The notes under the pieces are model-generated. The model worked only from the letters and a program-made list of their open reading frames with translations. It ran no database searches and had not been told where the DNA came from. A stretch of DNA of 64,000 bases from a virus. The stretch is from positions 28,156 to 92,155 of IMG/VR virus record IMGVR_UViG_3300011113_000287; one strand, given 5' to 3'. This document shows, one piece after another, positions 1-64,000 of this stretch (position 1 is its first letter; every line of letters starts with the position of its first letter). The position numbers and the translations under genes are program-made.

Positions 1-19
1 ATACAGGGGGACAAACTTG

Positions 20-844
20 TTATGCGTATGCGTAGACATACTCAACGATGGAGAACTCTCCCTTGTCCTCCATCATGTATGCCATCATCTCTGTTACGCC
101 ATCAGGGAAATAAAAAAAGATGCGAGTATCGTGAACTCCAAAACTGTCGCACCCTTCATCAAAGTTTCCCTCATTTTTTTCTTCGTCATAGTCGCCAAAC
201 GACACGTATCCGCCAATGAGACCTTGACGTATGGGGTCATTACCTTTCCAACGATAGGTGATGTTAGCACCAATAGGTTCTTTCGCATTGTATTGTAAGT
301 CAATGGACTGTACCTGCGCCCTGCGCCCGTCGCTCAGTATCAACGTTTGTTCTCCATCAAATGTTTCCTCGCTCGTGTAGACGGCACGAGACCCACGCAC
401 TTGTTCGTAGGACAAATGGCTGTCCTCTCCGTCAATGCGTGCCCAAATGTGGGTACAGCCAGCGAAATACGGTGTCTCCAACACTTCTATCTCAGACACT
501 CCGTCTCCTACTGTGTTATCCCACTCGTCGTCGTTGTCGTCGTACTTGTCCACCAAGATTTCGTAGGCAACGTTGGCATCGGCAGATTTCTCCGTAATGA
601 AGTACCCAATGCGGTTCACGATGTGGTAACCATTAACGATGTACGTGCCTTTGTCCCCGTCAATGTATGTCCACACGGTGCGTTCCGTGTCGGGAGTATT
701 AGCCCTGTCGCACACGTGCTCCACCTCGTCGCCGTAAATCTCAAACATGGTTTGATTAAACGACGAGTCGGGGTCAATGTAGTTAATCATGGGCTTAAAC
801 TCTTTCTCCCATGCGTCATAGTCCATACGCACAACTTCGCTCAC
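20..844 (-). CDS. acidic hypothetical protein, probably several small domains fused
   Basis: GTG start at 844 overlaps upstream TGA, GGAGG RBS; strongly acidic. Confidence 0.7.
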   Translation of the reverse strand: MSEVVRMDYDAWEKEFKPMINYIDPDSSFNQTMFEIYGDEVEHVCDRANTPDTERTVWTYIDGDKGTYIVNGYHIVNRIGYFITEKSADANVAYEILVDKYDDNDDEWDNTVGDGVSEIEVLETPYFAGCTHIWARIDGEDSHLSYEQVRGSRAVYTSEETFDGEQTLILSDGRRAQVQSIDLQYNAKEPIGANITYRWKGNDPIRQGLIGGYVSFGDYDEEKNEGNFDEGCDSFGVHDTRIFFYFPDGVTEMMAYMMEDKGEFSIVEYVYAYA

Positions 845-1122
845 TTGTCGCCTCCCAATGCGTTGTTCATCTTGACAAACGCCGTAACGATGTTTGCGTA
901 CGACAGGCATTTGGTCAGCACAGCACGAGACAAGTCATCTGACTTGCGTGTTGCTTCCATGTCAGAGTCGTTTTTATCGTCCAGCATGTACCACTCCTCA
1001 CGTTCGGTGTCCCATACGACACCTGTTTCGGAATAGTGCTCGCCGTACTCGTTGTCTAACCACAGACTGACAATACCATTGTCATCTACTTCGGATACTA
1101 CGGTAAAGTGATGCTGTTTCAT
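841..1122 (-). CDS. small acidic hypothetical protein
   Basis: 93 aa, translationally coupled to neighbours. Confidence 0.7.
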   Translation of the reverse strand: MKQHHFTVVSEVDDNGIVSLWLDNEYGEHYSETGVVWDTEREEWYMLDDKNDSDMEATRKSDDLSRAVLTKCLSYANIVTAFVKMNNALGGDK

Positions 1123-1349
1123 TAGAACACCAAGAACGTTCGCAACTCGTCGTTTGTGTAAGGCACTTCGGTCTCTTTGTCTCCCAATGCCTGAGTGTCG
1201 TAGAACACGTCCCAGCCACCGTCTCCAACGAATACAACCTTGCCCTCAAACGTGCTAACACCCATCTCCTTAGCCTCCTCCAACGTGTCTGCTTCCACGA
1301 GGATACCAATGTCAATGGTCTTGGAACAATACTTGATAAACTTTGGCAT
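1122..1349 (-). CDS. small hypothetical protein
   Basis: 75 aa, VEADTLEEAKEM motif typical of small phage early proteins. Confidence 0.7.
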   Translation of the reverse strand: MPKFIKYCSKTIDIGILVEADTLEEAKEMGVSTFEGKVVFVGDGGWDVFYDTQALGDKETEVPYTNDELRTFLVF

Positions 1350-1350
1350 G

Positions 1351-1596
1351 TTAGCCTACTTTCTCAACGAACAGGTGTCCTGCTCCGTTGCCTTCTTGGT
1401 CGGACGACGGGACGATTACCGTGCCGTCTGTGAACTCCACGAGGAACGCATAATCTGTGTCGTAGTCCCACGCAAAGATTTCGCACTCGTTGATGGTCAT
1501 AGGACGCACACGCAACACAGTTTTACCAACGAGAAAGCCAAACTCCCTCTTGATTACCGTCCTACGTTCTGCGTGTTCTGCTGTTTCTTTTGCCAT
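1351..1596 (-). CDS. small hypothetical protein
   Basis: MAKETAE start with GGAGGT RBS; C-terminal PSSDQEGNGAGHLF. Confidence 0.7.
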   Translation of the reverse strand: MAKETAEHAERRTVIKREFGFLVGKTVLRVRPMTINECEIFAWDYDTDYAFLVEFTDGTVIVPSSDQEGNGAGHLFVEKVG

Positions 1597-1615
1597 GTCA
1601 TTACCTCCAAACGAC

Positions 1616-1646
1616 AACTTATCAAATCACTTACTATCGGTGTCAA
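1616..1646 (-). promoter_or_regulatory. putative early promoter, copy 1
   Basis: TTGACA-ccgATAGTAagtgatttga-TAAGTT. Confidence 0.55.
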
Positions 1647-1905
1647 GCCCGTCATAGTCAATGGTGAGTTGGTCAGCAAACATAACACTATTAATGTATT
1701 TGCCTACCTCAACGGGGTCGGTGGCAAACTCAATGAGAGCCTCGCCAATGAGGTGCGCTTCATACACACCGCACTCACAGCCTTCCGCCATGTGTTTGCC
1801 GTGCCTCACGGTGTTCCAACCAATGAGGTCAAGATACAAAATGAACGGTGAAGGAAACGGATAGTCCTCACTCATTTCCCACAAGTGTGCTACTGCCTTC
1901 GTCAT
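1627..1905 (-). CDS. hypothetical protein
   Basis: 92 aa ORF in coupled gene chain. Confidence 0.65.
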   Translation of the reverse strand: MTKAVAHLWEMSEDYPFPSPFILYLDLIGWNTVRHGKHMAEGCECGVYEAHLIGEALIEFATDPVEVGKYINSVMFADQLTIDYDGLDTDSK

Positions 1906-2450
1906 GATTTCCCCTGTTCATTCGTTGTGATGTACGCTTCTTTCACAGCGTCAATGATGCTGGGCTTGTAGTTCAGCCATGCCATGCTTCCGTTGAGAGC
2001 AAGTTCAGCCACCAACGTAAGCCATGCGTCGTCGGCAAAGTTTGCTCCATAATACACAGCCTTGTAAGTTTCCTTACTATGGGCATCAACGTCAGTAGTA
2101 TTATCAAAGTATCCCTCCTCCAAAAGGTTGGCAAACACTTCACGCAACGCAGACGGGCTGTACGGAATGGCGTTGCTCCACGTCAGGTCTCCACTACGGA
2201 GAGAACGTTCAGCCAACTCTTTGCGAGTCACATCGGCAAGTTTCTTGTAAGGGTTAGCGTCATTAGACGTAATGTCCAACACTTGCGATACATTCTGCCC
2301 ATACTGTTCTGCGATACGAGAGATTTCGCTGTCGTTGCCGTCAGACTCCTCCCACTCGTCACGTGCTTCGGGGGGAAGTTCGTTGGGGTCAAGGAACATA
2401 CAATGCTCCGCCTCTAACACCGTTCCTGTTTGTGAGCAAACTATCAACAT
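1902..2450 (-). CDS. hypothetical protein
   Basis: start MLIVCSQ after GAGGAG RBS. Confidence 0.7.
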   Translation of the reverse strand: MLIVCSQTGTVLEAEHCMFLDPNELPPEARDEWEESDGNDSEISRIAEQYGQNVSQVLDITSNDANPYKKLADVTRKELAERSLRSGDLTWSNAIPYSPSALREVFANLLEEGYFDNTTDVDAHSKETYKAVYYGANFADDAWLTLVAELALNGSMAWLNYKPSIIDAVKEAYITTNEQGKS

Positions 2451-2451
2451 G

Positions 2452-2721
2452 TTACAACTCCTCCCCATGCTCGTCTGTAAATACAAGGTCTTTCAGCCTC
2501 GCTTCGTGTCCGAAACCACACGAGAAGTCGTCCTTTGCGTAATGCTCAACACGTTCCATTACGCTTTCCTCGTCTACGGTGATACCTTCCTCAATAAGGT
2601 TCTCAACGATGCGAACCACGTCGTACGTCACGTGCTTGGCGACGTTAATGTAGTTACCAAACGGCAACTTTTCCACCATTTTCTCCATCGCTTCTAACGA
2701 AACTTTCTGTTTTTTCCTCAT
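2452..2721 (-). CDS. hypothetical protein
   Basis: ATGA overlap with upstream ORF. Confidence 0.65.
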   Translation of the reverse strand: MRKKQKVSLEAMEKMVEKLPFGNYINVAKHVTYDVVRIVENLIEEGITVDEESVMERVEHYAKDDFSCGFGHEARLKDLVFTDEHGEEL

Positions 2722-3005
2722 TGGTTCACATTCCTGTTCCATTGGGTACGAGGGTGGCGTTCCTCTGCCTTTTTAATCCATTCGTTGTATGAAGTAGGAG
2801 TAACGATAAAGGCATGTACGTCGTTAGCAGGAGTTTCAGGGCAAGCCTTTCCCTCTAACACCGAAACGAGTTTGTGTGTGTATCCGTTCGTGCCAGCAGG
2901 AAGGTTGTTCCCACCTGCCGACAGGAACACCATTTGTAACCTGCGAGGATTACCTTCTGGGTCGTCCTTGCTACACGTGATGTGTAATACGTAGCGAGTA
3001 ATCAC
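2718..3005 (-). CDS. hypothetical protein
   Basis: 95 aa, DDPEGNPRRL motif, coupled. Confidence 0.65.
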   Translation of the reverse strand: MITRYVLHITCSKDDPEGNPRRLQMVFLSAGGNNLPAGTNGYTHKLVSVLEGKACPETPANDVHAFIVTPTSYNEWIKKAEERHPRTQWNRNVNQ

Positions 3006-3313
3006 TTGCTTCCTTTCTTTCCATCTTTGCCACGCTTGCTATCTCCACCAGCGTTGATGGTGATACTAGGTGCGTAGTTGATACTTTGGTCAATGTTGAT
3101 AATAGTATTCTGAGTGTTCCTCAATGCCACGTCGGACGTGAGAACGGACACTCTGCCCGTCTTTGTGTCCTCAACGATGAACACCGTTGCTCCATCTCCA
3201 TGTTTCACAGCGTCCTCCAAACTTGCGAGTGCCATTGACACAACTTCTGTTTCGTCCTCAGCGTCGTCGTACGACATAGACCACGTGACTACCCAACGTC
3301 CAACGTCAGCCAT
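3002..3313 (-). CDS. hypothetical protein
   Basis: 103 aa, coupled. Confidence 0.65.
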   Translation of the reverse strand: MADVGRWVVTWSMSYDDAEDETEVVSMALASLEDAVKHGDGATVFIVEDTKTGRVSVLTSDVALRNTQNTIINIDQSINYAPSITINAGGDSKRGKDGKKGSK

Positions 3314-3530
3314 AAATGACAGGCTCGCAGTCGTCGTTCAGTACGAAGTTGATGCCCAACTCCCGACAATGTTTGCGGAGAAAGGGAACTTCGTCGGAGA
3401 TAGAGGCGAGTTGTGATGCCAACATGTTCCATTCCTCGTCATTCTCAACGTCAGGCAACCGTCCTGCGAGCGTGTGAAACCAGCCAACCGTGTCCCAATG
3501 GTATTTGCGGTGCTCTGCGTACTTGCTCAC
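3306..3530 (-). CDS. hypothetical protein
   Basis: 74 aa, coupled. Confidence 0.65.
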   Translation of the reverse strand: MSKYAEHRKYHWDTVGWFHTLAGRLPDVENDEEWNMLASQLASISDEVPFLRKHCRELGINFVLNDDCEPVIYG

Positions 3531-3970
3531 GCCCTGTCCTCCGACACGTCCTTGACGAACGTCTTGGCAAACACCATGCGGTATCCAAACGTGGTATTGA
3601 TGTTAAATGAAATCTCGTAACCACGATACAGCATTTGGTTCGTAATACGGACTATCTTGTCGTGAGTGAACGCCCACTTGGTAGCGTACTTGTAATAGAC
3701 GCTTACCATTTCTTGCTTTTCAGCATCGTAACGCTTAGGGAACGTCACTTCGGACTGTTCTCCGTCGTCGGTAACGATTTCCGTCTTAACGAGGGTGACA
3801 CGAGGTGTAATACCGCCGATGGTGTCCATCGTCCAACCCCAACGGGTAAGCCTGTTTACTTGGTCAAACACTTTTGCCATTGAGCGTGCTTTGATGATGC
3901 GGTAGCGACGGTTGTGAACTCCGAGTTTGTCGTTGTCTACACGAACCTTGCTGGTGAATACGTTTGTCAT
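3527..3970 (-). CDS. hypothetical protein
   Basis: start MTNVF after AGGAGA RBS. Confidence 0.7.
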   Translation of the reverse strand: MTNVFTSKVRVDNDKLGVHNRRYRIIKARSMAKVFDQVNRLTRWGWTMDTIGGITPRVTLVKTEIVTDDGEQSEVTFPKRYDAEKQEMVSVYYKYATKWAFTHDKIVRITNQMLYRGYEISFNINTTFGYRMVFAKTFVKDVSEDRA

Positions 3971-4001
3971 TTTGTTATCTCCTGTTCTTGTCTTTGTTAT
4001 G

Positions 4002-4032
4002 AATGTATCACACGGGTTACTATCCGTGTCAA
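4002..4032 (-). promoter_or_regulatory. putative early promoter, copy 2
   Basis: TTGACA-cggATAGTAacccgtgtga-TACATT, intergenic. Confidence 0.65.
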
Positions 4033-4111
4033 GTCTTGTCACGAATAAACACGCTGAGAAAGTAGTACCCACATGTCAGTATTACGCATAATGCGATGAT
4101 GGCAAAGTCAC

Positions 4112-4360
4112 TCATACGAGAGCCATCTCGTTCTCACGCTCAGGGTCGTGAACGGTGACTGTGGTAGACCACACTCCGTCAGCGTCCTCTTTCGTTACGA
4201 AGTGGAGGTCATAGTTGTCGTCAAACGTCACCCACTCATCACGATTAATGATGTGTGAAAGATAGTTCGTACGACGTTCGCTACACGCCAAGTATCCAAA
4301 CGAGAACCACAGCATTTGGTCTGCGAGTTCGTCGGTTGGCAACCATTCCAACTTATTCAT
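4112..4360 (-). CDS. hypothetical protein
   Basis: 82 aa, ATGA overlap. Confidence 0.65.
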   Translation of the reverse strand: MNKLEWLPTDELADQMLWFSFGYLACSERRTNYLSHIINRDEWVTFDDNYDLHFVTKEDADGVWSTTVTVHDPERENEMALV

Positions 4361-4695
4361 GCTTCCTTCCTCATTTCTTTTGATTTGCGTACAACCATTT
4401 TGTGTTGCTCATGGTAGAACTTCATACGACGTTTACGATTACGGTTCGGCTTACCACGAGGTTGGAAATCAACTCCTCCCCACACCCCGTAGAACTCGTC
4501 CTTAGCCAATGCGAAGTTAAAGCACTCACGCACTACTTCGCACTTAGCACAAATGCTTTGCGTATGCTTTAATTTACTTTTGTAAGTACCTACTTCGTCC
4601 TTCTCGCAGTCAAGAAAGAACAGGTTGGAGGGAAGCCCCCTACAACCTGCCCTTTCGTACCACGACAGGTCTGGTGTCGTGGCGTTGTCCGTCAC
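4357..4695 (-). CDS. whiB: WhiB-family Fe-S transcription factor
   Basis: W..RAGC...FF...ICAKCEVVREC...GVWGG: four Cys plus G[VI]WGG turn; basic C-terminus. Confidence 0.92.
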   Translation of the reverse strand: MTDNATTPDLSWYERAGCRGLPSNLFFLDCEKDEVGTYKSKLKHTQSICAKCEVVRECFNFALAKDEFYGVWGGVDFQPRGKPNRNRKRRMKFYHEQHKMVVRKSKEMRKEA

Positions 4696-5699
4696 ACCAA
4701 CACCAAGTCGTTGATGACCTTCATCACCTGCTCGTCCTGATTAAAGACCTTCCCCGTGAGAGCGTTCATCATGTTGCGCTCAACACGGTTATCGTCTTTA
4801 CCGACGACGTGCTGGTTAAAGGTGTTAAAGGCGTGGATAACTCCGAGTGCCGTGCCCGTGAACGGTGCGACACGTGGGTCATTGACGTACATGTCCTTGA
4901 TGCGCTCCTGTTTGTTCTCAATGCGAGAGACAGCCTGCTTTGGGGCGTTCTCGTCTGAGTTAATCGGCATCAACTTGTTCACGATGGCTTCCCACTCACG
5001 GTCAGACACCTTGATGCTGGCATACTTGTTCACTTCGGCAACGATGTCCTCCGTCATGCGGTGGACGAAACCGAGTGCGTCACGCACATTCTGTAAGCGG
5101 AAGTTGCTGTTCTTGCTGTGACGAGCACGGAACGTTTCGGTCTTTTCGCTAATCGCACGAGCCAGCAAGTTGTCACACTCAACACGAGTGGCAACCTGTT
5201 TGTACGTGGTGCTAATAGACCCGTTGTGGCTCGTGGTAGCCAAGAGCATCGGACGAACGGAGAAGCCGTCAAGCACCTTGATGGTTTCGGGCATCTCAAC
5301 GCTGACGAAACTCACCGCACCGTTTTTCAGGATACCTGCGCTACCAATGTTAAGGTCATCGTCCAAGAGATGCGACACGCTCTCAATGAGCCATGACTTG
5401 TATTGGTGAATGGCATAGGTGTCCTTAAACATGCCCAGCACATCACCGTTGTCGCTACGGACAATGGCTTTGCGGTCAGTCTCCATGCGGTACGTGTCGT
5501 TCCACTTGATGTAGACGGGTGCTTCCTGAGCCTCCCACGAATACAGGCGACGGAGAACGTCCTCAACGGGGATAGCACCCTCGTAGTGATTTGGCTCGTC
5601 GCTCTGACTGTCCATGCGGTAGTGCCACGCCGTGCCACGCTGTTTCGTGTGCCCGATGAGGCAATACTTGTTCAGCCACTCGTATGTTTCCTTACTCAT
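4692..5699 (-). CDS. DUF932-family phage/plasmid protein
   Basis: AWH N-terminus, LLATTSHNGS, RVECDN, RHSKN motifs. Confidence 0.8.
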   Translation of the reverse strand: MSKETYEWLNKYCLIGHTKQRGTAWHYRMDSQSDEPNHYEGAIPVEDVLRRLYSWEAQEAPVYIKWNDTYRMETDRKAIVRSDNGDVLGMFKDTYAIHQYKSWLIESVSHLLDDDLNIGSAGILKNGAVSFVSVEMPETIKVLDGFSVRPMLLATTSHNGSISTTYKQVATRVECDNLLARAISEKTETFRARHSKNSNFRLQNVRDALGFVHRMTEDIVAEVNKYASIKVSDREWEAIVNKLMPINSDENAPKQAVSRIENKQERIKDMYVNDPRVAPFTGTALGVIHAFNTFNQHVVGKDDNRVERNMMNALTGKVFNQDEQVMKVINDLVLV

Positions 5700-5737
5700 T
5701 GTTCCTACCTCCTGTGGTAGTTGTCGTTTGTAACATC

Positions 5738-5768
5738 ACCGTATCACACGGCATACTATTCGTGTCAA
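5738..5768 (-). promoter_or_regulatory. putative early promoter, copy 3
   Basis: TTGACA-cgaATAGTAtgccgtgtga-TACGGT; 5741-5771 matches 4005-4035 at 28/31 nt. Confidence 0.65.
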
Positions 5769-5773
5769 GTCCA

Positions 5774-7681
5774 TTACCGATAATCATTCAGCATGTCCTG
5801 TAACAGTTTTGCCGTCATCGTCCCTGCGTCGGCGTTCAGGTTCTCAGCCCAGCCGTCCAACACCGCCGACGTGCTTTCCGCTTTGGCGTTGAGCAGACTC
5901 CACAACCGCATGTCAATAGTTGGGAACTCAGCGTCCACCGCCGTAATCCACCACGACACCACATGGCTGTCTTGTCCGATACGGTGACACCTGTCCTCAG
6001 CCTGCTGTCCTGTGGACGGGCTGTATGGCATCTCAGCCAACACCACGTGCGATGCGGAGGTCAGGTTCAGTCCCGTACCTGCGCTCTCGTACTGTCCCAA
6101 GAACACGCTGACCTGCTTGCTCGTGAACTTCTCCACGTACCGTTGCTTGGCTTCGGGAGTAGAACCTCCTGCCACCATGACAACGCCATGTCCTTCCAAC
6201 TTCTCGTACAAGGCATTGAGCACCTTACGATGGTATGCGAACACTACTACTTGTTCACCCTCTGCGATGAGTGAGTTCACGTGCTCAACTACCGCATTGA
6301 TTTTGGCGATACCCAGCAGTTCACGCAACTTGTTCATGCGAGTGATGACCTCAGCCTTGCTCGCCCGTTGCCATGCTTCCGTGCCATACTTCTCCATGAC
6401 CCAACGCAAGAAATCACGCTCCGCCGTGCGGTATTCGTCCATCTCCTCGTTGTTAAGTTCTATGTCAAGTTGCGCCCTGCGCTTGGCAGGAAGGTCAGCC
6501 AGCACGTCCTCCTTGCGCCTGCGTACCATACACGTGCCCCGTAACACGGTGTTCAGTTCCGTAGTGTTACTAGCACCATTCATGTTCGGAAATCCGTTCA
6601 CCACACGGTAATCGCAATACTTGATGAGAAACTGCTTACGTGAGCCAAACACGTTGTCCAGCCTTCCAATGATGCGGAGAGGGCTAAGCAACTCGCTGGG
6701 ACGGTTTGGTGTCAGCGTTCCCGACATGAGAGCGACGATGCCACTAACGGGAATACTATTGGCGATGTATCCGACACCACGTGTGCGCTGTGCCTTCTCG
6801 TTCTTGATGCTGTGCGCCTCGTCCACGATGAGCGTGTCATACTTCCCAGCCAACTTCGTAGCCCACGCACTTACCACGCTGTCACCGATGACGAGAACGT
6901 CGTGCTTAGTGAGGGAGTGTGGTTTGCGTCCTTTGACAGTAATGACCTTGATAGACGGTGCGAACCTGCGAAACTCCTTTACCCATTGGAGGCGCAAATG
7001 GGGAGGTACGACAACGAGTGTCTTTCTTTTGTTCATCGTGGTGTCCAACGCCAATGCGATGCCCTGTGCCGTCTTGCCCAAGCCCATGCTGTCTGCCAGC
7101 AAGACACGTCGGGCTTCCAATGCGTACTTAACGCCAGCACGTTGGTATGGCAGTAGTGGCAAGTCCAAGTCAAAGCCAAGTTCAGCGTCATGGGACTTGG
7201 ACAGTTCCACGAGTTCGGGACGAGACACCACAACTCTTGGCATGCGTTCCAGCCCGTACACAAACAGTTCCAAGTTTGCCAGCAACGTCACGCTGTCCCA
7301 TTTCAGTTCGGGCAGTTCGGTGACGGACGGGCAGTTCTCGCTATTGTGGTACGTCAGCCAGCCACCATCGTCAAAGACGTACAGTCCCAGCCCTGCGAGC
7401 ACGTCATTACCGCACAGCGCACAGGTGTCCTTGCGTTTGTTCACGAGGATACGTGTTGCGCTCATTGGCAAGTGAGCCTGCGATGCGGTGCGAGTAATCG
7501 GCAGTACCGACAAGTATTCCAGCAAGTCATTAGCACTTATAAAGGTCAGTTCATCAAGGTTCTGCGCCTTTATCAACTCGTCTACCTGCGTCTCGTCAAG
7601 CAACCCCAAAGGCATACTACGAGCGATAAGTGATGCCCTTATTTGGACTTGCTGTTTGGGCAATACGGCGACGTTAGCCAT
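5774..7681 (-). CDS. SNF2-family (HARP-like) helicase
   Basis: LLPYQ, DSMGLGKT, DEAH, SGT, GTGLNL, QAEDRCHRIGQ motifs. Confidence 0.92.
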   Translation of the reverse strand: MANVAVLPKQQVQIRASLIARSMPLGLLDETQVDELIKAQNLDELTFISANDLLEYLSVLPITRTASQAHLPMSATRILVNKRKDTCALCGNDVLAGLGLYVFDDGGWLTYHNSENCPSVTELPELKWDSVTLLANLELFVYGLERMPRVVVSRPELVELSKSHDAELGFDLDLPLLPYQRAGVKYALEARRVLLADSMGLGKTAQGIALALDTTMNKRKTLVVVPPHLRLQWVKEFRRFAPSIKVITVKGRKPHSLTKHDVLVIGDSVVSAWATKLAGKYDTLIVDEAHSIKNEKAQRTRGVGYIANSIPVSGIVALMSGTLTPNRPSELLSPLRIIGRLDNVFGSRKQFLIKYCDYRVVNGFPNMNGASNTTELNTVLRGTCMVRRRKEDVLADLPAKRRAQLDIELNNEEMDEYRTAERDFLRWVMEKYGTEAWQRASKAEVITRMNKLRELLGIAKINAVVEHVNSLIAEGEQVVVFAYHRKVLNALYEKLEGHGVVMVAGGSTPEAKQRYVEKFTSKQVSVFLGQYESAGTGLNLTSASHVVLAEMPYSPSTGQQAEDRCHRIGQDSHVVSWWITAVDAEFPTIDMRLWSLLNAKAESTSAVLDGWAENLNADAGTMTAKLLQDMLNDYR

Positions 7682-7826
7682 GCTGTTCCTCCTGTTCGTT
7701 GTCCACCAAAGATGATACAGCGTCGGTGTTACGACGTGACACAGCCTCGTCGTACAACCTGTCCAACAGGGCTTCCACCTTGCGGTCAGCCTCTTTGCGT
7801 AGTTGTCGTGTGCGTCGGTACGTCAC
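7674..7826 (-). CDS. 50-aa hypothetical protein (not in ORF track)
   Basis: GGAGG RBS, GTG start, MTYRRTRQLRKEADRKVEALLDRLYDEA..., stop overlaps helicase 5' end. Confidence 0.5.
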   Translation of the reverse strand: MTYRRTRQLRKEADRKVEALLDRLYDEAVSRRNTDAVSSLVDNEQEEQHG

Positions 7827-7842
7827 TCAGCCTCCTACCCCA

Positions 7843-7873
7843 AACGTACTATGCCACCTACTATCGCAGTCAA
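7843..7873 (-). promoter_or_regulatory. putative early promoter, copy 4
   Basis: TTGACT-gcgATAGTAggtggcatag-TACGTT. Confidence 0.55.
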
Positions 7874-7893
7874 GGGACAATGAGTGACTAACG

Positions 7894-8967
7894 TCACACG
7901 GAGGACAGCACCTCGTTCCATTGTGCGATGCCGTGCTCCATGTCCCGTGTTCGTGCCAACTCGTACAGCCTCTCGCCTTCCTCTTTGCGTAGTTGTCGTG
8001 AGCCAACGAGTTCACGCAAATGGCGCAGCCATTCGTATGGACGACGTGCGATGCGCCCAGCGTTCCACGTTTGCGACAGGCGCACGTACGAGTCGGATGC
8101 GGAGGCGACCCACGGGATACCGCTTGCGGAATACTCCAACAATTTGATTTCAGATTTTGCTTCGTTAAACGGCATTTGGCTCAGGGGTGCAATACCAACG
8201 TCCATAATCAATAATTTGGGATAGTCCTGCGGAGCACACATAGGAAGGGAGTCCACGTATTCTTTTGGCACTCCCGCTTCTTCGGAAAAGTGCGGAGATT
8301 TGTCGTGCCAGCCGCCGTGAAAGTAACGAACCTGTGTGGTCGTATTTTGTGTGGTCGTCAGTTGATGAAGCACGCCACGCAGGATTTGTAAGTCCCCACT
8401 TCGGTGGGCAGTAGAACCAGACCAACCGACATGCACATGTTCCTTTTCTGTGTGGTCGTGTTTTACGAAGGCTTTGGTATCAACCGTATTAGGAAACAGG
8501 ACGACGTTCTTGTTCCATTGACCAATGCGTTCATAAAGGAACGGAGTGGATGCCAATAGCAGGTCGCTGGCTGCGAGTATTGCTTTGTAATGGTTGATGT
8601 TTTCTTTGGGACTGTGCTTAGGGTGCGATGCTTTCCACGCTCCGTTGCTGGGGTTCAGCCCCCAATACCAATCGTCTACATCGTTGATAATGACTTGACC
8701 AATTGCCCGTGCCTTTTTGATGTGGTCAGCCAGTCCCTCATTCATCATTCTCTGCATGATGATGGTGTCTACTTCGTGTAAGTTTCCCTCGTCGTCTTCT
8801 ATTTTTAGTTCGGTGTAGTGCCATACCAATCGTCCAACCACGTAGTCGTAGTTCAGATGTGGTAAATACTTCGCCACACGTGCCCAACCAGAACCTCCCC
8901 AATGGGGAAGTTTGTCTGGAGTTACGGACGGATGGAGGCGGTCAGCGGAAACTACACCGACTCTCAT
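7894..8967 (-). CDS. glycosyltransferase (GT-B fold, GT4-like)
   Basis: DVDDW, VGWSGSTAH, DVGIAPL..PFNEAKSEIKLLEYSASGIPWVAS. Confidence 0.85.
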   Translation of the reverse strand: MRVGVVSADRLHPSVTPDKLPHWGGSGWARVAKYLPHLNYDYVVGRLVWHYTELKIEDDEGNLHEVDTIIMQRMMNEGLADHIKKARAIGQVIINDVDDWYWGLNPSNGAWKASHPKHSPKENINHYKAILAASDLLLASTPFLYERIGQWNKNVVLFPNTVDTKAFVKHDHTEKEHVHVGWSGSTAHRSGDLQILRGVLHQLTTTQNTTTQVRYFHGGWHDKSPHFSEEAGVPKEYVDSLPMCAPQDYPKLLIMDVGIAPLSQMPFNEAKSEIKLLEYSASGIPWVASASDSYVRLSQTWNAGRIARRPYEWLRHLRELVGSRQLRKEEGERLYELARTRDMEHGIAQWNEVLSSV

Positions 8968-9613
8968 TAATGTGTGGTCGTCTGTTCCTGTGTGGTCGTG
9001 TCTTGCAAAAGTGCTGGCTTCCACGTTGCCTTAAACGCACGCAAGGCGTTTCCATCCCAAAGCGGAGTAGCAGCGAGGATAACGACGGGTTGCGGGAAAT
9101 CAGCACGCTTACGAAGGGTGTGAATGCGCTGTTTAACGACCCCAAGCACGGCTGCCGCTTCTGCTGTTCCGCAGAGGTCTTTTGTATCAATCAACATGTT
9201 TGTCTCCTGTTGTGTGGTCGTCTTTTGTAGACGGGTTATTATGTTACATGCCCCAGTGCCCTAATCCACCGTTGTCCAGCAGATATTTGGCGACCCTGAG
9301 ATTGCAGTCCAAATCATACAAGACTTCCATGTCCCCGAACGACGAACCGCACGCATTGGCGGTAACGGTTTTCCACGAAGAGTTAACTTGTAACAACCCA
9401 CGGTCAATAGAGCCGTCTTTGTTCAATGTCCAAGTGACGTTGCCCTGGCTGTCCCATCTGGCATTGACCGCCTTTGGGTTGCACCGTGATTCACGCCAAG
9501 CAATGTAGGAAAACGTCTTGACGGGCTTCAGACCGTATTGTCTGAACAAATCCTCGTATTTTGGACAGGTTTCCGTTTCGTTTATTTCGTTTGTCTTTTT
9601 GGTTGTGTGGTCG
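8333..9613 (-). repeat. seven dispersed co-oriented copies of (A)CGACCACACA
   Basis: + strand TGTGTGGTCG at 8333, 8348, 8449, 8971, 8989, 9211, 9604. Confidence 0.85.
8967..9197 (-). CDS. AlpA/excisionase-like HTH DNA-binding protein
   Basis: LCGTAEAAAVLGVVKQRI...DFPQP...PLW pattern. Confidence 0.8.
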   Translation of the reverse strand: MLIDTKDLCGTAEAAAVLGVVKQRIHTLRKRADFPQPVVILAATPLWDGNALRAFKATWKPALLQDTTTQEQTTTH

Positions 9614-9843
9614 GTTTTTTTAGGCATAGTTATGGTGGTTATGGGTAATTCAATAAGGCGTTGGTCGTAGGTGTATCCAGTGGGATACACCGTCTCCATT
9701 TCTACGACGTCTCCAATGTTTGCTGGCCCGTCTGATGTCCCAAATTGTCCGATTGTCGTTGTTGTAATTGTTCCGATGAATATGACTATGGATGAAACCC
9801 AGTGTCGTAACAGAACGCACTCCTTTGTCGGTGGATAAAGCAA
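9244..9843 (-). CDS. putative secreted lytic transglycosylase (SLT/lysozyme-like)
   Basis: hydrophobic N-terminus; IAWRESRCNPKA (catalytic Glu), DRGLLQVN, CNLRVA..L...GLGHW; start uncertain. Confidence 0.8.
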   Translation of the reverse strand: MLYPPTKECVLLRHWVSSIVIFIGTITTTTIGQFGTSDGPANIGDVVEMETVYPTGYTYDQRLIELPITTITMPKKTDHTTKKTNEINETETCPKYEDLFRQYGLKPVKTFSYIAWRESRCNPKAVNARWDSQGNVTWTLNKDGSIDRGLLQVNSSWKTVTANACGSSFGDMEVLYDLDCNLRVAKYLLDNGGLGHWGM

Positions 9844-9895
9844 AAGACCGTAACAAATTGACGACGAGCGTCAGGTGGTTACGGTCTGCTATCCA
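9832..9895 (-). other. long RNA stem-loop upstream of transglycosylase gene
   Basis: AGACCGTAAC/GTTACGGTCT perfect 10-bp stem, outer TGGATA/TATCCA, inner TGACG/CGTCA. Confidence 0.6.
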
Positions 9896-9907
9896 GCATA
9901 GCAAAGA

Positions 9908-10306
9908 TTATTGCAGGAGTTGGTATAAAATCGTAAACAAATCAAAATTGGTGTCTTGCATACTTGGTACAACGCTTAAATCTTTACTTTGTTTTTTGAT
10001 TGTTTCGTTTACATCAACACACTTTACGCAATGACAATTTTGTCTATATCTTGTAACAGTGCCGTGCGGTTTCAACGCCGTCTTTTTAGGCTTCTTGCTA
10101 AATGCGCTTCTTTCTAACGGAGTGAGTCCTCCCCACATTCCCCATTGTTCATTCAGCCCGTCCTTCAAACATTTCCTCCACACTGGGCACGCATGACATA
10201 CTTCACGAGCAACAGCGTAATACTCGTCTTGATTATCCGCTTCTAACGGCGGATACCACAAGTCAATGTGCTTGCCCTTGCACAGGGCTTCGTCTCTCCA
10301 CGTCAT
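9908..10306 (-). CDS. whiB: WhiB-family transcription factor with extra C-terminal Cys motif
   Basis: WRDEALC...VCHACPVWRKC...GMWGGLTPLER; then HGTVTRYRQNCHCVKC. Confidence 0.92.
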   Translation of the reverse strand: MTWRDEALCKGKHIDLWYPPLEADNQDEYYAVAREVCHACPVWRKCLKDGLNEQWGMWGGLTPLERSAFSKKPKKTALKPHGTVTRYRQNCHCVKCVDVNETIKKQSKDLSVVPSMQDTNFDLFTILYQLLQ

Positions 10307-10662
10307 CAGTCATTTGCGTTTCGGAGAGTGCCCTCACGATAAAGTTTTACCACCTTTTGCGACGTCTCTTCTACAAAAATTACCAAGTCACGCATTTTCT
10401 GAGTTTGTACTTCTAATTCTGCTTCTGCTTTCTTTACTGTTTCTTCCAGTGTCCTGATGTAGTTGAACAATGCTTCCCATCCGTCATAGCGAAGTTCAGT
10501 CAAAGACAAATTTGTATGCTTTGAAATGTTATCCAAATTAACGGAATCGTTCATCAACAACGGAGCAATACCACTGAGTGCTTTGCTCATACGTTCTACT
10601 TCTGATAGCAACACGCTTTTGGCAACGGAAGGGCGACCAAGACGGTCAAACAAGTGTTTCAT
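10306..10662 (-). CDS. hypothetical coiled-coil protein
   Basis: 118 aa coupled ORF. Confidence 0.65.
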   Translation of the reverse strand: MKHLFDRLGRPSVAKSVLLSEVERMSKALSGIAPLLMNDSVNLDNISKHTNLSLTELRYDGWEALFNYIRTLEETVKKAEAELEVQTQKMRDLVIFVEETSQKVVKLYREGTLRNAND

Positions 10663-10993
10663 TATCGTCTGACTCGTCTATTGACACGACGGGAAAGTCA
10701 CGTGTTACACAGTCCCAGCCGCAACCAATGTAGCCAGCAATATCTACCCAATGGTCACGCTTGTCTGGAGTCCAAGACAAACGACTTACTTTTAACAACG
10801 CCATCATTACAGCAACGTCGTGCGGTTCAATGATGAATCCTTTTTTGCGCTCGGTAATGCGAGTCAAATACGACTGCCACAAATCAGCCGTCAATCCAAA
10901 ATCGTCATGTGGGTCTCCGTAATCTTCGTTACGGTCTCCGACAATCAGGCTTGCTGCATCAAGTAGTACTTGTTTGCGTTCGTTGGATGCCAT
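10646..10993 (-). CDS. DUF6378-like protein
   Basis: GDRNEDYGDP...W..YL...DVAVMMALLKVSR...DHWVDIAGY. Confidence 0.75.
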   Translation of the reverse strand: MASNERKQVLLDAASLIVGDRNEDYGDPHDDFGLTADLWQSYLTRITERKKGFIIEPHDVAVMMALLKVSRLSWTPDKRDHWVDIAGYIGCGWDCVTRDFPVVSIDESDDNETLV

Positions 10994-11577
10994 GGAATCT
11001 CCCTTTTGTTTACCTTGTCTACTAGCCTAGCGAAGTCTACCAGCGAATTGGCACGAAACGGCACGCTGTATTGACGGTTCCAGGGATGGTCGTGCAGCAC
11101 GGAAAATACGCCAGCGTTATCCAACTGCATGTAGTACAAATAGTGGTCGTCAATCATTGCTGAATGTTCTTTGGCGACGTGGGCAAGGATTGTTTTATCG
11201 TGAGTAAAGTGTAAATGGTCGGGAATGAGGTCATGGTCGTGAAGCCACTCTGCGGTCTGTGCCCATGCCGTGGTGGGACGGGCAGTAATGACGTGCATTT
11301 TGACGCCCATAGACCTCAGTAGTTCCCATCCTGCACAAACCCCTTTCATGGGAGATTCTGAAGCAAAGAGTCGGTGGGTAACAGGGGCTGAATTGAGCAT
11401 CACGTCAAACTCTCGTTTGTTGATTCCCCAATCCTCGTAAAAATCCCAATGGGTTGGTTCGGGAAAGTTTGTCTTTTCAAGTACGTCTTTGCAATACTTT
11501 TTAAAAGCGTTCATAAACGGGTACACCACGCCGTCCATGTCAATCCCGACGTCAGTGATTTTCTTTTGTTCGTACAT
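10945..11577 (-). CDS. HAD-family 5'(3')-deoxyribonucleotidase (NT5C-like)
   Basis: IDMDGV motif I, ITAR, K, IDD, PWN. Confidence 0.85.
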   Translation of the reverse strand: MYEQKKITDVGIDMDGVVYPFMNAFKKYCKDVLEKTNFPEPTHWDFYEDWGINKREFDVMLNSAPVTHRLFASESPMKGVCAGWELLRSMGVKMHVITARPTTAWAQTAEWLHDHDLIPDHLHFTHDKTILAHVAKEHSAMIDDHYLYYMQLDNAGVFSVLHDHPWNRQYSVPFRANSLVDFARLVDKVNKREIPWHPTNANKYYLMQQA

Positions 11578-11710
11578 TTTGTAACTCCATGTTTACGGCA
11601 GCGGTTGAGTGTACGTCTTTATTCGTACAAATGGGAGGGTATTTATTGCTGAGTACTGATACGGTTTTTTTACATTTAGGGCATTTGTAAGTATACGGTA
11701 GGGCTTTCAT
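11552..11710 (-). CDS. 52-aa zinc-ribbon protein (not in ORF track)
   Basis: MKALPYTYKCPKCKK...PPICTNKDVH; ATGA overlap with upstream gene. Confidence 0.55.
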   Translation of the reverse strand: MKALPYTYKCPKCKKTVSVLSNKYPPICTNKDVHSTAAVNMELQNVRTKENH

Positions 11711-13164
11711 TGCTCCTCTTCAATGTCTATCACTTCCTGATAAAACGAGTCCGTTGCCGCTGGTCCTAGTCCACCATGTGGTAGGGCATTGGCTTGGTCG
11801 GCGGCTCGCTGTCCGAACAGTCTAGACAACACGCCGCTTGAACCACGGGCTTCAACCTCAAAGCGTACAAGGTCACGGGTGTCGTTGATGCTCTTGAATT
11901 TCTCAATCATTTCAAAAGCCCTGTCCATTTCAGATGACAAAGAGGAATCAAGTCCTTGTCCCTCCATCTCTTCGGCAAAGCGGGCAAACATAACACGGCT
12001 CACTTGCATCTCAATCATGGCTCTAAGGGCTGCCTGTAGTTGGTCTCTAGTTCGTATCTCCACAGGCAGTTTAAACGCACATTCTGTATGTTCCTTAAAT
12101 GCGGGACATTTTGAGGCCAGATAACAATTATCGCACTGCCGTAAAAGTGCTCCCGTGTAGCGAATTATGTTGGTTTGTTCAGGTGCAATTTCAATAGATT
12201 CCCCATGTTCATCAATGGTTTGAGAACCCATTGAGGTAATGGTTTCCACCCCCATGACGGGTAATAATAAACGCTCATTTTCGTTCCGCTTTTCGGGAGG
12301 GGGGATAACAATACCTGTACCCCTGTTTTCCACATTTGCTAAACTACCACCATGGGGGGGTGTAATAATTATGTCACCACTTTCAGTGTCGTCGGAGTCG
12401 CCTTGATTGCTTGATGTCATGGTGTCATAGCCCCCAAAAATGTGTTCTTCGTAACGTTTCCACGATGTGATTGCCAACTTGCTGACCGCATCAACCTCGT
12501 CAGCCATGACGCTTTCAAACGGAATACCCAAGCGCTCAATGTCCGACCTATGCCGTTTACGGGCAGAGTCTTTTTGTTGGGCGGGGTAACGTCGTAACCC
12601 ATGTCCCGTCCAGACCTGCGTCTCTCCGTAACGCACAGCGCTTGTCCAGGAGTTGACCAATACGGCATCCCATTTGTAGTTTTCAATGTTGTCTGGTTTT
12701 GAGGTCAACCCGACCATTTCGGCGTTCCACCGCATGGCAATGGCATTTAGCCTATTGTGATGGTGTTTAGTCAATGCCTTGTCACTGATGGCTACTCTGC
12801 CGTGCCTTTGGCAAATCCAATTAAGACGTTCAAGGTCGTCGGCGTCGTTCCAAATTGGTACGTACTTTTCGCCCAACCATGTTCCGTCGTAATCTGGGCG
12901 ACCAATGACCAGAGTTAAATCATCAACATAAGACCGTAAAAAAGCATCGTAACGAGACACGTCTTCGTCTGCCTCTGACGTGTAAATCAATAACTCACTA
13001 TTTTCGTATTTCGTGCGTAGGTCTAATTGTTTCTTTTTTGGAATAGCCAAATGGGTCAAATTAAGACCAATACGACGTACTTCGGCTGATAACAGCATTG
13101 AGGCGTACATGCCTTTTTCTGCTCCGCCAAAGTAAATCTTCACTCCCAGCCTGCTTTGCGCCAC
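11707..13164 (-). CDS. two-domain protein: degenerate TGT/DpdA-like N-terminus plus Cys4 helical C-terminal domain
   Basis: IYFGG start, WDAVLVNSWTSAVRYGE; CDNC..CPAF..C cluster; the ORF is secure, the function tentative. Confidence 0.4.
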   Translation of the reverse strand: MAQSRLGVKIYFGGAEKGMYASMLLSAEVRRIGLNLTHLAIPKKKQLDLRTKYENSELLIYTSEADEDVSRYDAFLRSYVDDLTLVIGRPDYDGTWLGEKYVPIWNDADDLERLNWICQRHGRVAISDKALTKHHHNRLNAIAMRWNAEMVGLTSKPDNIENYKWDAVLVNSWTSAVRYGETQVWTGHGLRRYPAQQKDSARKRHRSDIERLGIPFESVMADEVDAVSKLAITSWKRYEEHIFGGYDTMTSSNQGDSDDTESGDIIITPPHGGSLANVENRGTGIVIPPPEKRNENERLLLPVMGVETITSMGSQTIDEHGESIEIAPEQTNIIRYTGALLRQCDNCYLASKCPAFKEHTECAFKLPVEIRTRDQLQAALRAMIEMQVSRVMFARFAEEMEGQGLDSSLSSEMDRAFEMIEKFKSINDTRDLVRFEVEARGSSGVLSRLFGQRAADQANALPHGGLGPAATDSFYQEVIDIEEEQ

Positions 13165-13367
13165 ACGGCTTGCGATGAGAACGCTTCTACTTCCTTACGG
13201 TGTTCGTCGCTGTGGTAAAGGCGAAGGAGATGAATGCAGGGGTCCTGTCCTTCTTCGTACTGTTCGGCTTCTTCTTGGCTCATAGGCATGCCGTCGTGTG
13301 GGTCGCAGACAGGCGGTGAACACCAACCCATCTTGACTCCAATTTCAATCCATTCATCTTGTCTCAT
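13140..13367 (-). CDS. hypothetical protein (Cys/His motif)
   Basis: GWCSPPVCDPHDGMP...DPCIHLLR. Confidence 0.65.
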   Translation of the reverse strand: MRQDEWIEIGVKMGWCSPPVCDPHDGMPMSQEEAEQYEEGQDPCIHLLRLYHSDEHRKEVEAFSSQAVWRKAGWE

Positions 13368-13843
13368 GTTTCTCGCCACGTCCTTTCTGCGTTTTTGAGT
13401 GCTTGCGTTTCTATCTCTTTTGTGATTTCGTCCCATCCCACAATTGTACGTGGTTGGTCCCATTCTGGGCGTACTACATGAGGAACGGTTACCAAAAGGG
13501 TGGGAATGCCCTCTTTTATTACTTTGGCAACTGTTTTGGGGTCGGTGTCAACGTACCAGTCAATGCGGGTGTGTGCAGCGTGTATTGCCCTCACTCGGTC
13601 AAGCCTGTTGTCTGGGCCAGTCTCCCAGTGGAAGTCAATTGAACCTGGTTTGAATCCCTCTTTTTTCAACCACTGCATGACCAGTTCGTGATGATGCTTG
13701 TCAACACCGTCCACGAGTAGGCATATGCGTCCGTTGTACGTAGGGAACAACATGTTCCACAGTTTGCGCCCGTGGCTGTTCGGTTGACTAGAGCCAATCT
13801 CAGAAGACCTGTTGGCAATGACGTCAAAGGTAACGACAATCAC
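13364..13843 (-). CDS. HAD-like protein with degenerate motif I
   Basis: MIVVTFDVIA, WL...G, WYVDTDP...GIPTLLV. Confidence 0.5.
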   Translation of the reverse strand: MIVVTFDVIANRSSEIGSSQPNSHGRKLWNMLFPTYNGRICLLVDGVDKHHHELVMQWLKKEGFKPGSIDFHWETGPDNRLDRVRAIHAAHTRIDWYVDTDPKTVAKVIKEGIPTLLVTVPHVVRPEWDQPRTIVGWDEITKEIETQALKNAERTWRET

Positions 13844-14337
13844 TTGTCGTACAGTCCCAACATCTTGCGTTCTTTATGGGTGTACCAAGCGGCTGCTGGG
13901 CAGTACATACACAGGTACTGACGCTTGTCCTTGGGGACTCCGATTTTGCGACCAATGGTCTTGGATTCGTCGCACCAATCAATGCAGCCAGTGGTAGGAC
14001 GGTTATGCCTGTTGAAGCAGTTGAGGGCATCCACTTTCAGTTCATCACGGAAGTCCTTGATGATAATGTCGTGGTTCTTCAACTCATTCTTAATTGCCGT
14101 TTCAGCATCCAACTTGTCGGCGGTATCCTTGTCCGTGCGGAAGATGAGAGCACGCCAATTGTCGTAATCCTGATTACGAGCCTTATGGCGTTCCAGCACG
14201 TCCAGCAATTCCATGTCGTATTCAGGAGGTCCGTCGTACGGGCGTAGTTTATAAATAACGCCATCGGTTTTTTTATTACCGACGACACGCCAACAAACGA
14301 GCAGACGATTAGGTTGGTCAGACATGTTGTTCTCCAA
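13840..14337 (-). CDS. hypothetical Cys-rich protein
   Basis: CF..H.RP..GC.D, YLCMYCP. Confidence 0.7.
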   Translation of the reverse strand: MENNMSDQPNRLLVCWRVVGNKKTDGVIYKLRPYDGPPEYDMELLDVLERHKARNQDYDNWRALIFRTDKDTADKLDAETAIKNELKNHDIIIKDFRDELKVDALNCFNRHNRPTTGCIDWCDESKTIGRKIGVPKDKRQYLCMYCPAAAWYTHKERKMLGLYDK

Positions 14338-14358
14338 ACGTGGTATATCAGGTTACAG

Positions 14359-14628
14359 TTATTTTTTCATTCTTGGCTTCAGACTATTGTCTAACGCCAA
14401 TCCTAGAAATTTACCGTCTTTAGGGTCTTCTACGTAGGTAAACGGGGAAGGTAAGCGCATGGCGCCAAATTGAGAGCCTTTGGCAACCCTCACCAATGAC
14501 CCTGGTTCAATGTTTAGTTTGGACTTTTCCTTGTCCAATCCTTCGGGGCGCCATTCGTATACTGCTCCAACACGGGGTCTTTGTGGACGACGACGGCTGT
14601 TGTTTTGTTCGTTGTGTCCATGAGGCAT
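14359..14628 (-). CDS. tagged orphan protein 1 (beta-rich, SH3-like body)
   Basis: starts MPHGHNEQNNSRRRPQRP; TATAAT 6 nt upstream suggests a leaderless transcript. Confidence 0.7.
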   Translation of the reverse strand: MPHGHNEQNNSRRRPQRPRVGAVYEWRPEGLDKEKSKLNIEPGSLVRVAKGSQFGAMRLPSPFTYVEDPKDGKFLGLALDNSLKPRMKK

Positions 14629-14670
14629 GATTACATTATAGTGTACACGACTCAAAGAAGTCTTAAAGTT

Positions 14671-15819
14671 TCACGAGTATTGCGGTTTTTCGTTTGGATA
14701 CATTTCTACGGGCTTTCCACGTGTTACATATACTCGGTAATCTTGAGACGGTACTCCAAAGTGGCTATAGTCGTAATCATCGTCTTCTGGGACCTGCATA
14801 AACCTTGATGGCATGCCAAAGGCTTCTGCGGTATTATCGGTGTATTCAAGTGGTTCAAATACTCCGTCGTCTAAGTCTGCTTGAAAAACGTCGTCTGCAC
14901 GAGCGTTCAAAATACTACGCCGTTTCTTTGGATACTGCTGTTCAAGGCGTTTCTCTTCTTTCAGTGCACCACGTCTAGTCATAAATGGTCGGCTTTCATG
15001 CACCAATTCGCCCTCGTCGTACCACCAGCCTCCCTCTGCTGAGCCGCCGTAAGCATCATGCTCCTCGTAGACACCAACACGGTAAGGTGCAATTCGCTCT
15101 TTTAGTCTGTCAACTCGTGACAAATTCCTTGTTTTTCGTTTATGTAAAGCCTTCCCAACAGCAACAGAGTTTCTTGTGTATTCTCCTTGATACTCATTTC
15201 CGTCGTTGTAATAAACTTTTCCATCGCCTTTTACGTCTTTGTCCGACGATGAGAAAACCTTACGTTCCTCAAGAGCCTTGTCAACAGAGCGCTTTCCCAG
15301 CAGGGCTGCAAGCGTGATGTGTCGGCTCGTTGCACGTGGATAGCCAAAGGACGGAATTTCTCCCGCAAGTACTTGTCTTTCTAATGCTTCAGCCCCTCTT
15401 TTAAGCCTTTGTGACTCTTGTAAGGAATCCACAACGTCAGGATGACTGTTGTAAAAAGACGAACTTCGTTTTGATTTATTTATCCTTATTTGTTCTTGTC
15501 GTTCAAAGGTATCTGGATATTGATACATTCCTTTGTCTTCTATTTCTTTTAAAGTGTCAGCATTTGAGTGCAACGTCTCTATGCGTTTTAGCGTTTCATC
15601 TGTCCATCTTTTTTGACGGTTGAGAGACGTAACGTCCCTGTCTACTGCTTCACTAAATCCAACTTTTTCGTATGAATCACCTTGTGCTTGCTGAAGGCGA
15701 AAAACCTGCTCTCCTGTTGCCGCCGACCCTGGTCGGATTAGTGCTCGTGCAATAGAGTCACGAAAACGTTGACCACGTGTCAATGGCTGTTCTGGTTCTT
15801 GGGTTCCCCAATCACTCAT
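14671..15819 (-). CDS. hypothetical protein with YGG.EGGWWY C-terminal domain
   Basis: start MSDWG; YRVGVYEEHDAYGGSAEGGWWYDEG. Confidence 0.75.
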   Translation of the reverse strand: MSDWGTQEPEQPLTRGQRFRDSIARALIRPGSAATGEQVFRLQQAQGDSYEKVGFSEAVDRDVTSLNRQKRWTDETLKRIETLHSNADTLKEIEDKGMYQYPDTFERQEQIRINKSKRSSSFYNSHPDVVDSLQESQRLKRGAEALERQVLAGEIPSFGYPRATSRHITLAALLGKRSVDKALEERKVFSSSDKDVKGDGKVYYNDGNEYQGEYTRNSVAVGKALHKRKTRNLSRVDRLKERIAPYRVGVYEEHDAYGGSAEGGWWYDEGELVHESRPFMTRRGALKEEKRLEQQYPKKRRSILNARADDVFQADLDDGVFEPLEYTDNTAEAFGMPSRFMQVPEDDDYDYSHFGVPSQDYRVYVTRGKPVEMYPNEKPQYS

Positions 15820-16162
15820 TAGATTCTCCTTCGCCAGAAAACTGGTCGCCAAGTTTGGGGATACCTGTTGCTTTACGCATACGAGCCTCCCATGTTATTC
15901 TTTGTAACAAACGTGCTCCAGGTGAATCGTAGGTTCCTGGACCTTGATACTCTCCCTCAAAGTCAGAAACGGGAACAGCAGCCGCTCGCATCATAGCACC
16001 ATGCTGCTGCTCAGTGGTCATGCCATGTTCGGCAAGAATGTCGCCTTCAGCCTTTGCTTCTTGCTTTGCTATCAGCCCATCCATGTGTTTCTTGTTTCGT
16101 TTACGGCGAGTTTTTGCCGCTTGCGAACTTCGCTTTTCCATTTTACTTTTCTTTTTAGCCAC
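15812..16162 (-). CDS. protein with basic N-terminus
   Basis: GTG start, MAKKKSKMEKR... Confidence 0.6.
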   Translation of the reverse strand: MAKKKSKMEKRSSQAAKTRRKRNKKHMDGLIAKQEAKAEGDILAEHGMTTEQQHGAMMRAAAVPVSDFEGEYQGPGTYDSPGARLLQRITWEARMRKATGIPKLGDQFSGEGESNE

Positions 16163-16166
16163 GGTA

Positions 16167-16445
16167 TTAGCAATCCCAGGCTCGCAGAGACTTATTAATG
16201 CGGCTGTTAGGGTCACGTGCAGTTTTGGCTGACGTGTTCTTCTTCTTCATGCCTTCCATTCGGGCACAGAATGACTTGCGACGGGCAGCAGACTTCTCCG
16301 ATTTGGCGGCTTCTTTTTTCTTCACAGGCGGCTTGAGGTCAGAGCCAGGGTTCTCACGTTCGTAGGACTTGCGTCCCTTTTCGTTGAGACCGCCCTTTTC
16401 GTTCTTGCCTTCTTTGCGCTGCCACGCTGCTGATTTCTTAGCCAT
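16167..16445 (-). CDS. basic phage protein (DUF6321-like)
   Basis: GGLNEKGRKSY...RRKSFCARM...DPNSRINKSLRAWDC. Confidence 0.75.
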   Translation of the reverse strand: MAKKSAAWQRKEGKNEKGGLNEKGRKSYERENPGSDLKPPVKKKEAAKSEKSAARRKSFCARMEGMKKKNTSAKTARDPNSRINKSLRAWDC

Positions 16446-16828
16446 TATCTTATGTTAATCCTTCCAACATGTTCTCTCTTTGTAAGTAACTTACCTTCGT
16501 TTGCCGTGGCCCCTACATTAAAATGGTCATCAATGTAACGTGCTGCTTGAATTGCTGATTTAAATGGAAAAGTTCTGTAACTATCCACTGTCTTTGGTTG
16601 TTCATCAAACTCAAGAGTTACATCATACCCAACAACGTGGAGGGGACCAGCCGTATGTCGCCTTTTGCTGCCCATATTAGTTCTCATTTTCGGACGAACG
16701 TCTGGAGAAATTAACACATCTTTGTGGGTGTAATGAGGCCATGTGTCAAAACCCATTCCTGGAATAAGACGCATCTCACGTTTGGGTCTCCGACTTTCAT
16801 TGTGGCGTTCGTCTTTTCCACGTGCCAT
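16445..16828 (-). CDS. tagged orphan protein 2
   Basis: starts MARGKDERHNESRRPKR. Confidence 0.75.
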   Translation of the reverse strand: MARGKDERHNESRRPKREMRLIPGMGFDTWPHYTHKDVLISPDVRPKMRTNMGSKRRHTAGPLHVVGYDVTLEFDEQPKTVDSYRTFPFKSAIQAARYIDDHFNVGATANEGKLLTKREHVGRINIR

Positions 16829-16950
16829 TACTTCTTCTTTTTCTTTTTGACCACAATTTTGCGGTTCTTTTCTTTCACGGTCATACCAGCATCCTCGGTC
16901 TGCCCTTTTAGTTGGGCATACTTTTCAGCCGCTGTGAGTTTCTTTGCCAT
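16828..16950 (-). CDS. 40-aa lysine-rich microprotein (not in ORF track)
   Basis: MAKKLTAAEKYAQLK...VVKKKKKK; TAATG overlaps at both ends. Confidence 0.65.
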   Translation of the reverse strand: MAKKLTAAEKYAQLKGQTEDAGMTVKEKNRKIVVKKKKKK

Positions 16951-17111
16951 TACTTCTTCTTTTTGGCAACAGCCATGTTGTCCACGAGGTTGGGGTAGGG
17001 GCGACCTGCTTTTTTGGCACGAGCCTTTGCCTCAGCCTTTTCAGACGGGTCAAGTTTTTCCGACTTCTTTTTTGGGTTCTTCTTGTCCCATACTTGTTTC
17101 TTTTTAGCCAT
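16950..17111 (-). CDS. 53-aa basic microprotein (not in ORF track)
   Basis: MAKKKQVWDKKNP...AKARAKKAGRPYPNLVDNM. Confidence 0.7.
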   Translation of the reverse strand: MAKKKQVWDKKNPKKKSEKLDPSEKAEAKARAKKAGRPYPNLVDNMAVAKKKK

Positions 17112-17122
17112 GTTCTAACCTT

Positions 17123-17368
17123 TCAGTCTTCAGGCCAATCTAGACCCCAGTCATCAATTGGCTTTTGTGGATATCCGTATTTCTTTTTTACTTTACCGTA
17201 GCCTGCCAACTTATCAAGTCGGTCAAACAATGCGTCAAGGTCTTCTTGACTCTTTGGTTCTGGACCCGACTCTGCTGGAACGCCGTTTGGAAACGCATTG
17301 GAGTAACCGTCAGGTGGGCGAACTGGTTTCCTTTTGGGATTAAACGATTCGTCGTTACCTTTTGCCAT
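17123..17368 (-). CDS. tagged orphan protein 3
   Basis: starts MAKGNDESFNPKRKPVRP. Confidence 0.75.
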   Translation of the reverse strand: MAKGNDESFNPKRKPVRPPDGYSNAFPNGVPAESGPEPKSQEDLDALFDRLDKLAGYGKVKKKYGYPQKPIDDWGLDWPED

Positions 17369-17373
17369 GATTG

Positions 17374-17691
17374 TTAATACAAATCTCCAGCCTTATGCGC
17401 TTTGTAGGCGTTGTAGTCGTCTCCAAAAGCCTCTTTCTCGGCGTCGGATTCCGCTGTGCGGTAGTAGGAGTCTGCCATGTCGCTGTACTCAGCGCTGCCT
17501 TCCTGCTCCATTCGTAATGCCTCTGCTTCATCTTCAGGAGTTGGCACATACGAATCAGCCTTTTTGTAATCAGTGTTTACTTCCCTGGCGTTGGGGAACA
17601 CTTGTTTGACAATAGCCATCTTCTCTTCGTCCGTCTGGGGACGCTGAGGGCGCCTGCGTGGGTTATTGGATTCGTCGTTACCTCGTGCCAT
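17374..17691 (-). CDS. tagged orphan protein 4 (acidic body)
   Basis: starts MARGNDESNNPRRRPQRP; AAGGAG RBS. Confidence 0.8.
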   Translation of the reverse strand: MARGNDESNNPRRRPQRPQTDEEKMAIVKQVFPNAREVNTDYKKADSYVPTPEDEAEALRMEQEGSAEYSDMADSYYRTAESDAEKEAFGDDYNAYKAHKAGDLY

Positions 17692-17700
17692 AGTTACTCC

Positions 17701-17862
17701 TTAGTTGAATGGGGGCATGTTTTTGCGACGTCGGTTCTGCGAAGGGCCAGCCACTGCGCCCAATCCAGTAAACGTACGGATACGGTCAACGGCTTCCTTC
17801 ATCAAACGACGATTGTCCGTCCTGTTACCTGCAACGGGTTCTCCACGATGCGTGTACGGCAT
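17701..17862 (-). CDS. 53-aa protein (not in ORF track)
   Basis: MPYTHRGEPVAGN...; TAATG overlap. Confidence 0.6.
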   Translation of the reverse strand: MPYTHRGEPVAGNRTDNRRLMKEAVDRIRTFTGLGAVAGPSQNRRRKNMPPFN

Positions 17863-18068
17863 TATCGCCTACCGTACTCAGCCGTAGGAAGGTCGGCAAG
17901 TTCCGAACGCTCCACGATGTTGTATTGCATCTGCAACTCATGACCACGCATGGTAACGCTGGTCATTTCAACCTCTCCACCACGGTTAGGAACGATGGTC
18001 TTGAACTTACCATCGGTTGCCCCCATGATGAGGTCTCGGTTCATTGAACGTGATTCATTAACAGCCAT
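17862..18068 (-). CDS. hypothetical protein
   Basis: MAVNESRSMN..GATDGK; coupled. Confidence 0.7.
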   Translation of the reverse strand: MAVNESRSMNRDLIMGATDGKFKTIVPNRGGEVEMTSVTMRGHELQMQYNIVERSELADLPTAEYGRR

Positions 18069-19156
18069 TATTCTTCCTCTTCCTTGGTTACTTTGCCTGC
18101 GGTCTTTTTCTTGGTTACCTTGCCTTTAGCAACAGCGGAGGGCGGAGTCTTTTTGGTTGCTGATTCAAGGTCGCTCTTAGCCTTGTCCTTGACGGCGCTG
18201 CGTTCCTCGGTCTCTTTGACCTTTGCCTCGGTAGCCGCCTTGGTTTTCTTGGCTGGCTTCTTTTCTGCTGGCTTGCTAGGAGTAGGCGACTTGCCAGCAG
18301 GCTTTTCAGCGGGCGATTTACCAGCGGGTTTCTCAGCAGGTTTTGCAACAGGCTTTGCGGGTTCTGTTGCGGGTTTCTTGGGGTCTGGCTTCTTGCTTGC
18401 AGGACCTTCTTTTGCAGGAGGCATTTTGCGAGCATCGGTAGTTGTCTTAACCGTAGTTGTCTTTCGGTTGTCGCTCATGTCGTCACGACCAGTGAATTTG
18501 TTACGACCAACTTGGGCGGTTGGATTACCAAACTTTACTCCGCTGAAATCAGCCATTGAGTCTCCAACGTCTCCTCCACGAGCAGCGTTACCGCCTGCCC
18601 CTCCACGACCTGCGCCACTTGTGCCACCCTTCCCTGCGCCGCCATCGCCGCCACGAGAAGAACCAGCCTTACCGCCAGCAAAGGTCGGAGCGTACTTTTG
18701 AGATTGGTCAATCTTGCTGCCGACCATGCTATCTTTTGTTGTAGCACCCATGCCAAGTGAGCCGACTGAACCCTTGATATCACCAGTCTGCGTCTTACCA
18801 ATGCTCAAATCAAACTTAATGTCACCACCAGCAGTCATTCCACTGCCGCCACCTTTGGTTGCACCTGCGCCCATACCGCCAAATGCGGTTCGGCGTCCTT
18901 CTCGTGCGGGAGCCTCTGGCGCTCCACGACCATAATCGGGTCTTCCAATATCTGCTTTACCCATGGGCATTGCACCTTTCGCTTGGGGTGTTGGTTTTAG
19001 TTCTCCGTAAGTTGGTCCTTGCATGTTTGCTTGTGAACGATGACCTTGACCAGACAAACTTCCAGCGCCCATTTGGTTAGTTCCACGTTGCTGTGCTCGG
19101 AGGTTTACTCCAGCAAATCCAGCCTCTTGGTACTGTTGAAATGGATTAATTGGCAT
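18068..19156 (-). CDS. low-complexity Gly/RGG-rich and Lys/Pro/Ala-rich protein
   Basis: RGG tracts; PAEKPAGKS tandem repeat; histone H1-like C-terminus. Confidence 0.75.
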   Translation of the reverse strand: MPINPFQQYQEAGFAGVNLRAQQRGTNQMGAGSLSGQGHRSQANMQGPTYGELKPTPQAKGAMPMGKADIGRPDYGRGAPEAPAREGRRTAFGGMGAGATKGGGSGMTAGGDIKFDLSIGKTQTGDIKGSVGSLGMGATTKDSMVGSKIDQSQKYAPTFAGGKAGSSRGGDGGAGKGGTSGAGRGGAGGNAARGGDVGDSMADFSGVKFGNPTAQVGRNKFTGRDDMSDNRKTTTVKTTTDARKMPPAKEGPASKKPDPKKPATEPAKPVAKPAEKPAGKSPAEKPAGKSPTPSKPAEKKPAKKTKAATEAKVKETEERSAVKDKAKSDLESATKKTPPSAVAKGKVTKKKTAGKVTKEEEE

Positions 19157-19453
19157 TTATACCCACAAACTTTGCATTGAATATCTACTAGAACCCTGGA
19201 ACGTGTCGTCTACCAAACCGTTACGGAACATGACGGGCGCCCCTGAGACCCAGGAACGATACGTCGGTGTGTAACGTTGTAATGATAACACATCCATTAT
19301 ACCCGATTCACGCTTGGCAAATCCATAACGCTCTGGCATAAGTTGCTGCGGAACAACGGGGCGAATTTGACGGATGGTGTCGGGGTCGGAGATAGCCGAT
19401 TCCAACGCAAGGTCAACCAACATCTCTTGACGGGAAGCCCAAGGTTTAGCCAT
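19157..19453 (-). CDS. hypothetical protein
   Basis: 98 aa, MAKPW start. Confidence 0.7.
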   Translation of the reverse strand: MAKPWASRQEMLVDLALESAISDPDTIRQIRPVVPQQLMPERYGFAKRESGIMDVLSLQRYTPTYRSWVSGAPVMFRNGLVDDTFQGSSRYSMQSLWV

Positions 19454-19455
19454 TG

Positions 19456-21315
19456 TTAGTCCTCAACGTTCGGTCTTGCTTGGGGAGAATAACCCATTGT
19501 TATTGGATATTGCATGATTTGCCTGTTTCGTTCACCATACGTTTCTCTCCTATAATCCCCACTATTTGACCACGTTAAGTTTCCATCTGGCATTGGACCC
19601 TCAAATGGAAGCCTCAACTGACCAGCATCTTCTAGCCGCAATTGTTGCCTTCGTGTGAATGGCTTACGACTGTTACGAGGACGCCTTGCTGAAGCGGCTG
19701 CGTTTGCACGTTGTTTCTGCCTGACCGTTTCGTAATGGGCGTCGGCAATGGAAGCGCCCATTTGCTGAGCAGTCTCCCTGGACCTGACGAACTCATGAGC
19801 ACCGTGTTCTGGGAAATAATGTTTGAACCCAACGGGGCTTCCCGCCGTCTGTTTGTGGCGGTCCTGTTGGTATGCAGCCCTCAACATGTTGTCTGCAATT
19901 TGTTGGGGAGAGTGATATCCAGAATCAGAAAGGGCACGGGTAACCGCTGCCCGATGCCTGTTCGTTGTCTTGCTGTGCCTTTGGGTGGGGACGACAATAG
20001 TGTCGTCGTGCTGCCTCCACGCAATCGGAGTATTGTAAGAATATACAACGTTTCTGTCGCTGCTGTCTGGCTGGTGCTCAGGAGCAAGTCTGCTCGTGTC
20101 TAGCCAACCAACACTGCCCATTGCACTGTGGTCTCCAAAATGGCTCATACTATCCCTAGGAGTAGCCGCTCCTCTAATCACGTCATCCCTGTTTACAAAT
20201 GACTGAGCAACTCCTTCAATGTTGCGACGTCGTGGACCATCGGTTCTACGTGTGCGACGACCTTGCTGTCGTGAACCGCTGGGAGGTATGACGTTAGAAG
20301 ATTCGTCTCGTCTTGTAACTGAGTTAATCCATGTACGGTCTAAGTTTTTTAAGTGTCTTCGTGTGTTTTCTTCTACCCGTGTTTTTGCTAAACTGTGATG
20401 GGCTGGACTGTTAACACTCTGCGGGTTAATGGGAACTACGGTATTTACAACGTCTTCTTTCAATTTAGCAAAACGTTCTTTCCACTCGGTGTCATCTACT
20501 CCCGTTTCACTAACTTCTTTACGGTGCTTTTCTGCCCAATCTTTGACATTTCGTAGGTCAATTTCGTGCGGGGCGTTTTGACTTTCTTCAACAACTGGGA
20601 GTACGTTTCCCTGGAACAGTTGAATCCTGTCATCACGACCTTCACGTACGTCACGTGTGGTGGGAACTGTGTAATAAGCCGCACTTCTACGTGGCTGAAG
20701 TTCCCCACGCATCCATAATTCTTGGTCACTTAGCGGTACGTCTTCTACACGACCTCGGTCAAGGGAGGTTTCAACTTCGTCTGACGTCCGTCCTGCCTGA
20801 CTGTATTCAAACGGGGCATACCCAGACTGTTCTTCAACTTCATCTGGTGTCAGTGATTCTGCCCATTTTCCAGTTCCAACAATGTCGGTGTTTGCTGCTC
20901 TGGTAGCAGCATCAAGATAGGCTTCTTCTTCTGCTTTTGTCCACGGAGCAACCTCTCCACCAAGAGTGGGGTCTGTGCTTGTGAAATCCGTTGTACTGTG
21001 TACGTCTTTGTGCAGCCTTCGTCGCATTGGTTGGTGCGTTTCACTGTAACTATTCTCAGCACGCACGGCGAAGTCACGTGGATAATACTTGGGGTCTGGC
21101 ATATACATGCCCGCAGGACTCTGCTCGTCCTCGGTTACCCCAGGAAAAGACTTTTCAATCTCCGCATTTACACGGCGACGATTTTCTTCTTGTTCAAGTT
21201 CTCCGTAATTAATTAATGCACTGTTGATTGACTGCTCAGCACGACGTGTTTCCCTAAGCAAACGAGCACGGCGTTGCGCCCGTGACTCTGCTGGAGGTAC
21301 TACTGGGTCTGTCAT
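19456..21315 (-). CDS. large disordered protein with embedded YSYxTPIA domain
   Basis: 619 aa; VVYSYNTPIAW...HSKTTNRH. Confidence 0.75.
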   Translation of the reverse strand: MTDPVVPPAESRAQRRARLLRETRRAEQSINSALINYGELEQEENRRRVNAEIEKSFPGVTEDEQSPAGMYMPDPKYYPRDFAVRAENSYSETHQPMRRRLHKDVHSTTDFTSTDPTLGGEVAPWTKAEEEAYLDAATRAANTDIVGTGKWAESLTPDEVEEQSGYAPFEYSQAGRTSDEVETSLDRGRVEDVPLSDQELWMRGELQPRRSAAYYTVPTTRDVREGRDDRIQLFQGNVLPVVEESQNAPHEIDLRNVKDWAEKHRKEVSETGVDDTEWKERFAKLKEDVVNTVVPINPQSVNSPAHHSLAKTRVEENTRRHLKNLDRTWINSVTRRDESSNVIPPSGSRQQGRRTRRTDGPRRRNIEGVAQSFVNRDDVIRGAATPRDSMSHFGDHSAMGSVGWLDTSRLAPEHQPDSSDRNVVYSYNTPIAWRQHDDTIVVPTQRHSKTTNRHRAAVTRALSDSGYHSPQQIADNMLRAAYQQDRHKQTAGSPVGFKHYFPEHGAHEFVRSRETAQQMGASIADAHYETVRQKQRANAAASARRPRNSRKPFTRRQQLRLEDAGQLRLPFEGPMPDGNLTWSNSGDYRRETYGERNRQIMQYPITMGYSPQARPNVED

Positions 21316-21719
21316 TTGTCATCAATGTCTTTGTCTATGATTTTTCCAAGGGTTTTGTCCCACATCTTCTCCATCATGGTTTTATTGGCGGGGTTGCGGT
21401 CAATGAAGTCACGTTCTTCTGAATAGTTTTTGGCGGCTTTGGGACGAGGGATTCCCTTATAAGGAGTCGGGTCTGTGTCTTCAGAAACTCTGTTCTCCCG
21501 TTTCGTTGCTTTCTTTTCCTCTTCCACGTAATCGTAGATTTCACGAGACCTGTTAGTTGGATGCTTTATGCGTGCGTTTCCCTTTGCAACGGCATCCGAC
21601 CTTTCTTGAAGGTTGACTTCACGGACGTCCTTTACTTGACCAGTTTCCCTAAAATGATTGAGGTCAATGATTTTTGGGCGACGGCGAGGGTCGTTCTCGG
21701 AATTCCTACCTCTAGGCAT
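21312..21719 (-). CDS. tagged orphan protein 5
   Basis: starts MPRGRNSENDPRRRPK. Confidence 0.75.
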   Translation of the reverse strand: MPRGRNSENDPRRRPKIIDLNHFRETGQVKDVREVNLQERSDAVAKGNARIKHPTNRSREIYDYVEEEKKATKRENRVSEDTDPTPYKGIPRPKAAKNYSEERDFIDRNPANKTMMEKMWDKTLGKIIDKDIDDK

Positions 21720-21906
21720 TTGCACCACCTTCGTATTCGCTGTCGTACCAATCTAAAAAACGACCATAGCGACCAGCAGAACGGTGTAGCCCAGTTTCAC
21801 GAATGGCTTGTGCCACATCGTGCACGTTCTCTTCCGTCACGTTTCCCTCATCAAAGTCAATGATGTGGTCCATATAAGACTTTGGGCGACGTGTTTTTTT
21901 AGGCAT
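21712..21906 (-). CDS. small hypothetical protein
   Basis: IIDFDEG...Q.I.ETG....GRYGR. Confidence 0.65.
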   Translation of the reverse strand: MPKKTRRPKSYMDHIIDFDEGNVTEENVHDVAQAIRETGLHRSAGRYGRFLDWYDSEYEGGANA

Positions 21907-21923
21907 GCTCTATTCTCCCCCAA

Positions 21924-22412
21924 TTAGCGCCAAGCAGGAGCAAGTACTTTCATACGTGCCCGACGTTCTGGGTTAACTTCTTGTTGTTGGTTCTCGTTGT
22001 TGCGACCAAGACCACGTGGAACGTAGTTGCCATCACGCATCAAACGGACTGGCTCAGCCCCAGGAGGGGCATACTTCATTCCCTGCGCTTGGATATTGAG
22101 AGCAGTCCATTTGTTGAATTCGTCAGGCCACATGTAGTCACCAGCATTGATTCGCTCACCTTTGTGAACGCCACGTGAGTATTGGCGTGCGTTCATTCGG
22201 CTCAGTGTTCCAAGAACCTTGTCCTGTCGTCGGTTGGACGACATCGTGCCAAGGTACCCATCTGGATACTGTGCGTCTGGACTTGCTCGGTAACCAGACA
22301 AAGCCTGGTCTTTGGCGTTGCGAAAAACTGGAGATGGTCCGAACGTTACTGCCGTGCCAGCACCAGGCGGCTCTGATGGACTGTTCCACGAAGTAAATGA
22401 TTGTTTAGCCAT
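21924..22412 (-). CDS. hypothetical protein
   Basis: YPDGYLGT...YSRGVHKGERI. Confidence 0.75.
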   Translation of the reverse strand: MAKQSFTSWNSPSEPPGAGTAVTFGPSPVFRNAKDQALSGYRASPDAQYPDGYLGTMSSNRRQDKVLGTLSRMNARQYSRGVHKGERINAGDYMWPDEFNKWTALNIQAQGMKYAPPGAEPVRLMRDGNYVPRGLGRNNENQQQEVNPERRARMKVLAPAWR

Positions 22413-22413
22413 G

Positions 22414-22563
22414 TCAGCGTCCTTGTGTAAGCCCTTGACTCATCATCATTCCGCCCGCACCACCGCCAAACGGAGAAACAGGGCGAACTTGCCCACGCTT
22501 CCTGTAATAGCGAGACTTGTTACGGGACGATGGTTTGCGTCGTCCTTCGGACATTGACGCCAT
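22414..22563 (-). CDS. small basic protein
   Basis: MASMSEGRRKPSSRNKSRYYRKR. Confidence 0.55.
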   Translation of the reverse strand: MASMSEGRRKPSSRNKSRYYRKRGQVRPVSPFGGGAGGMMMSQGLTQGR

Positions 22564-22565
22564 CG

Positions 22566-23177
22566 TCAGTTTACCTTGTTTTCCTTGTATGTACTCGTTC
22601 CACGAACTACGTCGCTGACATCGGTCCACTCGTCAGGTTTGTTTTGTGGGTCGTTAGGCGCCCCTCTCTTATGAGCAACACCGCTGAGTGAACTGTCTTT
22701 ATCAACACTCAATGATTTTCCAGAGGCAGTAGTTCCAAATTCATTTGTCTGCGTTCCACCACCAATGCTGTCTCTGCTTTCAATAATGCTTCCAGTTCCT
22801 TTATGTTGGTACATTCGTGTAGCGTTTCGTTTGATACCAACACCAGCGTTGTCAAGGTGTGCCATACGTGCAGCAGTTCCCCTACTTCCAGCATTACTCT
22901 GTGTTGCTTTTGGCATGTAGTCTATTGCTGGGTCTTCTTGCATGCGTGTTTCATGACCATCGCCCCAACCAGATTTGGTCGTATACGTTACTATTTCAGG
23001 ACGGCCTGGATTACTTCCCCACGATTCACTAACACGGGGTCCTACAAAACCATCGGCATGAGCAATGGTGTGCTGGTCGGTCTCTTCTTGGGTTGGTATA
23101 CGTCCTGCACGTTCTGCATTGGTTTTTGCTTTAGCAGGAGACCCGTATGCGTTGCCTGCTCGGTCATGTGTTGCCAT
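22566..23177 (-). CDS. disordered hypothetical protein
   Basis: 203 aa, starts MATHDRAGN. Confidence 0.7.
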   Translation of the reverse strand: MATHDRAGNAYGSPAKAKTNAERAGRIPTQEETDQHTIAHADGFVGPRVSESWGSNPGRPEIVTYTTKSGWGDGHETRMQEDPAIDYMPKATQSNAGSRGTAARMAHLDNAGVGIKRNATRMYQHKGTGSIIESRDSIGGGTQTNEFGTTASGKSLSVDKDSSLSGVAHKRGAPNDPQNKPDEWTDVSDVVRGTSTYKENKVN

Positions 23178-23179
23178 AA

Positions 23180-23503
23180 TTACTCCATCATTCCACGTCG
23201 CTCTTGACGTGCTGCGTCTTCGTACCCGCCTTCTGCGTACGGTGCTCCAAGTTCCATTCGTCGGTCTTCATCCATTTCATGTTCATAGTCGCCACCCATA
23301 ATTCTTTCAGCACTTTCATAACGTTCCGTTTTGTAGAGTTGGTCCATAGCGGTTAAAATGGCATTATGACTCAGATTGGGATACGCCGCCTTGAGTCTTC
23401 CGTATTTTTCTTTGTCTTCAAGCGAAAGCCCTTTAAGACGGTCTACGTTCCGTTTTGCTGGAGTATTGTTATTTAGTGGTCGCCCACGATGGTCAGTTCC
23501 CAT
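23180..23503 (-). CDS. hypothetical protein
   Basis: 107 aa, starts MGTDHRGRP. Confidence 0.7.
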   Translation of the reverse strand: MGTDHRGRPLNNNTPAKRNVDRLKGLSLEDKEKYGRLKAAYPNLSHNAILTAMDQLYKTERYESAERIMGGDYEHEMDEDRRMELGAPYAEGGYEDAARQERRGMME

Positions 23504-23505
23504 GA

Positions 23506-23796
23506 TTACCTCACAACGGGTTTAATGGAGATAGCAGAAATACTTTCTCCGTTCTCTCCAATAATATCATCAAAACCAATAATGTAAAGAAGGTCAATAC
23601 CACGTGGGGCAACAAAACCACGTGCAATAGCACATGCCTTGACTGCTTGGTTCACGGCGCTTGCGCCGATTGCTCTGACCTTTGGATACTGCCCTGCAAC
23701 TACAGAACGGGCGAGGATGGAGCCAACCGCTTGCGGATTGCTGCTTCCAGAAACTTTGAGGAACTCATCTACGTTGGCATTTAATTCTTGAGACAT
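23506..23796 (-). CDS. spoVS: SpoVS-family (Alba-like) protein
   Basis: LKVSGSSNP..V...AIGASAVNQAVKACAIARGFVAPRG.DL. Confidence 0.9.
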   Translation of the reverse strand: MSQELNANVDEFLKVSGSSNPQAVGSILARSVVAGQYPKVRAIGASAVNQAVKACAIARGFVAPRGIDLLYIIGFDDIIGENGESISAISIKPVVR

Positions 23797-23832
23797 AATA
23801 CTCCTGATAGGTCAAATTGTGACTTATACAGG

Positions 23833-24198
23833 TTACTTGTATTGTGCGTCATCCAGCAGTTCTACAAAATCATCTAACCTCATCACAACATACGACTCAC
23901 CGACTGCTTTTGCGCCCTTGCCTGGGCGTTTTACAATGAGCACAGGAAGTGCGTTCTTCAGCCGTTTGGCTTGTTCAATTGTAGCGTCTAGCCATCCGCT
24001 CAAATCCCACTTCTTTTGGTTCTTACATTGTAAACACGCATTACGAAGCGTTGTGCGCTGTTGTATGCCGTGGATATCACCCGTATCGTTTTCCCCTGCG
24101 AGAACGGCTCTCCGTGCGTCTGGGAAGCCTTTGGAGATGAGGTAATCCTTTATCAGTGTTTCAAATGCTGTGCCCTTGGCTTTGTGCTTGTTACCCAT
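23833..24198 (-). CDS. Holliday junction resolvase-like PD-(D/E)XK nuclease
   Basis: KAKGTAFE, DTGDIHG, QCKN. Confidence 0.8.
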   Translation of the reverse strand: MGNKHKAKGTAFETLIKDYLISKGFPDARRAVLAGENDTGDIHGIQQRTTLRNACLQCKNQKKWDLSGWLDATIEQAKRLKNALPVLIVKRPGKGAKAVGESYVVMRLDDFVELLDDAQYK

Positions 24199-24355
24199 CA
24201 ATCTTTTCCCACTCGGCTTGGCTAAAGCCTCTAATGCGTCCATCTGTTTCAATGTACACCCATGTAGGCGCATCTGGGTCGCAACCACATCCTGATATCT
24301 GACGTGGGTTGTGCTCCACCACCGTGTCGCACTTTAAGCATTTTACTTTAATCAT
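24191..24355 (-). CDS. 54-aa Cys-rich zinc-binding protein (not in ORF track)
   Basis: MIKVKCLKCD...GCGCDPDAP; ATGA overlap. Confidence 0.6.
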   Translation of the reverse strand: MIKVKCLKCDTVVEHNPRQISGCGCDPDAPTWVYIETDGRIRGFSQAEWEKIDG

Positions 24356-24846
24356 GGTTGGTATCGGTGCAGTCGTCGGTCTTGGGGGGCTGTACTAATG
24401 CGACGACTCAATTCCCGTGAAAGGATTTGAGTACCACGTTCACATCGTTCAAACACAGATTCTACCAGTTTGCGGTACGCCCGTGCTCCCAAATGCTTGT
24501 CCTGCGTCTCCAAGACTTGTGGGTCAGTGTCACGTCGTGCCTTTGCCAAGGTCACTGTGTCTCCTTTTTCCCCACTCCATTGTCCGATAAGCGTTTGTGC
24601 TTCCATTAGACGCAGGTTGTTTGCACAACGTTCTTCGTCAATTTCTGCTACAACGAGTTCGGTCTTTGCGTATGACAGCCATGCCATGAATTCAGAATAC
24701 GTGTTCATTAGGTCTGCATCCGACAACTCATCAAGGTTCTTGGGTATGTCGGGCACGGCTCCGTGTGGCCTATCAGGAAGATTGAACTTCTCCAGGAAGT
24801 TCTGCATCGCTTGATTTGTTTCCTGTGTTGTCTCCGTGAACATCAT
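24352..24846 (-). CDS. helical protein, possible UvsY-like recombination mediator
   Basis: predicted all-helical, located in the recA module; function by context only. Confidence 0.4.
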   Translation of the reverse strand: MMFTETTQETNQAMQNFLEKFNLPDRPHGAVPDIPKNLDELSDADLMNTYSEFMAWLSYAKTELVVAEIDEERCANNLRLMEAQTLIGQWSGEKGDTVTLAKARRDTDPQVLETQDKHLGARAYRKLVESVFERCERGTQILSRELSRRISTAPQDRRLHRYQP

Positions 24847-25630
24847 TCCTCCAGCATACGTCCTTGTATGGACACTGTTTACATGTTTTGTGGTCTTTTT
24901 CTGCCCAGTGAGGTCGGTCAATCAACGTGCCGTTTTGTAGGTGTTGTTTAACCAACGCTGCTGCCGCAAGGATATGTTGGATAAGGGCAGGTTGATACTT
25001 GACCTCAAACTCCTTGCAGTCCTGTGTCGCCTTCCATTCATACAAGATAATTCCCTGATGAATCCCTGTTACGTACATGTACAGGTTTAGTTGGCGAAGA
25101 TGTGTGATAAACGGTTGTCGTATTCGTTTGAACAGTTCGTTGTCCGTTATCTTTTTTGATTCATACTCTTTGTACAACTCAACGTTTTCATAACGAACCG
25201 TACCCGTTCCCACGCTCTTGATTTCAAGAATGGCTTTGCCGTTTACGTCCTCAATGAGTCCGTCAGCGGTTCCCATGATGTGGTGCTCTTCGTCAAAGAT
25301 TGGAAGTTCAGTTTGCTTCATTACTCCAGCACGTTCAAGCCACCCTTGCCATTTACTGTGAATCAAGTGACCCGTGGCAAAGATGTTCAACGTGGTAAAG
25401 ACATGTTGTCTTTCTTTGGCTTCATCATTGCCAAGTATCTTGTACATGGAAGACCGTGGACACCAATCTCGTTTACATATTTCGCTGGGATGCAAATACT
25501 TGGTGTCACGTTTTTCCGTTTGTTGATTGTTCTCCACCGCTGCTTGGGCAGATACCACAGGTATGAGACGACCCTTCACCCTCATACCAGTCTTGATGCT
25601 GTCAAGGTCGGCTTTGCTCAACTCAGCCAT
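24773..25630 (-). CDS. Cas4-like PD-(D/E)XK exonuclease with Fe-S Cys
   Basis: HPS..WCPR, GHLIH, GTADG, EIKS, QLNLYM, CKQCPYKDVC. Confidence 0.85.
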   Translation of the reverse strand: MAELSKADLDSIKTGMRVKGRLIPVVSAQAAVENNQQTEKRDTKYLHPSEICKRDWCPRSSMYKILGNDEAKERQHVFTTLNIFATGHLIHSKWQGWLERAGVMKQTELPIFDEEHHIMGTADGLIEDVNGKAILEIKSVGTGTVRYENVELYKEYESKKITDNELFKRIRQPFITHLRQLNLYMYVTGIHQGIILYEWKATQDCKEFEVKYQPALIQHILAAAALVKQHLQNGTLIDRPHWAEKDHKTCKQCPYKDVCWRNDVHGDNTGNKSSDAELPGEVQSS

Positions 25631-25952
25631 TGAAGTACTCCATGAAATCGTCTTCATACATCGTGATAAAGCGTACTCCGCCTATCTCAACTTGCAGCAC
25701 GGGTATCCTGTCCTCCATCAACGCCTGTTTACGTAGTTCGCTCATGTCTTTTACTTTGATGGAATACTGTTTAACGTTGTCGGTGAACTTGTTCTCAATC
25801 AAAAGATTGTTGGTTCGGACGTCATTCTTTCGCAACCATCCAGCCCCAGAGCCTGCGTTCCTGCTGCCTTTGTAACGGTCAGCAGTCTGCTTCTCTTGTT
25901 TGCGTGACTTCTTGAGTCTCCGCTTTTGTTCTCCGTCACTTCCAAACAGCAT
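25623..25952 (-). CDS. second resolvase-like PD-(D/E)XK nuclease
   Basis: KQEK...GSGAGW.RKNDV...IENKFT. Confidence 0.7.
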   Translation of the reverse strand: MLFGSDGEQKRRLKKSRKQEKQTADRYKGSRNAGSGAGWLRKNDVRTNNLLIENKFTDNVKQYSIKVKDMSELRKQALMEDRIPVLQVEIGGVRFITMYEDDFMEYFNG

Positions 25953-26977
25953 CAGGCGGGTACTGTCAAATTAAAGTAGCCGAATGCTTGGTTCTTCAAC
26001 TCACGTTGTAACTCAATGTCCTCACGAACGGCTGCGGTAAGTGCATCTTTCCCCTGCCATTTTTGTTGACCAAATGAATAATAAGGACCAGACCGTGTGA
26101 TGATTCCCACGGCGATTCCGATGTTCACCACGTCCTTAACAGTGTCAAACTCTCCAAGGCGGAAGCCTCCTGTGCTCGTGAAGTAGAAGTCAACTACTGC
26201 CGTTTGTTGTGGACGGTATGTCTTGTTCTTGATGGTACGAGCCTTGATGGTCTGTCCAATGGCTTCGTCTTTTTCTTTAATCCACTCGTCACGTTTTACC
26301 TCAACACGACTGAAATAATGGAAGTTCTTTGCCTTCCCACCTGGGGTGGTGCGGTTGTCTCCCCACATTACGCCAATCTTTTCACGCCACTGGTTGATGA
26401 CCAAACCAGTGCAGGCTCTGTCTTCATTAATGAGTGAGCGACGTTGAGCCTTGGAGGACTTGCGAAAGAACTTGCCCGTCAAACGAGCACCCAAGCCAAC
26501 GGTGAAGTCTTCCATCATTTTCTCTGCCTCGTCCCCAGGAACAAGCGAAGGCAATGAGTCAATGACAATCATGTCAACTGCACGGTTGTCAAGTGCTTTG
26601 ATGATGAGGTCATACACCTGTTCCATTACGTTCGTCTCAACTACCCACAGGCGGTCAGTGTCTACGCCGATTGCTCGTGCGTACTGCGGAACGTACGTCT
26701 CTGCCGCAATCCACAGTGCCGTGAAGTCAGGGTTGATTTTCTGATTGGCGGCGATGGTTTTGTATGCCAACGCAGTCTTTCCCGATGACTCTTCTCCGAT
26801 GATTTCCGACCATTGGTTCAAGGGCCAACCACCACCAAGCATCAAGTCAAAAGCCAAGATGCCAGTGGTGATGCGTGGGACGTCCTCTTTTATTTCAGAA
26901 CCTTTGATTAAAACATCATCGCCATACTTCTTTGAGATGGCGGCAACGATTGATTCCAATGACTCATAGTCTCTCAT
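25952..26977 (-). CDS. recA: RecA/UvsX recombinase
   Basis: GEESSGKT, IVIDSL, INQWREKIG, TTPGGKA. Confidence 0.95.
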   Translation of the reverse strand: MRDYESLESIVAAISKKYGDDVLIKGSEIKEDVPRITTGILAFDLMLGGGWPLNQWSEIIGEESSGKTALAYKTIAANQKINPDFTALWIAAETYVPQYARAIGVDTDRLWVVETNVMEQVYDLIIKALDNRAVDMIVIDSLPSLVPGDEAEKMMEDFTVGLGARLTGKFFRKSSKAQRRSLINEDRACTGLVINQWREKIGVMWGDNRTTPGGKAKNFHYFSRVEVKRDEWIKEKDEAIGQTIKARTIKNKTYRPQQTAVVDFYFTSTGGFRLGEFDTVKDVVNIGIAVGIITRSGPYYSFGQQKWQGKDALTAAVREDIELQRELKNQAFGYFNLTVPA

Positions 26978-26987
26978 GTTGTGCTCC

Positions 26988-27356
26988 TTAGACGACCCAG
27001 TTTACCTGTGATGCTTGCTCATACAAACCATTCCAACCACATTCAAAACAATGTGGCGCTGGTGCTGCTCCGTGAATCATACTGTTTGCACCTCTTCCAG
27101 TACGACTAAATACATTCTTACTTCCGCAACTTGGGCAAGACAAGTGACCATCACGTTTCATTGCTTCCCCGCCTTTCCAGATGCGTATGGCAGTTCCCAT
27201 GCCAATTTGTGCGTCTGGTGCAATGTTTTCAACGGGCGCTTGTGGCGTTGGTTGTTGTGTTGGTAGCGGTCTATTGCTGTACGCTGCTGGATTTGGGTAA
27301 CTTGGTTGTGGAGAAGGCTTTTCGCCTTTTAGTTTTTTAGACCACCAGTCACTCAT
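26988..27356 (-). CDS. zinc-ribbon protein
   Basis: CPSCGS...CFECG. Confidence 0.7.
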   Translation of the reverse strand: MSDWWSKKLKGEKPSPQPSYPNPAAYSNRPLPTQQPTPQAPVENIAPDAQIGMGTAIRIWKGGEAMKRDGHLSCPSCGSKNVFSRTGRGANSMIHGAAPAPHCFECGWNGLYEQASQVNWVV

Positions 27357-27723
27357 CGTCTTCTTCAACCATCCAATCCTTCAAGGTTTCTTCGTCAATT
27401 ACTATAGAAATGTTGCCATTTTCCAAAAGCCTGTTGATTAGAGACATGCCGTAGGCGGTAAGTATTGGAATCAACTCTTCTTTTGGAGTACCTAGTTTAT
27501 CGTTCTTTTCTAGCAAATCCAGCACCCATGCGGCTGATTCTTCGGCGTTATGGGCAATGCCTTGATTAACAAACAACGCCCACCTGCTGGCTATGTCAAA
27601 AGTCTCAGCATCAGCAACGTCTTTTGACGGCGTAGAAAACCCCATGAAGTTGGCAAAAGATTGTCCTTGGGCAATTGACAACATTAAATAAAACAATCTT
27701 TTGTCTGCAATGCTATTTTCCAT
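27349..27723 (-). CDS. hypothetical protein
   Basis: coupled ORF. Confidence 0.65.
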   Translation of the reverse strand: MENSIADKRLFYLMLSIAQGQSFANFMGFSTPSKDVADAETFDIASRWALFVNQGIAHNAEESAAWVLDLLEKNDKLGTPKEELIPILTAYGMSLINRLLENGNISIVIDEETLKDWMVEEDDE

Positions 27724-27725
27724 GT

Positions 27726-29786
27726 CTATTCCTTTGCCTCCGCCCAACTCTTTGCGAACTGGTACGAAACTTTGATGGGAACCTTGTCTAGAACCTTACC
27801 GTCTCCCATTGCTTCTAAGAACGGGGTAATTATTGATGGTGCTTCGTTTTGTTTTACGGTAGCCACAAGTTCGTCATGCACTTGTACTACCAATTTTACA
27901 CTTGTATCTTTCATGGCGTAGTAAACATCAATCATTGCTTGTTTACAAAGGTCTGCCGCAGTTCCTTGAACAATGGCGTTGACAGCCTGCCGTTCTGCAC
28001 GTGCCCTCAGTTCTTTGTCCGTTGACCGAAGGTCGGGAAGGCGGCGGCGTCTACCGTAAAGCGTGCTGACATATCCGTCCTTACGGGCTTTTTCTACGAG
28101 ATGTCGTTTCCAATCCGTGAGTTCAGAGAACGTCCTGTAGTAACTGCTTAGAATCTCCTGTGCATCTTTTTCGGAGATGCCAGTAACACGAGCAAGTTTG
28201 ACTGAGCCGCCTCCATACGCAGTGAGGAAGTTGACACCCTTTCCAATCTGACGTTCTTCGGAGGTCACGTCTTCTGGCTTCTTCTTAAATACGGCTGATG
28301 CTGTTGCCGTGTGGATGTCTTCCTCGTTAGCAAACGTGTGCAAAAGCCTGCTGTCTTGGCTAAACATAGCCATGATGCGAAGTTCAATCTGGTCATAGTC
28401 GGCAACCAACAGCGTGTTGTCTCCATTGGCTACAAACAGTTTGCGAATGTTTGAAGTCCTTGGAATGTTTTGAAGGTTGGGGTCGGAGGAAGAAAGGCGA
28501 CCAGTGGCTGTGCGATGCAGGTGAAACGATGGGTGCAGCCTGCTCTTGTGTAATTTTGGTAAAAGACCGTCCACATAGGTGCTCTTCAACTTTTGCAACT
28601 CCGCCCATGTAAGAAGCATGGGAATGACTGGATGCTTGTTTTGCAGGCTCTTGAGGGACTCTTCGTCCACCGATGGTGCGCCTTTGCCAGTCATTTTGTA
28701 TGGCTTTAATCCCAAGCCTCCCTCCGACTTTTTGGAGAACAGGAACGTTTGCTTGTGCTTGTTGGAGTCGGGGTTGAACCCAACGGGGGCGTAGGACAAA
28801 ATGGAGTTAAGAGTGTCCTGCATCTCTTTGTCTAACTCATTGCCTAGTGCAGAAAGGTTGTTGGCGTCAACTGGGATGCCCTCGTTTTCTATGTGCATGA
28901 GGACTTCCAAAACACGGCTGTCCAATTCCAACGCTTTGGTCAGGTCAGAATGGGCACGTACTTTCTGAATCAATTTCTTGTAGAGCAACCATGTCCAACG
29001 TGCATCACGATGAACGTACAAAGCCGTTGAATCAAAGGCTGTGTTGGAAACAGTCTTTCCTAACTTTCCGCCGTTTTCGTAGGCTTTGTGTCCACCGTAG
29101 TTAGTTTCAATCAGAGTCTCTAGTGCATAATTTAGTAAGTTTTCATTTACAATGTGTTGGGTAATCATCGTGTCTACGTATGGACCAGGTGGTATTTCTC
29201 CGTAATACTTTGAGATTGACCGAGCGTCAAATTTTACGTTGTGCCCCACCTTGATAAGGTCACTAAAAAACAACGGACGCAGGCGTTCAAATACTTCGCT
29301 ACGTGACAATTGTTTAGGTGGTTCTCCGTACACGGCTGGTTTTACGTAACGAGCCTTAGCCATTGACTCCTGCCCGTTCTTCAGTAATTTACGAAAGCCA
29401 GGAGGAGGCACGGTGCTGCCGTCGCCAACTTCTTCTTTTTCCAACACTGACCCAAGGCGATGACCCATGGGGATTGCCCACGACCTGCCACTGGTAGCAA
29501 TGCCTATCCAGAACACCTCGTTACGTAGGGGATTGACGGCAATGTCTTTTAAATACTGGTTTGTGATGTTGTCGTGCGCCCGTTGAAGGATGTCTGGACT
29601 CTTGTTCTTAAGCCCTTTAACGTGCTCTTGAAAGTCCTTCTCCAAATGCTCCATGAGGTCGGGGTGATGCTCCAGCGTGGCTTGTGATTCCACGTCAAAG
29701 GCAAATGCCCCGACCCCACGAACGACTTTAATAAGTTCGTCTAATTCTTGGAGCGTACTGACAACGGGAGGTATTGAACTCCCCAT
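27726..29786 (-). CDS. polA: family A DNA polymerase with 3'-5' exonuclease
   Basis: DVE, HNVKFD, TGRLSSSDPNLQN, DYDQIELR, KGVNFLTAYG, VHDE. Confidence 0.96.
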   Translation of the reverse strand: MGSSIPPVVSTLQELDELIKVVRGVGAFAFDVESQATLEHHPDLMEHLEKDFQEHVKGLKNKSPDILQRAHDNITNQYLKDIAVNPLRNEVFWIGIATSGRSWAIPMGHRLGSVLEKEEVGDGSTVPPPGFRKLLKNGQESMAKARYVKPAVYGEPPKQLSRSEVFERLRPLFFSDLIKVGHNVKFDARSISKYYGEIPPGPYVDTMITQHIVNENLLNYALETLIETNYGGHKAYENGGKLGKTVSNTAFDSTALYVHRDARWTWLLYKKLIQKVRAHSDLTKALELDSRVLEVLMHIENEGIPVDANNLSALGNELDKEMQDTLNSILSYAPVGFNPDSNKHKQTFLFSKKSEGGLGLKPYKMTGKGAPSVDEESLKSLQNKHPVIPMLLTWAELQKLKSTYVDGLLPKLHKSRLHPSFHLHRTATGRLSSSDPNLQNIPRTSNIRKLFVANGDNTLLVADYDQIELRIMAMFSQDSRLLHTFANEEDIHTATASAVFKKKPEDVTSEERQIGKGVNFLTAYGGGSVKLARVTGISEKDAQEILSSYYRTFSELTDWKRHLVEKARKDGYVSTLYGRRRRLPDLRSTDKELRARAERQAVNAIVQGTAADLCKQAMIDVYYAMKDTSVKLVVQVHDELVATVKQNEAPSIITPFLEAMGDGKVLDKVPIKVSYQFAKSWAEAKE

Positions 29787-29789
29787 CGG

Positions 29790-30452
29790 CTAGTTACCAA
29801 GGTCTTCCGAAGCGATTGCCAACAGTTCCGCATAGGTGGGAACTTTGATGATGGATGAGTCGTACTTCTCTTCCTTGAACTTGATAAGCGACGATTCCGA
29901 AATGGGTTCAATCTTCCACTCTTCGGCAATGTCACGCTCACGGATGACCTGCAAATTGTACGACGTCGTTGCGCCCTTACCCGTACGGCTGATTGCCCAG
30001 TAGTGCTTGGTCAACGGACCAGTTTGCGGAGCCTTGTTCAGATTACGAAGTTGGTCAACAACACGGGGTCCAATTTCCAACGAACGCAGGACAGGGGACG
30101 CACCCACCGACAACAATACGACGTTGAAAGAAACACGCTGTGATGGACGATTTCCAAGTTCACAAATCGGGCATCCACGCTCTTCAAGTTCACGGATGCA
30201 GACAAACGACTTCTGTCCGTCACGCTCAACCCAGTGTTGGTGCCAAGCGGCGTACGGTTCGTCCTCAATGAACTTGATGACCTGTACGTCTTCGCTGACC
30301 TTGAGACGCTGTGCGTAGTTGGAGTCGGCGCTCTTCAAAGCGTCCACCTGCTGCCATCCGCCACGCAAGAGTTTGCGCTCAGTTACAGGTGCGACAGGAG
30401 TGTCCTGTTCTGTGTTGGGTGTCATTTCATCTGTGTCGTAATTACGGGGCAT
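29790..30452 (-). CDS. single-stranded DNA-binding protein (gp32-like)
   Basis: QHWV, SFVC...CPIC, ISRTGKG..TSY; adjacent to polA. Confidence 0.7.
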   Translation of the reverse strand: MPRNYDTDEMTPNTEQDTPVAPVTERKLLRGGWQQVDALKSADSNYAQRLKVSEDVQVIKFIEDEPYAAWHQHWVERDGQKSFVCIRELEERGCPICELGNRPSQRVSFNVVLLSVGASPVLRSLEIGPRVVDQLRNLNKAPQTGPLTKHYWAISRTGKGATTSYNLQVIRERDIAEEWKIEPISESSLIKFKEEKYDSSIIKVPTYAELLAIASEDLGN

Positions 30453-30473
30453 GTTCTTTTTTCCTTTGTGTGT

Positions 30474-30917
30474 TTAGTGGGGCCATTGCTCTTTGATGTA
30501 TTTTCTGAAACCGTTCCAATCTGCATTGTGAATGTCATGTATCTTGAAACGGTCTATTGCTTCCAGCAAGAACTCTACCTGCTCAACGCTGTAGAGCCTC
30601 CTTCCTTTTGAAGGTTTTTCTGGAAGTTGTTGCTTGACAGGTTTTGGAGTCCTGTACTTGGCTTTGGGTAGCCAACCACGGTGTTCCCATACCCTGAGCG
30701 TTGAGGGACTTTTTCGTAGGGCAATCGCAAGTTGTCCAATGGTGAACATGTGCACTTCTTGCCCATTGATTACGTACTTCTTTGGTTTTGCTCCGTTGAA
30801 ACGGTCTTCCGCAATTGCCGTATCTTTTTTCTGCCTGTTCTTGGGCGTGCGTCCTCCAGGAAAATCGGGAAGGTTGTTGAAGAAGTCCAACGGGTCTTTC
30901 ACGCTTTGAACGCCCAT
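30474..30917 (-). CDS. MerR-like HTH protein
   Basis: FTIGQLA..L.KSPSTLRVWE.RG.LP...RRLYS. Confidence 0.8.
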   Translation of the reverse strand: MGVQSVKDPLDFFNNLPDFPGGRTPKNRQKKDTAIAEDRFNGAKPKKYVINGQEVHMFTIGQLAIALRKSPSTLRVWEHRGWLPKAKYRTPKPVKQQLPEKPSKGRRLYSVEQVEFLLEAIDRFKIHDIHNADWNGFRKYIKEQWPH

Positions 30918-31294
30918 GTCTCTTTCTCTACGTAAAAACTTTGAACGGTAGGGAGGAGCGACTTGTCGTTCCACGCCACGGCAAGCAGTTTATCTTCGCT
31001 CAGACGCTCAACGACTTCCTTAACGTCGTCCCACAGTCCGTTTTCTTTTGCCCATTCCTCTGCTGTCCCGACATTGAACGTCTTGCTTACCCGACGCTCA
31101 CGCTTAAGTTCGTGACCACCAACGTTGAGCCAAATGTGCCCGCTGTCGTCAGGAGTTCCATGCTGTTCCACGACGGTGCTCAACTCTTTCTTGAGTTTGT
31201 CCACCCGTGCTTCCAATTGGCTGAGCAGTTTCTTTTGAGAAACAAACTCTTCAACCATTTTTGTGTAGTAAGACTCGTCAAATTGTTCTGACAT
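30899..31294 (-). CDS. hypothetical coiled-coil protein
   Basis: 131 aa. Confidence 0.7.
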   Translation of the reverse strand: MSEQFDESYYTKMVEEFVSQKKLLSQLEARVDKLKKELSTVVEQHGTPDDSGHIWLNVGGHELKRERRVSKTFNVGTAEEWAKENGLWDDVKEVVERLSEDKLLAVAWNDKSLLPTVQSFYVEKETWAFKA

Positions 31295-31295
31295 T

Positions 31296-32840
31296 TTATA
31301 CCTCCGAATGTTGTAGGAATTCTGTTAGTGAACTTAACGTCAACTCAAATCTACCTTGCGTGTCATAACCTTTGTCAATGAACGCTTCGTTGATTCCTCG
31401 TTTCTGCTGGAGCATCTCGTACTGTCGTTCCTCAATGCTCCCTTTCATAACAAAGGATGCTATCGTAACATGGGGGTGTTGCGAGGATAGGCGAATAATG
31501 CGAGCCTCCCGTTGGTCCAATTTTCCTGCGCTCCACGGCAGGTCGTACGAAATCAGATAGTTTGCTTGTGGTAAGTCCACGCCGTATCCACCAGCATCGG
31601 ATGACAGGAACAAGCGGGTATTTGGGTCCGTGGTAAACTTTTGTTTGGCTGCGTCTTTTTCTGATGCGTCCATGTCGCCCGTAAACAATACGCACGATGT
31701 AAGGCTTTTTGTGCGCTCTGCCAATAACTTAAGATTGTTTTTAAAGAAAGAAAATAAAACTACTTTGTTGTCGGGGTCTTCGTTCAGGATGTCCGTGATG
31801 TAGTCTATAACAGCATCCATTTTTGGGGTGTTGAACGGTTTTGTAAGCCATTGCATGTCCATGACTTCTTTGGCGTATTTACTGCCTCCATCACCATCAT
31901 TGTCTGTGTATTGTTTTGCTGACAACTCAACGAGCATTGGGTTGTCACACAACATTCTCAAAATGGTGAGGCGTGACATTATTTGTCCTTGCGCTTCGTT
32001 GGCAGCGGCGTTTCCGTGATAATGCGCCCATAAATCAAACCCTTTGCCATGAGTGTTAACGGCTTTCTTTATTTGGGACAACAGGTCATTTGCAATATTT
32101 GTATACGCCTGCGCTCCCTTTTCATCAAACTGGACGGGAATGACTGTTGAAATTACTTTGGGAAGTTGGTCTTCAATATCTTTTCTGTTTTTACGAACCA
32201 TTGCTTTTTCCATTGACTTGTTTAACAGGTTCAGATTGCGATACCTCGTCGGCCTTCCAAACTTGTCACGTACTATGAACGTTTTGTCAAATACGTCAAA
32301 CTTGCCCAGCACGTTTGCGTCAACAAATTCCATGATGGAAAACAGTTCTTCTGGTTTGTTTTCAATGGGCTGACCCGTAAGTGCAAAACGGTATTGGCAT
32401 TTCTTTCCCAGTTTTTTCAACAAACGTGAACGCTTGGCACGTGGAGATTTAATCATCGTTGCTTCATCAATGACCATGGCTTCAAACCGTAGTGAGTTAA
32501 AAAGGTGTACGTCGTTAACAAGGGTTTCAGGATTCACAATGACGTACTTGGCACGGAGAGCAGACCTCCATAACGTTTCCCTTGTTCTGGCATTGCCGTC
32601 AATAACTACGGCTCGTGAGTTTGTGAACTTGTTGATTTCTCGCAACCATTGGTATTTGAGAGCCGCTGGAACAACAATGATGGCCCTTGAGATTTCTTGT
32701 TGGTCAAACAAGGTTTCAAGAGAGTTGATGGTAATTACGGTTTTACCGCCACCCATGACAACGGCGAGGAGCATCTTGCCCCTGTCAATCATTTTCTCCC
32801 GTGCATCTTCTTGAAACGGGTACAGAGCGCCCTTAAACAT
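31296..32840 (-). CDS. SNF2-family helicase
   Basis: LYPFQ, MGGGKT, DEAT, TGQP, GGYGVDL, QREARI.R. Confidence 0.9.
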   Translation of the reverse strand: MFKGALYPFQEDAREKMIDRGKMLLAVVMGGGKTVITINSLETLFDQQEISRAIIVVPAALKYQWLREINKFTNSRAVVIDGNARTRETLWRSALRAKYVIVNPETLVNDVHLFNSLRFEAMVIDEATMIKSPRAKRSRLLKKLGKKCQYRFALTGQPIENKPEELFSIMEFVDANVLGKFDVFDKTFIVRDKFGRPTRYRNLNLLNKSMEKAMVRKNRKDIEDQLPKVISTVIPVQFDEKGAQAYTNIANDLLSQIKKAVNTHGKGFDLWAHYHGNAAANEAQGQIMSRLTILRMLCDNPMLVELSAKQYTDNDGDGGSKYAKEVMDMQWLTKPFNTPKMDAVIDYITDILNEDPDNKVVLFSFFKNNLKLLAERTKSLTSCVLFTGDMDASEKDAAKQKFTTDPNTRLFLSSDAGGYGVDLPQANYLISYDLPWSAGKLDQREARIIRLSSQHPHVTIASFVMKGSIEERQYEMLQQKRGINEAFIDKGYDTQGRFELTLSSLTEFLQHSEV

Positions 32841-33753
32841 TTACCCACCATGGTAGTACAGTTGCCGTCTTTACCGCAATTCCAAGTTCTTCGTCTGACA
32901 TCTCACCAATGTCTTTGGCTTTAGTGTGTTTATAGTACAACCATCTTACACCGTTACGAAAAGATGGTAGTGCAGTCATCAACTTGTTACCAACGGTAAT
33001 ACCAGCCTCATCATTGTCAAGAGCGACAATGAGAAGGTCGCACGCCTTTTCAAGAATGTCAATCTGTTTTTTACTAACCTGTACCCCAAAACTGGCAAGG
33101 CATTGAAAGCCCGAATAAGCGGATGCAAAACGAACTACGTCAAGTGGTGACTCCACAAGCACTGCGGTGCGTGAGGTAAAGCGGTCAATACCAAACAAAG
33201 TATCTGACTTCTTTACACCGTTTGGTTGGTTGAGTACCCCGTATGATGACTTCTCTTGCCAACCAAGAAGGTCTCCCGTTGGGGAAATGATAGGAATAAT
33301 CCACGCTCTTTTGGATGTATCCCATCGGATACCATATTTTTCGGCTGCGCTTGCCTTGAGGTTGCGTTTGACCAATTGGTCATACGGGGGCTTGTCAAAC
33401 GACATGTACGTTTCCCAATCAACGTCCGACTTAATCTTCTGTACTTTGGGCTTGGTAAGTTGTTCCATTCCTGCGTTCATGAGCAGGTGATAGATGGACG
33501 ACACCGACTCGTAACTGCCCGTAATTTCTGCAATCAACTGCGGAAGGTTTCCACGTGACCCGCACGAATGGCATAACCACAGTCCTGTAGTGGCGTTCAT
33601 TGACCACGACGGTGACCTGTCTGGTTTCCCCGTAGCCTTCTCGTGCACGGGGCAGCAACCGATTAATTCGTTTCCAGACTCACGACGCACATCCACGCCA
33701 AGGGCGTCAAGCACGTCACGAAAATTAGTAATACCAGTTGTCATTGTCATCAT
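32833..33753 (-). CDS. DNA primase (zinc finger + TOPRIM)
   Basis: CPVH...CHSC; VESPLD; DNDEAG; KDIG; start approximate. Confidence 0.88.
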   Translation of the reverse strand: MMTMTTGITNFRDVLDALGVDVRRESGNELIGCCPVHEKATGKPDRSPSWSMNATTGLWLCHSCGSRGNLPQLIAEITGSYESVSSIYHLLMNAGMEQLTKPKVQKIKSDVDWETYMSFDKPPYDQLVKRNLKASAAEKYGIRWDTSKRAWIIPIISPTGDLLGWQEKSSYGVLNQPNGVKKSDTLFGIDRFTSRTAVLVESPLDVVRFASAYSGFQCLASFGVQVSKKQIDILEKACDLLIVALDNDEAGITVGNKLMTALPSFRNGVRWLYYKHTKAKDIGEMSDEELGIAVKTATVLPWWVNV

Positions 33754-34981
33754 CGGGACCTTCCTCCACTTCTGAGAAGTCCATGTTGCTCCAATCCCAT
33801 TTAATCCTGACCTCTCCCTTTGGTGCGGTACGAGCAAGTACGACACGCAGGATTGCTTGGTCATCAATGTCTGGGTCCGATTCAACGCCGATAACTAAGT
33901 CTGAGTCCTGTGCAAATGATGACGTGTAGCCAATGGCGTCGGCGGTAATCTGTCTACTCTTGCGGTTGCCAAGTTTCCAACTGAGCACCTGCGTGGTTCC
34001 AATGATTGGAATGTCGTAACGCTGTGCCAACCTCTTCAACGAACGTGTGATGTTGGTCAATGCCTGCGGAGAGCCTTTGGGTTCGCCCTGCTCGTCGTCC
34101 ATCAGATAAACGCCGTCAACGACCAGCAGGTCTGGTTTGTGTTGCTGGAGTTTTCCTGCAATTGCGCTGACAGTCGTGAGTGACGAGATGTCCTCGGAAA
34201 TAATAAACGGGTGCATGTTCTTTCTAAGAGAGATTGACTTTCGTATCTTTTCAATCTCTGCGTTCGTAAGGTCTCCACGCATCAACTTGGTGTGTGAGAT
34301 TCCAGCGACTATTGCGTCGTAACGTGCCGATTGCTCCTCTGCGCTCATCTCAAACGAAATGTACAACGGAACTTTGCCGTGGTTGTGTACGGCATTTGAA
34401 ATGATGAGCGTAATGAGTGACTTACCTTTCTTGGCTTCACCAACCAACGTAATCAACTGTTGAGGACGTAAGCCAGAGGTAATCCTGTCCAATCCTGCAA
34501 AGCCAGTGGGAATACCACGAATGGCGTTGGGAGTGTCCTTCATCAACAAATATCGCTCAATGCGCTGTTCCCACGTTTCAATGAGGTTGATGTCACGAAG
34601 TCGGGCGGTGTCTGCGGAAGCAACTTGCAGTCCTTGTGCAATGACGTTTATCGCCTCTTGTGTTTCGTTTTCGTTGAGCAGTGGAACGGCTGACGAAAGG
34701 GTCTCCACCATCTTTTGGTGACGGTACGAGGTAATCAATTCCTCAATGAGGTTTGAAAACTGCTCACGAGATGCATCCAACAATGAGACGTTTCCGTACT
34801 CTTGGTTGAACGCTCGTTCTGAGGGAACGGCGCTGTGGTCACGCCAGTATGTAACTACCCATTCCCAAATGTCCGACCACTGCGCTGAGAAATGCTGTGG
34901 CTTTAGTCCTGCCTCCACCACTGGAAGAACTTCGTTTTCTTGAATGACCTTGCTGATTAAAAGGTGCTCTGTACTTGCCAC
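33725..34981 (-). CDS. dnaB: DnaB-like replicative helicase
   Basis: PTGF..LD, GEAKKGKS, SFEM, VVDG, QDSD. Confidence 0.92.
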   Translation of the reverse strand: MASTEHLLISKVIQENEVLPVVEAGLKPQHFSAQWSDIWEWVVTYWRDHSAVPSERAFNQEYGNVSLLDASREQFSNLIEELITSYRHQKMVETLSSAVPLLNENETQEAINVIAQGLQVASADTARLRDINLIETWEQRIERYLLMKDTPNAIRGIPTGFAGLDRITSGLRPQQLITLVGEAKKGKSLITLIISNAVHNHGKVPLYISFEMSAEEQSARYDAIVAGISHTKLMRGDLTNAEIEKIRKSISLRKNMHPFIISEDISSLTTVSAIAGKLQQHKPDLLVVDGVYLMDDEQGEPKGSPQALTNITRSLKRLAQRYDIPIIGTTQVLSWKLGNRKSRQITADAIGYTSSFAQDSDLVIGVESDPDIDDQAILRVVLARTAPKGEVRIKWDWSNMDFSEVEEGPDDDNDNWYY

Positions 34982-35412
34982 TAAACAATCCACGCTTTCT
35001 TTTTGTCCACTACGTGAGAACGCAACCCAATACTAGAGGCTTGTTCTTGATTTGCAACGTAGATGGTTTTCAACGAACGTTGAAATTTTAAGTCGTACGC
35101 CAACTCTTCAACGTTGAGATAATAAAACACGGCAACTGATACCCCTTTGCGTGACAACCAGCGTTCAATGGGGTCTACTGCTTCTGGGTCAATAAAAGTG
35201 TAAACGTCGGTTGCAATACCTAAACGAACGCACGAGTCAATCATTGCTTTTAACGGTAGTTCGTGGGGTATAGCGGATTGTATATAACGCTCCCAATTGT
35301 TTCGTTGTTTGTAGAACTTGGCGGTCAGAGTGTCGGGAAGGGTTGCAAGCACTCCCTCAAAAATAACGCCCTGTCCCCTTACCCAATGTTCAGCAATGTC
35401 ATTTCCCTGCAT
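34981..35412 (-). CDS. hypothetical protein, possibly degenerate HAD-like
   Basis: VIFEGVLA motif-I-like. Confidence 0.5.
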   Translation of the reverse strand: MQGNDIAEHWVRGQGVIFEGVLATLPDTLTAKFYKQRNNWERYIQSAIPHELPLKAMIDSCVRLGIATDVYTFIDPEAVDPIERWLSRKGVSVAVFYYLNVEELAYDLKFQRSLKTIYVANQEQASSIGLRSHVVDKKKAWIV

Positions 35413-36034
35413 TGCGTTGGTCCGTCCCTGATACAGGAACGAGTCGGCACGCCGATTGCAGGATTGACACGAATCGTTCTCCGTAGCGCATAGTCAGTTT
35501 CTTGGGGTTGTACAGGCTGGTGATAACCGTGGGAAGGTTGGCATTGATGCGTTGGTACAGGAGGTTGGAAATTGAACGGGTGGTGAACTCCGTTTCGTTC
35601 TCGTCACCAAGTCCGTCTAACACCACCACGTCGTACACCGACCTGACGTACTTTGAAATGTAAGGATTGACGTACTCATCGGGCAACGAACCGTCGTTGT
35701 TCAACTCGTCGTACATCATCTCAATGTATGTTGTGGCAGGGATGAAATAACCACTGACTGCATTTGCAGTAATTGCCTGTTTTAACAAACCAACCGCAAG
35801 GTGCGTTTTTCCTACGCCAGTTCCGCCGAACAAGTACAAACCAGTCCCATTGGATACGTTTTCGTCAGTGTGTTTCAACCATGTCATGACGGCATAGTGA
35901 ACGTCGTAGTCACCAATTGACTTGTCGTAGTTGTCCAGCGTCATCGGCTCAAACCTCTTGGGTATGCGAGCGTTCTTCAGCCGTTCTTCTACTGGTCGGT
36001 TTTTCCAGTAGCGATTGCCTTTCCATTCAGTCAT
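35399..36034 (-). CDS. DnaC/IstB-like helicase-loader ATPase
   Basis: IPKRF, GGTGVGKTHLA, VVLDGLG, PTVITS, GTDQR. Confidence 0.88.
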   Translation of the reverse strand: MTEWKGNRYWKNRPVEERLKNARIPKRFEPMTLDNYDKSIGDYDVHYAVMTWLKHTDENVSNGTGLYLFGGTGVGKTHLAVGLLKQAITANAVSGYFIPATTYIEMMYDELNNDGSLPDEYVNPYISKYVRSVYDVVVLDGLGDENETEFTTRSISNLLYQRINANLPTVITSLYNPKKLTMRYGERFVSILQSACRLVPVSGTDQRNAGK

Positions 36035-36263
36035 CTTCTGTCCTAATCTCAAACGGGTCTTCGGGAAATATGTTGTGCGGAACCGTGCAAGTGTCCATTC
36101 TGAAGTGCATCAGATATGAGTCCTTGTCGGCAAACAACGTGTCACACATCGTACAGTGGTACAACTCAATGGTTTCTTCCGTTTCTTTTAAAGGCTCGTT
36201 GTCGGTGATGGAGCCACGAAACAACGTCTGAAGTTTAGTAACGAAGAACCACCAGGCACTCAT
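36027..36263 (-). CDS. small C2H-type zinc-finger protein
   Basis: YHCTMCDTLF......MH...C. Confidence 0.55.
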   Translation of the reverse strand: MSAWWFFVTKLQTLFRGSITDNEPLKETEETIELYHCTMCDTLFADKDSYLMHFRMDTCTVPHNIFPEDPFEIRTEDD

Positions 36264-36622
36264 TTCCACTCCGACACGTCGTTGTTGGAAGAGTTCTTGG
36301 TAACCCACGCAAGCAAATCGTCCTTTCGTTTAATGAACGCCGTCCATAGCGGAACGTGGTACGGCAAGGGCTTGTTCTTAATTTCGTAAAAGAATCTGTC
36401 AATCATGGAGTGCAGTTCATCATACGACGTACCGCTGTCACGGAGGGTCTTGAATGTCTTGGACAACGCCAATGCATTTACTTCGCTGTTCATCGGATAC
36501 TCAATGGATTTGTTGAAGTGATAAACGAGAGCCGTGACGGTGTTCTTGGTCTTAGTAGTCATTTTGGTTGTCACGGTCTTGGCTTCGTCGGCACCAATCG
36601 GTTTGCCCCAGTCGTCGGTCAC
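36260..36622 (-). CDS. hypothetical protein (replication module)
   Basis: 120 aa coupled ORF. Confidence 0.65.
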   Translation of the reverse strand: MTDDWGKPIGADEAKTVTTKMTTKTKNTVTALVYHFNKSIEYPMNSEVNALALSKTFKTLRDSGTSYDELHSMIDRFFYEIKNKPLPYHVPLWTAFIKRKDDLLAWVTKNSSNNDVSEWK

Positions 36623-37128
36623 TTGAGCAACTCCCCGTCAATCGTATAGCCACTTGTTACATCATTCATTTCTCCCCCCTTCTTGTAAAGAAGATTCTTG
36701 TTATGGTTATTCTTGTTTATAGTTATTCTTGATTGGGTGTCACCCGTGACACTGGGGGTGGTGTCTGGGGAGTCACTCCTAGGGGTGTCAGGTGTGTCAC
36801 TGGGTAGTGTCTCCGCAGACACTAGGCTAGATGGATTGTTAAAGTTTACGATGTAGCGATTGCTCATTTGACCCTTGGCACCTATGCGTGCCCTACGAAT
36901 AAGCACGTTAGAAGAAACCAAACGGTTAACGGCACGGATTACCGTTCGCCGTGAGTACCCTGTCAACTTAGCCACGTGTCCATAGGACGTAGTAACTTCC
37001 TGAGTGTCTGAATCCATGTACAGCAGTATGGTTAATAATACTACTTTGCCAATTGAGTCGTTGCCCAAATACTGAAGAACCCACCGTGGAAACGGCAGGA
37101 ACGGTCCTGAAAATTTGCTTTTAGCCAA
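36619..37128 (-). CDS. HTH replication initiator-like protein
   Basis: SYGHVAKLTGYSRRTVIRAVNRL...SNRY; upstream of DnaC/DnaB. Confidence 0.75.
   Translation of the reverse strand: MAKSKFSGPFLPFPRWVLQYLGNDSIGKVVLLTILLYMDSDTQEVTTSYGHVAKLTGYSRRTVIRAVNRLVSSNVLIRRARIGAKGQMSNRYIVNFNNPSSLVSAETLPSDTPDTPRSDSPDTTPSVTGDTQSRITINKNNHNKNLLYKKGGEMNDVTSGYTIDGELLK
36690..36823. repeat. putative replication origin: iteron-like GTGTC repeats plus AT-rich tract
   Basis: about eight GTGTC/GACAC-type units, two of them inverted pairs, beside three ATTCTTG repeats. Confidence 0.6.
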
Positions 37129-37199
37129 GTGTGTTGTCCTTTGTGTTGTCCAATTTAAAAACGCTTTGGTATACTGATGAAGGCGTCATGTCCAACGCC

Positions 37200-37257
37200 G
37201 CACGGGGTGCGGGCTGGTGGTCTTTCCACCTCCTTTCTGCCGCCAGTCCCCCCGTGC
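37200..37257 (-). terminator. GC-rich hairpin at end of structural operon
   Basis: GCACGGGG..GGGCTGGTGG / CCGCCAGTCC.CCCCGTGC. Confidence 0.5.
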
Positions 37258-37943
37258 TATTTCTTCAAGAAAGAGTTGATGTCATGAACTGTGCTTTTGA
37301 ACGTCTTTGTTGTCTGGTCTTTGAACACAACCACCACGACTACAGTGTCGTCTTCCGCAATCTTTTTTTCTTCTGAATCGTCCGTCAAGAACTCAATGAT
37401 TGCTTCCTTTGACTCCATGTCTTTAATTGCCGCACCCTGCGCTTTTGCCTGTTGACGCAACGTCGCAATCGGCATCTCTTCGTACTCTTTCTTGGTAACT
37501 GGTGGAAGCGAATCAACGGTATCGTTCTTTACGTCATCAACCAATTGGAAAGGTGTCAATCCCTGCGTCAAATCAATGACGGTAAATCCGTTGTCAATCA
37601 ATGACGTCACCTGCTGAGTTGAACCAAACTCATCTGCGTCGTTCCACAAATAGAGCACGCTCATCTTTCCAGCCTTGGCAACGCTAAGCATTACGGACTG
37701 CGGGTCATTGTCACTGACGGCTTTTACCGCACTGTCACACAACACGGTGGGTGCGTTGCCGTTATGGTATGCAACATACTTTTCGCCGTTGTCAAGTAGC
37801 CAGTCGTATACACGACAGATTCCTTCAAGACTTGTCTTTTCCGCAACGATATGAAACGTGCGTGGAGTCGGCAAATCCGAAAGGCTGTCTTCAATTACCG
37901 AAGTGGACGAGTTACCTGCGCCCATAATTACATATTGATTCAT
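37257..37943 (-). CDS. hypothetical protein with Rho-N-like C-terminal helices
   Basis: EEMPIATLRQQAKAQG...SKEAII. Confidence 0.65.
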   Translation of the reverse strand: MNQYVIMGAGNSSTSVIEDSLSDLPTPRTFHIVAEKTSLEGICRVYDWLLDNGEKYVAYHNGNAPTVLCDSAVKAVSDNDPQSVMLSVAKAGKMSVLYLWNDADEFGSTQQVTSLIDNGFTVIDLTQGLTPFQLVDDVKNDTVDSLPPVTKKEYEEMPIATLRQQAKAQGAAIKDMESKEAIIEFLTDDSEEKKIAEDDTVVVVVVFKDQTTKTFKSTVHDINSFLKK

Positions 37944-37952
37944 GTTGTGCTC

Positions 37953-38207
37953 CTATTTAAGTGAACGTGTCCTAGCCATGTCGCCCATGAGTGTAATCAT
38001 GCGAATGGTGCTGTGGACTATACCAGCAAGAGTTGCAACGACAAGGCCGTCCATCCAAATCTTGTCGGTCCACAATACGGCGACCACAGCGTAAGAAACC
38101 ACTAATGTTGCAACGACCTTTACCCACGGCATCGGTTCCTTTGGCAACATCATGTCAACGATTTGTACAATTTTGTAAACGGCTAGTGCCGCAAATAAAA
38201 GTCCCAT
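37953..38207 (-). CDS. small membrane protein
   Basis: 2-3 hydrophobic segments. Confidence 0.65.
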   Translation of the reverse strand: MGLLFAALAVYKIVQIVDMMLPKEPMPWVKVVATLVVSYAVVAVLWTDKIWMDGLVVATLAGIVHSTIRMITLMGDMARTRSLK

Positions 38208-40171
38208 TACTCTCCTGGAATAGTGTCCCATTCAATTGTGTATTGACCAATCATGTTAACAGGTATTAAGTACTCTTCAACAATGCGTTCGGTAGCCGTA
38301 ACAATGCGTTCGTAGTCAAGAGTGTAGTATGAAAAATCTTCGTTGGTGTTTCCCCCACTTTTACCCCAACGGTAGTCGGACACGCCAACTACGCTTGGTT
38401 GATTTGCCTCCTGTACAAACCCTCCATAAATGTTGTCGCCATCAAAGTAACGACCCACTGCGTTTGGCTCAACTAACCAACGTGAGACAACGATAGTTTC
38501 TCCAGGGTTAGCAAAAAATACCAAGGCTGGAACAATTGCCTTTTCTACGTTTTCCACGCTAGGGGTGTCTGGTTGTTGGATGCTAAAACGACCAGCCGTT
38601 GCTAATCCAGGAGCGCTGGCGTTATAAAAAGCACCGTTGCCGTACAAGAAGATGTTTTGATTTGCAGCACTTTCGGTATTCCAAGTATCGTAATACAAAG
38701 ACGAACCAAGTGAATCAGGAGGATTAGTTTCTAAGTAATTAATAATGTTGTCATTGTCAATCATTCTAAAGTTAACAAAAGATGCGCCTGACAAGTTACA
38801 ATCAAATGAAGTATAGTAAATAACGTCGTTACGATAGTAAAATGGTTTTCTTCCGTAAACCACCACAACTTGAGAACCAGTTGCGTTTGATGGAATAGTG
38901 ATTTTTAATCCAGTACCGCCTGAATTAACTACAGCCACAGAACCACTTGGAATTGATTCTCCGTTGTAATCTACTTGTTCAATTATTGGAATTGCTGAAG
39001 CGGCATTAAAGGCAGCGCCGTATGTATAAACGCCCCAACCAACCGACGCCGCAGAATCAACAAACACGTTTGTCGTGTACGACGCCAAAGCACTTGCCGC
39101 CGTGGGATTTGCGTTGTAGTTACGAATAGCATCATCGTTGTTGTCAGTATTACGCAGAGCAGAACCACCGTCAGTTTTACGCAACGTAAAAGGGGTGCGG
39201 TCAACGTTGCTGGGAGTTCCTGTGTAAAAGTTTAAATCCTGCTGCCTGAATTTAGGGTCAGACACAAAGTTTATACGCTGTGTATCTATGTAAAACGTAT
39301 CAGTGGCTGCATCAAAACGAGAACGACAACCAGTAAGTGCAGCAATAAAAGAAGCAATGCCGTCAGCAGTTCCCTTCCTTTGACGAAGGTTGAATATGTT
39401 GGACAAGACGTTTCGTAGGCGATAAGTACCAATTTCTACTGAATTGGTGGGAACACCCAACTGTGCAGCAATCGCATCTAATGAAGGAGTAGGGCTGGTT
39501 AGTGGGTCATTGATGCTTACCAAACTGTCAATTAACGTACGTGCCTTGTCCAATTCCCATCCAAACAACGACAGAAACCGACGAAGGTCGCCGTTTCCGT
39601 CCGAATAATCCAGTGCCCTGTAGTACTCAGGGATGCGTTGCCACAAACTTTCTAATGATTGGTAATAGCGAGGGATTTGCACTCGTAATTCAGACGCACG
39701 TTCAAACCATTCCGTAGCCCCATCAGAATACTTAATGTAGAATCCGTAATAAAGCCAAGTGCCAGGTTTGTACAAGGTACTGGAATGTCGGTAGGTTTGT
39801 ACAAAGTTTGATGCGTTGCACGAAAAAACGGAAACACCGTCCTCAACAGTCAACGGCTCCCCGTATTGATTAACAACAATGTGCACTTCAATTGGTGATG
39901 TTTGCGAAGGGTTTTCTACAAGCGCTGTTTCCAAAGTCCACGCAAGGTCCACCTCAGACACATAGACATCGTAAGAACCACCTGGTCGTGAGTTGTCCAC
40001 CACTGTTTGCTTTGTGAGATTGAAAACTTGAGACGAAAACGTAGAGGAACCAAAATCTCCACTAGGTGCAATGAAGTTGTCACTACGCACGGCGGAGTCA
40101 AGCCGCCCCTGTTCACGTACGTAAGAACCTACGTCGTCAGTTCTGCGAAGGCGGAAAGAAACTAAAGCCAT
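38207..40171 (-). CDS. baseplate/tail protein (P2 gpI-like domain)
   Basis: IPEYYR...LRRFL...L.AIA.QLG...KGT..G; follows baseplate J. Confidence 0.75.
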   Translation of the reverse strand: MALVSFRLRRTDDVGSYVREQGRLDSAVRSDNFIAPSGDFGSSTFSSQVFNLTKQTVVDNSRPGGSYDVYVSEVDLAWTLETALVENPSQTSPIEVHIVVNQYGEPLTVEDGVSVFSCNASNFVQTYRHSSTLYKPGTWLYYGFYIKYSDGATEWFERASELRVQIPRYYQSLESLWQRIPEYYRALDYSDGNGDLRRFLSLFGWELDKARTLIDSLVSINDPLTSPTPSLDAIAAQLGVPTNSVEIGTYRLRNVLSNIFNLRQRKGTADGIASFIAALTGCRSRFDAATDTFYIDTQRINFVSDPKFRQQDLNFYTGTPSNVDRTPFTLRKTDGGSALRNTDNNDDAIRNYNANPTAASALASYTTNVFVDSAASVGWGVYTYGAAFNAASAIPIIEQVDYNGESIPSGSVAVVNSGGTGLKITIPSNATGSQVVVVYGRKPFYYRNDVIYYTSFDCNLSGASFVNFRMIDNDNIINYLETNPPDSLGSSLYYDTWNTESAANQNIFLYGNGAFYNASAPGLATAGRFSIQQPDTPSVENVEKAIVPALVFFANPGETIVVSRWLVEPNAVGRYFDGDNIYGGFVQEANQPSVVGVSDYRWGKSGGNTNEDFSYYTLDYERIVTATERIVEEYLIPVNMIGQYTIEWDTIPGE

Positions 40172-41620
40172 TTAGCCAGTCACTCCACCAACAGTAGTGA
40201 TGGTGTATGTTCCCTTTTTTAACAAACCATATTGACCAGACGACACCGTTTCAGTGTTTGGCAGTGACACACTCACGTAATCCACCCCAGGAACATCCAT
40301 TATCTTTCTATAAATTTCACCTTTAGACAGAGTTTGGTTAAAGAAGACATTATCAAATTCAAACAAAGTATCCAAAGCAGTTACAACGTTTTCTGAAACG
40401 TTGCTTGCGATGTAGCCAGGAAGAACATTTACAGTTGCCGTAACGTTTACTGCGGTAAGGTTTATCGTGCTGGCGGCGGTGACGCTTGCACCAACCATTT
40501 GCCGTGGTTCGTAGTACGCAACAATCGCATCTCGCAATTCGCTGCTAACCGACAAAGCACCACTTCCATAAGTCAAGTAATTTGTTGTGAACGGTGCGGC
40601 GTAAATCGTTACAGTTCCAGAACTGTACGAAGCGGTTCCTTTTGCAACACCAGCAACGTTAAGAACCAATGCTTTATAGTCGCTTAATGAAACGGCCCTG
40701 TCTTGAGTTGCAAACGAGTTTGGGATGTTGGCTCGCAGCGACTCCAAAGATTCAGCATTTGCTCCATTGATAGCCGCCGTAGAACCAGAGACAAACACAT
40801 ACTGACTAGGTGGGTTTTGAATCTGAGTAATTGCGTTAACTGGAACGTTTCCACGGATGCCTACACCTTTTCGGTAGTTCACAATGATGTCTTGTCCAGC
40901 GTTTGGAATCTTTCCGTTAATGCCATTTCCAAATACAATTTCAGTTTCATTGTTTGCAGTTGTGGCAATTGTAAACACTTTGTCGTTAAACGCAGAGTCA
41001 ATAAGTTTGTTTACATATTGGTACTCTACAAGAGACGGAGAACCGTTTAACACTGTTCCTTCCTCTACAAACACCCGAACACTGTCTCCAATTACACCTG
41101 AATAAAACAAAACAAAACGTTGGTTTGCAGTACCATTAGACGAACCAACTGTTTCGTTGTTTATAGGCTCTCCTTCAACAACTGATATGACTGGGTTTAC
41201 AGACGCAGACGCAGATGCAGACGCTGTAGATGAAAAATAAACAATGGGCGTTTCTGATGTTGCTGGGGCAACAAAAACAGTGCCAGCAGGAATAGTCACT
41301 GTTTGCCCAGCAGGAACGTTTACGCCAGAAACGGTAACAGTGGCTTCTGAAGCAGTCTGTAATTGAGGCGAGTAGTCAAAAAGACTAGCCAATGAAAGTA
41401 ATGACTCTCGTTGAGTAGCCGTCGTAATAAACGCTTCTCCAGCGGCTTTGTCCACGTAATAATGAAGAACGTCTCCCATGTACGCCCACAAATCAACAAG
41501 AAGAACACCAAAGTCAGACGATTCACGGGTAGTCCATTCAGGAACTATCTCAGAAGCACGAGCCAACAGGTCGGCTTTGATTGAATCGTAATCCCTGTTT
41601 GAATAGTCAATAGTCGCCAT
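40172..41620 (-). CDS. baseplate J-like wedge protein
   Basis: IDYSNRDY..PEWT...DFG; ESLESLR; RAVSLSDY. Confidence 0.9.
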   Translation of the reverse strand: MATIDYSNRDYDSIKADLLARASEIVPEWTTRESSDFGVLLVDLWAYMGDVLHYYVDKAAGEAFITTATQRESLLSLASLFDYSPQLQTASEATVTVSGVNVPAGQTVTIPAGTVFVAPATSETPIVYFSSTASASASASVNPVISVVEGEPINNETVGSSNGTANQRFVLFYSGVIGDSVRVFVEEGTVLNGSPSLVEYQYVNKLIDSAFNDKVFTIATTANNETEIVFGNGINGKIPNAGQDIIVNYRKGVGIRGNVPVNAITQIQNPPSQYVFVSGSTAAINGANAESLESLRANIPNSFATQDRAVSLSDYKALVLNVAGVAKGTASYSSGTVTIYAAPFTTNYLTYGSGALSVSSELRDAIVAYYEPRQMVGASVTAASTINLTAVNVTATVNVLPGYIASNVSENVVTALDTLFEFDNVFFNQTLSKGEIYRKIMDVPGVDYVSVSLPNTETVSSGQYGLLKKGTYTITTVGGVTG

Positions 41621-42018
41621 TAGATTGGACTCTCTTCCGTAAACGTTGTATTAACTACCAATTTTACTGTAGATATTGTACGTGGTGCTACAGAGTAACG
41701 AACAACCAATGTAGCAACGTTATTCTCTGCCGAAAGGTCGTTAGTAGAGTCCACAAATCCAAAATCAAGGACTTTTCCAAAAGACAAGTATGAGTTAACT
41801 TCTGATAATGCATCAACTTTGTAATCAGCAAAGATTAAAGGGTCGTTTATTTCAAATACCAAATTTGGCAAATTTCCCCCGTAATTAGAGTTCATAATAC
41901 GTTCGCCAATGTTTGTCATAAAGTAATTGACAATTTGTTGTTTGACAACAGTGTCTACATTTTGCGTAGCAAGCACAGAGCCTTCTTCAAAGCGAAATGG
42001 AATGCGGATGGTCTTCAC
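41620..42018 (-). CDS. gp25/GpW-like baseplate protein
   Basis: TNIGERIMNSNYG. Confidence 0.88.
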   Translation of the reverse strand: MKTIRIPFRFEEGSVLATQNVDTVVKQQIVNYFMTNIGERIMNSNYGGNLPNLVFEINDPLIFADYKVDALSEVNSYLSFGKVLDFGFVDSTNDLSAENNVATLVVRYSVAPRTISTVKLVVNTTFTEESPI

Positions 42019-42341
42019 GGCAATGCCTCCAGTATGGACGCTACTTGGGCCTCAAGTGTGGCTATCCTCTCTTCTAGTTTAGACGTTCCATCGGTCTGAA
42101 TCCAGAATACGTTGGAAAACGTATTGTCATCGGTGCCTACAAGTATCTGGTCTCCAACAACAGGGACTGCCCAACCAGAGGAGGTTAAAGAACGACCAAA
42201 GAGGGAAAGGGCAACTTCAGACTTACCCAAAACGGCGGGAATTACAACACGCACTTGCCCAGAAACCGAATCTGCATAAGTAACCACTGCTCGGTAAGGA
42301 CCTCCCGAAACAACTCCATGAATATGTTTAGTTGTAGACAT
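42015..42341 (-). CDS. short baseplate spike (gpV/gp5 OB domain)
   Basis: YRAVV...GQVRVVIP...PVVGDQILV. Confidence 0.7.
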   Translation of the reverse strand: MSTTKHIHGVVSGGPYRAVVTYADSVSGQVRVVIPAVLGKSEVALSLFGRSLTSSGWAVPVVGDQILVGTDDNTFSNVFWIQTDGTSKLEERIATLEAQVASILEALP

Positions 42342-43500
42342 TTGTGTACTCCGTTCTCATTACCCATTTGTCTTTGATTAATACAGGAATAGGTGGTTGA
42401 ACATATCGTTGAACGGTTGGAAACTTTGGCAAGATGTCGTAAGAACCTTTCTTTATTAATTTCAAATTAGTTAATAAAGTATCCGTAAACAAATCATGAG
42501 ACACGGATTGAACGTACCAAAACCCGTCAAAATCTCCGCCGTACCCATCAACCCGTACAATGCCTCCAGGAGTTATTGACGGGTCACCGTACACCATTGC
42601 ATCAGCAGATTGTGAAAAAGACGATTTTACTTTTGACTGAATGTACCTAGTTGCCTTTTCAAACGAATCAACGTTGGCAACAAGTTTGTTATCAAACCGA
42701 CTTGCGGGAGGGGTGCCTAAAGAAGCGTCCTGAGACAGTTGGAAGGCATCAACGGACACAAGTTTACCGTGCTCGTCAACGTAAGAAACAAACTTGTCTC
42801 CAGACTGTTGTGCGACGTTGGGAGTTCCTACTGTGGATTCAATAGAAACGATGTCACCTGGATAAGGGTTGTAATCTCCACGCTTTACGTTTACACCACG
42901 AAGTATTGTGTATGACGTTTGTCGGGCAATAGATTTGTCAATATCCCACACGTGTATGTGAGAGTTTGTCATAGTTACATTGTAGCCAAGTTGTTCGCAA
43001 GCCTTTACCAACAATCTCCACAACGACTCTTCTGTTTGCACCAAACGTTTAAACACGTAATCATCTTTTGGAATTGAGTAACCCAAACGGTATGTTTTAG
43101 CAATGTCTGAAACAATGTCTTCTAAACGAACGTTATCCCAAGAAAGCGTATTCATACTGCGAAGGACGTGAGATGACCCAAAACAAACCATTCGTATAAT
43201 TTGGAATGGGCTGTTATTTACTGTTCCTTCATGCGTTACCGAACGAGCCTCGGCATGGGAAACGTACCCATAAAAGTTTGCCGACTTTCCGCCTTTGATG
43301 CTGATGTAAATATGTATTGGTTTTTCTACATACTCAGAAATATAACTAGACGGTATTCCAACTAATTCCACGATTGCCACGTCATGCTGGTTTTGAGAAA
43401 AAGACACGTTTACACGTTGTACATTCCTTGAAGCAAATGGCGCATCGTTGATACGAACAGACCATGTAATGCCAAGAGGTGACAAGTTAGTTGTAATCAT
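42328..43500 (-). CDS. baseplate hub (gpD/gp27-like)
   Basis: Q.EES.W.LL; GDPSITPG; GFWYVQSV.H. Confidence 0.8.
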   Translation of the reverse strand: MITTNLSPLGITWSVRINDAPFASRNVQRVNVSFSQNQHDVAIVELVGIPSSYISEYVEKPIHIYISIKGGKSANFYGYVSHAEARSVTHEGTVNNSPFQIIRMVCFGSSHVLRSMNTLSWDNVRLEDIVSDIAKTYRLGYSIPKDDYVFKRLVQTEESLWRLLVKACEQLGYNVTMTNSHIHVWDIDKSIARQTSYTILRGVNVKRGDYNPYPGDIVSIESTVGTPNVAQQSGDKFVSYVDEHGKLVSVDAFQLSQDASLGTPPASRFDNKLVANVDSFEKATRYIQSKVKSSFSQSADAMVYGDPSITPGGIVRVDGYGGDFDGFWYVQSVSHDLFTDTLLTNLKLIKKGSYDILPKFPTVQRYVQPPIPVLIKDKWVMRTEYTNVYN

Positions 43501-43751
43501 TGCAATGGAATCCTTACCAAAACCCCAACTGGAAGATAATCAGCAAACTTTATTTGCGGATTTTGGTCAGCAATGTACCAGTAGAGTCGTTCATCGTTTA
43601 AATACTTAAAAGCAAGGGATGCAAAAGAGTCTTTCTCTTGGGCAACATGTGTAAAGTACGGAACCGAACGGGTGGCATAGCGGTCAGCAATAAGGCGAGC
43701 CTCATCATCTGCCGTGTTGTAATATCTACCAAAGTAACGTGAAGTAGTCAT
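43497..43751 (-). CDS. LysM-like tail X protein
   Basis: DSFASLA.KYL....W.IADQNP...LPVG..VRIP. Confidence 0.8.
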   Translation of the reverse strand: MTTSRYFGRYYNTADDEARLIADRYATRSVPYFTHVAQEKDSFASLAFKYLNDERLYWYIADQNPQIKFADYLPVGVLVRIPLQ

Positions 43752-45670
43752 TGTATGTTCCTGGGACCCGCTCCAGTTCCTTTACGAACAGTCAAAGCAC
43801 CAATTGTTTTCAACTGGTTTGATGCACTGTTTGAGATAAAGGGAGTGTTGAAGTTGTAAGGAATAGCCTGTTCTTTTAATTGAACAGTTCCTTTGCTTTC
43901 TTGCACTTGTTTTGAAATTTCCCATTTAAAGAGTAATTGACAATTGTCAGTGTGGTTAATTGCTTCTTTATCACCAACGTCAGCAGGATTAAGCCAAAAC
44001 ACACGCATGTATTGAGTCATTGTGGAAGGAGAAGATGGTGCTGCAATACCGTACCACTGACGAAGTATGCTAATAGAATGACTGTCGTCCCCAACCTTTT
44101 CCCACGAGTACCACGCTGTTGAATTACCACCACCACCGCCAGGAGTTGTTCGGCTAAGTGCTTTTATATTAATGGTCTTAGTTAACTGCGGAGTCGTTGA
44201 TGTTGTTTTTACAACAGGGTTTCCGCTGGCTTCTACGGATACTCCTAAATCAGCAAGATTGTTTGGCATCTCTTTAGTAGTCATTCGGGACGTAACCGAA
44301 CCTTCTTTATAAGGGTTCATGACGTCAATCACCACAAGAATTGGTGTCCAACCAACTAAGTTATTTGGTAAATTGTTAACGGTTTGACCATTTGTAAACA
44401 CTTCATAAATTTGTTTAGCCTTACTACCAGCCGTTGTTATTTTACCGTCAGAAAATGCGTTAAACCACTGTGGCAACGTCATAAACGAGGAACTATTTCC
44501 CGAATAGTATTGACCAATGGACGTGCCACGCCATATTTTCATTCCATCACTATTTTGGTTAGGAAGGTCAAGGTTGTAGTCGTCTTCTGAAAGAACTCCC
44601 TCAGTGGACGAGTTGATAACATATTGAAACTTTTGCAACATGTTTGCAACTACCTGCTCGGCGTTTTTCGTGTCTTTTTCTTCTTGTTCATCCTTGGTAA
44701 GTTCAGACTCATACCAGGCTTCTAAATTGTCCGTAACAAACGCCGACTTCTTTGCAAACCCAAAATACAAAGCAGACAGATTGCAGTTAATTTGACAAAT
44801 AGTAGGAATCATTTGACGGTTAAATTTTTGAAAGGCTACTGCCGAACCAGTCACAAAGCCTTCAACCATGAACAAATCACCAAAAACAATACGCACAGGA
44901 AGGGGGTTTAAAAATGCAGAGTTTCCAATGTTTTTATTTAAATTTTGACCATACGTCTCTGCGTCAAATGTTGTCGCTGTTTCATCTTCCTCGTCAGGGT
45001 TTAGTTCTGCGGATTTTTCAGTAAATCGCAGTAGCGTGTTAACAAGTTCTTCACTAATTCCCTGACCGATTATTTTGTCAAAAATTGAAAGGTCGTGCAT
45101 TACACCAACCATGCTTGGGTCATTCAGTAATTCAAGAGCATTTTCATTGTTTTCTGAAAAGTTAAAAGCGGCATCACGTGCCCTGTCCCCACGCATTGCC
45201 ACCTCGTGTTCACGGTTAAATGTAATGGTGAAATTAAATTGTGCGGTTCCAGGAACTGGCTGAGTAAGATTTGTGACACTTTGAAGCAACGGATTTACTG
45301 CACCAGGGGACTGGCTTACGTCACGCTGAATATATTCAGGGTTAAATTGAAAATTTAAACGGATTCCAGTTCTCTCAGTGCCATCTACTTTCCCAGTTCC
45401 AATAGACTGGTACAAAATGCTTCTCATAAATCCACGAACCAGTGGCTTTGTGCGACCACTAATATCGGTATAAGTTGGTCCAGGCCACATAAAGTTGGCA
45501 TTTTCTAAAACGTTTTCACGCTCTCCTAATTTTCCATACGATACAAAATCCTGGTTACGAGCCTGCTGATAGGTCCACGTGGGCCTAATAAATGAACCAG
45601 ACAGGTTTGTGGGGTTGTTTCCACGTGGGTTATAAATTGGAAATTCGTCGTTATCACGATTTCTAACCAT
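43748..45670 (-). CDS. tail tube initiator-like protein with long C-terminal extension
   Basis: LNFQFNP, PVRIVFG, F...MIP; follows tape measure. Confidence 0.65.
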   Translation of the reverse strand: MVRNRDNDEFPIYNPRGNNPTNLSGSFIRPTWTYQQARNQDFVSYGKLGERENVLENANFMWPGPTYTDISGRTKPLVRGFMRSILYQSIGTGKVDGTERTGIRLNFQFNPEYIQRDVSQSPGAVNPLLQSVTNLTQPVPGTAQFNFTITFNREHEVAMRGDRARDAAFNFSENNENALELLNDPSMVGVMHDLSIFDKIIGQGISEELVNTLLRFTEKSAELNPDEEDETATTFDAETYGQNLNKNIGNSAFLNPLPVRIVFGDLFMVEGFVTGSAVAFQKFNRQMIPTICQINCNLSALYFGFAKKSAFVTDNLEAWYESELTKDEQEEKDTKNAEQVVANMLQKFQYVINSSTEGVLSEDDYNLDLPNQNSDGMKIWRGTSIGQYYSGNSSSFMTLPQWFNAFSDGKITTAGSKAKQIYEVFTNGQTVNNLPNNLVGWTPILVVIDVMNPYKEGSVTSRMTTKEMPNNLADLGVSVEASGNPVVKTTSTTPQLTKTINIKALSRTTPGGGGGNSTAWYSWEKVGDDSHSISILRQWYGIAAPSSPSTMTQYMRVFWLNPADVGDKEAINHTDNCQLLFKWEISKQVQESKGTVQLKEQAIPYNFNTPFISNSASNQLKTIGALTVRKGTGAGPRNIQ

Positions 45671-48468
45671 TACGAGTTCCTCACAGTCATCATTTGCATC
45701 TCACGTTCAATGAGTTTAGACACCTCTTTGGCAAGGCGAGCCGCATCAACAGGCGCAGACCCCGTTGAAGTTACATTTATAGTCGGATTGATATTGTAAG
45801 AATTGTTATTGGTTGTTGAGTTAGCAACTGCTTTTTGAGACGACATCACTTGTTGTTTAGGCATTGGCATATACCCAGTATCAAACGGGTCTCCAGTTAC
45901 AGGCAGCCCAACAGAAGTTGCTACTTCTTTTGCCCACTTTACTGTTGTGTCTGGAATACCACCAAGCGGATTACCACCGTGGCTCCAATGTTTAATACCT
46001 TTTCCGTCTCCGTACAACATACGTGCAGCACGCACGTTTACATTTGGGTCAAACAATTCTTCGTCGTTTGTAATTCGGTATTGTTTGCGACGACCAGGAC
46101 CCAAATCTCCCAACATGTTGATTTGGTACAATCCGTAAGAATCGTCATCACTGTCTCGTACATGCGCCCTAGGGTTTAAACGAGATTCACGCCAAGCAAT
46201 AGCAAGCATCTTCCAAACATCATTCTTTTGGAAACCTTTTTTCTCAAGCATCCTGGCAAGGTCTTGTGGGTTGACAGCGTTACCACTAAGGTCAACATTA
46301 GACTTGGTTTTGCTCGCAGTGCCTCGGTCTTTGTCCTTTTGACCAAACTTCTTTTTTGGATTGCCCAAATTAAGCCCACCAACGCCCTGTTCCTGAAACA
46401 CCGCCATAGATTCTGACATGGACAGTTGTTGTTTAATCTCTGCTCCCATGACCATGCCGACTCCAGATTGCCCTTCTGGACCAGTTTCCGTAATTACGCC
46501 AACGGTTTCTGGGGTGTATTTTGTTTCTGGGTCTTCAACGGTTCCGTACGTAGCGCCTTCTTCTTCGTAATGTCGTCGGCTTGCAGGAACGGCTTTTGGT
46601 TGCACGTGCCATGGTTCTCCGTGACGTGAGAACTCATCAAGACCGTATTTGGCTGCATTTGCCTGTAGGTATTGCCTATCAGCATCCGAAGCAAACACAA
46701 GGTCTGCCGCCAACCCAATCTCGTGATATGACAACCCTGGAGGAGCAGCCATTGCCACTCCTGGTTTTTTCTCCCAATAAGACCCATCCCAGTATGTGTT
46801 AGTTTCTTTGTCCGTGCGGTAATACCGTTCCAAAAACATTTTCTTCTGGGCTTCTGCGCTTCGGTAACCCTGTCCAATTGAGATACCAGGGCGGTCAGAC
46901 AACAAGCGTGAAAGAGGTTCACGAAGGACTGGCTTTAATTGAGAAAGTGCAGCAGTGTTTTGCGGTTTTGTGGTTGGGTTTTCTTTGGCAATGCTCCCAG
47001 GACTTGCGGCCCCACGCTCGGCGGCATCGCCAAAAAAACCGCCAACCGCAGAACCTATTCCATATCCAGCCATTGCGCCCATGGGACCACCGCCGCCAAT
47101 AAATCCAGCAATGCCGCCAAGAATGCCAAGCCCTGGTCGCAGCAAATCACCAAATCCACGAACATTGGTTTTTGCCCCAATTACACCAGATAGTCGGTCT
47201 TCAAACTCTTTCAAAACTTTGTTTACATTTTGAATGTTTTCTTCCATTTGTGCATAATTGTCAGCCTGACGTTTGTACATCTGCTCTTCACGGTCCATTC
47301 GTACACGGTCAGTTTCTTCAGCCTGGGTTGCATAGTTATCTTCAATACCCATAAGTTTCCTATGGCCTTTTTGCGACGGGTCATAGAAACCAGTTCCGCC
47401 TTTTTCACGGAAACTAATATTGGATTCGGCGTATTGCAACAACATATCCTGTGCGCCCTCGTCCAGTCCAGCCATTGCCATGCGTTGACGAAGCATTGAC
47501 CCACTTTGACGACCACCCTGAATAACTTCACGGTTGTTTAAGCCAAGACGTTGAATAAGGTCCTGATTGACTTGTTGAGCAGACTTTTGTTTACCGCCTA
47601 TACCATAAAGGCTGGTTCCAGTCATCATGAACATTTGGTTTACAGTGTCAGCCTGTCCCATACTCTCAATGTAGTTAGTGATGTCCCCAGCAGAATACGC
47701 ATAGCCAGACAACGCACGCATAGACTCAACAGAACTTGCTTGCATTCGTGCGCTAAGCCCCGTTCGGGATTGCATGGCAAGAAGTTCGTTGATTCCGCCA
47801 GCCCCTAATTTGTATTGACGCAAAGGGCCACGTAATTGCGTCATTACGTCCATCTGACTCATTCCGTACTGTTGCTGTAATTGGACACTGAGCCTGTCAG
47901 CAGGAAGTGCGTAAGCCTTATTTCGGTCTACACGGTTGTCAATTGTTGCTCCTACGGCTTGTATTGCTTGACCAGCCACTTGAACATAAGGGTTGTTACC
48001 AAACGCCTTTAATCCCCCAAGAATCTTCCCGCCACCGCCGCCACCAAGACCCATTCCAGATGCGATACCACCGCCCTTTCCAAGCGCCCCCAGGATGCGT
48101 TCAACGCTCTGCAACTGCATCTCACGCATTGCATTAATGTCAGCAGCAGCAGGCATGCCCTTAGACGTGTCCATGTAGCCAGCACCGCTACCCTTACCAG
48201 TAACCTTGCCCATGGCAGTTGCTGCTTTATTTAATTGGGCGGTAAGGTCTTTTGCCTCTTTGGTTAAAGAACTAAACTTATCTTTAATTTTTTTGACGTT
48301 GCCGTCAAGTTTGGTAAGTTCTTCGTTGAGACCCTTAAGCATGGTCAAATCAACGCTTAGGCGTGAGTTAACAACAGAGTTACCCATGGCGCTGGCAGCA
48401 GCACCTTCGGCGGGACTATCCCCGCCTAGACCGCCTCCTGCAAGATTAGGTTCGTTGTTTGCAACCAC
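45670..48468 (-). CDS. tape measure protein with M15 peptidase and lytic transglycosylase domains
   Basis: coiled/Gly-rich N-terminus; GYRS, SYHEIGLAAD, EPWH; AIAWRESR, YGLYQIN. Confidence 0.88.
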   Translation of the reverse strand: MVANNEPNLAGGGLGGDSPAEGAAASAMGNSVVNSRLSVDLTMLKGLNEELTKLDGNVKKIKDKFSSLTKEAKDLTAQLNKAATAMGKVTGKGSGAGYMDTSKGMPAAADINAMREMQLQSVERILGALGKGGGIASGMGLGGGGGGKILGGLKAFGNNPYVQVAGQAIQAVGATIDNRVDRNKAYALPADRLSVQLQQQYGMSQMDVMTQLRGPLRQYKLGAGGINELLAMQSRTGLSARMQASSVESMRALSGYAYSAGDITNYIESMGQADTVNQMFMMTGTSLYGIGGKQKSAQQVNQDLIQRLGLNNREVIQGGRQSGSMLRQRMAMAGLDEGAQDMLLQYAESNISFREKGGTGFYDPSQKGHRKLMGIEDNYATQAEETDRVRMDREEQMYKRQADNYAQMEENIQNVNKVLKEFEDRLSGVIGAKTNVRGFGDLLRPGLGILGGIAGFIGGGGPMGAMAGYGIGSAVGGFFGDAAERGAASPGSIAKENPTTKPQNTAALSQLKPVLREPLSRLLSDRPGISIGQGYRSAEAQKKMFLERYYRTDKETNTYWDGSYWEKKPGVAMAAPPGLSYHEIGLAADLVFASDADRQYLQANAAKYGLDEFSRHGEPWHVQPKAVPASRRHYEEEGATYGTVEDPETKYTPETVGVITETGPEGQSGVGMVMGAEIKQQLSMSESMAVFQEQGVGGLNLGNPKKKFGQKDKDRGTASKTKSNVDLSGNAVNPQDLARMLEKKGFQKNDVWKMLAIAWRESRLNPRAHVRDSDDDSYGLYQINMLGDLGPGRRKQYRITNDEELFDPNVNVRAARMLYGDGKGIKHWSHGGNPLGGIPDTTVKWAKEVATSVGLPVTGDPFDTGYMPMPKQQVMSSQKAVANSTTNNNSYNINPTINVTSTGSAPVDAARLAKEVSKLIEREMQMMTVRNS

Positions 48469-48471
48469 CGA

Positions 48472-48621
48472 TTAGCCTCCAGTGGAATTTCTCCAACGAG
48501 CCATACGAAACCAGTATGCTCGTTGACGAATTGTCATGGACTTCAGGTCGTTAAGACCAAAACCCCTATACGTAGAGGCAATCGCTTCGTACTCCCAGTA
48601 TATTCTGACCAGATTAGCCAA
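48472..48621 (-). CDS. small tail-assembly chaperone (gp51-like; not in ORF track)
   Basis: IYWEYEAI...DLKSMTIRQRAYW; +1 frame overlapping upstream stop. Confidence 0.6.
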   Translation of the reverse strand: MANLVRIYWEYEAIASTYRGFGLNDLKSMTIRQRAYWFRMARWRNSTGG

Positions 48622-49411
48622 ATAGAAGTGAGACCCAATCTAGTGCTAATACAATCTTAGCATTACAGTGGGCGCATTGGGTTTCCACCTCTTCCATGCG
48701 AGGCCCTGGCTGCGCTGAGAAGAGGGTCTTGATGACCTTATTACGGTCAGCCAATGACAACCCCCTTGCCCACGCCTCTTTTTCAGCAGTGGTTTTACCG
48801 TCTAGTAACACGCATCGGGCAAGCATGAGCGTGTTTTGTTCTGCCGTGGTCTTCCCACGTTTGCTGACAAACTGGCTGTCTCCGCCAGTAGGGTAGCGCA
48901 ATTGAACGGCTGACTTGTTCTTAAGTTTAACCTCTAATGGCTTATGAAGGTCATGCTTGGGGTCTTCCATTTTAAAATCAGTTTCAAGGTCCATTGTTAC
49001 GTCGTTACTTTCCTCACACTCACGACAAGTGACCTGAAACTCCCTGTAACGACCATACGTTGCTTTGAGCACGCCCAGAAACAACAAATCACGGTCACCC
49101 GTAATCAAATCATCTACGAGTTCCGCACGCCCATTGATTTCAACATTCCCAATGCTGACAACACCACGCTTCAACAATTGTGTCATGTATTCCGAATATG
49201 TGACGTTTTTCTGAACGTCATATGCCGCCAATGCTTCTTCATCCGTTCCATTCAGTTCACGAACGGTGGCAGAAGTAAACCACTGAGAGGAGGCGGGGTC
49301 GTACAAACCACGCAACAAGTCAACTTTTAGGCTTGTTGGAAGGTCAATTTTTGGTGCAGGGTCCTGCAAGGCGTCGTTGACGGCTTCGGCAGAAGATGCC
49401 AAATCACTCAT
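48614..49411 (-). CDS. tail/baseplate assembly chaperone (T4 gp26-like)
   Basis: VRELNG.DE, GDRD.L, CREC, CAHC. Confidence 0.75.
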   Translation of the reverse strand: MSDLASSAEAVNDALQDPAPKIDLPTSLKVDLLRGLYDPASSQWFTSATVRELNGTDEEALAAYDVQKNVTYSEYMTQLLKRGVVSIGNVEINGRAELVDDLITGDRDLLFLGVLKATYGRYREFQVTCRECEESNDVTMDLETDFKMEDPKHDLHKPLEVKLKNKSAVQLRYPTGGDSQFVSKRGKTTAEQNTLMLARCVLLDGKTTAEKEAWARGLSLADRNKVIKTLFSAQPGPRMEEVETQCAHCNAKIVLALDWVSLLFG

Positions 49412-49451
49412 ATTGTGCTCCTTGTAATAACGTTGTTGTTAGACGGTTAGT

Positions 49452-50093
49452 TTAGCGAATGGTTCCGATGTTGTTGATATCTGCTTCCGTGAAGGCGACG
49501 TAGAAGCCCTCATGGTGAACGGTCATCTGTTGAATCAAAATGCCGTTGTCGCCAGCGTTGAGACCGTTCATCGCAAAGACACCAGGCCAGCAATTGAAGA
49601 GTCGGAACGCAAGTTGAACACGACCAGGCTTGGTATCACCATTGGGCAAATCCGTTGCCTGATACGAGCCACCGATTCCGTCATTGCGAGTGTACGGGTG
49701 GTCAAAGACTCGCACAACAATGTCGCAACGATAGTCGTTTGCACCACTCTGTTGCAACAATCCAGTGCTTCCAGTAGCCGTGCTACCTTGCTGCCACGAG
49801 TGGATGAACGTCTGCCACTTCCACATTTGGTCCTGTCGGGCAAACACACCACGACTAAACGAAACGGGCGGGAAGTCAGACTGACCCACCATCTTGTGTG
49901 GGTGCGTATTCATTCCACCCTCACGGTAAGCAATGAGTTCGTTGGTAACGCTGAGACCCGACATTTCGGCAAAGCCCAAACCGTCAAGACCAACGCCAGT
50001 TGAACCAGTGTGTCCCGAAAGGTTTGGTCCACCTACAATCTGAACTTGGAATTTAAAGTTACGAAGCGGGTCTGTGCGCTGTGAAATAGGCAT
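49452..50093 (-). CDS. tail tube protein (gp19-like)
   Basis: DPLRNFKF, YREGG, FSRG, NCWP, HEG. Confidence 0.92.
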   Translation of the reverse strand: MPISQRTDPLRNFKFQVQIVGGPNLSGHTGSTGVGLDGLGFAEMSGLSVTNELIAYREGGMNTHPHKMVGQSDFPPVSFSRGVFARQDQMWKWQTFIHSWQQGSTATGSTGLLQQSGANDYRCDIVVRVFDHPYTRNDGIGGSYQATDLPNGDTKPGRVQLAFRLFNCWPGVFAMNGLNAGDNGILIQQMTVHHEGFYVAFTEADINNIGTIR

Positions 50094-50102
50094 GATTACT
50101 CC

Positions 50103-51590
50103 TTAGAGGTTTTCCGTGAGGGAAGAGCCGCCAGTAAACTGGCTGACTTCAATGACAATGAATTCGGCGGGAGTTTGCAGTGCAACCCCGACCTCAACAT
50201 GGACTTCCCCGTTTTCAATCGTGTTTGACGTGTTGTTCGTTGAATCACACAAGACGTAGAACGCCTCGTTTGCGGTGCGACCCTTGAGTCCACCAGCCGC
50301 CCAGAATTCAGCAAGGAACTTGGACAGACGGACTTGAATGGTCGTCCACAAACGGTCATTGTTTGGTTCAAAAACCGCAAACTCCGTCAAACGCCTTGAC
50401 TCTGCCTTAATGTAGTTAAGACTGCGACGTGTTGGAACAAACTTAGTGATATCGGTCTTCTTCAAAGTACGAGCACCATTGACGATTACACCAGCACCAG
50501 GAACGGTTTTCAACGTGTTGACGTGTGCATCGTAAAGGGTTCCTTGCTCCGCTTCCGTAAACGAGGTCACAAGACCAAAGGCTCCACGAATGTCGTAGGC
50601 GTAACCAGCGGGTGCCTTGGCAACCGTGCGCTCAGCCTCAACACGTGAGTACAGCCCCAAGAGTGCACCACCAGGAGCGGTGTCACGGATGGCTGCCGCA
50701 CCAGTCTTTGATGGGTCTACCATCTTCAACTTTGGATAGTACACAGCGCCGTAAGAAGACGCACTGTATGCGCTAGTTGCGGAAACAGCGTCAGCGCCGT
50801 TTGTGACCGAAGCAGGGTCAATGACCACAAACACATCACCACGAGTTTCCGCATAAGTAAGAGCGTTGTTCACCACGGCAGCCGTCGTCATATTAACAAG
50901 GTTGATAACTAGTTCTTCGTTAACTGCGTCAAAGCGGCTAACTGCGTCATTCCAGTCATTGTTGACAACGCCAGTACCATTGGAACCAGAAGCCAACGAC
51001 GAGTTTGACACAGCCGTGACCGTAAACGCCGAAGTGTACGTCGCTACGTTAGAAACACGGATGTAAGTTGAATAAGTATTCACAACCGTCGTGAGATAAC
51101 GATTTGACGATGGGTCAAGACTGACCTCACCCCAACGCTCAACTTCGGCACCGCTCAACTTTACAATCAAATTAAAAGTCGGCTCATTACCAGTAACAAG
51201 GCCAGCAGTAGTGGTAACCGTAAGACTATTGCCCCATGTGCCAGGGTTTTCAGCAGTGACTACAAAGACCGTAGTAGAACCACCTCCATTGACAGTTCCA
51301 GCAACGTTTACTGAAGCGGCAGCAGCGTGTGACGAGTCATACACACGAGAAACAAACGCACTGCGACCACCGTTTGCAAAATAGTGATAAACGGCGTACG
51401 GCAAATCATAAGCAGTGTCAATATCTCCGTACAGTGCCTTGTACGCAGTCCACGAGTTCACTCGTGTTGGGATAACTGGGCCACGGGAAGTCGTGCCGAC
51501 AAAACCAGCAGAAACCGTTGCCGCACCAGCGGTGGACGTGGTAGCAAAAGCGCCTTCTGTGACGTAAACGCCAGGTCGTGAATAAGCCAT
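50103..51590 (-). CDS. tail sheath protein
   Basis: RPGVYV, YYP, KAPAG, GARTL, FAVFEPN, PAEFI. Confidence 0.95.
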   Translation of the reverse strand: MAYSRPGVYVTEGAFATTSTAGAATVSAGFVGTTSRGPVIPTRVNSWTAYKALYGDIDTAYDLPYAVYHYFANGGRSAFVSRVYDSSHAAAASVNVAGTVNGGGSTTVFVVTAENPGTWGNSLTVTTTAGLVTGNEPTFNLIVKLSGAEVERWGEVSLDPSSNRYLTTVVNTYSTYIRVSNVATYTSAFTVTAVSNSSLASGSNGTGVVNNDWNDAVSRFDAVNEELVINLVNMTTAAVVNNALTYAETRGDVFVVIDPASVTNGADAVSATSAYSASSYGAVYYPKLKMVDPSKTGAAAIRDTAPGGALLGLYSRVEAERTVAKAPAGYAYDIRGAFGLVTSFTEAEQGTLYDAHVNTLKTVPGAGVIVNGARTLKKTDITKFVPTRRSLNYIKAESRRLTEFAVFEPNNDRLWTTIQVRLSKFLAEFWAAGGLKGRTANEAFYVLCDSTNNTSNTIENGEVHVEVGVALQTPAEFIVIEVSQFTGGSSLTENL

Positions 51591-51668
51591 TGTGAATTAC
51601 TCCTTAGAAAAAGTATACCTTAAATAACGGGACTTTACACGTAGTAGTGAATGTAGTATTCATAGAAG

Positions 51669-52397
51669 TTAATCAGAAAACGCTTCTGAAGAACCCTCAG
51701 CCATGTTGTAAACGCTTCCGTTGACGCTGTTGATTCGTTCAACATTGCCAACAATTTCCTCCACCGCATGACGACCAACAATGCGAGATGATGGAATCTC
51801 TGCGGTCATTTGTACGGTGTAAACCTTACGAAAAATACGCTTGCGATAGCCTGCTTCTGGGTCAAGAAGGTCAGCCGTTGTCCAGTCCAGCAGGTCAAGA
51901 CGTCGGATGGTGTTGTCTGCGCCAATGTCAATAAAACCACGACGCCATGGAAATACTTCAGTGAGCATCTTTGCCGTCAACTGACGGTCATGCAATGCTG
52001 TTCGGGTAAACGTTGAAACCTGGTACAACAAATCAACGGGAACATGTTCGTTTGCCTCCAGATACCCATAATTATTTTTACCAGTTTTAAAACTAAAATC
52101 ACTAGAAACGCTAGGCCAATAATCCATTCGGTTAGACGAATTGGCTGGAATAGCGGGAACATTCCCTGCCCCAGTTCTAAAAAAGATGTCCGATTCAGAA
52201 TGTTGGCGGTTTCTGGCATGAATAATGTCAATATGCTCAATAGTGATAAACGGATAGGAACGCTCGGTTTCACCTTCTGGATAACGGAAAAAGACTTCAA
52301 CAGGACGGGCATTATTGCGGTCATCCGTAACCGTCAAATTACCAAGAATACCTTTTACGGCTTCATCTTCGGCAAGGAGGAACCCTACACGGCTCAT
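51669..52397 (-). CDS. tail terminator/completion protein
   Basis: YPFITI, YQVSTF.R; precedes sheath. Confidence 0.6.
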   Translation of the reverse strand: MSRVGFLLAEDEAVKGILGNLTVTDDRNNARPVEVFFRYPEGETERSYPFITIEHIDIIHARNRQHSESDIFFRTGAGNVPAIPANSSNRMDYWPSVSSDFSFKTGKNNYGYLEANEHVPVDLLYQVSTFTRTALHDRQLTAKMLTEVFPWRRGFIDIGADNTIRRLDLLDWTTADLLDPEAGYRKRIFRKVYTVQMTAEIPSSRIVGRHAVEEIVGNVERINSVNGSVYNMAEGSSEAFSD

Positions 52398-52822
52398 CGG
52401 TACTTTTCTTTCAACTTGGCATGAACCTTATTGGCAATACGGTCACCCAGTTCTTTTTGATTACTAATGGCATGAGACCGCAACAAAGGTTGTGGGGCGT
52501 TCTGTTTAGGTACTCCGTACTCCAAATCAGTTGCGACTCTGGCATTTGTTGTACGTTGGTCCATAACGCCAAATTCAAAATTACCCGTTTTTTCGTTGTA
52601 ACGGGATTCAAGGTCAGCCGAAACCCTCGCCCATGCAGTGCTGGACTCTTTTGCTTTTTTACGAAGTTCTTTTGTTTCTTCTTGAGCAACTTCTTTGATA
52701 GATTTAGCCAACGCTTTTGCGTATTCCTTAGACAAGAATTCTGCGTACTTTACAATTTCTAAAGTGCCTGATAAGAACGACGGTCTAGAAGAACGGGCAG
52801 ACGGCATTGATTCAGTGCTCAT
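52394..52822 (-). CDS. neck/tail completion protein
   Basis: LEYG....P.PLLR; position. Confidence 0.55.
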   Translation of the reverse strand: MSTESMPSARSSRPSFLSGTLEIVKYAEFLSKEYAKALAKSIKEVAQEETKELRKKAKESSTAWARVSADLESRYNEKTGNFEFGVMDQRTTNARVATDLEYGVPKQNAPQPLLRSHAISNQKELGDRIANKVHAKLKEKYR

Positions 52823-52884
52823 AGCACTCCGATTCTTCTAGGCAGTTGTACCCTTTGACGCTCGTCAAAGTTAAACCAATTTTA

Positions 52885-53424
52885 TCAGATAGTGGGAAGC
52901 GAAGAAGGCCAAGGAAGAGACGAGACACCGCTAAACGTGGTTGTAGGGTCAAACGGGTATTCCTGATTCATGTATATTTCCAAGCCTTCAACAACGATAA
53001 TAATGTCGTCTCGTGCCCTGCCTCGTACTTTGTACGACGTTACAGTGAAGTACCTACCGTCATAAATAAACAGGTCGTTTAGATGCTGTTTGTATTCAAA
53101 CGGGTCGGTTATCCCAGCCCTGCGAAACTCATCAATAGATGCCACAAAATTAACAACTTCTACGGGCTGGCGACCTTCAGGAATAGAGCGTTTTTGGTCT
53201 TCAGTTTCGGTAATCATTAAGACAGGAACGACCACCCCGTTTTTGTATTTACGACCACCCGTTCCAGAAATACCCTCGTCGTACACATGGTCGTAATAGG
53301 AACCGCTTGCGCTTGCCGCCGCCCCAAACGGTAGAAACTCGTACCAGACTACGTGTTCACCAGCATGTCGGCTGTATTCCCTGTAATGCTTGCGAATCAA
53401 GTCCAGTTCAACACGGGTATCCAT
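52885..53424 (-). CDS. head-closure/stopper protein
   Basis: position in neck cluster; beta-rich. Confidence 0.55.
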   Translation of the reverse strand: MDTRVELDLIRKHYREYSRHAGEHVVWYEFLPFGAAASASGSYYDHVYDEGISGTGGRKYKNGVVVPVLMITETEDQKRSIPEGRQPVEVVNFVASIDEFRRAGITDPFEYKQHLNDLFIYDGRYFTVTSYKVRGRARDDIIIVVEGLEIYMNQEYPFDPTTTFSGVSSLPWPSSLPTI

Positions 53425-54233
53425 TAAAAGAATCCAGTGTTGTAAAGACTGCCTGGTGGTGTTGTATCAACAAACACGTCCTCACGCAATTCGTCCTCTT
53501 GGTTAGCAATGTCAATTGTGCCCCTATCTCGTTCTGGGAACACTCGCTTAATCGGACCATAATCACCAATTTCACGGGCAACGTAAATCGGCACGTAGCG
53601 GTTGGTGGTGCGAGACACACGGCTTAGCGTCATTACTTCAATGCGGTTTACGCCAATGTTCAACGCCTTGGCCTGATTCTCGTACTCTTTTTGCCAATAC
53701 TCAAGAAGGCTCTGCACCATTCTGTATCGCTGGCTTCCAGGAATATGAACCGACTCAGAAGTCATCACGTCAATATCACGGCTGTACTCTCCCAATAAAG
53801 CCCACAAGGATTTGACAACTGTCGCTAATCCAATCGTATTGATAACGATGTCTGACATGTTCTCAAGCGGAACTGACAAATTATAAACGTGCTCTTCAAT
53901 GGCATGGTGTGCGTAGTAAGCCATGTCGTCTGGAGAAACCCATTCGTAATAGTAACCTTCAACCATCAAACGACTGTTGGGGGCAGGGGTTGCTCCCAAA
54001 CGCACAATACCGTTTCTGGAATCAAGAGAGAACGCCGACGCTGCCAATTCGTTTGCGGCATTTGAAGTGTATACGGCGATGTACAAACTGTCTTTATCAA
54101 TGTTTGGATGACCCAGTTCGTAAGTCCTGGAAACGTTATCAAACGCAACCTGAAAAAACCGTGGAAAGTCACGGAGATACGAACGTGCAATTTCTGTAAC
54201 CTTGTTTGTAATTGCTTGGTCAAAATGTGCCAT
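53424..54233 (-). CDS. head-tail adaptor/neck protein
   Basis: position; DIDV...V.IP.SQRY. Confidence 0.55.
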   Translation of the reverse strand: MAHFDQAITNKVTEIARSYLRDFPRFFQVAFDNVSRTYELGHPNIDKDSLYIAVYTSNAANELAASAFSLDSRNGIVRLGATPAPNSRLMVEGYYYEWVSPDDMAYYAHHAIEEHVYNLSVPLENMSDIVINTIGLATVVKSLWALLGEYSRDIDVMTSESVHIPGSQRYRMVQSLLEYWQKEYENQAKALNIGVNRIEVMTLSRVSRTTNRYVPIYVAREIGDYGPIKRVFPERDRGTIDIANQEDELREDVFVDTTPPGSLYNTGFF

Positions 54234-54236
54234 AAA

Positions 54237-54392
54237 CTATTCGTCCGATGAGTCTGGGCCAGGAAGCGTGTCTTCTTCTGGCGAATTGATAGAGGGTTGC
54301 GTCTCACGATGACGACGAACGGTTGTTCTCTTAATTGCTAAGATGTCTTCAACCGTTCCAGCAGGACGTGGAATTGGGCGTTCTAAAGACAT
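54237..54392 (-). CDS. 51-aa hypothetical protein (not in ORF track)
   Basis: MSLERPIPRPAGTVEDI...; fills the gap between genes. Confidence 0.5.
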   Translation of the reverse strand: MSLERPIPRPAGTVEDILAIKRTTVRRHRETQPSINSPEEDTLPGPDSSDE

Positions 54393-54397
54393 AGTTT

Positions 54398-55012
54398 TTA
54401 ACTGAATACCTGTCCACCAATTACAATGCCAGCGTCCCCACCGTCAATAGTAGTAACAATGGTTGCGTTTACCCAAGCGGTTCCATTCCATTGAAGAACT
54501 TGATTTGTAGAAGGAGACGGTGCGGTTACGTCAGACAAACTATCAAGGGTTGTAGGAACTGGGACATTAGAAAGAACAAAAGCACGTTTATCAATAATGT
54601 CATTGGCAACAATTGATTCATTTGTTCGGCGCAAAATAGCCGCTAAAACCACGTCCGTGCTTGGGAGGGCAGGAAACACTGGATTGGTGGTGCTGGCAAC
54701 GCCAGTGATGGTTTGAATAGTCACTGCGCTGCTTGCATAGCGTGCTACCACTAAGTCAAACCTATTTCCAGACGAAGGAGCAGCGGATAGGGCGTAAGCG
54801 CCGTTGGCAGAAAGTGAGTAGTCAGTGCCCTCATAGGCAATAGTGCCCGAAGCAACGGCAACGGTATTGCCAGAAACTGCGGTTACGGCAGCGTTAGAAA
54901 CAACGCCTTTTCTACGGTTGCCTAGGATTTCAAAATCTACACGGTCTGGCTCTGACTGGTCTAGTGTTGATTTGTCAGTATCAGGGGCATTGGGAATTGT
55001 AAACCCTGGCAT
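54398..55012 (-). CDS. virion structural protein
   Basis: RFDLVV, VLAA, DKR; LDSLSDV..QVLQWNGTAWVN fibre-like segment. Confidence 0.65.
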   Translation of the reverse strand: MPGFTIPNAPDTDKSTLDQSEPDRVDFEILGNRRKGVVSNAAVTAVSGNTVAVASGTIAYEGTDYSLSANGAYALSAAPSSGNRFDLVVARYASSAVTIQTITGVASTTNPVFPALPSTDVVLAAILRRTNESIVANDIIDKRAFVLSNVPVPTTLDSLSDVTAPSPSTNQVLQWNGTAWVNATIVTTIDGGDAGIVIGGQVFS

Positions 55013-55020
55013 GTTACTCC

Positions 55021-55257
55021 CTACTCAAGAGTGTCGTAAATATTACCATTCTTACGCAGGTAGTTGTACAAATCCTTGGGGATGTTGAATCGTTTTCCGT
55101 CCACAAAATTATACACCGAACCGCCCCAGTACATGGTCCATGTACCTTTGACACGGGCTTGCTTCAAGTTGCTTTCTTCCGTAGGAACGGGCATTGCAAC
55201 TTCAATCTCGGTATCGTCTTCAACGGGTTCCGCAAACTGATTACTTTTCTTAGCCAT
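55021..55257 (-). CDS. hypothetical protein downstream of capsid
   Basis: 78 aa, AGGAG RBS. Confidence 0.7.
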   Translation of the reverse strand: MAKKSNQFAEPVEDDTEIEVAMPVPTEESNLKQARVKGTWTMYWGGSVYNFVDGKRFNIPKDLYNYLRKNGNIYDTLE

Positions 55258-55290
55258 GATTATCTCCTAGTTGTGTTCCGTAAAGTATAG

Positions 55291-55329
55291 CGGGGTCGGT
55301 GGGTGTTTATTACCACCCATCCGACCCCG
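55291..55329 (-). terminator. hairpin after major capsid gene
   Basis: CGGGGTCGG-TGGGTG / CACCCA-T-CCGACCCCG. Confidence 0.7.
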
Positions 55330-55347
55330 ACTATTCGGTTGTCGCTA

Positions 55348-56436
55348 TCAGGAAGCCCCGATTGCGCCACCCTTGGTGTTGATGAGCACACGGCTCTCGT
55401 GAGTGATGACTCCAAAGCCCCAGATGGCGTACCACGCCAAACCGTGCTCACGACCAAAGTCAATGACGCCACCGTCACGGAGTTCAACAGGAAGTGCAAT
55501 TGCCTGACCGAAAGCGTTGTCACCAATCATGATGGCACTGTACGAGTCGGCAGTTGGGTCCTGCACACCACCGCTGGACGGGTTCACGTCAACGTAGCCG
55601 TTTGGTCCCCTGAGAACCTGAGTGGTCTCAATGAACACGACGTCGTAGAGGCGACCAATTTCACCCAGCATGAAGTTGCCAGGAGCAGCGTATTTGGTGA
55701 CTTCAATGAACTCAGGCCAGTCACGGAGCGAGCGGCTCTGCGACGGGTGAACGAAGCACACGTAGGTGTCGCCAAGGCGAGGAATGTTCTGACCAGCCAA
55801 AATTTCAACTGCGTCCTTAATGGTCGCAGGCGAGAGGTAGCCAGGAGCATTTGCCGAACCAGCGGCGCTGTACTCGTACGGGGCGATAGAACCACGGGTG
55901 GAACCGTTGGTCAAACGACCAAACACCACGCTTGGCGGAACGGCTGCGCCACCACCAAAGGGGACGCCTGAAGCGTACAGCGTGTTGCGAGCCTGAATGT
56001 CCATGGACTGTGCCATGTGACGACCAAGGAGACGGGAAGCCGACGCCATGACGTCATCAAATGCCGCATTGAGCAGCAACTCGGTGACGGCAACTGCGTT
56101 GCCCTGTTCCTTGACCGTAATTTGAATCTGCGAAGCAGACAAGGCGTTCGGCTCCAAGCGCACACCTTCGGTCAACTCTGCGCCAACAGAAGCGTTGGTG
56201 GAGAGGTTGGTGTAACGCATGAAGTTAACCGTGAGACCAGGCATGACGCCCAATTCGGTCTTCTTAACGGCGAACTGCTCAAAGCGCAGAACGGGCATTG
56301 CCTGGAACAAGATTTCCTTGCTCCAGATTGTCTGGATTGCGGGCGACAGCGTGGAATCAGACGAGTAACCAGTCGTCGTAATTGACGCCAGGTTTGCACC
56401 CGTAATTGAACCACCTGCTGGTGCTGGAAGTGCCAT
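55348..56436 (-). CDS. major capsid protein (N4 gp56-like)
   Basis: F.QFA, LTEG, VHP.Q..LR, GEIG....V.FIET, DFGR..LAWY. Confidence 0.92.
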   Translation of the reverse strand: MALPAPAGGSITGANLASITTTGYSSDSTLSPAIQTIWSKEILFQAMPVLRFEQFAVKKTELGVMPGLTVNFMRYTNLSTNASVGAELTEGVRLEPNALSASQIQITVKEQGNAVAVTELLLNAAFDDVMASASRLLGRHMAQSMDIQARNTLYASGVPFGGGAAVPPSVVFGRLTNGSTRGSIAPYEYSAAGSANAPGYLSPATIKDAVEILAGQNIPRLGDTYVCFVHPSQSRSLRDWPEFIEVTKYAAPGNFMLGEIGRLYDVVFIETTQVLRGPNGYVDVNPSSGGVQDPTADSYSAIMIGDNAFGQAIALPVELRDGGVIDFGREHGLAWYAIWGFGVITHESRVLINTKGGAIGAS

Positions 56437-56494
56437 TGGGAATATCCTCCGTGGATAGTTGTTGTTTGTTAGTTGTTTGTTCTAAACGGTTTCG

Positions 56495-57295
56495 TTAGAA
56501 ACGTCCCCGTGAAGAACGTGCGTTCAAGAGTCTCTCACGCATTTTCTGATACTGTTCCATTGACATGTTCCGAATGTCTTCGGCTGTCAACGTCTGCTGC
56601 TCCATCTGAGTTTCCATTGGCCCAACGGGTGGGGCTGTAACCCCCGCACCCTTCAAGCGACTTTGGGATTCCGCAGTTGCTCGCTGAACGTTTTCAAGAA
56701 TAGCAGAACTAACTTCCTTGTACCTGTTAATTTGTGATTCAATTTCTTCTTCGGTTGAACCACTAACCAAACCCAAAAGTTCGGGAATAATGTGTTCTTG
56801 CTCTTCCTGCATACGGCGACCAATGTAATTTTGTAACTCTTGATGGCGGCGTTCCTTTTCCAAAAGGGCTGCCTGTGCCTGACGGTCACGGTCAATTTCC
56901 TCAAGACGAGCCTTCCACTCATTCTCAACAGTGTTGAGTTTCTGATTGAACTCGGTTTCCTGACGGAGGAGGAGTTCCTTAGCCGACAACTCCTCAAACT
57001 CCTTTTCCTTGAGAGCCTTGGCTTCCGCCTTTGCACGCTTCTCGGCTTCTTTGATAGCCGCCTCACGCTCCTCAGCAAGGACCTTCAACTTCTCTTCCAA
57101 GGCTTTGACACGACCATCGGCGTCATCAACCTTCTTGTACAACTTGTCTTTTTCCTGCTTACGAATGTTCTCCACCTCATCTTCGGTGAAGATACGCCCC
57201 TTTGGAGCCTGACCAGTTACCTGGGCAGCCTCCTCTTTGAACGTTTCAGTCGCCTCCACTGGAATGACGACTTCATCCTGTGCTTGCTTTGCCAT
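56495..57295 (-). CDS. capsid scaffolding protein
   Basis: coiled-coil, FTEDEV, MSMEQY..R..L; lies between portal and MCP. Confidence 0.85.
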   Translation of the reverse strand: MAKQAQDEVVIPVEATETFKEEAAQVTGQAPKGRIFTEDEVENIRKQEKDKLYKKVDDADGRVKALEEKLKVLAEEREAAIKEAEKRAKAEAKALKEKEFEELSAKELLLRQETEFNQKLNTVENEWKARLEEIDRDRQAQAALLEKERRHQELQNYIGRRMQEEQEHIIPELLGLVSGSTEEEIESQINRYKEVSSAILENVQRATAESQSRLKGAGVTAPPVGPMETQMEQQTLTAEDIRNMSMEQYQKMRERLLNARSSRGRF

Positions 57296-57345
57296 AAGTG
57301 TTACCTCGCTAGTTTGGCTGATATTAACTTGTGTAATTAAACGTT

Positions 57346-59028
57346 TTATTCTTCACTAGGACTACGACGCTGGGCGAACCTAGCACCGTAAGCCTTACTT
57401 ACCAATTGATTCATCAAATCTGATTCTACAGGGCCGACAGCCGTTCCAGGCATGCCTGCTCCAGAATCTCCCGTAGACGACACGTCAGAACCACCTGCCG
57501 AAGTCGCTGCGGGACCCTCACCTCCTGGAACCATGCCCGTTGCGAGCATGACCGCCATTTGGATTTGAGAATTGAGCATGGTTAACGCACCTTGGTCAAT
57601 GGCGTCGTCCATAAGTTCTTCAAAGATTTCTTCCATCTTTTCGTTCGGGAACTCTTCGCCAAGGATACGCAAGGCTCCACGCTTGGATTCAAGCCCAAGA
57701 CCCATCTTGGCTTGAACCTCATTAAGTTTGATAAGAACATCCACGGGCAACGGTTCGGGCCAGTGAACGCTAGTTTTGTAGGTAATAGGGTCTGCTGGGT
57801 CCAACTGGGTCAAATGGTCACGCTCAGGACGGGCAGCCCTCATAGGGTTGTATACGAGCATTTCAGGACGGAATACAGCAGCAGTACGGATAACAAGTTC
57901 GTTGATGCTTTCAAGTCCCTTTGTGAAATGGGTCTTCTTCATTGAGTAACGGTTCATCAATGGCTGGTATTGGATGGCAAGGGCAACGCCGCTGGTGTTG
58001 GAAACGGGCTGGAATTGACCAAGGGCTGCTTCAGGGATGCCCGTAATTTCGTGCATCGTGCGCTTCAAGAATTGAATGTACTCCAAAGCACCAGACATCT
58101 CACCACGTGATTCAAGGTTGAATACATTGGCGTCTTTGGGGAGACCAGCCCACACCTTCTTCGGCCCACGCTCAAGTTGGCTTGCTTTTGCACCAGTAAT
58201 AATGGTGACGGGAGCAGCGTGATAGTTGATGATGTCGGACACCTCAACCATTTTTTCGTTCAACTCACGGTTGAGGGGAATGATATCCCAAATGTCTGAT
58301 TGACCCCAAGGCGAAGAAGAGATACTAACGTTTGGAATATGTACAACTGGCACGGAGCCAATAGCATTTGGATACTCGTCAATCAGTTCATCGTTGATGA
58401 ATTGCTGAACCATTTCGTCAGACAAGATTTCCGTGAACGTGTAAACCTGACGAGTGCCTTCGGCAGAGGTTCCCCAAAAACGATACTTAAGTTTAAACCT
58501 CAACAAACGGTCACGGTCATGCGGATGGTACTCAGGAAAGCAGTGCGCTGGGTTTAGAGGAATGACACGAATACGCCCCTCGTGCGGGATACCAACGGTG
58601 TCTACATAAGGCTCCTCGTAGGCAACCTTGACAAAGCAGTCTCCAGTGACGCCAGCCAATTGCCCCATTTCCCACAGCACTTTATGCTTGTTGTTGTGAC
58701 CGTTCCAAACGTCGTCTAGCAAGTGGGGAATAATTGCAGTGTTTTGTTCTGGGCATTTGAATTGAACACCTTTACCAAAACAAAAGTTGGTAATGTAATC
58801 CGCCATTGTGCGAACGTAGTTAAGGTAAAACGCCGATTCTCCCATTTCACGGCGATATGACCAATGGTGTCCCAAATACCACGCCCATGCCGACGAGTAG
58901 CGGTTCAGGCGAGGACCATGAACCTCAAACTCTTCATCGGCAAGTTCCACCAACCCCAACGGGCTGATGGCTACCGTCAGGTCACTGGCAGCAGCACGAT
59001 AAGATGGTGACCAAAAGTCAATTGCCAT
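57346..59028 (-). CDS. portal protein (SPP1 gp6-like)
   Basis: GD.FVKV, PVVHIPN, WGQSD, SGVAL. Confidence 0.9.
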   Translation of the reverse strand: MAIDFWSPSYRAAASDLTVAISPLGLVELADEEFEVHGPRLNRYSSAWAWYLGHHWSYRREMGESAFYLNYVRTMADYITNFCFGKGVQFKCPEQNTAIIPHLLDDVWNGHNNKHKVLWEMGQLAGVTGDCFVKVAYEEPYVDTVGIPHEGRIRVIPLNPAHCFPEYHPHDRDRLLRFKLKYRFWGTSAEGTRQVYTFTEILSDEMVQQFINDELIDEYPNAIGSVPVVHIPNVSISSSPWGQSDIWDIIPLNRELNEKMVEVSDIINYHAAPVTIITGAKASQLERGPKKVWAGLPKDANVFNLESRGEMSGALEYIQFLKRTMHEITGIPEAALGQFQPVSNTSGVALAIQYQPLMNRYSMKKTHFTKGLESINELVIRTAAVFRPEMLVYNPMRAARPERDHLTQLDPADPITYKTSVHWPEPLPVDVLIKLNEVQAKMGLGLESKRGALRILGEEFPNEKMEEIFEELMDDAIDQGALTMLNSQIQMAVMLATGMVPGGEGPAATSAGGSDVSSTGDSGAGMPGTAVGPVESDLMNQLVSKAYGARFAQRRSPSEE

Positions 59029-59035
59029 TTGTTAC

Positions 59036-59341
59036 TTACTTCTTCTTTTTCTTAGCAACGGCTTTCTTAGTAGCAGAAACCTGAGCGACAGCAGTCGGCT
59101 TAGCAACGGTTTCCTTAACAACAGCATCAATGACCTTCTTGTGCTTTACAAAGAAATTGGCAACAGACGGGTCGCCAACCCATGTGCTGGCAGCGTTAAG
59201 AAAGTACAAAAGCACGGGAAGAATGACGACGTTAAGGGCGGGGTCAACGTTCCACGTAGAAAGAAGGTACGATGCGACTCCGACTGCACCGCCCTTGGTT
59301 GCGACGTCGGCTAGTTCGGATACTTGCAGTTTCTTAGACAT
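59036..59341 (-). CDS. membrane protein, holin-like
   Basis: two hydrophobic segments, basic C-terminus. Confidence 0.55.
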   Translation of the reverse strand: MSKKLQVSELADVATKGGAVGVASYLLSTWNVDPALNVVILPVLLYFLNAASTWVGDPSVANFFVKHKKVIDAVVKETVAKPTAVAQVSATKKAVAKKKKK

Positions 59342-59368
59342 ATGTTCTCCTATAGGTGATTGTGATAA

Positions 59369-59998
59369 TTATACCGTTTTGCGTCGTTTTGTGCTCACCT
59401 TTTGCCCTTGCACAAACGCTTGGTACGGTGCGCCTGTTCCAGAGTCGTATTTGGAGGCGACAGCCAAGGCACGAAGAGCAATGCTTCTTGCCTGCTGTGA
59501 GTTAAGTTTTTTGTTACGAATTAAAACAGTCATGGCTCCCAAGGCATAGGCTGACCCACTTCCAAGTGAGTACAACCCAGACGCTTCAGAAGACCAAGAG
59601 TAATCAGACTCAATTACGTATATTTGAGAATTAATAGCAACGATAATAGAAGACCCTTGCTCCGCAATATGGCTTTTATCATCACGGTCTGGGACCGAAT
59701 AACCCTGTGTGTCAAAACATTCACGTAATGCTGGTATGAACTTAGAGGTAAAGAACTGGTCTAGTTTTTTACCACGTAGGTTTTGAGGGGGCTGTGGCGG
59801 TTGAAACACATGATGAAGAATGTTTATTGCCCGAACGTCTCCAGCGGCTCCAATTAAGTATTTACCATTTTGTGCCAATTTACCAGAACCTTCTCGCAAC
59901 GTTCCAATTTGGTATCCACCATCACTTTCGGTGCTGATACGTGAGTCAGCACAAATTACCGCAAACTCTTCTCCCTGAATACCAACAATGGTTGTCAT
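59369..59998 (-). CDS. proteasome-beta/HslV-like Ntn threonine protease
   Basis: MTTIVG (Thr1), ADSR, K, AGD, GSGSAYALG, D..TG. Confidence 0.88.
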   Translation of the reverse strand: MTTIVGIQGEEFAVICADSRISTESDGGYQIGTLREGSGKLAQNGKYLIGAAGDVRAINILHHVFQPPQPPQNLRGKKLDQFFTSKFIPALRECFDTQGYSVPDRDDKSHIAEQGSSIIVAINSQIYVIESDYSWSSEASGLYSLGSGSAYALGAMTVLIRNKKLNSQQARSIALRALAVASKYDSGTGAPYQAFVQGQKVSTKRRKTV

Positions 59999-60000
59999 GG

Positions 60001-61152
60001 TTACTCGGCAACAAGTTCAACGCCTCGGTACATGCCCCAACCGTTGTAAATAGGCATCACCTCGTACGAGAATTTATGGTCTCCCTTGTCTTCGTACGTG
60101 ACTACTCCGACGCCTTGTTGCCAGTTTTCGTACCGAACAATCGGACGCCCGTCAAGGTCCACACCACCTTTTGTAGACGGTACAGCACCATCAATACGGG
60201 CAAGACAACCAGGGGAAGCAGCCATAATAGTGCGAGGCCCGTCAAAATCTTCCCTTGTTTTAAACGCTGTTTCAATCCTGTGGATGTGTCCATATATCAC
60301 GCTCGTCTTTTCGTTGTTCAAATAAACGTGAGCCGTTGAGCCAGAAGACTTCACACGGTCACCGTGAATGATTCTGAGTTTCTCATTAATCCAATAATCA
60401 GACGCAGGATAACCAGGGCGGTATTCCACTTTGTATTCATCCATACGGCACAAGTATGGGACAGTGAGAACGGGCCATGATTCTGGTGTATTTCCTTTGC
60501 GAAGACCGTAGGCCGCAGCCGCATTGGTAAGAAGATACTTAGGCATGCGTTCTTCGTGGTTACCAGCAAGCCATGCAATCTTTGCGTACGGTGCGGCATC
60601 ACGAAGTTCGGCGCACAGCAGCGCAGCCCTGTCAATGGCGGCTTGTGTAGTTTGTTGGTAGGCAGGAGTAGTTAGGTACTTGCCCATTTCAGGAAAGTCA
60701 AGGTTGTCACCAACACAAACAACCGTGTCTGGTTCCACCAACCGAATCAATTCAAGAACTATACGTATTGCACGTTCGTCGTGAGTTGGTTCCAATTTCC
60801 CGTCACGACCACGGTAGTAACCGATTTGTGCGTCTGGAACTACAACGCACTTTTTGAATTTTGTTTTTTTCAACGTGCGTGCTTTTTTAGGTGGTAGTTT
60901 TACCACAGGACCCTGTTGGATAACAGGCCACTTTGGACCACTATCCCACGTTGGTGCAAATTGAATTGCGGCGAGGTCGTGTACCTCTGCCTCACCCTCT
61001 TCGTTTTTTGTCAATGATTGGTAAATGGAAACACGGCTAACGTCACCAATGTCGGCAACATCAATGTTCTTTCGTTTCAAAAGTTCAAGGAGGTCTCCCA
61101 AAACCTTTTCACGTTTTTCTGGTCCGTTTAAGTCATCCTTCAAGTTGGTCAC
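60001..61152 (-). CDS. calcineurin-like metallophosphoesterase
   Basis: PDAQ, GDNLD, GNHE, HG, GHIHR. Confidence 0.88.
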   Translation of the reverse strand: MTNLKDDLNGPEKREKVLGDLLELLKRKNIDVADIGDVSRVSIYQSLTKNEEGEAEVHDLAAIQFAPTWDSGPKWPVIQQGPVVKLPPKKARTLKKTKFKKCVVVPDAQIGYYRGRDGKLEPTHDERAIRIVLELIRLVEPDTVVCVGDNLDFPEMGKYLTTPAYQQTTQAAIDRAALLCAELRDAAPYAKIAWLAGNHEERMPKYLLTNAAAAYGLRKGNTPESWPVLTVPYLCRMDEYKVEYRPGYPASDYWINEKLRIIHGDRVKSSGSTAHVYLNNEKTSVIYGHIHRIETAFKTREDFDGPRTIMAASPGCLARIDGAVPSTKGGVDLDGRPIVRYENWQQGVGVVTYEDKGDHKFSYEVMPIYNGWGMYRGVELVAE

Positions 61153-61429
61153 AAGAGCACTCCTTGTTTACGTGTCGTTGTACTGTACTTACGCTTATTT
61201 GGTAACCGTTCTTACGTAACACTTTAGCAAGCCACACACTGCTATGCGACCTGTTTTTACCGTTGAAACTTGATGAGCGAATAAGGTCAACGGCTTTTAC
61301 CAAAGCCTCACGCTCGTCTCCTTCCAATGATTCAATCAACCGACCTATTTTGCAAGGGTAGTTTTTTACTTGTTTTGATTGGTTTGTGAGGTCGTTTAGC
61401 AGCGACGACTTGTCCATGTTGTGCTCCAA
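61133..61429 (-). CDS. small HTH-like protein
   Basis: LAKVL...ISVSTVQRH...CSC. Confidence 0.6.
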   Translation of the reverse strand: MEHNMDKSSLLNDLTNQSKQVKNYPCKIGRLIESLEGDEREALVKAVDLIRSSSFNGKNRSHSSVWLAKVLRKNGYQISVSTVQRHVNKECSCDQLEG

Positions 61430-61441
61430 GTTGTTGACGAA

Positions 61442-62245
61442 TTACGCAGTGAGTGCATCCCACGTACGTTGATTGCAAACACCATTGGTTTGTAGGTTAG
61501 CAGACTTTTTGAAATAGTTGACGGCCTTCTGAGTAGCAAGGTCAAAATCACCGTTGACAGGGCAGGCAAACCCTTTTTTATTTAGAAGGTTTTGCAGTTC
61601 TTTTACCTTTTCTCCCTTGTCGCCCAACTTCAGTTTTAGACCTCCGTCGTCTTCTTTTTGCTGGACGATAGGTTCCGTTTTACCTTCTGGGGCTTTAATA
61701 CCGTTTTTATCCATGTAGGCTTTGACCGCAGCAGGAACATCGTCACCGTTTACATATCGCAGATGCCATGGTTCTTCTGGCACAACTTCCCAACTAAAAC
61801 CAAAAGTTTTAACGTTGTCAATCAACCACTTAAGACGCTTTGTCTCAGCAGCAGTATGAACGTCAACAGCCAAACCGCTATTATGCTGACTCGTACCAGG
61901 CGCAGCAAGGCTGGCAAGTTTTGGGTCTTTTTTATACCACTTGACACCTTCAAACGTCCTCGTTGCGTTACCGTTGGGTTCTTTGGTGTAACGCTGTTTG
62001 AACGCTGCAAGTTGGGAATCATACGTGCGGTAGGTATCGCCAGCCGAGACGGGCTTAAGTTCTACGCCGTCAGCCTTTGCCTTTTCAACCATGGCTGCCC
62101 ACGCTGCTGCGGCAAGCCAATGCAGTTTGCCACCACCAACGGCGGGACGGAGCAAGTGCTCAGGCAACCTACCAGGCTGCACGCCTTTCAAATCGGCAGG
62201 CATCTTTACTGGAACAACGTAGTCCCAATCAACTTTCTTGGACAT
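61442..62245 (-). CDS. endolysin: M15 (VanY-like) peptidase plus peptidoglycan-binding domain
   Basis: YRT..Q, PGTSQHNSGLAVD, EPWH; LKLGDKG..VKELQ..L...G.F...T..AV. Confidence 0.9.
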   Translation of the reverse strand: MSKKVDWDYVVPVKMPADLKGVQPGRLPEHLLRPAVGGGKLHWLAAAAWAAMVEKAKADGVELKPVSAGDTYRTYDSQLAAFKQRYTKEPNGNATRTFEGVKWYKKDPKLASLAAPGTSQHNSGLAVDVHTAAETKRLKWLIDNVKTFGFSWEVVPEEPWHLRYVNGDDVPAAVKAYMDKNGIKAPEGKTEPIVQQKEDDGGLKLKLGDKGEKVKELQNLLNKKGFACPVNGDFDLATQKAVNYFKKSANLQTNGVCNQRTWDALTA

Positions 62246-62510
62246 TATCTATCTCCTCATTGGTAGTTTCTTTATTACGACCAGTTGAAATCATCAAACC
62301 AGCCAACGTTCCAGTGATAAACGTGGCTACTGACGACAACACGCCAAAGAACATTTTATCGTTCTCTGACTGCACACCGATAGGCTGGGTGACAAACACC
62401 AAAGCGTACAACACTCCCGCAGTGGTAATTGTTAATACGGCTGCTAATACACACCCAACAACAAACTTAAGTCGTGCATCAAGGTCCTCTGGAGTAAGTC
62501 TATTTTTCAT
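62229..62510 (-). CDS. two-TM membrane protein (holin-like)
   Basis: two long hydrophobic helices; adjacent to endolysin. Confidence 0.65.
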   Translation of the reverse strand: MKNRLTPEDLDARLKFVVGCVLAAVLTITTAGVLYALVFVTQPIGVQSENDKMFFGVLSSVATFITGTLAGLMISTGRNKETTNEEIDNVQES

Positions 62511-62688
62511 TGGTTTCCTCCCAATCAAATCCGATAAGGTCTTTTGAGCAAGCGCCATCTACTTTGCATAGTGGCGGATTGCACTCTTCTTTTGCCCAAT
62601 TAACTGGGTCTTGGCATTCGTACCTATAATGTCCATCGTAGCCACAGCCAGACAATAGTAACCCAATGCTGAAAAGTATACGTTTCAT
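62500..62688 (-). CDS. small Cys-rich lipoprotein
   Basis: MKR + hydrophobic stretch + LSGC lipobox; four further Cys. Confidence 0.7.
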   Translation of the reverse strand: MKRILFSIGLLLSGCGYDGHYRYECQDPVNWAKEECNPPLCKVDGACSKDLIGFDWEETNEK

Positions 62689-62735
62689 GCCTCTTCTATT
62701 CTACACCACCACTGTTTGTAGTATAGACTGTATGT

Positions 62736-63026
62736 ATGGTTGTAACCTATCAAGTGCTGACGCTCAGCAACGCCTCAGCAACAGCCGTCTCTCTTGAAAA
62801 CAACGAATTAGTTGAACACGACATTGAGTTGTACGTCCAAAATCTTAGTGACACCGCCTATGTTTATATTGGCAATTCAAGTGTTACATCATCATCATTT
62901 GGCATGCGTCTTGGACCAAATGATTCAATGACTTTTGATTACCGTGGTTACGACAGCAGGCCAACCTTTTACGGCATTGCAAGTGCTAACAATACATTGG
63001 TAAGTGTGTTTAGAGTACAACGATGA
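62736..63026 (+). CDS. small beta-rich protein, possibly structural
   Basis: VQN....VYIG.S.VTSSSFG..L; TAGACT 6 nt upstream. Confidence 0.7.
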   Translation: MVVTYQVLTLSNASATAVSLENNELVEHDIELYVQNLSDTAYVYIGNSSVTSSSFGMRLGPNDSMTFDYRGYDSRPTFYGIASANNTLVSVFRVQR

Positions 63027-63484
63027 CCGCACCTGGTCTTCATCGCCTCATTGCTCCCATTAGCACTGGTGGTATTACTGGTAAGTCAATTCCATATTCT
63101 CCTGTGTGGTCATCTTTAGGAAATGGTATTGTTCCTTCAAACGGTGGCACTGGTGCCGTTGTTGGTAGTTATTCACTGGTTGGAAATTTAGTTTATTTTG
63201 AAGTTAAGATAACTCTTACTAATGTTACTGATTTTGGCACTGGTCAATACACACTGACCGTTCCTTTTGCACCAGCACAAAACCAAGCATTTCGCACTGC
63301 TGGACTACACGAAGGGTCTAACCATTACGCATTGATGTTAGACGTGATTGGTGGAAACACTACAGGAAAATTGTATTATGCTGGTTCAAATGGTCAGGAC
63401 TTACCAATGTCCAAAAATGACCCCCACGTCATTGATACGCTGGATTTCTTCTACGTTTCTGGCCTGTATTTGCGCCAGATTTAA
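63023..63484 (+). CDS. tail-fibre C-terminal-like beta protein
   Basis: YSPVW, GSY..VG.LV.F, FGTGQY.LTVPF, SG.Y; ATGA overlap. Confidence 0.65.
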   Translation: MTAPGLHRLIAPISTGGITGKSIPYSPVWSSLGNGIVPSNGGTGAVVGSYSLVGNLVYFEVKITLTNVTDFGTGQYTLTVPFAPAQNQAFRTAGLHEGSNHYALMLDVIGGNTTGKLYYAGSNGQDLPMSKNDPHVIDTLDFFYVSGLYLRQI

Positions 63485-63735
63485 AGTTCTTCCTCTTTTG
63501 GCGCCTTTTTATCTACTTTTGAAAATACTTCATTAATTTCTTCAAGGTCAAGTTTTCCGTCGTCTAAGAACTCACGTGACAAACCCTCAACAACGGTGGC
63601 AACACCAGCAATTCCCGCCATGAAAACGGCCTTCCAAACTGGAACGCCAGCGATAGTTCCAGCGCCGATAACTCCAAGACCGCTGGCGGCAAATGTCGCA
63701 ACGATTCGTAGCAAGATGTTTTTTGCAGTTTCCAT
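63481..63735 (-). CDS. membrane protein with DDGKL motif (holin-like)
   Basis: two hydrophobic segments; FLDDGKLD.EEIN. Confidence 0.65.
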   Translation of the reverse strand: METAKNILLRIVATFAASGLGVIGAGTIAGVPVWKAVFMAGIAGVATVVEGLSREFLDDGKLDLEEINEVFSKVDKKAPKEEEL

Positions 63736-63743
63736 ACCATTCC

Positions 63744-63959
63744 TTACTTTTTCTTACGAAGATGCCACTGAACATGGTCATGTAGGTCGCCCTTTACTTC
63801 CCGAACATCCGTTTTCAAGTCGTTGATGGCTTCCATCACAATGTTGTGGTCCTTGCGGTTTTCTTCACGAAAGTCTAAGACAAACTTGATTAGCCATCCA
63901 ATACCAGCCCCAATTACGGGAACGGCTGCGACGACGATTGCAACCCATGCTTCGTTCAT
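63744..63959 (-). CDS. single-TM coiled-coil membrane protein
   Basis: N-terminal TM, ENRKDH, coiled coil. Confidence 0.65.
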   Translation of the reverse strand: MNEAWVAIVVAAVPVIGAGIGWLIKFVLDFREENRKDHNIVMEAINDLKTDVREVKGDLHDHVQWHLRKKK

Positions 63960-64000
63960 GCCAACCGACCAAACCCAATCCCACGGTCTTTTGGTCCAAA

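What the first reader, a model, noticed from the sequence alone, without database searches (positions are those of the whole stretch)
14359..21719. Five unrelated proteins share an ungapped N-terminal tag: candidate capsid-targeting / cargo-loading system
Seen: the ORFs starting at 14628 (MPHGHNEQNNSRRRPQRP), 16828 (MARGKDERHNESRRPKRE), 17368 (MAKGNDESFNPKRKPVRP), 17691 (MARGNDESNNPRRRPQRP) and 21719 (MPRGRNSENDPRRRPKII) align without gaps from Met1. G4, R13 and P15 are invariant. Position 3 is always R/K/H, 6 is D/N, 10 is N/D and 14 is R/K; E7 and R17 occur in 4 of 5. After about residue 18 the proteins share nothing (beta-rich, acidic or helical bodies). Conserved residues use different synonymous codons (e.g. 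G4 GGT/GGA; R13 CGT/CGG/AGG), so selection appears to act on the peptide rather than the DNA. Known: T4 internal proteins carry a short N-terminal capsid-targeting sequence that loads diverse cargo into proheads. Inference: this is an analogous modular address label that recruits interchangeable cargo (host-takeover or anti-defence effectors) into the head for co-injection with the DNA. Alternatives are an Arg-rich nucleic-acid-binding anchor or a docking motif for one shared partner.
Basis: partly seen in the sequence, partly recalled or inferred. Interest (0 to 1): 0.92.

Follow-up and report, generated by a model that had tools for sequence, protein, structure and literature searches.

The report
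Shared N-terminal tag on actinophage proteins
A group of uncultured freshwater phages of actinobacteria starts one to six of its small, fast-changing, mostly acidic proteins with the same 15-18-residue peptide (MARGxDExxNPxRRP), which looks like an undescribed address or docking tag whose receptor is still unknown.

Summary
All five ORFs start with the motif. It occurs nowhere else in the six-frame translation of the complete 92-kb phage genome (5 seen, 0.04 expected). The DNA upstream is not conserved, and identical residues use different codons.

A profile of the tag found 37 protein clusters among 1.84 billion. In 36 the match starts at residue 1, and all are 48-164 aa. All real carriers belong to one clade of freshwater myoviruses related to Streptomyces phage BRock. 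BRock has no tag in the part scanned, including the syntenic region.

Profile comparison of two body families aligns only residues 1-17. The tagged genes sit in variable slots within a conserved backbone, between the replication genes and a DpdA-like gene and far from the head genes.

The capsid-targeting reading is not excluded, but it has no direct support: no protease-site motif, no T4-type protease and no virion data.

I favour a docking peptide that tethers variable acidic tails to one common receptor inside the infected cell (about 0.4). Capsid loading gets about 0.2.

This scan has noted other shared N-terminal tags in other phages. This tag sequence is new.

The parts
14359..14628 (-). 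TAG1 gene (89 aa). The tag is codons 1-18 (14575-14628), MPHGHNEQNNSRRRPQRP. The body is a small beta-barrel.
   Evidence: AF2 with 16 sequences gave pLDDT 76: residues 1-22 are coil and four strands follow. Fold matches to SH3 domains are weak, E about 0.05-0.2. Orthologues keep G4, R13, R14 and P15 down to 40% identity. A TATAAT box 6 nt before the ATG is conserved in orthologues.
16445..16828 (-). TAG2 gene (127 aa). The tag is 16775-16828, MARGKDERHNESRRPKRE. The body is basic and probably a folded alpha/beta domain.
   Evidence: All four close body homologues found also carry the tag. The AF2 model has low confidence (pLDDT 56), with the tag at pLDDT 38. No Pfam or PHROG match.
17123..17368 (-). 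TAG3 gene (81 aa). The tag is 17315-17368, MAKGNDESFNPKRKPVRP. The body is acidic, Pro/Gly-rich, and ends in DWGLDWPED.
   Evidence: body pI 4.5. The C-terminal motif recurs in the unrelated tagged protein P0039.
17374..17691 (-). TAG4 gene (105 aa). The tag is 17638-17691, MARGNDESNNPRRRPQRP. It is followed by a conserved QTDEEKMAIVKQVFPNA module and a hypervariable acidic, Tyr-rich tail.
   Evidence: In the family alignment A5 the tag and module are invariant while the tails are shuffled. Body pI is 4.3. AAGGAG lies 7 nt upstream.
21312..21719 (-). TAG5 gene (135 aa). The tag is 21666-21719, MPRGRNSENDPRRRPKII, the most divergent copy (S7, D10).
   Evidence: Orthologues in L001 (70% identity) and P0058 also carry the tag.

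Best explanation
The 15-18 N-terminal residues (consensus M-A-[RK]-G-[NK]-D-E-x-x-N-P-x-R-R-P) form a short linear docking peptide. It is disordered and basic, and it is kept by selection on the peptide rather than the DNA. It joins a rapidly turning-over set of small proteins to one common receptor.

The variable part is usually a 30-90-residue acidic, Tyr/Trp-rich tail of low complexity. Occasionally it is a small folded domain, such as an SH3-like barrel or a zinc ribbon.

I think the receptor most likely acts inside the infected cell. It would be a conserved host or phage hub protein of replication, transcription or DNA handling. The acidic tails would then act as tethered competitors or decoys (polyanion or nucleic-acid-mimic type) in host takeover or counter-defence.

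- Shown: the tag, its strict N-terminal position, its modularity, its restriction to one clade, the cassette turnover and the acidic bias of the bodies.
- Inferred: that the tag binds a single receptor, that the receptor is not the capsid, and what the tails do.
For: **Position and conservation**
- The motif starts at residue 1 in 36 of 37 clusters from 1.84 billion proteins, all 48-164 aa.
- Few positions are invariant (G4, E7, N10, R13, R14, P15) among variable ones, as in linear motifs.
- The tag is predicted as coil or low confidence in both AF2 models.

**Modularity**
- Only residues 1-17 align between two family profiles.
- There are 12 body clusters among 23 tagged ORFs.
- The wider set includes a zinc-ribbon body and recurring sub-modules.
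- 35 of 42 bodies are acidic (median pI 4.3), against tags of pI about 11.

**Genomic setting**
- Between G000 and L001 the cassettes differ slot by slot in a backbone mostly 83-100% identical.
- The genes lie between the replication/recombination genes and DpdA. They are co-directional with the replication block; within 13-24 kb the listed gaps between genes are at most about 42 bp.
- The head module is 35-45 kb away.
- Hosts are actinobacterial: the phage has two WhiB genes.
- The tag is absent from the related Streptomyces phage BRock in the 50 kb scanned, despite synteny. That fits a receptor specific to the freshwater hosts or clade.
Against: - No receptor has been identified.
- No expression-timing data exist.
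- Structural genes lie upstream on the same strand, so late read-through into the tagged region is possible.
- Strict N-terminal placement is also what a T4-type packaging tag shows.
- Several copies of one docking motif in a single genome is the pattern known from T4 internal proteins. I know of no described phage case where it serves host-hub binding.
- A basic tag on an acidic body could also simply bind nucleic acid.
Confidence: 0.4

Rival explanations
1. Capsid-targeting tag. The peptide would bind the scaffold or the capsid interior during prohead assembly. The tagged proteins would then be packaged and injected with the DNA, like T4 IPI-III and Alt. They might be trimmed by the clade's HslV-family peptidase.
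For: - The architecture matches T4's: a short N-terminal tag on several small, unrelated, hypervariable proteins per genome (T4 described in PMC3012670 and PMC7697877).
- The tag is strictly N-terminal.
- An HslV-family peptidase gene next to the portal gene is present in the tag-bearing clade (57-58% identity in G001-G003) but not in BRock, which has no tag in the part scanned.
- T4 also packages small acidic core proteins (my own knowledge).
Against: - No conserved cleavage motif follows the tag, and there is no L/I-x-E pattern.
- No T4-type prohead protease was detected.
- The genes are in the replication/DpdA block, not near the head genes.
- No large or enzymatic cargo carries the tag in 1.84 billion proteins.
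- The same genome appears to hold a second, different N-terminal tag family (note). One packaging signal would not need that.
Confidence: 0.22
2. Nucleic-acid anchor. The Arg/Pro-rich N-terminal arm would bind DNA or a phage or host RNA, placing the acidic tail on the nucleic acid. Arginine-rich motifs of lambda N or Tat are the analogy.
For: - The tag has a net charge of about +3 with an RRRP core, and its pI is about 11.
- The TAG1 body resembles SH3-like small barrels, a fold that includes nucleic-acid binders; OapB is among the weak hits.
- Neighbouring genes encode very basic, histone-H1-like and other small basic proteins.
Against: - Generic phosphate binding does not need the invariant G4, E7 and N10 or a fixed register from Met1.
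- The tag contains two acidic residues.
- Flanking prolines argue against a helical arginine-rich motif.
- No repeated RNA or DNA target was sought or seen.
Confidence: 0.15
3. Recognition sequence for an enzyme. The tag would be the handle by which a protease (for example the HslV-family peptidase or a host AAA+ protease) degrades the proteins in a timed way, or by which a modifying enzyme marks them. RiPP leader peptides are the analogy.
For: - The tag and the HslV-family peptidase occur in the same clade.
- Disordered acidic bodies would be easy substrates.
- An earlier scan note (e1-127136) found another phage tag linked to one enzyme. I used this only as a lead.
Against: - No maturase, radical-SAM enzyme or other peptide-modifying enzyme was found by Pfam or PHROGs among about 45 window proteins.
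- The co-occurrence rests on a single clade.
- HslV normally needs HslU, which was not seen.
Confidence: 0.1
4. No separate tag function. The genes would be diverged paralogues from tandem duplication whose disordered bodies drifted beyond recognition, with the 5' end kept for translation-initiation or expression reasons.
For: - The tagged genes cluster and are often adjacent; TAG3 and TAG4 are 5 nt apart.
- Many bodies are of low complexity and would lose detectable similarity quickly.
Against: - Conservation is at the peptide level with synonymous changes, and the upstream DNA is unconserved.
- At least three kinds of body are clearly different: a beta-barrel, a zinc ribbon and acidic disorder.
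- The tag is held across orthologues down to 40% identity.
- The TAG4 family shows tail swapping behind an invariant head.
Confidence: 0.08

Closest known systems
Capsid-targeting sequence (CTS) of phage T4 internal proteins IPI, IPII, IPIII and Alt
   Same: Both are short N-terminal peptides shared by several otherwise unrelated small proteins of one phage. In both, the carriers are hypervariable between related phages (PMC3012670, PMC7697877).
   Different: - No sequence likeness to MKTYQEFIAE.
- This tag is basic and Pro/Arg-rich rather than amphipathic.
- No protease site sits at its end, and no gp21-type protease was found.
- The bodies are mostly acidic and disordered, whereas T4 internal proteins are basic.
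- The genes sit in a replication/DNA-modification block.
- Packaging is untested.
Short linear docking motifs that tie many clients to one hub (clamp-binding peptides, SSB C-terminal tip; T4 gp45-binding tails)
   Same: This tag is also 10-20 residues long and disordered, has a few invariant positions, and occurs on unrelated proteins at a chain terminus.
   Different: No hub has been identified. The sequence matches no clamp-binding or SSB-tip consensus that I know. A profile search of PDB sequences gave no meaningful precedent.
Arginine-rich N-terminal RNA-binding motifs (lambda N, P22 N, HIV Tat)
   Same: Both are N-terminal, Arg-rich, about 15-20 residues long and disordered when free.
   Different: This tag has prolines flanking the Arg run, conserved acidic and Gly/Asn positions, and several carriers per genome. 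No cognate RNA element is known.
RiPP leader peptides shared by many precursors (e.g. prochlorosin Nif11-type leaders)
   Same: Both have one conserved N-terminal segment on many hypervariable C-terminal parts within a genome.
   Different: No maturase gene was detected. The bodies are not Cys/Ser/Thr-rich cores. There is no GG/GA-type cleavage motif.

Membership tests
T4-type capsid-targeting sequence | A short N-terminal peptide shared by otherwise unrelated proteins of one phage | tested here: met
   Five carriers in the genome, with no BLASTP similarity between bodies. hhalign aligns residues 1-17 only. 36 of 37 clusters match from residue 1.
T4-type capsid-targeting sequence | The tag ends at a prohead-protease site (T4: L/I-x-E) and a matching head protease is encoded | tested here: not met
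   No conserved residue pattern follows P15 in 22 tags or 37 clusters. Pfam and PHROGs show a scaffold and an HslV-family peptidase but no gp21/S77- or HK97-type protease. Whether the HslV-like enzyme cuts the tag is unknown.
T4-type capsid-targeting sequence | Carrier proteins are present inside virions | not testable with these tools
   There is no isolate and no proteome. No RNA or protein data were found.
T4-type capsid-targeting sequence | The tag is sufficient to package a foreign protein | not testable with these tools
   This needs an experiment (tag-GFP in a culturable relative).
T4-type capsid-targeting sequence | Carrier loci are hypervariable between related phages | tested here: met
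   G000 and L001 have a backbone mostly 83-100% identical, but the cassettes differ in four of five slots. Copy number ranges from 1 to 6 per genome or fragment.
Short linear docking motif | It lies in a disordered segment and has a few fixed positions among variable ones | tested here: met
   AF2 models show coil, with pLDDT 56-70 in TAG1 and 38 in TAG2.
Short linear docking motif | A defined receptor domain binds it | not testable with these tools
   No receptor is known. The sequence-profile search of PDB gave nothing meaningful.
RiPP-type leader peptide | A cognate modifying enzyme is encoded with the precursors | tested here: not met
   None was recognised among about 45 window proteins scanned with Pfam or PHROGs. 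Unannotated enzymes cannot be excluded.

The most novel reading that the evidence does not exclude
An independent invention of T4-style cargo loading in actinophages. The MARGxDExxNPxRRP peptide would address a changing library of small acidic, nucleic-acid-mimic-like proteins to the prohead. A clade-specific HslV-family (Ntn) peptidase next to the portal gene would process them, and they would be injected ahead of or with 7-deazaguanine-modified DNA to blunt host defences. Injected counter-defence proteins would then be predictable from sequence alone in this lineage.
Probability: 0.15. Interest if true: 0.8.

Novelty: new variant of a known kind. Interest (0 to 1): 0.6.

Why it matters
Apart from T4's capsid-targeting sequence, I know of almost no sequence-defined address tags in phages. 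This one has three useful properties:
- It is sharply defined, with about 37 clusters at 50% identity, all N-terminal.
- It is confined to one abundant freshwater actinophage lineage.
- It is attached to a fast-evolving set of small acidic proteins, the kind of gene that is normally impossible to annotate.

Whatever the receptor turns out to be (capsid, host hub or nucleic acid), the tag gives a handle for pulling out that receptor. It also allows a whole class of accessory proteins to be listed from sequence. It adds to a recurring pattern seen by this scan in unrelated phages, which suggests that peptide addressing of accessory proteins is more common than the single T4 example implies.

Tried and rejected
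- **Co-fold.** Complex prediction with the major capsid protein, scaffold, HslV-like peptidase and tag alignment gave no answer (score 0.00, controls not run). This is no evidence either way.
- **Sequencing runs.** No RNA holder is listed, so nothing can be said about expression. Laying contigs of four lake and river runs showed only that near-identical phage DNA occurs there. One contig carries about 660 extra bases just upstream of the TAG4 start, which I could not read.
- **Body annotation.** Pfam and PHROGs gave nothing for the five bodies. tblastn of four of the five proteins (TAG3 not tried) against 50,697 phage records gave nothing significant. The ESM Atlas gave no usable hit for TAG2.
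- **Body homologues without a tag.** TAG1 and TAG2 homologues all belong to the same clade and all are tagged. The one apparent exception, P0031, has an unrelated N-terminus and comes from a mis-binned contig.
- **Bacterial genomes.** The pattern scan of 185,579 species gave 7 hits. Only one is real, an 'Ignavibacteria' MAG contig that is a phage fragment of this clade. No host protein with the tag was found under this strict pattern.
- **Promoters and terminators.** Scans around the region were not above shuffled expectation.
- **Partner by co-occurrence.** Comparing genes shared by tag-bearing genomes but absent from BRock gave too many clade-only genes to single out a partner.
- **SH3-ligand reading.** RxxPxxP (R12..P15..P18) is rejected as general because P18 is not conserved.
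- **HbYX-like C-terminal Tyr.** I considered this motif on the tails. Only about a quarter of the tails have it by my count, and Tyr-rich composition could explain that. I did not pursue it.
- **PDB.** The sequence-profile search gave no precedent.


Full report
**Setting**

The window is part of a complete 92,155-bp virus record with direct terminal repeats. All recognisable genes in the window are on the minus strand. In the direction of transcription they run as follows:
- A lysis and head module: VanY-type endolysin, an HslV-family peptidase at 59369-59998, portal at 57346-59028, a coiled-coil scaffold at 56495-57295 and the major capsid protein at 55348-56436.
- Tail and baseplate genes, from 51.6 down to 38 kb.
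- Replication and recombination genes, from 35 down to 24 kb: DnaB, primase, helicase, PolA, a UvsX-like recombinase and a Cas4-type exonuclease.
- The region of the finding, from 23.5 down to 14.3 kb.
- A DpdA-like transglycosylase at 11707-13164.

The phage has two WhiB genes, which points to an actinobacterial host. Its nearest isolates are the BRock-like Streptomyces myoviruses, with the capsid protein 61% identical and DpdA about 27%. Near-identical DNA occurs in lake, river and other freshwater metagenomes from at least seven studies apart from the probable source.

**The observation**

The five ORFs exist and begin as quoted.
- A pattern for the motif matches exactly five times in the six-frame translation of the whole genome, each time directly after the initiator Met.
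- Residue-shuffled translations give 0.04 matches on average.
- The DNA upstream of the five starts does not align.
- Within the 18 codons, 2-8 identical residues per pair use different codons. The constraint is therefore on the peptide.
- The starts are credible. TAG4 has a canonical AAGGAG. TAG2 overlaps the preceding stop codon. TAG1 orthologues keep a TATAAT box 6 nt before the ATG while everything further upstream varies, and two have in-frame stops 5-7 codons upstream.

**Beyond this genome**

- Two degenerate DNA patterns scanned over IMG/VR returned 9 and 22 loci. All 9 loci of the first scan, and the related loci of the second, carry the peptide directly after Met. There are up to six per 14-kb locus and three within 1 kb in L008. 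Loci with no or almost no other homology to this phage are chance hits of the looser pattern.
- Twenty-two tags align without gaps to the consensus MARGxDExxNPxRRPxR. M1, G4, R13 and P15 are invariant. E7, N10 and R14 are at least 90% conserved.
- A profile of that alignment, searched against 1.84 billion representative proteins, found 37 clusters at E ≤ 0.001. In 36 the match begins at residue 1; the other looks like a mis-called start. All are 48-164 aa.
- The same pattern scanned over one genome from each of 185,579 prokaryote species found only a mis-binned phage contig.
- All real carriers belong to one phage clade. The three relatives whose records include the head region have capsid proteins 82-84% identical to this phage's, and across carrier contigs shared proteins average 49-79% identity.
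- BRock is syntenic across this region but has no tag in the 50 kb scanned, which includes that region. The best HMM score there is 6.5 bits.

**Are the bodies unrelated?**

- The five window bodies have no pairwise BLASTP hit. Twenty-three tagged ORFs fall into 12 body clusters.
- hhalign of the TAG1 family (16 sequences) against the TAG2 family (6 sequences) aligns residues 1-17 and nothing else.
- AF2 models TAG1 as a 22-residue coil followed by a small beta-barrel, with weak SH3-like matches.
- TAG2 gives a low-confidence alpha/beta model with a disordered tag.
- The wider set includes a zinc-ribbon body, and sub-modules that recur in different combinations.
- In the TAG4 family the tag and a QTDEEKMAIVKQVFPNA module are invariant, while the tails behind them are swapped.

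The bodies are not arbitrary, however. Thirty-five of 42 are acidic (median pI 4.3), rich in Tyr/Trp and low in complexity, set against tags of pI about 11. No carrier is large or has a known enzyme domain.

**Genomic behaviour**

G000 and locus L001 are collinear, and most shared backbone proteins are 83-100% identical. The tagged cassettes differ in four of five slots:
- One slot is occupied only in L001.
- One holds two tagged genes in G000 and three different ones in L001.
- One holds TAG2 in G000 and an unrelated 43-aa gene in L001.

All TAG1 and TAG2 homologues found are confined to the clade, and all carry the tag apart from P0031, which comes from the mis-binned contig.

**Interpretation**

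The capsid-loading part has only the T4 analogy behind it. In T4, diverse internal proteins share only a roughly 10-residue N-terminal CTS that loads them into the scaffolding core and is removed by the head protease (PMC3012670, PMC7697877). Here four things differ:
- No conserved junction motif follows the tag.
- No T4- or HK97-type protease was detected.
- The genes lie in the replication/DpdA gene block.
- The cargo is acidic and disordered.

One point leans towards the capsid reading. An HslV-family peptidase gene beside the portal gene is conserved in the tag-bearing clade but absent from BRock. This is a single-clade correlation.

I therefore rank the readings as follows:
- A docking peptide for an intracellular receptor: 0.40.
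- Capsid targeting: 0.22.
- A nucleic-acid anchor: 0.15.
- An enzyme recognition or degron sequence: 0.10.
- A mere paralogue remnant: 0.08.

**Comparison with what is known, and novelty**

The tag has no counterpart in Pfam, PHROGs, the phage records searched or PDB sequences. It resembles the T4 CTS in architecture but fails the one membership feature that could be tested, the protease-site motif. I do not file it as a CTS.

Earlier notes of this scan describe other shared N-terminal tags in unrelated phages, so the pattern is recurrent. This sequence, its clade and the acidic-tail theme are new.

Noticed in passing
window 59369-59998 (-): An HslV-family (Ntn, N-terminal MTTIVGI) peptidase gene lies next to the portal gene. 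It is conserved in relatives G001-G003 (57-58% identity) and was not found in Streptomyces phage BRock. It could be an unusual head-maturation protease.
   Followed up: partly
window 11707-13164 (-): A DpdA-like queuine tRNA-ribosyltransferase homologue (phrog_887, E 2e-31). It suggests 7-deazaguanine modification of the phage DNA. BRock has the syntenic gene.
   Followed up: no
window 4456-4662 and 10103-10300 (-): Two WhiB-family genes, both above the Pfam cut-off, supporting an actinobacterial host.
   Followed up: no
window 14629-14650 (upstream of TAG1): A TATAAT box 6 nt before the TAG1 ATG is conserved in at least five orthologous loci while the flanking DNA varies. This looks like a dedicated promoter giving a leaderless or near-leaderless mRNA.
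   Followed up: partly
window 18068-19156 (-): A 362-aa protein with a Gly-rich N-terminal half and a Lys/Pro/Ala repeat tail (PAEKPAGKSP...) like histone H1 or actinobacterial HU tails. It is only 50% identical between G000 and L001, and one lake strain has a 24-bp repeat insertion at 18294.
   Followed up: no
window 16167-16445 and 16950-17111 (-): A DUF6321 protein and a 53-aa very basic protein (phrog_34011, 100% identical in L001) flank the cassette slots. The 53-aa protein has an 'NPKKK' stretch reminiscent of the tag's 'NPRRRP'.
   Followed up: no
genome 16811-21060, before the window start: A second N-terminal family (MAAKDHLQGEQL, MAAKDNLHQAQF, MASSDHISGKQF, MSAADHINEAQK) heads neighbouring genes. 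Another first-stage finding noted it, and I saw it in my ORF list.
   Followed up: partly
tagged proteins P0035, P0043, P0046, P0047, P0064; window 17123-17140: Unrelated tagged proteins share acidic and aromatic C-terminal tips (KDPYK, KDPYE, EDQYK, DWGLDWPED). These may be a second short motif at the other end of the proteins.
   Followed up: no
L044 (VGVV01000016.1): A 19-kb contig binned as an 'Ignavibacteria bacterium' MAG carries two tagged genes of this phage clade. It is almost certainly a mis-binned phage fragment.
   Followed up: partly
window 17672-17691: In one aquatic metagenome a 2.1-kb contig matches both sides of the TAG4 start but has about 660 extra bases between them. This suggests an additional cassette in that strain, as in L001.
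   Followed up: no
window 23506-23796 (-): A SpoVS-like 96-aa protein, 99% identical in L001 and syntenic with BRock gp51 ('sporulation protein'). It marks the upstream border of the variable region.
   Followed up: no
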